A stretch of DNA of 32,000 bases from assembly GCA_003144275.1 (NCBI GenBank), contig NJBF01000016.1, forward strand, positions 30,001 through 62,000. The letters are read 5' to 3'. The stretch is from Candidatus Heimdallarchaeota archaeon B3_Heim. Lineage in GTDB: Archaea > Asgardarchaeota > Heimdallarchaeia > Hodarchaeales > Hodarchaeaceae. The position numbers were made by a program, and so were the translations under genes. Shown in pieces: positions 1 to 32,000 of this stretch; position 1 is the stretch's first letter, and each line of letters opens with the position of its first letter. A model generated the notes under the pieces. It had not been told where the DNA came from and made no database searches. It was given only the letters and a program-made list of their open reading frames with translations.

Positions 1-741
1 ATAGAAAACCCCCAAAGGTAATTTCCCTTTCTCGGTAGCTCTTTTGAAAGCCTCAGTTCTATTTTTTGGATCATATGATTCTTCTAGATAATATACATTT
101 TCCCTGAACCATTTCCACGTGTTTATCTTATTAAATGATACACAAGGTTGGAGGATATCAACAAAAGAATATCCTTTGAAAGAAATAGCTTGTTTAATTA
201 CTTCAAAAGATTTTTCTTGGTCTGCAATTGAAACTCGTGCAACGAAAGCTGCATCTAATGCAATAGCTAGTGCTAATGGATTAAATGGTTCATTGGTAAC
301 ACCTTGTACCTGAACTGGTGTAATAAATCCAAACTGGCTGGTTGGTGAAGCTTGACCTTTGGTTAATCCGTATACCATGTTATCGTGTGCAAGATGGGTA
401 ATATTTGGGTTTCTCAGGATATTATGGATAAAATGGTTACCACCTTCACCAAATGAACATCCATCGCCACTTTCAACAATGACGGTAAGCTCAGGATTAG
501 CTGCTTTAACTGCCATTGCTGCAGCTACTGCTCGTCCGTGTAGACCATTAAAAACGTTAGTTTTCAGATAATGAGGAGTTTTTGCCGCTTGACCTATACC
601 CGATGCCATGACCAATTTTTCAGGCTTTATATCTAATTCAGTTAATGCTTGTTTGACAATTTTTAAAATACTAAAATTTCCACATCCGGGGCACCACGCC
701 ACGTCTGTTTCATGGGGCATATCATAAATACTTGTATCCAT
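1..741 (-). CDS. korB: 2-oxoacid:ferredoxin oxidoreductase beta subunit (3' end runs off the window)
   Basis: Not in the ORF track. Manual translation from ATG 741 gives [23 protein letters not shown]...[13 protein letters not shown]...[15 protein letters not shown]...[10 protein letters not shown]: WCPGCG and TPP-binding GDG...DN motifs. An AGGAG RBS lies 9 nt upstream; an alternative in-frame ATG is at 750. Confidence 0.93.
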
Positions 742-753
742 GTATTTCATCTC

Positions 754-2457
754 CTAAATCTTCTCAATAAACTCCTTCACTTCTTCTACACTGAAAGGCA
801 TACCGTTATATTTCAGAAATTGATCGGGTTTGATGTTGTACTCCAATGTAATCACTTTTCCGAATTGAGCGGTAGCATTGTTTTCAACTACAACAACCTT
901 TTTTGCTTTTTTCAGGTAATCAATAGTATCTTCTGATAATGGATACACTTGTTTGAAATGGAGAAAAGCCACATCTTTTCGGGTCGATAGCTCTAGAGCT
1001 TCTTTCACAGCACTATAGGTTGACCCCCAGCCTATCAGCAAAATAGAATAATCTGTAGGGCCAATTAATTCAGGTTTAACGAAATCTTCTTTTAATAATT
1101 TGAGTTTTTTATATAGACGCTTATCTACCATTTTGGGTCGTAAATCATGGACATCCTCTGTAATGTGGCCTTCTTCATCGTGTTCATCACTATCCACATT
1201 TACTAATCCCGATCCATAACCTGGGATTCCCCGAGGAGAAATGCCATTCTCTGTAAGGAGATATCGTTTGTAGTTTTCATCCGTCTTTTCGATATACTTC
1301 GTATTTTTAATGTTTGTAAGATCCAGATCGGGAAGGCTATAATGTGAATCAACGAGGAATTGATCACTAAGTATGAATACTGGAACTTGATACTTATCTG
1401 CGAGATTAAATGCGTGCTGAGTCAGAAAAAAAGCTTCTTCTGCATTTCCAGGAGCAAAAATTGCCCGTGCGAATTCTCCATGACCGCCATTTAGTACAAA
1501 TTGTAAGTCCTCTTGACCTGTTCGCGTTGGAAGTCCTGTTCCTGGTCCAGGACGCTGTGCTATGTGGAAGACCATTGGAGTTTCTAAAATTCCTGACAAT
1601 GATAGTCCTTCGGTCATAAGAGCAAAACCTCCTCCAGAAGTTGTAATCATTGCTCTTGCACCAGCGTACCATGCGCCAATTCCTTTGTTGACCGCAGCAA
1701 TTTCATCTTCTGCCTGATCTATTATAATCCCAAAATCTTCTGCCTTTTGGGAAAGGAAGACCAATACTCCTGTCGAGGGGGACATAGGATAAGAGGAGAT
1801 AAAGTTGAGTCCTGCTGCGATACTTCCCATTGCGATTGCTTGTGATCCATTTAATGTAAGATAGTTCTTTACTGAATCATCTTTTTGAAGATCAATTTTA
1901 AGTTTCCCATCTTCTAGCATTTGATTCCCGATCTCGCTACCGCGCTGGCAAGCCTTTATATTGTTTTGGAGAATAGTATCTCCTTTTGATGAGAATCTTT
2001 TTGTTAAATATGACTTAGAAATATTCTCTTCTACACCAAAAAGTGCAAGGAATATACCGACAGAGACGATATTTGTATAAATCTTACCACCGATCTCATT
2101 AGCAATTTTAGTAAAGTCAACTTTGATAATATTTGCTCTATTTGGACAGTATTCTTCTGCTATATTCCCCTCTTCCCCAATGATAATAGTTTCTGGTGAA
2201 ATTCTGTGTTCCAAGTGTTTAAGCGCTTTTGAACTTAAAGGAAATAAAATGTCAATTCGATCTATAAAGGCTGATTTTGATTTTTCATCTGAAATACGTA
2301 TTAAAGTGGAGTTAGTTCCTCCTCTAATTCGTGACATGAATTCTGAGGTACTATAGACGTGATAACCAGACAATTTGAGCATTCCAGTTACAAGTTGCTC
2401 AACTGTTGCAATTCCTTGTCCTGCTTCTCCGCATAATACTATTGATACTTCTTTCAT
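754..2457 (-). CDS. korA: 2-oxoacid:ferredoxin oxidoreductase alpha subunit (gamma-alpha fusion)
   Basis: GEAGQG N-terminal motif, SRIRGG, YPMSPST, EDEIAA, TSGGGF, QRPGPGTGLPT, DSDEH; directly upstream of the beta subunit. Confidence 0.95.
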   Translation of the reverse strand: MKEVSIVLCGEAGQGIATVEQLVTGMLKLSGYHVYSTSEFMSRIRGGTNSTLIRISDEKSKSAFIDRIDILFPLSSKALKHLEHRISPETIIIGEEGNIAEEYCPNRANIIKVDFTKIANEIGGKIYTNIVSVGIFLALFGVEENISKSYLTKRFSSKGDTILQNNIKACQRGSEIGNQMLEDGKLKIDLQKDDSVKNYLTLNGSQAIAMGSIAAGLNFISSYPMSPSTGVLVFLSQKAEDFGIIIDQAEDEIAAVNKGIGAWYAGARAMITTSGGGFALMTEGLSLSGILETPMVFHIAQRPGPGTGLPTRTGQEDLQFVLNGGHGEFARAIFAPGNAEEAFFLTQHAFNLADKYQVPVFILSDQFLVDSHYSLPDLDLTNIKNTKYIEKTDENYKRYLLTENGISPRGIPGYGSGLVNVDSDEHDEEGHITEDVHDLRPKMVDKRLYKKLKLLKEDFVKPELIGPTDYSILLIGWGSTYSAVKEALELSTRKDVAFLHFKQVYPLSEDTIDYLKKAKKVVVVENNATAQFGKVITLEYNIKPDQFLKYNGMPFSVEEVKEFIEKI

Positions 2458-2734
2458 ATAAGCATACTTCCGAAAATTTATTTTTTTCTAATCTGTTATG
2501 ATAGATGTGCTCTTCAAGGCAACATAAGGAAACTAAACTCATGTTAAATCGCTTAATGTTCTGTTTATCGAAAGTGGGGAAAAACATTGTGAGCGCTGAT
2601 TTCGCAAAACTCAAACCTAGAGTTAATTTCCCTGAAATTATTTGAATTCTCTCTTCCTTTTTAAGGTTGTAGTCCATGATATCAAGGTGATTCATTAAAT
2701 TCCGTGAAGTTTTTATACCAAATTATTATAAGAA

Positions 2735-3130
2735 GTGATAGGGAAACCATTGGGAACTCATGAAATTATCCAAGCTTTTGAAGCAGTTTTTGGAGAAATG
2801 ATTGACCTTCCAGCATGTATTTCCATATGTGACAATGATGGGCTCCTTATATATTCAGTGGGGGAATGTGCAGACCAATGGGTCTTAGAATCATTGTTAT
2901 CATATCTAATCATGTCATATGAAGCTACTCATGAGAAATTAGCACTAACAGATGAGAAACTCGATAGTCTCGTGATAACTACTGGGAATAAAGTCTATTA
3001 CATTGATAACATTGGGGGAAAGGACGTCCTATATATGATAATTCAAACCACACCAGTCTTAATGAACAAAGTTCTACCTTTTCTTAAAAACATCGTAATT
3101 AATGTTGAAAAATCGTTATCTAGAGGATAA
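2735..3130 (+). CDS. Roadblock/LAMTOR/longin-like small alpha-beta protein
   Basis: 131 aa, GTG start. Helix - ISICDNDGLLIYS hairpin - helix - beta strands - C-terminal helix, the pattern of roadblock/profilin-like folds. Family assignment is by eye. Confidence 0.6.
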   Translation: MIGKPLGTHEIIQAFEAVFGEMIDLPACISICDNDGLLIYSVGECADQWVLESLLSYLIMSYEATHEKLALTDEKLDSLVITTGNKVYYIDNIGGKDVLYMIIQTTPVLMNKVLPFLKNIVINVEKSLSRG

Positions 3131-3383
3131 AATGCTTATAACATCATATAAAAAATGAGAATTCCTCTCAAATCTCTCTTTTATAAGAAATGAGTAGAGT
3201 TTTCCCAATTCTAACGATGCAAAATTTGATTTATCAGGCATAGTTGCCTTAAAACATTTTTTTCGGAAAACATCCCGCCATCAAGTAACTTTTTAATTTC
3301 CTAATATTTCCCCTTGCTCTGTCTAAGGTATGCTAATTGAATATAATTCATCATTTAAAGGAAGATAGATATTCATGACTGAA

Positions 3384-3721
3384 TTTGTCAGACAACCCAG
3401 TAAAACTGAGGTCTGGACAGGATGAATCACGCATCCGCTATCCGGAGAAAACCAATTCAACTAGTGAATTAGCATTCGAGGGACTACTTGGGTCTGGGGG
3501 CTGATATAATACCTTAATTCATCGAATTTCAGAAACCTCTGGGTGTATCCCCCTCGCCTTTGACGGATAACTCGTTTAACGTAGTTACGAGGGAGATATT
3601 CCCAAAATCTTAGTTTGTGTTTAGTTCATCACCTCCTTCCGTAAGGATTTGAGAGGAGGAGTCCTTATAAGAGTTTCAGCGAGAGAGATAAACGAAAATG
3701 AGGATAAACTTTGTCAGACAA
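3384..3721. repeat. 12-bp near-palindromic direct repeat TTTGTCAGACAA (3384-3395 and 3710-3721) bounding a structured intergenic segment
   Basis: Exact 12-mer read at both positions. Because it is nearly palindromic it also forms a 13/14 inverted repeat (3382-3395 vs 3711-3724). Confidence 0.75.
3387..3603 (+). ncRNA. Candidate structured RNA, loosely HEARO/omegaRNA-like, or a non-autonomous IS200/IS605 remnant
   Basis: GC-richer than its flanks, with no credible ORF. Hairpins at 3387-3418 (GTCAGAC..ACCCAG-TAAAA-CTGAGGT-CTGGAC) and 3571-3591. The 5' GTCA start and 3' CGAGGGAGATATTCCC recall HEARO motifs from memory only. Confidence 0.25.
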
Positions 3722-4226
3722 ATTTAATTGAAATTCTGAAGTTTATTTCACGAAGTTATTCTTTGAATGAAGTGCTACATAATTTTTACTCCCCCAAGAT
3801 ACCAATCGTTTCTCAAAAGAAAGCAGCTAATGCTCTTTTGAATATTATATAAAATTTCACTCTTCTAGATGTAGATGAGAAAAAAATTCTCTCATAATTT
3901 TATAAATAAACACTAAAAAGGTTGACTGTGAATTTAATAAACACTACGGATTCTATTCAGACAAATAAAATTGGATTGATGATATCCTTGGAGAATTTGC
4001 ATGAAAAAATGATTCTTGATTGATTTACTTAATCGAAGACTGGAAAAAATAATTATTAAAAGACACTTCTTGTTATCCTTTTCTTGAATAAATCGTGAAG
4101 AACTCAAATCATTATTAGTAGAAGTAAGTGGAGCAACACTTTAATCAATCTGTACAAGATAAGAGTTAAATCAGTAACATGATACGAATTTATAATACTG
4201 ATTTTCGTTTTTAAAGGTAGATACCG

Positions 4227-5312
4227 ATGGGAAAAATAAGAGTAGCAATAGTAGGGCTGGGAAATTGTGCTTCAGCCTTAATTCAAGGAGTTCACTATTA
4301 TCGCAATGAAAAACCAGATACACGGGTTCCAGGATTAATGCATGTTAAATTTGGTGATTATCATGTCCGTGATTTGGAATTCGTTGCTGCGTTTGAAGTC
4401 AATAAAGATAAGATTGGGAAGAAAATTAGTGATGCGATTTGGGTTGAACCCAATTGTACCCCAAAATTCTCCGATATCCCTGATATCGATGTAATCGTTC
4501 AACCTGGACCTATCAATGATGGTGTTGCCTCTCACATGGTAGATTCTTTCCATTGTTATGATGAAGCGAAAATGAGCCCTGTTGATGTGGCTCAAGTCTT
4601 AAAAGATAGTAAAGCCGATGTCTTGGTTAATTTTCTTCCAGTCGGAAGTGAGAAAGCTACACGTGTTTACGCACAAGCATGCCTAGATTCTGGAGTTTCT
4701 CTTGCCAATGGAATTCCTTCGTTTATTGTTTCAGATCCAACGAAAGAATGGCCAAATAAATTTGAAGAGAAGGGTATTCCTATTGCTGGAGATGATATAA
4801 AATCTCAAATCGGAGCTACGATTCTACATCGTGTTCTTACCAAATTAATGTTGGATCGCGGAATCGAAATTGAGAAAACTTATCAATTGAATGTTGGTGG
4901 AAATACTGATTTTGAAAATATGAAGTACGAAGCTCGTTTAACGTCAAAGCGGATAAGTAAAACAGAAGCAGTTACAAGTTTAATGCCCCATGATGTACCA
5001 ACACGAATTGGCCCCTCTGATTATGTACCCTTTTTAGGAGATAGAAAGATCTGTTACTTGATGCTTGAAGGACGAAAATTTGGTGATCAACCTGTCTCTA
5101 TAGAAGCGAAATTGAGTGTCATTGATAGTCCCAATTCTGCAGGTGTTATGATAGACGTCATCCGGGCTTTAAAAATTGCCAGAGATCGTAAAATCGGTGG
5201 TCCATTAATTTCAATGTCTTCGTATTCATTTAAACACCCTCCAGTTCAAGTACCTGATTTTGAGGCTCATGAACGTGTTGAGGCATTTATTCGTGGAGAA
5301 GTAGAAAGGTAA
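4227..5312 (+). CDS. ino1: myo-inositol-1-phosphate synthase
   Basis: GLGNCASAL Rossmann motif, GDDIKSQIGAT, QLNVGGNTDF, SKRISKT, GPSDY, DSPNSAG. Confidence 0.96.
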   Translation: MGKIRVAIVGLGNCASALIQGVHYYRNEKPDTRVPGLMHVKFGDYHVRDLEFVAAFEVNKDKIGKKISDAIWVEPNCTPKFSDIPDIDVIVQPGPINDGVASHMVDSFHCYDEAKMSPVDVAQVLKDSKADVLVNFLPVGSEKATRVYAQACLDSGVSLANGIPSFIVSDPTKEWPNKFEEKGIPIAGDDIKSQIGATILHRVLTKLMLDRGIEIEKTYQLNVGGNTDFENMKYEARLTSKRISKTEAVTSLMPHDVPTRIGPSDYVPFLGDRKICYLMLEGRKFGDQPVSIEAKLSVIDSPNSAGVMIDVIRALKIARDRKIGGPLISMSSYSFKHPPVQVPDFEAHERVEAFIRGEVER

Positions 5313-5327
5313 AATCTTCGACAGCAC

Positions 5328-6266
5328 ATGGTGCTCGATTTGGCAACTAAGTCAATATTTCATGATATTTACGATTTAATTAGATTACCTCTTTGTATAA
5401 TGGGTTCTCTTGCTGGGTTTACTGCAGGATTAATTGTTTTATTAGTTCAGAACCCAGGTTACAATATTATTACTCTACTTTCACAATATTGGCAATTAGG
5501 AGCATTAGGTCTTTCAATTCCATTTCTTATTGTAGGAGCTTCAATGGCTATTAATGATTACCATGATTATGAGGCTGATCGTATAAATGGAAGAATTGAT
5601 AGACCACTTGTTCGAAATTCTAAGCTTAAACCACAATATGTCCTCTATGGGTCACTCTCAATGATTGGGCTTGGAGTTTTGATCTCTCTCTTCCTCTTTA
5701 ATAACAATTTCTTAGTACCTCTTGGTGTTATCATTTTCAGTTTTCTATCAATATCCTACAATTTATGGACCAAAGAAAAAGGAATTTTAGGGAATATCAC
5801 AGTTGCTACAAGTAATACTGCTCCTTACTTATTAACTCTAGTTGCTCTTGATGCTCAAGATCTAGATACTATACTTGTTGTTATCGTAATGGCTATTATC
5901 GTTTTTTGCGGTGTATTGGGACGTGAATTAGTAAAAGGAATTATGGATATCGAAGGTGATCGGAAAACCGATTCTCGGACATTTGCTGTTCAATACGGTC
6001 CCAAAAGAGCTGTACAACTGGCTTCATTCTTTTTTATTCTCTTAATTATTCTCATACCGATACCTATGTTCATTAAATTTCAACATAATTATCTCTATCT
6101 TATTTTGATGGTGATTACTGTTTTTCTGTTTCTCTATACTGTTGGTATTTTATATAATGATCCTTCTATTAAATCAGGAAGAAAAGCTAGATCCTATACT
6201 CGAACTGCACTTTGGATAGGATCTGCAGCATTTTTAGTTGGAGCTATTGCTCTTTCTGGAGTTTAA
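5328..6266 (+). CDS. UbiA-family prenyltransferase, DGGGP (digeranylgeranylglyceryl-phosphate) synthase-like
   Basis: NDYHDYEADRINGRIDRPL and RELVKGIMDIEGDRK Asp-rich motifs; multiple TM helices. Confidence 0.88.
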   Translation: MVLDLATKSIFHDIYDLIRLPLCIMGSLAGFTAGLIVLLVQNPGYNIITLLSQYWQLGALGLSIPFLIVGASMAINDYHDYEADRINGRIDRPLVRNSKLKPQYVLYGSLSMIGLGVLISLFLFNNNFLVPLGVIIFSFLSISYNLWTKEKGILGNITVATSNTAPYLLTLVALDAQDLDTILVVIVMAIIVFCGVLGRELVKGIMDIEGDRKTDSRTFAVQYGPKRAVQLASFFFILLIILIPIPMFIKFQHNYLYLILMVITVFLFLYTVGILYNDPSIKSGRKARSYTRTALWIGSAAFLVGAIALSGV

Positions 6267-6289
6267 ATCACAACTATTAAGGGATAAAA

Positions 6290-7672
6290 TTGTTCGGAGA
6301 ACCAAATAAATTCGCTTGGCAAATTGCTCAGAAGTCTAATCTGCGTGAGGGAACCGATGGAGTATATAAAATTATTAGAATTCTCTATAGATACCAACAA
6401 CAAAAACTAACCAATAAGGAATTTGCAAAATTAGTTGGAATTCCAGTGCCAGTTGTATCAGCTGTTCGGGGGGAATTGATGAAAGCAGAATTTCTGAAAA
6501 CGAAAAATCTTCTTAGCTCAACGGCTATATCATGGACTGAAAAGGAAATGGGATTGCGATTTGAATTCTCCTTCTTCCAAGAGTTTTCTCCTTCTTCTCC
6601 CATACTTTCGTCCGAACATTTGTCATTTTTTAATCCAATAATTAAAGCTCTTGAGGATCGTCCGCCACCTGAATATAAATACGATCAGTCAAGAAGCACT
6701 ACTGAAACCGTATTAAAACGAGCTTTAATAATGGCACGAAATGGGGATGTAGAAGGAAAGAAAATAGTTTTACTCGGTGATGATGATGGATTAACACTGG
6801 CACTCGCGCATCTTGATTGTGCTCGTGAAATATTGGTGATTGATATTGACTCACGAATTTTAAAGTTAATTAATGACTTTACCGAGCGAAATAATTATTC
6901 AACATTGATACGTACTCAATTATGGGATATAAGAACCGCTTTTCCAGAAGAATGGTTGAATTACTTTGATACGTTTGAGATGGATCCACCGTACACTGTT
7001 TCAGGATTTAAACTGTTTGTAAATCGTGCTCTTTCATTAATTAATCCTGATTCAAGCTCACATGGGTACATTTCCTTCGGAAATAAGTCCCCATTTGAAA
7101 AATGGGAGTGTCAAGAGCATTTAAATACACACGGGCTTGTTATTGAGGAATTTATTCCTAATTTCAATAAGTATATTGGAGCAACAATACTTGGAAGTAC
7201 ATCTAATCTGTATACTGTTAGCTCAATCCCACAAAAAGTGTGTAGGACAGAGTTAACGGACCAACAACAAGCAATCTATACTTTTGATGAAGACAAAGTG
7301 AAAGATTTACCAACAGTAGGGTATCAAATAATTGGAGAATTCTATGGAGTGAGTAAAGAAATCTTAACTGATGGTGATCATCTAAAGGGAATCGCCTTAC
7401 TTGGACTAGAGCAGAGTAAACTTCATACTGAGGAAGTTTTTTTAAAAAAGTATTCTCCATACGGAGTATCAATCATCTTTATTTTGGTAGAAAGTCATTG
7501 TCACATCCATACATGGCCTGAACATAACTACTTATCATTGGATTTATTCGTATGTGAAGCGAAGGAAAAAGCCGAAACATTCTTTCACTACTTTTTAAGA
7601 AGGATAAATCCAGTCGATTATCATAAGTTTCAATTTTATCGGGGAAGTCCCCCAATATCAGATGAGTTTTAA
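6290..7672 (+). CDS. Branched-chain polyamine synthase (BpsA/DUF43)-like aminopropyltransferase fused to a C-terminal S-adenosylmethionine decarboxylase-like proenzyme domain
   Basis: VLLGDDD, VIDIDSRIL and FDTFEMDPPYT motifs of the BpsA family. The C-terminal ~120 aa has YSPYGVSIIFILVESHCHIHTWPEHNYLSLDLFVC, the SpeD-type ES|H self-cleavage signature. TTG start. Confidence 0.85.
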   Translation: MFGEPNKFAWQIAQKSNLREGTDGVYKIIRILYRYQQQKLTNKEFAKLVGIPVPVVSAVRGELMKAEFLKTKNLLSSTAISWTEKEMGLRFEFSFFQEFSPSSPILSSEHLSFFNPIIKALEDRPPPEYKYDQSRSTTETVLKRALIMARNGDVEGKKIVLLGDDDGLTLALAHLDCAREILVIDIDSRILKLINDFTERNNYSTLIRTQLWDIRTAFPEEWLNYFDTFEMDPPYTVSGFKLFVNRALSLINPDSSSHGYISFGNKSPFEKWECQEHLNTHGLVIEEFIPNFNKYIGATILGSTSNLYTVSSIPQKVCRTELTDQQQAIYTFDEDKVKDLPTVGYQIIGEFYGVSKEILTDGDHLKGIALLGLEQSKLHTEEVFLKKYSPYGVSIIFILVESHCHIHTWPEHNYLSLDLFVCEAKEKAETFFHYFLRRINPVDYHKFQFYRGSPPISDEF

Positions 7673-7685
7673 GGTGTAAAAGTAA

Positions 7686-8339
7686 ATGTCAAGTCGTTTA
7701 GAAGATCAAAATCATGAATTCAACTTTCTAAACGAACTAGGTAGAAAAGCAGTCCACTTGACCGTGTTAATTATTCCTTTTAGTTACCATGTACTTAAAA
7801 TCGAATTATGGTTCATGATTTTGTCATTATTCGGTGTTTTATGTTTTTTCATTCCGATGGAGCTATACCGTCTTAAGGTCAATCCAAAAACCTGGTTAAA
7901 CTTTATAACTCGGGAAGCAGAAAAAGACGAAGTTGCTAACTATATTCCTTCAACACTTATTTGGTTAGTAGTATTGCTTGGAGTTTACTGGTTTTACTCA
8001 ATTGAAATAGCAGAATTGGCGTTGGTTGCAACTGTACTTGGAGATTCTGCGGCTGCGCTTATTGGAAGAGGAGTAGGGCAACATAGATTGCCTTTTACTA
8101 AGGGGAAAACAATCGAAGGTTATTTGGGAGGAGTAGTATTCACTTATATATTTGGATTTGCCTTTCTATATATAGTTGGAATGCCCTCACTAATCCTACC
8201 TCTCTTACCAGTTGTTGCGATAGCAATATTTGATTTTTTTGAAGATTTACCATATTGGGCAGCCGATAACCTGTTTCACCCATTAATAACGCTTGTTTTT
8301 GCATATATCCTAATTATTCTAGGAATTATTAATGCTTAA
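7686..8339 (+). CDS. Dolichol/phytol kinase-like CTP-dependent polyprenol kinase (cytidylyltransferase superfamily)
   Basis: RKAVH N-terminal motif, GDSAAALIGRGVG and KGKTIEGYLGG motifs; polytopic membrane protein. Confidence 0.85.
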   Translation: MSSRLEDQNHEFNFLNELGRKAVHLTVLIIPFSYHVLKIELWFMILSLFGVLCFFIPMELYRLKVNPKTWLNFITREAEKDEVANYIPSTLIWLVVLLGVYWFYSIEIAELALVATVLGDSAAALIGRGVGQHRLPFTKGKTIEGYLGGVVFTYIFGFAFLYIVGMPSLILPLLPVVAIAIFDFFEDLPYWAADNLFHPLITLVFAYILIILGIINA

Positions 8340-8349
8340 CTCCTCGTTA

Positions 8350-9063
8350 CTATTTTCCTGTTAATGGTATCATCTTATTTGAATTACATACAGTACAATG
8401 ATTATTTTTGATGAAGCAGTTCTTACAAAAAGGCGTACTGCAGCTGGGATTACCACATGTTACCGTAGCTAGAGCATTACATGAATTACATACAGTTTTA
8501 GATCCAAATATATTCCGAGATTGCCCGTAACGCTTGATTCTATAGTAAATAATTATAGAAAGTAGTAAAAGGACGAGAAATAGAAATGGAACAAAGAAAG
8601 GAAGATCAAAGAGTGTTGAGGGAATCTCGGTGGTGTCTAGCAAAATCTCTGATAAACTTACTTGATAGACCAAATCTTCAAGATAAAAGGGATCTGTGAT
8701 ATTATTGAAGGCTTCTCCGCTTGAAAATAACACATCAAATGTTTTAGTGTCACCTGCCTTCATACCCAATATGGCGTTCAAAAATCCGACATTTGGAGGA
8801 ACAGTTAGATCTGGAAATTGTTCGTATAGCTCATTTGGCGCGTTAGGATCGTCTGGATTGTGAACCCAAACAGTACCATTTTGACGCTCTACAATCGCTG
8901 TTTCAATCCACAAAGTATAGTTGAGCTTTACAACGTCATTAAGTTCGACAAGAGTTTCAGGTGTAACGTCTATTCCGCTACTTAGCTGAATACTACTAGG
9001 AGAAGCTGGAATTATTATGAATAAGAAGAAAATTATGTGTAAAAAGTTTCCACGATTCATCAT
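8350..9063 (-). CDS. Type I membrane protein: signal peptide, FKBP-like domain, TM helix, C-terminal Cys8 zinc finger
   Basis: Hydrophobic N-terminus. DVVKLNYTL...GFLNAILGMKAGDTKTFDV is FKBP-like. TM segment FFVPFLFLVLLLLSIIIYY. Cys spacing C-x2-C-x7-C-x4-C-x4-C-x2-C-x6-C-x2-C. Confidence 0.7.
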   Translation of the reverse strand: MMNRGNFLHIIFFLFIIIPASPSSIQLSSGIDVTPETLVELNDVVKLNYTLWIETAIVERQNGTVWVHNPDDPNAPNELYEQFPDLTVPPNVGFLNAILGMKAGDTKTFDVLFSSGEAFNNITDPFYLEDLVYQVSLSEILLDTTEIPSTLFDLPFFVPFLFLVLLLLSIIIYYRIKRYGQSRNIFGSKTVCNSCNALATVTCGNPSCSTPFCKNCFIKNNHCTVCNSNKMIPLTGK

Positions 9064-9171
9064 TAATCACAGGGCTAGTCAATGAATCAGGGATAAGGAG
9101 TGGATTTTTATATTTATTTCTTCTAAATAGAAGAAGAAAAATATTATGCTCTCAGAATATAAACACTTTAA

Positions 9172-9588
9172 GTGAAAATGGTAACACCTTCAGGCTTAAC
9201 ATTAAAATTTGTGCTTCATGGCTGGGCTGCTAATAGTTATCGTCGATCAGAAGGTACAGCATTTCTGGCTCAAGATCCAGCTACAGCTAGAACGAGGATT
9301 GAGGCATTCAGAGAATTAATTCCTCGGATTTTGATATGTCCTTTATTAGATTGGTCGTGGTCAGATATAGCTAATAATGTTGCAGGAGTTGTTACAGATC
9401 ACGGAACAAGAGTTTCCAGAGGATCAGAAGTTTCTGGAATTGTTCAGGTCGCTGCTGTTTTGGGTACTAGAGAAGCTACGGCTAAAATTAAAGATGGAGA
9501 TTATGTACAAATAATTTGTGAAGGAAATGAGGCGTTAGCAAAAATTTTTGAACCAACAAAATATTTAACGGGTATTAAAGAAACCTAA
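9172..9588 (+). CDS. Stand-alone PEP-utilising enzyme mobile (phosphohistidine swivel) domain, degenerate
   Basis: AGVVTDHGTRVSRGSEVSGIVQVAAVLGTREATAKIKDGDYVQI matches the 'vTdeGGrtSHaAivaRe.giPavvG...at..i.dG..v.v' pattern but lacks the His. The start may be ATG 9178. Confidence 0.72.
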   Translation: MKMVTPSGLTLKFVLHGWAANSYRRSEGTAFLAQDPATARTRIEAFRELIPRILICPLLDWSWSDIANNVAGVVTDHGTRVSRGSEVSGIVQVAAVLGTREATAKIKDGDYVQIICEGNEALAKIFEPTKYLTGIKET

Positions 9589-9594
9589 AATTAT

Positions 9595-10212
9595 CTACTC
9601 TTCTTCCATTCGATTTCCTTTAGAAGTTTGTACCTCTTGTTCGGCTAGCTTTAATTTAACGTAACTATCCCATTCCTCCTGATTTTTACGAAATTTTCCT
9701 TCCCATTCTGTGGAGAGTGACAATAATTGATTTTCATGTTGGGTTTTCATCGTTGTAAGGTTCGACTCCAACTCCGTTACTGTAGTGTTTAGGCGCGAGA
9801 ATTGTCTTAACGTTTCTTCTTTCTCATTTTCCAAAGTCTTAGCTCGCTGTTCTAATATTTTTACCTGTTTTTGTAAACCATCTGCTTCTGCTTCTTTTTT
9901 TGTAAGAGATTGTTGGAGTTCTTCTACTATATTAGAATCTGTTTGAGAGCTTTTTATAGTTTGGGTACGTGCCTTCTTGGCAACACTGATTGAATATTGG
10001 TTGAGAAGATCCTGACTGATCTTTATTAGTTGATCCGTGATCTCTCGGACGAAATTTTCAGCTTGATAAACAGGTACACTTGAATGAGCAGGAACTCGAC
10101 GTGGGATGGATTGTAAAAATTTATCACGAGATTCTCCTAGTTGTCTTTTAGACTCAGAAATAAGAGGGTCGAATAATTTCATAATATAATTTCCAAGATC
10201 GGAATCTGACAT
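9595..10212 (-). CDS. Hypothetical coiled-coil protein
   Basis: 205 aa, with a long E/Q/K/L heptad region in the C-terminal half (e.g. LTKKEAEADGLQKQVKILEQRAKTLENEK). Confidence 0.75.
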   Translation of the reverse strand: MSDSDLGNYIMKLFDPLISESKRQLGESRDKFLQSIPRRVPAHSSVPVYQAENFVREITDQLIKISQDLLNQYSISVAKKARTQTIKSSQTDSNIVEELQQSLTKKEAEADGLQKQVKILEQRAKTLENEKEETLRQFSRLNTTVTELESNLTTMKTQHENQLLSLSTEWEGKFRKNQEEWDSYVKLKLAEQEVQTSKGNRMEEE

Positions 10213-10465
10213 AGAATCACACGGGGGATTTCATACAAGACAGTACTTTTAGTGTAATTTATACACTCTTTTTAATATTGGTATTTTTACTAATCACTTT
10301 TTATTCTTTATTGAGACACAAACTTCAGCGAGATCTAAGAATGTTAGAAAAGGAATTAAAAGTCATTTGATATACTTATGCTGGTTTACCTTAATATAAT
10401 CATAATGTTGGTAAAAGGAGGGTGAAATAGAGAATTTCTCCGTATTCTCATAATATTAGCACACC

Positions 10466-10474
10466 TTTATAATA
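10466..10474 (+). promoter_or_regulatory. Putative archaeal TATA box upstream of profilin
   Basis: TTTATAATA about 33 nt upstream of the ATG at 10507; position consistent with a short leader. Confidence 0.35.
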
Positions 10475-10506
10475 GATACACGGAAGAACATTATAGGGAT
10501 ATAATT

Positions 10507-10875
10507 ATGTCTTATCAAGATGATATGAACGCTTTAATCCAAAATGGATATGTGTCAATCGTTACAATTTTAGATCCTAATGGGGCTCCCTATTGGACAA
10601 ACCAACCCGAATGGCAAGTTGATGGCCCTGCTCTTTTATCCTCATGGCAAAACAAAGAGCCAGGTGTTAATATTGCTGGAGTTCGTTACTCCAGTATGGT
10701 TAATGATTGGGAAGTTGGCAACTATGTAGCCCGAAATGTAGGCGGAGCAGGAATAATTTGCCTAGTACGAGCGCCAAATAATTATTATTTTTTGACCTGG
10801 ACTCCTGGTGATGTTCAGATTCCTTCTATCAATGTCCACGGCGAAGTAGCAAAGATGGCTATTAAATTCCAGTAA
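10507..10875 (+). CDS. Asgard profilin
   Basis: 122 aa. MSYQDDMNALIQNGYVSIVTILDPNG..YW parallels eukaryotic MSWQ.YVD.L..G.V..AAI.G.DG..WA, and GVNIAGVRY parallels GL.L.G.KY. Confidence 0.8.
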   Translation: MSYQDDMNALIQNGYVSIVTILDPNGAPYWTNQPEWQVDGPALLSSWQNKEPGVNIAGVRYSSMVNDWEVGNYVARNVGGAGIICLVRAPNNYYFLTWTPGDVQIPSINVHGEVAKMAIKFQ

Positions 10876-10890
10876 AAATTCATCCACTCC

Positions 10891-10903
10891 CTTTCTTTTT
10901 TTC
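10891..10903 (+). terminator. Oligo(T) archaeal-type terminator after profilin
   Basis: Pyrimidine/T run CTTTCTTTTTTTC beginning 15 nt after the stop codon. Confidence 0.45.
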
Positions 10904-11035
10904 ATTGAATTTTCCTATTCGTCAGAGTCTTCAGTCATATTTCTTTTAAGATGAGAAAAACTTTCATTCATTATTCTTTTTTTTATGAGAAGATGTTTTG
11001 AAATGTCTGTTTCTAGATCGCTAGATGAGTAACAA

Positions 11036-13834
11036 ATGAACGGCCAATGGAAAAATACTTTTGTTTCACTAAGCAACATTAGAAAAAATCTTCTTGCGGT
11101 AAGTTCCACCTCTGATATTTCATCAAATGACTTTGTAAATCAATACCTCTTGCAAATGACAGTTTTATGGACTTTACAGAAACATCGGTACTTCAATGAT
11201 GATGAAAACTATTTTATTACGATGTTCCATTTAATTGAAAAGAAAGATCAAAATATTCCTTTCAATACTTACAATGAGTTTATAAATTCATTATTAATAG
11301 AATTATCCGCATTGAATGATAATCATCTTAGCATAGACCAACGATTTGGGCGATTACGGGGCTGTAAATCTGCGATATTTATCAATATTTCACATTTACA
11401 CAAGAAAGCAAATTTCTCTAATGCAAATTACTACAATTCATTAAAATCGCATTTAAGTGATAATGAAATTTCCAAGTCACTGGGAATATTGACAGTTCTT
11501 GATCGAATAGATTTTGAAATTAACGGAACATTTTTGGGGTCCTTATATGAGTGGTTGATATCATCTAGAACCAAAAGGAAAGGGGGAGTATATTATACTC
11601 CTGTGGAACTAACAGCTTATATTTCGCGCTACTCAGTAAGAACGCTACTAATGGGTCAGTTTGGGGTTAAATCTAGATATTCACCTGATGCTTGGGTTAC
11701 TTATTTCGAGTCCCTTGATAGCACTGGTTTATTAAGATTGTATGAAACATTAATTAATTTAACGATACTAGATCCCGCTGTTGGTACTGGACAATTCTTA
11801 GAAAGTGTTATCGACGAATTATTATCAATATATTCTAACCTAGTCAAAAAATTTAAAGCGCTAAATCTGTCACTACCCCTCAATCTTATTACCAATCGAT
11901 CTTGTAACACTGGAAACCTAATCGATCTTACAAAGATTATAGATCAGACAGAATTTGAATTCTATTTATTAACACATCTGATTTTTCCAAAATCATTATA
12001 TGGAGTAGATATAGACCCTTTTGTCATTCCTTTCACAAAGACTCGGTTATTCATTTCTTTTGCTCACCGAATTAAGCTTCATGAGAAAGATTTTCATTTC
12101 ATTAATCCATTCCAGTGTAATTTAAAGATTGGAGACGCACTTTTGATGGCTTGGGAGGATTTCTTCCCTAAAACATTGACGAAGAAAAATAATTTCTCTC
12201 TTATTCTTACCAATCCCCCTTATATTGGAGAAAGTGACAATAAGGAACTATTTAGGAAATATTCGGTTGCTTATCCTACTTATTATGAGGGAAAACTCAA
12301 CATTTGGTATCTATTTTTTCATTTAGCCCTTAATTTAGTTCAATCTGGAGGTATTGTATCTTTTTTAGTTTCTAATTATTGGTTGACTGCCTCAGGAGCT
12401 TCAAAATTACGTAAAAGAATGCTGCAAGAAACTTTTATTTTAGAATTTATTGATTTTAAAGAAAATCGTTTGTTTGAAGGAGCTCAAGGTATTCATTCTA
12501 GTATAATCACCTTAAAGAAGCTGAAAAAGCAAAATTCATCCATAAATTGTGTTTTCTATACAAAGAAAGAACCAATGAACAATCAGCTTCTAAATAAGAT
12601 GTCAAATCAATTGGTATTCCAAATTAACCAGAAAAATCTTACGTTAAACAATTGGGATGATTATTTTCATTTTCTTCCTTCTGATGTCTCTCTCATACTG
12701 GAAAAGGTAATTAATAGATCCTCCCCTCTTAGAGCTTCAACCTACACAGTAAAAGAAGGACTGATCACAGGGCTTAACAAGATCACTAAACGTCAAGTTG
12801 AGAAATATGGTTACCATTCAACTTGGATAAATCGTGGTATATATGTGTTTGATATTAAAAATATTAATGACCAAAAGACAATTCAGACATTTACGACTGA
12901 GGAAAATAAATATTTACATCCCTTATACAAAAGTTCGTCTATAGTAGATTATTCAACACGAGTTAAGACTGATCAACGCTTTCTTTATCTAGTAAGGAGA
13001 GATGTAGATATTTCCACAATCCCAAATATAAAAAAACATCTTGATCAATATCAAACGGCTACATATAATTCGTTAGATCACCCTCCATACATTAATCGTC
13101 CTCGAAAAAAAGAAATCTTTCTCTCTCCAAAACTTGTGACTCCTCAAAGAGCACGGAAAACACATTTTGGGTATAGCTGCACAGAATGGTTTGCTGCTCA
13201 AGATGTATATTTTGTTCTCGAAGAGAAAAATAATATTCAAAAATTGAAAATTCTCCTTATTCTTCTGCAATCGAAGGTATCTTTCTTTTGGTTCTCTTGG
13301 ATGGGGAAAAAAAAGGGCTCTCAGATGGAGTTTTTTGGTGAGTCAGTTTCAAACTTTCCCATTCCTAAGAAATTGAATAAAGGAGATCTTCTAGCACGGA
13401 TCGCTGATTACTTAATTTTTCTGAACTCCCTAGAAAACAAGCAAAGTGAATATGAACAACTAAGGAGGTTTCTAGAGGAAGGAATCGCTAATATTATTGT
13501 TTATAAGAGTTATTTTAACGACCTTATACTCACTTCTCCAAGTCAAAATCAACTTTACGAGGATGTCTGTGTTTTTCTAGTTAAATCTCTTGAAAAAATT
13601 GACATTGAACATTTTTTAAAAATCCGATATGCCATTTCTGTCACAGAAAATGTTACCACGACTAATAAAACAGAATTCATTAAACTAAAAGAGTCTATCT
13701 TATCTAAAATTAATGCTTCCTTTCATAAATTAGTTTCTGATAAGAGGATTGAAAAATTGAATAGGGAAATAAGCACAAGCCAAATTGTAGAACAGATAGG
13801 CAATTATTATGATTCTAAAAACCATTTAATCTAG
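11036..13834 (+). CDS. Gamma-class N6-adenine DNA methyltransferase (Eco57I/TaqI-like) with C-terminal TRD and no nuclease domain
   Basis: GGVYYTP, motif I ILDPAVGTGQF (~11771), YGVDID, motif IV NPPY (~12212), TaqI_C-like PKLVTPQ. An in-frame TAA just before the ATG rules out an N-terminal extension. Confidence 0.9.
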   Translation: MNGQWKNTFVSLSNIRKNLLAVSSTSDISSNDFVNQYLLQMTVLWTLQKHRYFNDDENYFITMFHLIEKKDQNIPFNTYNEFINSLLIELSALNDNHLSIDQRFGRLRGCKSAIFINISHLHKKANFSNANYYNSLKSHLSDNEISKSLGILTVLDRIDFEINGTFLGSLYEWLISSRTKRKGGVYYTPVELTAYISRYSVRTLLMGQFGVKSRYSPDAWVTYFESLDSTGLLRLYETLINLTILDPAVGTGQFLESVIDELLSIYSNLVKKFKALNLSLPLNLITNRSCNTGNLIDLTKIIDQTEFEFYLLTHLIFPKSLYGVDIDPFVIPFTKTRLFISFAHRIKLHEKDFHFINPFQCNLKIGDALLMAWEDFFPKTLTKKNNFSLILTNPPYIGESDNKELFRKYSVAYPTYYEGKLNIWYLFFHLALNLVQSGGIVSFLVSNYWLTASGASKLRKRMLQETFILEFIDFKENRLFEGAQGIHSSIITLKKLKKQNSSINCVFYTKKEPMNNQLLNKMSNQLVFQINQKNLTLNNWDDYFHFLPSDVSLILEKVINRSSPLRASTYTVKEGLITGLNKITKRQVEKYGYHSTWINRGIYVFDIKNINDQKTIQTFTTEENKYLHPLYKSSSIVDYSTRVKTDQRFLYLVRRDVDISTIPNIKKHLDQYQTATYNSLDHPPYINRPRKKEIFLSPKLVTPQRARKTHFGYSCTEWFAAQDVYFVLEEKNNIQKLKILLILLQSKVSFFWFSWMGKKKGSQMEFFGESVSNFPIPKKLNKGDLLARIADYLIFLNSLENKQSEYEQLRRFLEEGIANIIVYKSYFNDLILTSPSQNQLYEDVCVFLVKSLEKIDIEHFLKIRYAISVTENVTTTNKTEFIKLKESILSKINASFHKLVSDKRIEKLNREISTSQIVEQIGNYYDSKNHLI

Positions 13835-13897
13835 AAAATATATCAAGGAATTTCATATTAAAAATTAATTTGTCTTTTTAAAGTTCTAAGCTAGTGA

Positions 13898-14836
13898 TCA
13901 ATTGAAATAATAATTAAGAGATCGTATATGATCTTGAGAGACAATCTTTTTCATTCTTTTCTTAATTGATCTCACATAAGAAACTTGCTCAATTTTTAGG
14001 CAATAATTCTGAGCAGTAAGAAATATCCATACGTTCCATAGTGCACGATTTATCCATCCTCGACTGCCTGGTTGCTGTAATTGTGCAAAATTCTCAAGGA
14101 AAGCTGGTTTATACTTATCAAAAAGTTCTACTGTAAACCATTTCCTAGTTCTTGATGATTTTCTTGCGCTAGGAACTGATCTAGAACCCTCAGGAGTATA
14201 ACAATCTCCAATTGCAGCATTTCTCCTCCATCCGATCCAATCTATTGACTCAAGATTGTTCTTGAACGCCAATTGATGAAAAGGGCTCCCTAACCCAAAT
14301 CCATGAAATTTTTGGTCAGTTATTGAACGAAATTTGGCTAACCAAGCAGCAACATCGAAAACACTTCCTTTTTCGTTAATTTTAAGTGAAGAAACCATTC
14401 CTCCCAATCCGATATTGGAAACTGAATAATCTATTGTATTTATTTTTGGGAAATGAACGACTGGTAATATTGGATGATCTATACTCTGCATTAAAGTAGA
14501 CCAATTGCTAAAAGATCTATACTGATTTCCGATGACATCAAGATTCACAATTATATCACTGTCATATACCCCTATATTCTTAAGAAAATCAGTGTAATTT
14601 TCTAACGAAATTGCGATACCTGAATGATGTGCACTGTAGGCACCAGAGTCAATCATTATAGGCCCATCGAAAGAAAAATAGTCATGCAAACCGATTGCTT
14701 TAATTCTTTGAATGCATTTTCTAAATTGCCAATAAGAAAACAATATTCCAGATTTTTTCTTATGCATACATCGCTTAATTTCATTTTCATATAACCAAGG
14801 AAAAAATCCCTGTACAATACCTAAGTATAATTTCAA
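13898..14836 (-). CDS. TGT-fold guanine transglycosylase, DpdA-like (paralog 1)
   Basis: IDSGAY, NLDVIG, PVVH, GLGGMV, FHGFG and SIDW motifs map onto the TGT barrel catalytic positions; no CxCxxC zinc motif. TTG start. Confidence 0.8.
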   Translation of the reverse strand: MKLYLGIVQGFFPWLYENEIKRCMHKKKSGILFSYWQFRKCIQRIKAIGLHDYFSFDGPIMIDSGAYSAHHSGIAISLENYTDFLKNIGVYDSDIIVNLDVIGNQYRSFSNWSTLMQSIDHPILPVVHFPKINTIDYSVSNIGLGGMVSSLKINEKGSVFDVAAWLAKFRSITDQKFHGFGLGSPFHQLAFKNNLESIDWIGWRRNAAIGDCYTPEGSRSVPSARKSSRTRKWFTVELFDKYKPAFLENFAQLQQPGSRGWINRALWNVWIFLTAQNYCLKIEQVSYVRSIKKRMKKIVSQDHIRSLNYYFN

Positions 14837-14952
14837 AACAAATTTTACCCCTAAATCAATTTAATACATCACAAAAATATGATGGTATCAATCGTATAAT
14901 TACAAATAATTTTCCTCTATAATTAGCTGTGTGATAATAAAGGTGTAAATAT

Positions 14953-15426
14953 ATGTCACCGCCAAAATACCTCCTCATTATTTCATGTGGGAAGAAAAAA
15001 TCGGAGGAACTCAAACATCATGCTTTGAAAGCAGAGGAGGCATATAAAGGACCAATGTTTCAAGTCATAAACAAAGCGAAAAGGGAAAATAGGTGGGGTG
15101 ATAATCTGAAACTAGGCGTCGTGTCAGCAAAATATGGATTCTTACGAGAAAGTGACTTAATCACCTACTATGATCTTAAAATGACGAAACCTATTGCCAA
15201 ACAGCTTCATTCGAAAGTAATTGAGAGTATTCGAAGTTGGTATTACGCTGAATTATTTTCATTAATATATGTGATCATGGGTAAGGATTATTTAGCAAGC
15301 GTGAAAGGATTGGAAGATTACATTAAAACCGATGTCAGAATTGAGAATATGGGAGGATTAGGCCTTGGACAGCGAAAACTCTTGGATTTCCTCAATTCAA
15401 TTGATATTTCTGGTTTAGATTCGTGA
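14953..15426 (+). CDS. DUF6884/YaaA-like protein
   Basis: LLIISCGKKK...AEEAYKGPMF...VVSAKYGF...YYDLKM...MGKDY signature. A GGTG RBS lies upstream. Confidence 0.75.
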   Translation: MSPPKYLLIISCGKKKSEELKHHALKAEEAYKGPMFQVINKAKRENRWGDNLKLGVVSAKYGFLRESDLITYYDLKMTKPIAKQLHSKVIESIRSWYYAELFSLIYVIMGKDYLASVKGLEDYIKTDVRIENMGGLGLGQRKLLDFLNSIDISGLDS

Positions 15427-15438
15427 GGAGAAGAAAAA

Positions 15439-16500
15439 ATGAGCTTCGCTTTAGGAACTCCCATCAATGCTCGAATAAGACCTTGGAAATATGATTGGAT
15501 TGTAAAACCTGATTCTTTGATGATCTCCGCCATCGATTTAATGGAAAATTCAAGTTTATTTGAGAAAATAAAGAAAATAGGGGTTCACGAGTATTTAGAA
15601 TGGGACGGTCCTCTAGTCTGTGATTCTGGAGCGTTTTCTGCCATTAATCGAAAGAAGAAGATCAATGTTGAACTCGAACAATTAAAACTGTATTATCGAG
15701 AGTTAACAAGACAAGATCCAAATATTATCAAAATTACATTAGATTATCCTGATGAGAATATCCTCTCAAATTATTTAGAATTACTTCCGTATGAGATCCA
15801 ACCAGTCATTCCTTATAACCAATTACAGATTTTGGAACAAATAGTAACAGAATCTGGATTACCTGAGTGGAGCTTCATTGGACGCTTAGTTCCTTTAATG
15901 AGAGGAGGTAGTGGATATAAAAATAGATTATTTTCTGCTATCAACGATTTTAAAAACAAATTAGATGAAATTTCTTATAATGAAAAATGTAGAATATGGG
16001 CCTTGGGAGTAGGTGCGCCTAGTATTTTAACCGAGGTATTGACAGCCGTGGATGGATGTGATTCATCTCGTTGGAGAATTACTGGCTCTAATATGATTTT
16101 ACTTCCGCATGGAGGGGAACGTGGAGTTGGTAACAAGACTAAATGGAGGGGAACTCATCGTAGAATTGAAGAGGGGGATGAAAAAATGTTGGTTTTACAA
16201 ATTTTACAACAAATAGATACTCTCTCAGGAGGATTAGAAACTCTTGATAAATCATTATGGTTTAATAAGAATCCTAAACAGCTTAAAAATCATTTTGAAG
16301 TAAATTTACCAAGTATTGGAAAGCTTATAGAAAAATTAAGAAACAATATTCAAACAATGACGGTTTACGACTTAGAATTGTTATTAAGAAGTTCTGGAAA
16401 TCTACGTCTTATATTCAATTACTTTGCTGCATTGCATTACAAGCTAGAAGAAAGAGATAATACTAATTATGAGAACAATAATCCATACTTCATAATCTAG
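15439..16500 (+). CDS. TGT-fold guanine transglycosylase-like protein, DpdA-like (paralog 2, altered pocket)
   Basis: CDSGAF, TLDYP, WALGVG and DGCDSSRW motifs. GVHEYLEWDGPLVCDSGAFSA aligns with paralog 1 GLHDYFSFDGPIMIDSGAYSA. No zinc motif. Confidence 0.78.
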   Translation: MSFALGTPINARIRPWKYDWIVKPDSLMISAIDLMENSSLFEKIKKIGVHEYLEWDGPLVCDSGAFSAINRKKKINVELEQLKLYYRELTRQDPNIIKITLDYPDENILSNYLELLPYEIQPVIPYNQLQILEQIVTESGLPEWSFIGRLVPLMRGGSGYKNRLFSAINDFKNKLDEISYNEKCRIWALGVGAPSILTEVLTAVDGCDSSRWRITGSNMILLPHGGERGVGNKTKWRGTHRRIEEGDEKMLVLQILQQIDTLSGGLETLDKSLWFNKNPKQLKNHFEVNLPSIGKLIEKLRNNIQTMTVYDLELLLRSSGNLRLIFNYFAALHYKLEERDNTNYENNNPYFII

Positions 16501-16512
16501 AGATGCTCATTA

Positions 16513-25969: not shown

Positions 25970-26800
25970 TTATCGTAGTTTCCCATAACAATGTGGGCAA
26001 AAAAACGCGTTATTGGGTACTTGTTTTCCACAGAACTTACACCCAGCTTGTGCCCCTCCTTTAGGTACCGCCTTTTTCACAACAGTTCTTTTTTGTGTAG
26101 GTTGACCTTTTGTAGAGGAAATAGCCATCTTTGGTCGCTTCTTGTTTGTACTAGGTTTAGCTCCACCTGATCCACCACTCCATTGGAGTGTAGGTTCCCA
26201 TCCACCTGCGGGAGCAGCTCTTTTTCTTTTAACTTTTGGTGCCTTGCCTTGTCTTAAACCAACCACGGTCACAATAACGCCACTTAAAGCAAGTAATACT
26301 GGCGTAAGAATCCCTAAAAATTGAACAATCACAACTCGGCGGGTAAAAATCCTAATTGGCGATGATCCTGTATTTGATACCCTGATAAATACGTTTGCCT
26401 CCTCTCCTTGTGAAAGAGGATCAAAAAATGATAGAGAAATTTGTTTACTTGACGTTCCTTCTGGTTTATCATAACTTCTTGTGGTACCAGCAAGAGATGC
26501 ACCAGTTGGGAAACTATTAGTCTTGAATATAAGTGAAAATTCACAAGAGTAAGCAGCATCAGCAGAAAAGATGAAAATAACCTTTAAATTTAACATTAAC
26601 GGCGATGCAGGTATCCTCCCGACTTCTACTTCCCCTGCAAGGTTACCAGCAGATATTGTCACTTCGTTAGTTAAATCCGATGTTCTTCCCCCAAAAGGTG
26701 GAAAAACAATCCATGCAACATTAAATAATGAAAAGACTATAACTCCGATGATTACTAATCCAATTCCCAGAACACTTAATTTCGACGCCATTTTTACCAC
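25970..26800 (-). CDS. Membrane protein with two TM helices, a basic low-complexity linker and a C-terminal zinc ribbon
   Basis: TM segments at both ends of a beta-rich ectodomain; K/R/G-rich tail; CKFC...CPHC. Confidence 0.75.
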   Translation of the reverse strand: MVKMASKLSVLGIGLVIIGVIVFSLFNVAWIVFPPFGGRTSDLTNEVTISAGNLAGEVEVGRIPASPLMLNLKVIFIFSADAAYSCEFSLIFKTNSFPTGASLAGTTRSYDKPEGTSSKQISLSFFDPLSQGEEANVFIRVSNTGSSPIRIFTRRVVIVQFLGILTPVLLALSGVIVTVVGLRQGKAPKVKRKRAAPAGGWEPTLQWSGGSGGAKPSTNKKRPKMAISSTKGQPTQKRTVVKKAVPKGGAQAGCKFCGKQVPNNAFFCPHCYGKLR

Positions 26801-26969
26801 TCAAACATCGTTAAATCCGTGTATTTTTTTGACTTAAATACTTACTATTGGAATTTTACTTGGAGGTTAAATAAATATTTCGAATTTCACAAGTAATTTC
26901 CTCCTGAAATCGAAAGGCATAAATGATTCAAAAATGAAAATCTTTCAATAATCTTGATGAGGTCTTGCT

Positions 26970-28103
26970 ATGAAAAAACAAGTTGGAATTATGTTAATAT
27001 TGTATTTCTTCATGCTTAGTGGTCAACCACTTACAGCAAATAATGCAACAATCAATGAACCCCTCCAAAAAATTGCCGTGATACTTGATTCACCAGAATT
27101 CTATCATTCTTCGTATACCGATGACGTTCTTAGGGGGTTTAAGTACATTAATCAGACATACCAGATTGATTTTGACGTATTTCAGCTCGAAAATTATACA
27201 CGTAACAAGATAGCCCCATATGAAGTTACTTATACTTACAATGGATCAAGTACAAATCATACTCACCTTACTGAAACTCTGATACAGACTAATCAGTATG
27301 ATTTGTTTGTACTTGTAGGATATGAATTAAGGAGAGAATTTAATGTTTCAGCTTATTCTGAAACTAATTTCCTGTTTTATGATTTAGCGGGAGCGTTTCC
27401 AACTTTTACAGGTACAAGTATTCCTGACAATCTATTTGTAGTGAGTTTTCAAGAAAATGAGACAGCCTTCATTGCTGGATCATTAACAGTTGCAGAATTT
27501 TATCCTTTACCTCCTAAGATTGGAATAGTTGGTTCTTGGAAAGGAGACGCAAGGACTCGTCAATTGATTGCAGGGTTTCAAAGTGCTATATTTAGAAATA
27601 CTACAGATATAGATATTTCGATATCTTACATCGATACATATATTGATCAAGAAAAAGTCCAGACTATTGGTTCTGAGTTTTCTAATCAGAATATCGAACT
27701 AGTTTTTACCGCTCTTCAAGCTAATAACACCTTAACTATGCTTAACTCAGTTACAAGCGGAGATGTGGTTTGTGTGGATTTGAATCAATCCATGAGTGTG
27801 ATGAAAAACAATACACGTGTGTTAACCGAAATTTTCAAATCTTTTAACGATACTCAAGGATTTTTCGGAGGTATCGCGGCCAGTTTTGGAATATCTGATA
27901 ACATATTCTATGCTAATGGATGGTCTGATCCTTCGGTCGTCAATAAGACCATGGTTGAATTGTACGAGGAAGTTATAGCTGGGGACCTGATTATCCCAAC
28001 CGATGTGAAGTACGCTTCAAATACTCCAAATATATCTTTGTTAATGGTTATCCTAGTTATTTTACCAATTCTATCAAAGAGAAGAAGAAGATCGATCCGA
28101 TAA
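26970..28103 (+). CDS. BMP/PnrA-family substrate-binding protein, membrane-anchored
   Basis: FQENETAFIAG and KIGIVG...AGF motifs; signal peptide and C-terminal TM; adjacent to a nucleoside phosphorylase. Confidence 0.75.
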   Translation: MKKQVGIMLILYFFMLSGQPLTANNATINEPLQKIAVILDSPEFYHSSYTDDVLRGFKYINQTYQIDFDVFQLENYTRNKIAPYEVTYTYNGSSTNHTHLTETLIQTNQYDLFVLVGYELRREFNVSAYSETNFLFYDLAGAFPTFTGTSIPDNLFVVSFQENETAFIAGSLTVAEFYPLPPKIGIVGSWKGDARTRQLIAGFQSAIFRNTTDIDISISYIDTYIDQEKVQTIGSEFSNQNIELVFTALQANNTLTMLNSVTSGDVVCVDLNQSMSVMKNNTRVLTEIFKSFNDTQGFFGGIAASFGISDNIFYANGWSDPSVVNKTMVELYEEVIAGDLIIPTDVKYASNTPNISLLMVILVILPILSKRRRRSIR

Positions 28104-28128
28104 TCCGTAAGCAGGAGTAAAAAATTAA

Positions 28129-28926
28129 ATGAAAGAGGCCCTTTGTATCATTGGTGGATCTGGATTCTATGATTTTTTACCCTCTCCATCAGAAAAACTT
28201 GTGGAAACTCCATTTAGCCCAGAACCCGTAGTGATTTATTACTCCGAAGTAGATAATAGAGATTTGTATTTTCTACCTCGTCATGGTAAGGGCCATTCGA
28301 TTCCACCCCATCGTATTAATTTCAGAGCGAATATTTATGCACTACATCATCTTTCAATCTCTAGAGTGCTATCAACAAGTGCAGTAGGTAGTGCTCAGAT
28401 TGAAATCAGACCTGGAACTTATGTGCTCTTAGATCAATTTATTGATTTTATTCGTCCAATCACATTCTTTGAAGACGGTTTCAGTGTTAAATTTACTGAT
28501 GGACATGAATTATCAGGTGTGGTACATACCGATATGACTCAACCTTATTGCACAGATTTACGTCACCATATTTCTGAAGTACTCTCACAAATTCCTCATT
28601 CCCGACTTCATGGGACGTATTGTTGTGCGGCAGGTCCAAGATTTGAGACCCCTGCAGAAATAAAAGCTTTCCAATCCATGGGTGGAGATGTTGTTGGTAT
28701 GACCAATTCCTCCGAAGCAATCCTCTGTCGTGAACTGGGGATATGTTACAGTTCAATTGCTGTAGTAACCAACTTCGCTGCAGGACTTCAGCAACAGGTG
28801 AATCATCAGGAAGTTATCGATTTATTTAACCAACGAGCGTCTGAGCTAAAGAATATTCTAAATGATGTAATAGAACTCATCCCCCCAAACAAAACGTGTT
28901 CATGCAGGAGTCATCTCTCTGAATAA
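28129..28926 (+). CDS. mtnP: MTAP-family nucleoside phosphorylase (VTNFAAG suggests methylthioinosine/6-oxopurine preference)
   Basis: IIGGSG, FLPRHG, NFRANI, GPRFETPAE, VGMT, VTNFAAG. Confidence 0.88.
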   Translation: MKEALCIIGGSGFYDFLPSPSEKLVETPFSPEPVVIYYSEVDNRDLYFLPRHGKGHSIPPHRINFRANIYALHHLSISRVLSTSAVGSAQIEIRPGTYVLLDQFIDFIRPITFFEDGFSVKFTDGHELSGVVHTDMTQPYCTDLRHHISEVLSQIPHSRLHGTYCCAAGPRFETPAEIKAFQSMGGDVVGMTNSSEAILCRELGICYSSIAVVTNFAAGLQQQVNHQEVIDLFNQRASELKNILNDVIELIPPNKTCSCRSHLSE

Positions 28927-29134
28927 AATCAAGTCTGAAGTCGGAAAGTGATATTTTCGCTGTTTCACTTAGATGTAAATCATTTTAGTAAGAATTACTT
29001 TATACTCTTCGTTGAGCTTCTCGAGATAAACATCACTACACTTAAGTAAAAATTCTATTATTCTATGTCCTAGTGAGTAATCCACATTCCAGCAAGGAAA
29101 ACTTGAAATTGCTGGACCATGGAAGGTTAATAAT

Positions 29135-30298
29135 ATGGTTCAAACAGAACATCTTTTTACTTCTGAATCAGTAACCGAAGGACATCCAGATAAAATGGCT
29201 GATGCAATATCGGATAGTATCCTTGATGCGATACTGACAAAGGACCCTGAGGCACATGTTGCATGCGAAACTTACCTTACAACTGGTATGGCGCTTGTTG
29301 GTGGTGAAATTTCAACTAATACATATGTAGACATTCAAAAAGTGGTTCGGCAAAAAATCAAAGAAATTGGTTACGTAAATTCAGATATGGGTTTTGATTA
29401 TAAGAGCGTAGCAGTACTTAATGCTATTCATGAACAAAGTTCTGATATAGCCCAAGGAGTTAAACGGTCAACACCCGAAGAACAAGGAGCTGGAGATCAA
29501 GGGATGATGTTCGGATATGCGTGCTCGGAAACGGATTCTTTTATGCCTTTACCAATTACACTTGCCCACAGCTTAACTAGTAGGCTGGCAGAAGTACGTA
29601 AAAATGGAAAACTTCATTGGTTACGACCCGATGGGAAATCTCAGGTAACGGTTCAATACAAAGGTGGTGTACCCTCTAAAGTTCTATCTGTGGTCATTGC
29701 AGCACAGCATTCATCAGAAGTGACCCATTCGCAAATTAAAGAGGAGATCATTGAAAATGTTATCAATCCTGTTATACCATCGATGTATCTAACCGAAAAT
29801 ACTGAATTCTTTGTAAATGAAACAGGACGATTTGTAATTGGAGGTCCTCACGGCGACACTGGACTTACTGGCAGAAAAATAATTGTAGATACTTATGGTG
29901 GTGTAGGTTCACATGGTGGTGGGTGTTTTTCTGGAAAAGATCCTTCTAAAGTTGACCGTTCAGGATCTTACGCTGCACGCTGGGCCGCAAAAAATGTTGT
30001 TGCTGCGGGATTAGCGAAAAAGTGTGAGATACAAATCGCATATGCGATAGGAGTTTCAAAACCATTATCCATTTATCTCGAGACAAAAAGAACTAATAAA
30101 ATCCCAGAGAAAATTATTCTTGACCTTATCAAAACATATTTTGATTTCCGACCTGGAATGATCATTCAGAGGTTGAATCTCAAGCGTCCAATTTTTGCTA
30201 AAACAGCTGCTTATGGTCACTTTGGAAGAGAAGATCCTGATTTTACATGGGAAAAGACTGATATTGCTCCTATCTTAAAAGAAAACGCAGGTCTTTGA
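29135..30298 (+). CDS. metK: Methionine adenosyltransferase, bacterial/eukaryotic type
   Basis: [65 protein letters not shown]. Confidence 0.97.
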
Positions 30299-30609
30299 TC
30301 TTCATAAACAGATTTGATTTCGTCTAAGGATTGTAAATGGTCAACGAATGATTGAACATCGTCTTTCATAACCTGAAAATGTAGAATCGCTGAAGGATCT
30401 CCTGTTAATGTATGAGGATTCAAGTAAATTCCGAAATGATCAATGGCGCCTATTTTAATTAACTTATCGATCCGAGCTTTAACAGTGGGAACAGTAAGCA
30501 TCAGTTCCTCTGCTAGTTCGGAATACGTTACACGTCCTTTCTCATTTAGTCGATTCAAAATTGTTAAATAAGAAGAATCTAAATTTATTAGGGAATTAGT
30601 TCACTTCAT
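30217..30609 (-). pseudogene. Lrp/AsnC-family regulator, probably damaged
   Basis: HTH LDSSYLTILNRL...TYSELAEELMLTVPTVKARIDKL. An in-frame TGA (30603-30601) follows ATG 30609, and the C-terminus runs 82 nt into the metK antisense strand instead of completing the RAM domain. Confidence 0.6.
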
Positions 30610-30958
30610 CTGAATAACTTGTTTTGTCTAGAAAGATCAATCGATAAGTAATTACTTAAAATATTAAAGCTCTACCTAAATTGACTACCTTTCAATTAGA
30701 AACGGGAATTTCCAATAATGATTTTCCTCTTTTGTTTCAACGAAATTAACACCTTTTAACTTGTATCTTATTATAATCTGAATCCTTTAATTTTTAAGTG
30801 CATGATCCTATAAGCGAAATTTGTAGAGGGTAAAATAAGTGAAAAGAACAAATATAGGATTTTTTTAGGATTTAGCCCTTAATCATTACTTTATTCGGAT
30901 TAAATTAACTTTAAATCCACGTTCTTTAAAAATTATGGTAAAATAAGGTGATAAAAAG

Positions 30959-32000
30959 ATGTCACAAATCCTTAAATGCGCAATTTGCGATTATACAGAA
31001 CCTGTTCCAATGCATTGTAGACAATCCATGCATTTAGAATTAATTGATGGTAAAGAGCAATTAGTCTGCTGGATGGGTCCTTCTTGTGGGGTTCAGGATT
31101 TACCTGAGCATCACGGATCTCCGATGGAGCTTATTAAGTCATTGGAAGAAAAATTACCACAGAAAATAGAAGAAATTCCAATTTCCAAGGATGTAGAACA
31201 GAAAACAGAATCACGATTAGTTTGTCTGGAATGTAATTTTTCAGAAGCTATTCCAATGCATTGCAAACAACCCATGCACATCGAGTCAATCGGCGGTAAT
31301 GAGCAATTAGTCTGCTGGATGGGTCCTTCTTGTGGTGTACAAGACATTCCAACTCATTGTGGAAAACCTATGACACTTGAGGAAGGAGATTCTTCTGAAC
31401 GAGTCGATTCTCCTGAATTAGAAGATGGAGGAAAATCCTCTTCCTTTAAAGAAAAAGAAGATCCATTAAGTGGATCCTCTTCCTTGAAAAATGTTAATTT
31501 ATCGATAACTGGTATGACTTGTGCCTCTTGTGTAGCTTCTGTGGAGAAAAAGTTAAGTAAAGTGAGTGGGGTACACAAGGTTAATGTAAACTTAATGACA
31601 GAAAAAGCCAATATAATTTTTGATCCCGAAAATGTTTCCATAAAGAAATTAATTGCCGATGTGGAAAGTATTGGTTATGGAGCAGAGAATCTAGAGGTGA
31701 AGGCGGGAGCTGCAAATCAGCTTGATTTAAAAATTGAGGGTATGACTTGTGCAAGTTGTGTGAGCTCTATCGAAAAATCTCTTACAAATGTTGCTGGAGT
31801 AACAAATATTACAGTAAACTTAACAACAGAAAAAGCCCACGTAAAATTCGATCCATCAGTCATCAGTGAAACTGAGGTAATAAAGCGAATTGAAAACGTT
31901 GGATATGGGGCTACACCAATTATTTCAGATATGAGGACTGAAGATCGAGAAAAGTTAGCACGAGAACGGGAGTACAAACGTCAAAAAATGAAATTATTAT
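30959..32000 (+). CDS. copA: Heavy-metal (Cu+) P1B-type ATPase CopA, 5' portion (runs off the window)
   Basis: Not in the ORF track. Manual translation from ATG 30959 (GGTGA RBS) is open to the window end, with two HMA domains (GMTCASC x2) preceded by two Cys/His/Met repeats. The ATPase core lies outside the window, so identity is inferred. Confidence 0.8.
   Translation, partial: MSQILKCAICDYTEPVPMHCRQSMHLELIDGKEQLVCWMGPSCGVQDLPEHHGSPMELIKSLEEKLPQKIEEIPISKDVEQKTESRLVCLECNFSEAIPMHCKQPMHIESIGGNEQLVCWMGPSCGVQDIPTHCGKPMTLEEGDSSERVDSPELEDGGKSSSFKEKEDPLSGSSSLKNVNLSITGMTCASCVASVEKKLSKVSGVHKVNVNLMTEKANIIFDPENVSIKKLIADVESIGYGAENLEVKAGAANQLDLKIEGMTCASCVSSIEKSLTNVAGVTNITVNLTTEKAHVKFDPSVISETEVIKRIENVGYGATPIISDMRTEDREKLAREREYKRQKMKLL
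31055..31335 (+). repeat. Exact 35-bp direct repeat (31055-31089 and 31301-31335) within the duplicated N-terminal domain of CopA
   Basis: GAGCAATTAGTCTGCTGGATGGGTCCTTCTTGTGG read at both positions, 246 nt (82 codons) apart. Confidence 0.92.

Follow-up and report, generated by a model that had tools for sequence, protein, structure and literature searches.

A genus-wide Hodarchaeales locus combining two TGT-fold proteins, a DUF6884 protein and DNA methyltransferases is a candidate DNA-marking module

Organization and conservation of the locus

The window analysed here is a 32,000-nt stretch of the genome of Candidatus Heimdallarchaeota archaeon B3_Heim (contig NJBF01000016.1), a member of the Hodarchaeales, which are archaea closely related to eukaryotes. 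It carries five contiguous genes, listed below in window coordinates with the intergenic spacer from which the TGT1 gene and a three-gene operon diverge.

11036..13834, + strand: MT1, gamma-class N6-adenine DNA methyltransferase of the Eco57I/MmeI family, 932 aa (Pfam)
13898..14836, - strand: TGT1, DpdA-like transglycosylase, 312 aa, TGT catalytic barrel only (phrog_887, AF2 model)
14837..14952, no strand: divergent AT-rich spacer of 116 nt between TGT1 and the DUF6884-TGT2-MT2 operon (sequence read)
14953..15426, + strand: DUF6884 protein of the YaaA/DpdC-like 'cantaloupe' fold family, 157 aa (Pfam, PADLOC)
15439..16500, + strand: TGT2, highly divergent TGT-fold paralogue, 353 aa (AF2 model, hhalign)
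16513..18930, + strand: MT2, beta-class (Mod-like) N6/N4 DNA methyltransferase, 805 aa (Pfam, PADLOC)

The open reading frame list confirms the five genes that a sequence-only reading of this DNA had placed here, with gaps of 12 nt each (15427-15438 and 16501-16512) in the + strand operon, and its gene identities were correct by Pfam and PADLOC profile matches and, for both TGT-like proteins, by predicted structure. Both archaeal promoters are presumed to lie within the 14837-14952 spacer; a promoter and terminator scan of the bacterial type, which is not applicable to archaea, returned no more sites than shuffled sequences. The upstream flank matches profilin weakly (E 0.012) and the downstream flank is UPF0047/YjbQ (2.4e-35); profilin, TFIIB and YjbQ are the housekeeping genes around the locus. 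Genes for DpdD-K helicases or a PLD nuclease are missing from the interval bounded by profilin and YjbQ and from the corresponding syntenic loci in other genomes of the genus.

Orthologues of TGT2 occur in 20 of the 21 other genus genomes and in both genomes of the sister family, and the protein is confined to the order Hodarchaeales. Gene-neighbourhood comparison shows that the linkage that the sequence-only reading proposed to check is conserved: because the same gene order recurs in the loci of other genus genomes, the arrangement is not a product of chance. MT2 lies downstream of TGT2 in 17/20 genus loci, and MT1 orthologues are found in about 9/20; at two loci missing MT1 (L033 and L032), an N6_N4/UPF0020 methylase adjoins TGT1 instead. 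In other genomes of the genus, the cluster also encloses genes for MFS or EamA transporters and for a DUF362 protein. Rather than the sporadic island first envisaged, the cluster is a syntenic chromosomal locus that is passed on vertically. Pattern-based locus searches returned only close relatives among genomes and no viral relative of TGT2, and the literature that we searched contained no description of this cluster.

Two DNA methyltransferases without a restriction partner

MT1 matches the Pfam families Eco57I (8.9e-28), N6_Mtase (2.3e-13), MmeI_Mtase (1.2e-11) and TaqI_C (2e-6), and is built from a helical spacer, a methyltransferase core (DPAVGTGQF, NPPY) and a TaqI_C-type target-recognition domain; the PADLOC IIG profile is matched over the C-terminal half only. 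Residues 1-230 resemble MmeI_hel, not MmeI_N (features 0.95; Atlas structure, TM 0.73), and Pfam gives no nuclease match in the protein. A possible nuclease motif of the D..ExK type, D56..E68xK70, was ruled out as unconserved in the orthologue alignment; this and the helical-spacer character of the N terminus uphold the earlier view that the cluster holds no nuclease.

MT2 matches N6_N4_Mtase (6e-41, residues 418-654) and Type III Mod-like PADLOC profiles (MTase_III, 1.3e-53). Its active C-terminal copy bears DPPF and FAGSG, and its N-terminal half is a second, incomplete and degenerate version of that domain, which matches N6_N4_Mtase on its own (6.6e-6, residues 81-181) and is also visible as an internal repeat of 43 aa (40% identity, E 9e-7). 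There is no Res-like gene in the region of the window examined, the gene after MT2 being YjbQ/UPF0047.

Two divergent proteins of the TGT fold

Neither TGT-like protein reaches curated TGT or DpdA cut-offs. Pfam TGT misses both (TGT1, E 0.07; TGT2, E 0.013), the PADLOC DpdA profiles and NCBIfam NF041059 (bacterial DpdA, no match at E <= 1) match neither, DUF6610 (DpdA4 family) does not match TGT1, and searching the PDB by sequence, with the single proteins or with a profile of TGT1, yielded nothing beyond short, weak matches to TGT. Despite the missed Pfam profile, both can be assigned to the TGT fold because their predicted structures match it. The AF2 model of TGT1 (pLDDT 91) best matches archaeal TGT (aTGT, 1iq8) over residues 34-360 (Z 25.1, rmsd 3.5 A, 282 aligned), and that of TGT2 (pLDDT 86) best matches the same entry over residues 34-327 (Z 19.1, rmsd 4.1 A, 267 aligned), with a Foldseek probability of 1.00 in both cases. 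By these models TGT1 and TGT2 belong to the TGT fold, with its (beta/alpha)8 catalytic barrel; no bacterial DpdA structure is among the best 50 structural matches listed for either protein.

The two proteins are related to each other (TGT2 against the TGT1 profile in hhalign: 98%, E 1.9e-13), and profile scores place each of them nearer to a generic family of short archaeal proteins than to its paralogue; identities of 15-25% are too low for a tree placing them among DpdA1-4. TGT1 begins with a TTG codon where its orthologues have M. Matches of TGT2 to TGT profiles are weak and centre on DSGAF, and its barrel is followed by a helical, cysteine-free C-terminal part. A TGT1-TGT2 complex prediction scored 0.00, a value that, without controls, is uninformative in either direction.

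Both proteins retain the aspartate triad of the family. D63, D100 and D199 of TGT1 align with D62, D102 and D208 of TGT2 and with the DSGGF and FDCV..RNA motifs of TGTs; the triad is invariant in the orthologues of either protein, and 86-87 of the 87 remote relatives have it. The active-site aspartates of the superfamily are D102/D156/D280 in the Z. mobilis enzyme, equivalent to D95/D130/D256 in Salmonella DpdA. TGT1 further retains H128 and H178, which are both of the histidines near-invariant in the short archaeal family, whereas TGT2 has P125 and W187 in columns occupied by His in 81/87 and 86/87 relatives. The base-pocket histidine of DpdA is His181 in Salmonella and His196 in phage 9g, and is absent in DpdA2; the column equal to His181 was assigned by spacing, among the two histidine columns. 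Lacking both residues in the alignment, TGT2 might be unable to accommodate any guanine-like base.

In sequence, TGT1 resembles viral DpdA. Its residues 14-284 match phrog_887, a viral family, at 6.4e-20, compared with only 4.7e-7 for TgtA; it shares 24-30% identity with DpdA-type proteins of phages and archaeal viruses, and viral contigs contain 51 relatives of it; TGT2 matches phrog_887 at 4.4e-5. The zinc motif CxCxxC was found in 0/34 TGT1 and 0/29 TGT2 orthologues and in 52/89 members of the remote-relative alignment, which includes TGT1 and TGT2.

Evidence on the substrate

The 11 places where remote TGT-like relatives were inspected contain Vut_1/YhhQ (4), QueC (1), DUF6884/YaaA (3), DUF5591 (3), N6_N4 methylase (2), HerA (6) and NurA (3), and PLD and PD-(D/E)XK nucleases also lie near such genes. 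One locus has the order Vut_1 - TGT-like - N6_N4 MTase - DUF6884 - HerA - NurA.

These neighbourhoods bear on whether the cluster acts on DNA or is a housekeeping locus for the modification of tRNA or rRNA, in which the methylases would be mere neighbours or RNA methylases themselves. A single syntenic site among housekeeping genes, held near-universally in the genus, fits such an RNA role as well as it fits a DNA mark, and the missing restriction partner and aTGT as the best structural match also point that way. Against this, both proteins lack the N-terminal residues and the C-terminal tRNA-binding domains (C1/C2/PUA) of aTGT and score far below the TgtA equivalog cut-off of 350 bits (TGT1, 28.6; TGT2, 18.7), and the genuine TgtA of this genome, a 697-aa protein with a PUA domain, is encoded in full on another contig (C38) and scores 507.6 bits. 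The TaqI/MmeI-type DNA target-recognition domain of MT1, the Mod-like character of MT2, and the DNA methylases and HerA-NurA, PLD and PD-(D/E)XK nucleases beside relatives likewise argue for DNA, and we regard an RNA substrate as quite unlikely.

The first gene of the operon encodes the DUF6884 protein. It matches DUF6884 in Pfam (4.2e-10; 40.3 bits, cut-off 30), YaaA (1.6e-6) and PADLOC PDC-M57A (6e-8), and its SCGKKK (CxxxK) and VSAKYG (SAxxG) motifs are invariant in 20 orthologues. A profile built from these orthologues picks up, at ~1e-11, the DUF6884/YaaA proteins encoded beside remote TGT-like genes. The dpdC gene has been reported to fall in the Pfam family DUF6884 (bioRxiv 10.1101/2025.02.24.639861), whose members have also been tied to DNA repair (PMC11701544). 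In the Dpd system, DpdC turns dPreQ0 into dADG. PADLOC DpdC profiles match the protein weakly (1.3e-4 and 4.1e-4) over ~55-70 residues. Family membership and this weak similarity (E 1e-4) mark the protein as DpdC-like and correct the earlier statement that no DpdC is recognisable here.

Precursor supply and the identity of the base

Bacterial DpdA requires DpdB, a ParB/DndB-like ATPase. A profile search for DpdB (PF14072) gave no match anywhere in this genome, which is 94% complete, and QueC exceeded its cut-off in 0/22 genus genomes, so that both absences noted in the sequence-only reading persist in the wider searches. A candidate 'QueC' beside a QueD-like gene on another contig (C55) was rejected as a preQ0 cluster: the protein is ThiI-like (NCBIfam) and the intervening gene GcvH-like. 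QueE (TIGR03365) gave nothing over cut-off in the genus, an uninformative result given that the model passes in only 1/14 control genomes. A YhhQ/Vut_1-type transporter, by comparison, is encoded in 20/22 genus genomes. With QueC in none and the transporter in nearly all, the 7-deazaguanine precursor is more likely salvaged than synthesised, and the earlier proposal that the system draws on host preQ0 needs revision. Phage DpdAs without synthesis genes do draw on the preQ0 of their host (PMC6884629).

The same data bear on the base itself. Base exchange in DNA could insert another purine analogue instead of a 7-deazaguanine, by TGT2 especially and perhaps with import through the MFS or EamA transporters found in the cluster. 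The Pro and Trp of TGT2 in place of the family histidines, the lack of QueC in the genus and the presence of these transporters with a DUF362 protein in other genomes would suit such a base, but TGT1 retains the full family pocket, relatives are tied specifically to YhhQ-type transporters, QueC and ArcS-like DUF5591 proteins, and the genus has its own YhhQ-type transporter. A base of another kind therefore seems unlikely to us.

A second possibility raised from the sequence was that a TGT-fold enzyme acts as a base-excising restriction glycosylase while the methylases protect self. Its target would be foreign DNA, for example from viruses with 7-deazaguanines or without the m6A of the host. 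We know of no TGT-fold glycosylase, and defence systems are usually patchy in distribution. The covalent glycosyl-enzyme intermediate of the TGT reaction could in principle be resolved by water, two methylases adjoin the TGT-like enzymes, and DNA glycosylases of other folds that excise 7-deazaguanine are a proven class of defence (bioRxiv 10.1101/2025.10.29.685425). The general acid/base and the nucleophile that characterise exchange rather than hydrolysis are nevertheless intact, the locus is fixed in the genus, and its relatives are found with transporters for precursors and enzymes that finish the base, an association that makes sense only for insertion; we found no specific support for excision and consider it improbable.

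A proposed DNA-marking module

Collectively, the sequence comparisons and structural models lead us to propose, at roughly even odds, a module that marks DNA with a 7-deazaguanine and m6A, is independent of DpdB and restriction, and is fed by a salvaged precursor. We favour it because both TGT-like proteins are catalytic barrels without tRNA-binding domains and with the Asp triad intact; because TGT1 has DpdA-type kin in phages and archaeal viruses, including phrog_887; because the tRNA enzyme TgtA is encoded elsewhere; because the DUF6884 protein is DpdC-like; because DNA methylases are conserved neighbours; because relatives adjoin YhhQ transporters, QueC, DUF6884/YaaA and N6_N4 methylases; and because precedents exist for use of host preQ0 (PMC6884629) and for DpdC activity independent of DpdA and DpdB (PMC10164549). 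Counted against it are the scores of both TGT-like proteins below every curated TGT or DpdA cut-off, their loss of the structural zinc site, which is retained in TGT and in bacterial DpdA, the replaced histidines of TGT2, the absence of DpdB, the undetected preQ0 synthesis, the presumed character of the salvage route, the weakness of the DpdC similarity and a conservation pattern that suits a housekeeping RNA role equally well. The compact dual system of m6A and deazaguanine put forward from the sequence is the better supported of the two readings offered there, apart from the host preQ0 that was to supply it.

In the proposed pathway, preQ0 or a related 7-deazaguanine precursor would be imported via the YhhQ/Vut_1-type transporter. 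TGT1, as a complete DpdA-like enzyme of viral type, would then swap a guanine in DNA for the precursor base by the double displacement of TGTs, with D63 as general acid and D199 as nucleophile, and would need no DpdB ATPase, as is the case for phage DpdAs. The DUF6884 protein may bind DNA and finish the base (for example from nitrile to amide, giving dADG) or help to present it, and TGT2 would serve as a second transglycosylase whose remodelled base pocket confers another base or sequence preference. MT1 and MT2 would add N6-methyladenine, each at its own target sites. The product could be a self-mark, a shield against the nucleases of invaders and rivals, or an epigenetic signal, and would not be half of a classical restriction-modification system.

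More tentatively, and with doubts that outweigh our confidence, we suggest that Hodarchaeales chromosomes carry a heritable 7-deazaguanine-type base together with m6A. Two specialised paralogues of DpdA and a finishing protein similar to DpdC would write this base, using a precursor obtained by salvage, and no restriction enzyme would be attached. It would constitute the first deazaguanine DNA mark of cellular archaea, fixed in the lineage closest to eukaryotes, be it epigenetic or protective. To our knowledge, 7-deazaguanines in DNA have so far come from phages, archaeal viruses and bacterial Dpd islands, in attack or defence. If the proposal is true, this chemistry would extend to cellular archaeal genomes, possibly in a non-defence role and in a version fixed throughout an archaeal genus without restriction, DpdB or its own precursor synthesis. 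The two enzymes, natural, very different and reduced to minimal zinc-free barrels, would offer a probe of how TGT enzymes come to choose DNA and which base they take, and the mark would affect the sequencing and cloning of Asgard DNA and could be sought in existing long-read metagenomes.

Comparison with known systems

Type IIG/IIL enzymes (MmeI, Eco57I) carry a fused N-terminal PD-(D/E)XK endonuclease that is missing in MT1, and MT2 is Mod-like as in Type III Mod/Res systems, but the Res helicase-nuclease gene is missing beside it. The eukaryotic queuine TGT, QTRT1/QTRT2, likewise combines two TGT-fold paralogues, one with a complete and one with an altered active site; QTRT2 has lost catalysis, however, whereas TGT2 keeps its three aspartates, and the eukaryotic enzyme acts on tRNA and has the zinc site.

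Parallels also come from three uncharacterised archaeal metagenome cassettes (L092, L093 and L095), which likewise contain a short TGT-like protein belonging to the same broad family (TGT2-profile E 1e-14 to 1e-22), a DUF6884/YaaA-like protein and a beta-class DNA methylase. They look mobile, their operons add an effector (HerA-NurA or PLD) and a transporter of the YhhQ type, and they are akin in idea to BREX-Related Capture systems with TGT (PMC12839542). The Hodarchaeales locus, in contrast, is effector-free and syntenic throughout the genus, and the transporter gene lies at a separate place in the genome. The bacterial Dpd system (DpdA/DpdB/DpdC of Salmonella Montevideo; PMC10164549) shares a TGT-fold enzyme with the same Asp triad beside a YaaA/DUF6884-family protein and, as predicted here, the chemistry from DNA guanine to preQ0 to ADG. 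It is a mobile island with one transglycosylase, in contrast to an archaeal, vertically inherited locus with two very divergent ones and two m6A methylases, which lacks DpdB, the DpdD-K helicases and nucleases, the zinc site, preQ0 synthesis genes and any NCBIfam DpdA match.

TGT1 also resembles the viral DpdAs of the phage 9g/CAjan type, the 'singleton' DpdAs of Mycobacterium phages and those of the Sulfolobus viruses STSV1/2 (PMC6884629, PMC10516641): it is likewise short and predicted to be DpdB-free, and would, like the 'singleton' viral enzymes, rely on a precursor made elsewhere. Unlike them, and at low identity to them, it resides on a cellular chromosome, is fixed in the genus, and has another paralogue, a DpdC-like gene and methylases as partners.

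A syntenic five-gene locus across the genus

An ORF listing of the window confirmed the five genes proposed by the sequence-only reading:

Window 11036-13834, + strand: DNA adenine methyltransferase MT1
Window 13898-14836, - strand: TGT-like/DpdA-like protein TGT1
Window 14953-15426, + strand: DUF6884 protein
Window 15439-16500, + strand: TGT-like/DpdA-like protein TGT2
Window 16513-18930, + strand: DNA adenine methyltransferase MT2

The last three form the tightly spaced operon described in that reading, with two gaps of 12 nt each, and TGT1 diverges from the DUF6884 gene across an AT-rich spacer of 116 nt. G+C dips slightly in the cluster (0.31-0.35 versus about 0.35-0.38 in the surroundings) of this 3.95-Mb, 94% complete MAG; no tRNA genes were found within the window, nor any integrase by Pfam in those flanking ORFs scanned. 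The window corresponds to C30:30001-62000 of this assembly, and the names given to homologues assign it to Hodarchaeales / Candidatus Hodarchaeum, of the Heimdall-group Asgard archaea. On one side of the cluster is a small profilin-like gene (window 10507-10875; weak Pfam match, E 0.012), with 67-98% identity within the genus, and on the other a TFIIB gene (window 20054-21052); these are housekeeping and eukaryote-signature genes, not those of mobile elements.

Whether the linkage recurs in other genomes had been put forward as a check, and tblastn of the window proteins against 20 genus loci revealed the same gene order at one syntenic locus: profilin - MT1 - TGT1(-) - DUF6884 - TGT2 - MT2 - YjbQ - TFIIB. 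DUF6884 and TGT2 are adjacent in 20/20 loci, MT2 lies downstream in 17/20, and TGT1 is present in nearly all. Of the 21 other genus genomes, 20 encode a TGT2 orthologue (54-96% identity), as do both sister-family genomes; in the rest of the phylum, matches were limited to distant relatives or the archaeal tRNA-guanine transglycosylase (aTGT). Two genus genomes (L076:2-7645 (-) with L046:1-8463) have TGT1 split from DUF6884 and the rest by a 12-kb insert. It encodes a giant Laminin_G_3/DUF2341 surface protein of over 2,500 aa together with a glyoxalase and an HTH_10 regulator, and its EamA transporter gene lies immediately upstream of DUF6884. In a second subclade (loci L033, L032 and L045), two extra genes lie within the cluster:

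L033:7566-8468, + strand: DUF362 protein, about 300 aa, between TGT1 and DUF6884; likewise in L032 and L045
L033:10111-11409, + strand: MFS_1 transporter, 432 aa, between TGT2 and MT2; likewise in L032 and L045

At MT1's place in the window, L033 and L032 have an N6_N4/UPF0020 methylase (442-455 aa) adjoining TGT1, and L045 a weak match of this kind (267 aa). In L045:8173-9897 (-), from a closed, 70% complete MAG, MT2 is absent and TGT2 is cut at residue 296 and joined, with the reading frame kept, to a truncated aspartate/ornithine carbamoyltransferase, either a real gene-breaking rearrangement or a misassembly. Across the genus, the cluster genes diverge faster in sequence than the flanking genes, with position unchanged. 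The locus is passed on vertically and is not an island of sporadic occurrence.

Two TGT-fold proteins and their active sites

In profile searches, neither TGT1 nor TGT2 reached the curated cut-offs for TGT, TgtA or DpdA. Confident AlphaFold models built from orthologue alignments (pLDDT 91 and 86) clearly predict a TGT barrel fold in both, with matches to Pyrococcus horikoshii aTGT at Z 25.1 and rmsd 3.5 Å over 282 residues (TGT1) and Z 19.1 and rmsd 4.1 Å over 267 residues (TGT2). Both matches run from residue 34 to about residue 330-360 of the 577 in aTGT and no further, so the two proteins are predicted to consist of the catalytic domain, with residues 1-33 of aTGT and its C1, C2 and PUA tRNA-binding domains missing. 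[quoted passage not shown] An RNA target, which the shared fold would allow, is unlikely for enzymes stripped of these domains.

Three aspartates, the general acid (within DSGAY in TGT1 and DSGAF in TGT2), the base binder and the nucleophile, do not vary in either family and are kept in 86-87 of 87 remote relatives. The CxCxxC zinc motif has been lost from both Hodarchaeales families (0/34 members for TGT1, 0/29 for TGT2) and occurs in 52/89 sequences of the alignment of both proteins with remote relatives. Pro125 and Trp187 of TGT2 replace histidines found in 81/87 and 86/87 relatives and also in TGT1. Given the invariant aspartates, and histidines kept in one protein and replaced in the other, TGT1 is predicted to be a complete enzyme of the family and TGT2 to retain the chemistry with a remodelled base pocket.

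The two profiles align with 98% probability; each paralogue scores better against the generic family of short archaeal proteins than against its counterpart, which rules out a recent duplication. Viral DpdA is, on sequence grounds, apparently closer to TGT1 than the tRNA enzymes are: TGT1 matches phrog_887 at 6.4e-20, is 24-30% identical to proteins from phages of Vibrio, Mycobacterium and E. coli and from the Sulfolobus viruses STSV1/2, and has 51 relatives on viral contigs. A pattern search found no viral relative of TGT2, and a TGT2 HMM search of the full library returned only 110 clusters at E <= 1e-3.

Methylases, a DpdC-like protein and precursor supply

By Pfam, MT1 (932 aa) belongs to the Eco57I/MmeI family of gamma-class m6A methylases and has a specificity domain of the TaqI_C family; it contains DPAVGTGQF and NPPY motifs. 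Residues 1-230 look like the helical spacer of MmeI and unlike its nuclease domain, and a suspected D..ExK nuclease pattern was dropped when orthologues proved not to conserve it; on both counts MT1 is a methylase without an endonuclease, and the earlier claim of a nuclease-free cluster holds for this gene. MT2 (805 aa), a beta-class methylase of the Mod-like type, holds the methylase domain twice. The C-terminal copy has the DPPF and FAGSG motifs, whereas the copy in the N-terminal half (window 16513-17700) is partial and degenerate (N6_N4_Mtase, 6.6e-6) and lacks any DPPY or FxGxG motif. An internal repeat of 43 aa is present, and the duplication suggests a single-chain pseudo-dimer.

The sequence-only reading had recognised no DpdC, but the 157-aa protein is a candidate relative: it exceeds the Pfam DUF6884 cut-off, falls narrowly under that for YaaA and weakly matches PADLOC DpdC profiles, and a genome-mining study reports DUF6884 as the dpdC domain (bioRxiv 10.1101/2025.02.24.639861). 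Elsewhere DpdC is filed under the sister family DUF328/YaaA (PMC12839542). According to the Pfam authors, DUF6884 has a DNA-binding fold similar to YaaA, two motifs, CxxxK and LSAxxG, and a site modelled to flip bases (PMC11701544). Neither motif varies among 20 orthologues of the protein studied here.

No QueC equivalog exceeded its cut-off in any of the 22 genus genomes, and an apparent QueC on contig C55 of the source genome was rejected as ThiI-like. The QueE model TIGR03365 gave no match over cut-off in the genus, but it is a narrow model that recovers QueE in just 1 of 14 control genomes. Since QueD-like matches in the source genome also fall under cut-off, a real TgtA is encoded there, and 20/22 genus genomes carry a Vut_1/YhhQ-type transporter, salvage of a 7-deazaguanine precursor is the most economical reading; the genus may need salvaged precursors even for archaeosine. 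In the source genome these observations concern contigs C55, C97 and C44. With the remodelled TGT2 pocket set beside this transporter and the intact TGT1 site, insertion of a base other than a 7-deazaguanine is a minor possibility.

Relatives and known systems

Asgard classes other than this one carry one DpdA-like gene, or two side by side (390 aa), adjoining an N6_N4 methylase (L049:6478-12537, L048:7915-11103). Further neighbours are either an AIPR protein together with a PLD/NgoFVII-like nuclease, or a nuclease of the PD-(D/E)XK type; such loci look like relatives of the window cluster that are equipped for restriction. Neighbourhoods of eleven metagenome loci with remote relatives contained Vut_1/YhhQ (queuosine-precursor transporter family; 4/11), QueC (1/11), DUF5591, an ArcS domain (3/11), an N6_N4 methylase (2/11), HerA (6/11), NurA (3/11) and PLD (1/11); a DUF6884 or YaaA-like gene, homologous to the window's DUF6884 protein (about 1e-11), lay near 3/11. 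Three metagenome cassettes (L095:2792-10872, L092:6001-11543, L093:1-8498) contain Vut_1, DUF6364 and DUF6884 or a YaaA-like gene alongside a short TGT-like gene, part of them also holding an N6_N4 methylase, DUF5591, HerA and NurA; the literature searched yielded no description of such cassettes.

L095:2792-10872: Vut_1 - DUF6364 - TGT-like - x - N6_N4 MTase - DUF6884 - HerA - NurA

In Hodarchaeales, the cluster resembles the modifying half of a cassette of this kind, chromosomally fixed and without the effector. A glycosylase-type defence system is distinctly unlikely for this locus. We favour, with about even confidence, a DNA-marking module that works without DpdB and has no restriction partner: TGT1 and, probably, TGT2 would replace guanine in DNA with a 7-deazaguanine base obtained by salvage, which the DpdC-like protein would finish or present, and the two methylases would add m6A. 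Literature searches found no published description of this cluster; its reference points are the Dpd system and viral DpdA, of which it would be a variant.

Follow-up and report, generated by a model that had tools for sequence, protein, structure and literature searches.

The stretch of DNA analysed here (the window, 32,000 nt of contig NJBF01000016.1 of Candidatus Heimdallarchaeota archaeon B3_Heim) carries a group of genes that is best read, at roughly even probability, as a chromosomal base-exchange module with two active transglycosylases, P1 and P2, the second of altered specificity, whose target would most likely be DNA. Under this reading, a whole Asgard genus has domesticated a DNA transglycosylase of viral type, which has become fixed in it with no accompanying nuclease. 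Moreover, the base pocket of P2 differs from that of every relative compared, yet it is strongly conserved.

Gene organization and conservation

P1, a predicted zinc-less DpdA-type transglycosylase of 312 aa (ORF and translation), is encoded on the reverse strand (13898–14836) and starts with TTG. An AT-rich intergenic region of 116 nt (14837–14952, no strand), presumed from its sequence to hold promoters in both directions, separates it from a divergent forward-strand operon of three genes. These encode a DUF6884 protein of 157 aa from the YaaA/DpdC-like fold family (14953–15426; Pfam, PADLOC and motifs), P2, a zinc-less TGT-fold protein of 353 aa (15439–16500; ORF, family alignment and fold match), and an N6/N4 DNA methyltransferase of type III Mod-like kind with 805 aa (16513–18930; Pfam and PADLOC). 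A gap of 12 nt lies between the DUF6884 stop and the P2 start, and another of 12 nt between the P2 stop and the start of the methyltransferase. Furthermore, an Eco57I/MmeI-type methyltransferase of 932 aa with a TaqI_C specificity domain (11036–13834, forward strand; Pfam) is convergent with P1. The flanks of the module are formed by the housekeeping genes TFIIB, HflX and YjbQ, which are common to loci L002 and L003. In the window, neither a nuclease nor any other defence gene was attached to the module, and no helicase or nuclease genes were found around it.

The genus was sampled with 22 genomes. P2 and the DUF6884 protein were each found in 21 of them, the DUF6884 gene always being the immediate upstream neighbour of P2 in the same orientation (21/21). 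The Mod-like methyltransferase gene followed P2, sharing its strand and contig, in 18 of these 21 genomes; in two it lay on other contigs, and in one it was not found. P1 appeared in 18/22 genomes, divergent throughout, and co-occurred with P2 in 18/22, and on 20 shared contigs. The divergent arrangement around the intergenic region was kept in 16 genomes, and P1 was 12 kb distant in G102 and G211. In the genus, P1 faces away from DUF6884, P2 and (the Mod-like methyltransferase), among housekeeping genes and without a nuclease; the module is chromosomal and vertically inherited. The dN/dS values between two genus members were 0.17 for P1, 0.19 for DUF6884, 0.10 for P2 and 0.26 for the methyltransferase; all four module genes are under purifying selection, which is strongest on P2. 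Moreover, P2 stood 8–10 points above P1 in conservation over the 20 shared contigs.

Fold and family assignment

In sequence searches of the PDB, neither single sequences nor profiles gave a match above the threshold, the weaker ones being confined to the surroundings of the DSG motif, so a fold search was needed. The AF2 models (pLDDT of 87.8 for P1 and 85.8 for P2) had the same best five fold matches, namely aTGT, DpdA (7UI4), bTGT, QTRT2 and Cap10, with Z-scores from 23.5 to 17.4 for P1 and from 18.9 to 12.9 for P2 on these predicted models, against about 12 for generic TIM barrels. In particular, the P1 model scored 23.5 with 1iq8, 20.3 with 7ui4 and 19.6 with 3unt, and the P2 model 18.9, 16.6 and 16.4, respectively. 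The Foldseek probability was 1.00 for both models. As modelled, P1 and P2 belong to the TGT superfamily at fold level. Scores for the family profiles were below the cut-offs, for PF01702 TGT (12.6 bits for P1 and 15.0 for P2; cut-off 26.3) as well as for tgt_general, TIGR00449 (15.6 and 19.2 bits; cut-off 47.6).

The profile–profile comparison of the P1 and P2 families (hhalign) gave a probability of 98% and an E-value of 1.4e−13 over 201 columns, with motifs pairing one to one. An alignment of 22 sequences was also built, including E. coli Tgt, the arcTGT of the same genome, STSV1 DpdA, mycobacteriophage DpdA and other Asgard TGT-like proteins, in which the sole invariant columns were DSG, the second Asp, the first Gly of GG, the Gly of xGxG and the nucleophile Asp. 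The hhalign pairing and this alignment agree with the motif mapping of an earlier, sequence-only reading of this DNA, which is therefore correct; all the motifs it had quoted for both proteins are present and its ORFs lie where it had placed them. It had also described both proteins as lacking the zinc site of TGTs, and no CxCxxC...H motif was indeed found in either sequence, their Cys residues being scattered (four in P1 and three in P2). In the 22-sequence alignment, this motif was restricted to E. coli Tgt and the genome's own arcTGT. Furthermore, no PUA or other RNA-binding domain was detected in the module proteins with Pfam and NCBIfam.

P1 and the phage-type DpdA enzymes

The motifs of P1 are IDSGAYSA (D63), VNLDVIG (D100), LPVVHFP (H128), GLGGMV (G145-G146), FHGFGLG (H178) and ESIDWIGW (D199). 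Its predicted pocket is canonical (D63, Y67, D100, H128, G145-G146, H178 and D199) and keeps the full DpdA-type set, with the His after the PV strand, the GG loop and HGxG, the quoted residues being invariant in the 27 sequences of the P1 family. As had been read from the sequence, three Asp are kept in both proteins, and P1 additionally keeps PVVH, GG and HGFG.

P1 matched phrog_887, a phage ‘queuine tRNA-ribosyltransferase’ family that corresponds to DpdA, with an E-value of 6.4e−20 over 271 residues (14–284). Moreover, a tblastn search of phage records gave matches in 124 of them, one being the mycobacteriophage DpdA that is adjoined by ParB-like, QueC, QueD, QueE and FolE genes. In the maximum-likelihood (ML) tree, P1 was placed within the phage-type clade (support of 100/99 for P1 and 100/99 for the clade). 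On these comparisons, P1 belongs to the phage-type DpdA radiation and not to the QTRT lineage, from which the tree excludes P2 too, so the proposed parallel with the eukaryotic enzymes is not one of homology. P1-type genes without a second paralog were found at L004 and L016–L018. The contexts of the nearest relatives outside the P1 family (P0136–P0138) were short or uninformative.

P2 and its altered base pocket

The motifs of P2 are CDSGAFSA (D62), ITLDYPD (D102), QPVIPYN (P125), FIGRLVPLM (G148-R149), IWALGVG (W187) and DGCDSSRW (D208). It retains D62/S63/G64, D102 and D208, all of them invariant in 29 P2 sequences, and the stacking aromatic F66 is near-invariant (at least 90% of P2 sequences). 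The pocket of DpdA type, as described above for P1, is not present; where other members of the family have His/Gln, Gly and His/Tyr, P2 has P125, R149 and W187. The differences that had been pointed out (PVIP, GR and WALG) are present and invariant across the same 29 sequences, and since the quoted residues are invariant in 27 P1 and 29 P2 sequences, the asymmetry between both pockets is a fixed family trait rather than chance. The Arg at the base-contacting Gly is likewise a real substitution, although this Gly is not strictly required, as the genome's own canonical arcTGT has Ser at that position. The pocket changes of P2 were unique among the sequences compared, with Pro/Arg/Trp in none of the viral ones.

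P2 matched phrog_887 with an E-value of only 4.4e−5 and with no single stretch passing, so that its clade membership is borderline. No match was found by tblastn in 50,697 phage records, and in IMG/VR the patterns [IL]GRLVPLM and W[AT]LG[VI]GAP gave 21 pattern matches, none of which was confirmed. In the ML tree, P2 was the sister of the phage-type DpdA clade (100/93), a placement that depends on its very long branch (1.38 substitutions per site); it is a deep offshoot confined to this genus. Because the catalytic residues are kept while the base pocket is rebuilt, P2 looks like a second working enzyme and not a dead partner. Other identities were discarded: P2 is neither ArcS nor ArcS2, as it has no DUF5591 domain (Pfam), and neither P1 nor P2 had a match at E ≤ 1 to DpdA4 (DUF6610) or to bacterial DpdA (PF23859).

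P1 and P2 had been called paralogs, a term that holds at superfamily level (BLASTP identity of 30% over 105 aa) but not in the sense of sisters, which they are not on the ML tree. Constraining their sisterhood cost 39 lnL units with a p-AU of 0.094, so a sister relation was not rejected; a quick tree was misleading, the constrained tree scoring 43.55 lnL units better. As judged from these sequences, the trees allow no claim of either a local duplication or separate origins. A prediction of the P1+P2 complex with the alignments A1 and A2 scored 0.00 in a run without controls and was not counted either way.

DUF6884 protein, methyltransferases and donor base

The DUF6884 protein matched Pfam PF21818 (E 4.2e−10, 40.3 bits; cut-off 30), YaaA PF03883 (1.6e−6), PADLOC PDC-M57A (6e−8) and, weakly and N-terminally, PADLOC DpdC (1.3e−4). 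It carries both family motifs as defined in PMC11701544, CxxxK (C12..K16) and LSAxxG, the latter as VSAKYG. In phages, DUF6884 gave a single weak match (Acinetobacter phage HD01, E 3e−3), and its linkage with DpdA at phage level could not be shown. No longer (fused) forms of DUF6884 were found in a search that counts as weak evidence, and the literature search gave no paper dealing with PDC-M57, with DUF6884 and TGT together, or with 7-deazaguanine DNA in Asgard archaea. The 805-aa methyltransferase was identified by Pfam N6_N4_Mtase (6e−41) and PADLOC MTase_III (1.3e−53). The 932-aa Eco57I-type methyltransferase adjoins the module in L002 and L003 too (40% identity), and a different methyltransferase-like gene takes its place in L001; it is a looser neighbour of the module.

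Regarding the donor base, a search of 21 genus genomes gave no QueC at E ≤ 1e−10, a candidate beside a PTPS-like gene (contig C55) being ThiI-like (151.8 bits vs. 24.5 for QueC), and QueE was not found. Although neither was found, salvage of the base is plausible, since the genome contains arcTGT (258 bits), ArcS (145 bits) and a transporter of the YhhQ/Vut_1 type (123 bits), and it is the probable route of supply. In its L001-type versions, the module includes an MFS transporter. In STSV-2, dCDG is present with no known source (10.1101/2023.04.13.536721).

Proposed function and alternatives

In the favoured reading, P1 would flip out guanine, form a covalent intermediate between Asp199 and deoxyribose, and install a guanine-like (7-deazaguanine-type) base. 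P2 would be a second enzyme of transglycosylase type, independently constrained, with the same catalytic apparatus (D62, D102, D208 and F66), in which the part of the pocket reading the O6/N7 edge of the base appears rebuilt (P125, R149 and W187), and it would handle a different base or a different step. Its partner would be the translationally coupled DUF6884 protein, of the YaaA/DpdC-like DNA-binding, base-flipping fold, and the methyltransferase may add a second mark or supply site recognition. As no nuclease is attached, the module would serve for self-marking (epigenetic or protective) rather than as a complete restriction system. What the analysis shows is the gene content, synteny, conservation and selection, together with the fold and the residue mapping, whereas we infer DNA as the substrate, as well as catalysis by P1 or P2 and the identity of the base; the link to DNA comes from the operonic N6/N4 DNA methyltransferase, the Eco57I-type neighbour and the kinship of DUF6884 to the DNA-binding YaaA and DpdC. 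Several points speak against the favoured reading: the profile cut-offs for TGT are not reached, and PF23859 and DUF6610 give no match at E ≤ 1; the Arg at the GG position and the Pro at the His/Gln position of P2 could equally abolish base binding; the genus-wide fixation in a housekeeping context would equally suit an RNA-modification pathway; a de novo pathway to 7-deazaguanine was not found; and the placement of P2 in the tree depends on its very long branch.

The sequence-only reading had left P2 either recognizing a different base or serving as a scaffold or accessory partner. The former fits the kept Asp and F66, the three changed pocket positions and the strongest constraint. The latter would amount to an obligate heterodimer in which P1 does the chemistry and P2 is a non-catalytic holder of nucleic acid, as QTRT2 is for QTRT1. 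In favour of it, TGTs are homodimeric in bacteria and archaea and heterodimeric in eukaryotes (PMC6165067), most genus genomes have P1 and P2 together, and P2 is altered at three pocket positions; moreover, TGT-like doubling recurs, as two genes of another TGT-like family stand in tandem in a further Heimdall-class genome (L013). However, QTRT2 has lost both catalytic Asp (D279→E272 and D105→C94) and the queuine site as well (PMC6165067), whereas P2 retains three Asp and the stacking aromatic. In addition, phage DpdA2 is active alone in E. coli (10.1101/2023.04.13.536721) and bacterial DpdA is monomeric in solution (PMC10164549). P2 is also under tighter constraint than P1, P1-type genes occur on their own, and P2 shares its operon with DUF6884 and the methyltransferase and not with P1, which can lie 12 kb off. 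In Z. mobilis TGT, the zinc subdomain carries the dimer hot spot W326/Y330/H333, and this subdomain is missing from both P1 and P2. The heterodimer is thus judged unlikely, and the QTRT1/QTRT2 analogy is weak, the resemblance being superficial.

Action of the module on tRNA or rRNA, by lineage-specific RNA transglycosylases next to methyltransferases that are unrelated or RNA-acting too, is considered rather improbable. The nearest characterized relatives of P1 are phage DNA transglycosylases, the operon partner is a methyltransferase of the type III Mod kind, DUF6884 is akin to DNA-binding proteins, RNA-binding domains were not detected, and canonical arcTGT and ArcS are already encoded in the genome, all of which argue against it, despite the presence of the module in nearly all genus genomes in a conserved housekeeping context, the lack of an attached nuclease or other defence gene in the window, and the fact that all biochemically characterized cellular TGTs outside Dpd are tRNA enzymes. 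On the other hand, P2, with DUF6884, could be a DNA glycosylase or lesion processor on a TGT scaffold instead of an enzyme that inserts bases, in which case the Asp nucleophile would remove the base and water would resolve the intermediate; P2 could then proofread or erase the mark of P1, or attack foreign modified DNA. We know of no TGT-fold glycosylase, and the module contains neither an AP endonuclease nor a lyase. The kept catalytic Asp set with a rebuilt base-reading edge would suit such an enzyme, and B. subtilis YfjM (DUF6884) was reported among the binders of abasic and RNA-base lesions (PMC11701544), while defence glycosylases against 7-deazaguanine DNA exist in other folds (10.1101/2025.10.29.685425). 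Nevertheless, the proposal is drawn purely from residues and is regarded as very doubtful.

A bolder extension of the favoured reading can be put forward tentatively, according to which Hodarchaeales chromosomes would carry one or two undescribed non-canonical bases, with two DNA transglycosylases as their dedicated post-replicative writers. P2 would represent a new subfamily of DpdA, its Arg/Trp/Pro pocket choosing a base different from preQ0. DUF6884 would be its base-flipping or finishing partner, the mark would be guided or complemented by the pseudo-dimeric Mod-like methyltransferase, and salvaged precursors would feed the whole. If true, close relatives of eukaryotes would possess an epigenetic system that is of housekeeping character and extends throughout the genus. 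The 7-deazaguanine DNA marks known are those of phages and sporadic bacterial Dpd islands. If either enzyme acts on DNA, the chromosomes of these archaea carry an unrecognized base, with consequences for sequencing, for restriction and for how polymerases behave, and new base-exchange enzymes would be available as tools. P2 is, moreover, a natural experiment on base specificity of the TGT fold at the positions reading O6/N7.

Comparison with known systems

Viral DpdA proteins (DpdA1/DpdA2, of Rosebush-type mycobacteriophages and the Sulfolobus viruses STSV1/2) resemble P1 in being short zinc-less TIM barrels (~260–350 aa) with the DSG Asp, the second Asp, His, GG, HGxG and the nucleophile Asp. 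In contrast, the module is cellular, chromosomal and vertically inherited, is not adjoined by FolE, QueD, QueE or QueC, and has two divergent copies with DUF6884 and the Mod-like methyltransferase as partners. The bacterial Dpd system (Salmonella Montevideo DpdA/DpdB/DpdC; 7UI4; PMC10164549) shares with it the combination of a TGT-fold DNA transglycosylase and a YaaA-superfamily protein (DpdC there and DUF6884 here), and D95/D130/H181-G182/G206-G207/D256 of bacterial DpdA correspond to D63/D100/H128/G145-G146/D199 of P1. However, the ParB-like ATPase DpdB and the restriction genes DpdD-K are absent from the module, and neither DpdA nor DpdB of PADLOC matched any of five module-region proteins. 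Furthermore, bacterial DpdA has a structural zinc site and ~410 aa, unlike P1 and P2, and bacterial DpdC is twice the size of the weakly matching DUF6884 protein.

QTRT1/QTRT2 are, like P1/P2, two TGT-fold proteins per organism, the pocket being canonical in one and altered in the other, and their base is salvaged and not made, as is probable here, but their zinc subdomain is retained and their substrate is tRNA. In the pairs arcTGT + ArcS and viral DpdA + ArcS2, a precedent exists for a second protein that acts after a transglycosylase and tailors the base it has inserted. The N-terminal domain of ArcS is TGT-like (10.1101/2023.04.13.536721), although the activity of ArcS/ArcS2 resides in the DUF5591 (C1) domain that P2 lacks, and the ArcS of the genome is encoded elsewhere. 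Finally, zinc-type TGT-like genes of the same archaeal class (the pair P0283/P0284 of G086, two copies side by side, and P0285 of G074) also adjoin N6/N4 methyltransferases, and their motif GIGSLVPLMR resembles FIGRLVPLMR of P2. Unlike P1 and P2, these proteins pass the Pfam TGT cut-off, have ~390 aa and a CxCxxH remnant, and keep the His. The G086 copies are near-identical in their motifs, as opposed to the asymmetric P1 and P2, and these genes are located in variable defence islands with PLD nuclease, AIPR, STAND and TIR.

Gene layout and fold of the two proteins

P1 (13898-14836, minus strand, 312 aa, TTG start) is separated by an AT-rich intergenic gap of 116 nt from the divergent DUF6884 gene (14953-15426, plus strand, 157 aa), which is followed on the plus strand by P2 (15439-16500, 353 aa) and by an N6/N4 DNA methyltransferase gene (16513-18930, 805 aa), with spacers of 12 nt each on either side of P2. 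The DUF6884 protein, which is YaaA/DpdC-like, and the DNA methyltransferase are operonic with P2. In the methyltransferase, the Pfam N6_N4_Mtase match appeared in two stretches, and the N-terminal 380 residues matched weakly. An Eco57I/MmeI-type methyltransferase gene with a TaqI_C domain according to Pfam (11036-13834, 932 aa) is convergent with P1, and the outer flanks of the module are formed by housekeeping genes (TFIIB, HflX-type GTPase, YjbQ and subtilase).

The sequence-only reading had taken P1 and P2 as TGT paralogs, a claim that was tested by fold because no curated TGT threshold was reached (Pfam scores of 12.6 bits for P1 and 15.0 bits for P2 against a cut-off of 26.3; NCBIfam TGT also sub-threshold for both) and because PDB sequence searches with the two proteins aligned the DSG region alone. 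AF2 models were built from alignments of 27 (P1) and 29 (P2) sequences, with pLDDT values of 87.8 and 85.8, respectively. In an exhaustive structural comparison, both models retrieved the same top five structures, namely aTGT 1iq8, DpdA 7ui4, bTGT 3unt, QTRT2 6fv5 and Cap10 9ntn, with Z ranging from 23.5 to 17.4 for P1 and from 18.9 to 12.9 for P2, followed by unrelated TIM barrels at about 12. Moreover, the P1 and P2 family profiles aligned to each other with 98% probability (E 1.4e-13), pairing DSGAY with DSGAF, NLD with TLD, PVVH with PVIP, GLGGMV with IGRLVP, HGFGLGSP with WALGVGAP, and IDWIGWRRNAA with CDSSRWRITGS.

All the motifs quoted for P1 and P2 in the earlier reading were found at their positions in the translated sequences, and their mapping proved right by the profile pairing, by a 22-sequence MAFFT alignment (P1 and P2 with E. 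coli Tgt, the genome's own arcTGT, STSV1 DpdA, a mycobacteriophage DpdA and other relatives) and by HMMER alignment to Z. mobilis TGT, in which P1 D63 and D199 aligned to D102 and D280, respectively. The only invariant columns among the 22 sequences were DSG, the second Asp, the first Gly of GG, the Gly of xGxG and the nucleophile Asp, and the motif residues concerned were invariant within each of the P1 and P2 families. Thus, both proteins have the TGT fold and keep its catalytic set. As had been noticed, P1 and P2 do not have the CxCxxC..H motif, which was carried only by E. coli Tgt and arcTGT in this alignment; since the compared phage DpdAs are also devoid of it, the lack of the zinc site is a trait of the phage-type family rather than a peculiarity of P1 and P2.

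Asymmetry of the base pocket and supply of the base

The position after the PV strand is Gln in Tgt and arcTGT, His in the DpdA-type proteins including P1, and Pro in P2. The second Gly of GG is present in E. coli Tgt, P1 and the phage proteins and is Ser in the genome's own arcTGT and in other Asgard TGT-like proteins, so this position tolerates change, because Ser occurs in working relatives; Arg was found in P2 alone among the 22 sequences. The residue before GxG is Tyr in E. coli Tgt, His in arcTGT and in the DpdA-type proteins including P1, and Trp in P2. Furthermore, P2 retains the three Asp and the base-stacking aromatic residue (F66 in P2, Y67 in P1 and Phe in E. coli Tgt). In the genome's arcTGT (L005:1303-3396, G000:C38), whose long open frame encodes 697 aa, Gly-Ser (IGSVVPYLE) replaces the Gly-Gly of the base-binding loop of most TGTs.

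None of 21 genomes from this genus yielded QueC at E<=1e-10 in a search that was positive in 9 of 14 control genomes, and QueE was not found either; the best QueC-like open reading frame was ThiI-like instead. The window's genome (C38:9654-10628, C38:53991-54464 and C44:6094-6627) encodes a canonical arcTGT (258 bits), ArcS (145 bits) and a YhhQ/Vut_1-type transporter (123 bits), the latter of a family that imports preQ0 and preQ1. The presence of these three genes makes the salvage of a 7-deazaguanine precursor plausible, and archaeosine formation in the genus seems to rely on salvaged precursors of this kind. A caution comes from Sulfolobus virus STSV-2, whose DNA contains dCDG, the pathway of which is encoded by neither the virus nor its host (10.1101/2023.04.13.536721).

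Relatives and origin

About 60 close relatives were found for each protein, all in Heimdall/Hodarchaeales-type MAGs and devoid of names or Pfam domains, with 20 contigs presenting both types. The P1-family profile recovered 3666 proteins at E<=1e-3 from 1.84 billion representatives (6 at E<=1e-30), most of them 250-330 aa long. P1 matched phrog_887, the phage 'queuine tRNA-ribosyltransferase', over 271 residues (E 6.4e-20; only 4.4e-5 for P2) and 124 phage records by tblastn, including mycobacteriophage Eaglehorse, whose P1-like gene lies between a ParB-like gene and QueC, QueD, QueE and FolE, a textbook viral 7-deazaguanine DNA cassette. No P2 counterpart was found by tblastn in the phage records, and no IMG/VR contig was retrieved.

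In a maximum-likelihood tree of 91 sequences and 271 columns (LG+C20+F+G4 by PMSF), P1 (support 100/99) fell within the phage-type clade (100/99), where it grouped with four sequences of metagenomic origin, and P2 (100/100, with a stem of 1.38 substitutions per site) was placed as sister of that whole clade (100/93). P1 is a phage-type DpdA and a new cellular member of this viral kind, and P2 would represent a new subfamily of it, with a pocket absent from the compared relatives. The two did not appear as sisters in the best tree; constraining them as one clade was 39 lnL units worse (p-AU 0.094), and they may still stem from a local duplication after which P2 changed fast.

A lone P1 orthologue, P0062, which has 46% identity and retains every motif, was observed in L004:1-16924 (ENA ERZ23498442 scaffold_46, 145 kb). 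It lies in a block made up of numerous short open reading frames on one strand, which includes two N6/N4 methyltransferases and a helicase of DEAD/ResIII type and beyond which sugar/teichoic-type genes appear (PIG-L, hexapeptide transferase, glycosyltransferases, Asn synthase and cytidylyltransferase). Neither P2, DUF6884 nor the large methyltransferase was found within 8 kb of P0062, and the block looks like a virus or other mobile element with a host-type DpdA.

Inheritance of the module and the heterodimer question

Strong matches in a sample of 201 genomes of the phylum were confined to the window's own genus. P2 was present in 21 of its 22 genomes, as was DUF6884, invariably immediately upstream of P2 on the same strand, and the large methyltransferase in 20 (18 downstream on the contig and strand of P2, two on other contigs), the gene not being found in G210. 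P1 appeared in 18 genomes, always divergent from DUF6884, at up to about 1.1 kb in 16 of them and 12 kb in the other two. The single genome with no module gene is a 1.4-Mb assembly that is 71% complete. According to these counts, the tightest unit is DUF6884-P2-methyltransferase rather than P1-P2. Comparison of the window's genome with G107, its closest relative in the sample, gave dN/dS values of 0.17 (P1), 0.19 (DUF6884), 0.10 (P2) and 0.26 (methyltransferase). All four genes are under constraint and inherited together, and P2 is no decaying copy.

The asymmetry had been interpreted as a possible catalytic/accessory heterodimer like QTRT1/QTRT2, P2 either recognizing a different base or serving as a scaffold or substrate-binding partner. 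The co-occurrence of P1 and P2 and the dimeric nature of TGTs speak for such a pair. So does the tandem arrangement of two genes from a different TGT-like family in L013, which belongs to another Heimdall-class genome; the motifs of these two copies are, however, symmetric. Against such a pair, dimerization of Z. mobilis TGT has its hot spot in the zinc subdomain, which is missing here. Moreover, QTRT2 is defined by having lost its base site and both catalytic Asp (D279->E272 and D105->C94; PMC6165067), whereas P2 retains them and is more constrained than P1. Lone P1-type genes also exist, in the virus-like block of L004 and on other contigs; phage DpdA2 inserts bases unaided in E. coli (10.1101/2023.04.13.536721), and bacterial DpdA, a monomer according to SAXS, requires a ParB-like ATPase instead of a paralog (PMC10164549). 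The earlier interpretation is partly supported: P2 is unlikely to be a dead scaffold, and a different base for it is plausible.

Proposed function and variants of the module

By the mechanism put forward for DpdA (PMC10164549), P1 would replace a guanine of DNA with a guanine-like base, Asp199 forming the covalent intermediate. The chemistry of P2 may be of the same type but directed at a different base or at the product, with a specificity presumably set by its rebuilt O6/N7-reading edge. The DUF6884 protein, in which both the CxxxK and LSAxxG family motifs were found, may assist base flipping or finishing, like DpdC in Dpd; a member of this family was modelled by the Pfam curators with a nucleotide flipped into a cleft (PMC11701544). 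The methyltransferase could add a second mark or provide site recognition. Since no nuclease was found in the module, we read it as a self-marking system. Its two transglycosylases, DUF6884 and Mod-like methyltransferase set it apart from viral cassettes as well as from bacterial Dpd, as does the absence of DpdB, nuclease and synthesis genes, and it has become fixed in an Asgard archaeal genus. No published description of it was found in a literature search.

Several variants were observed. In G210, P2 (L023:2880-4604, G210:C1, minus strand) ends at about residue 294 and continues in-frame into a partial ornithine/aspartate carbamoyltransferase, giving a 574-aa open reading frame that is either a module-breaking deletion or an assembly chimera. 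A related species (L002:8985-9746 and L003:8985-9746) presents a SIR2-family gene between P1 and the Eco57I-type methyltransferase, which is absent from the window. Extended versions of the module (CP070695-type, L001:3691-5292 and L001:6971-7873) additionally encode an MFS transporter, a DUF362 protein and a 533-aa protein that matches nothing in Pfam. The three genes are interspersed among those for P1, P2 and the methyltransferase and are candidates for further pathway steps or base import. Finally, the members of the different TGT-like family of other Heimdall-class genomes (L013:4478-14991, G086:C13; L014:669-10407, G074:C1) are about 390 aa long, exceed the cut-off of Pfam TGT and keep a remnant CxCxxH motif, G086 having two copies in tandem. 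They were found in defence islands whose other genes encode N6/N4 methyltransferases, a PLD/NgoFVII-like nuclease, AIPR, STAND NTPases, a TIR-Ras protein and UvrD with a PD-(D/E)XK nuclease.
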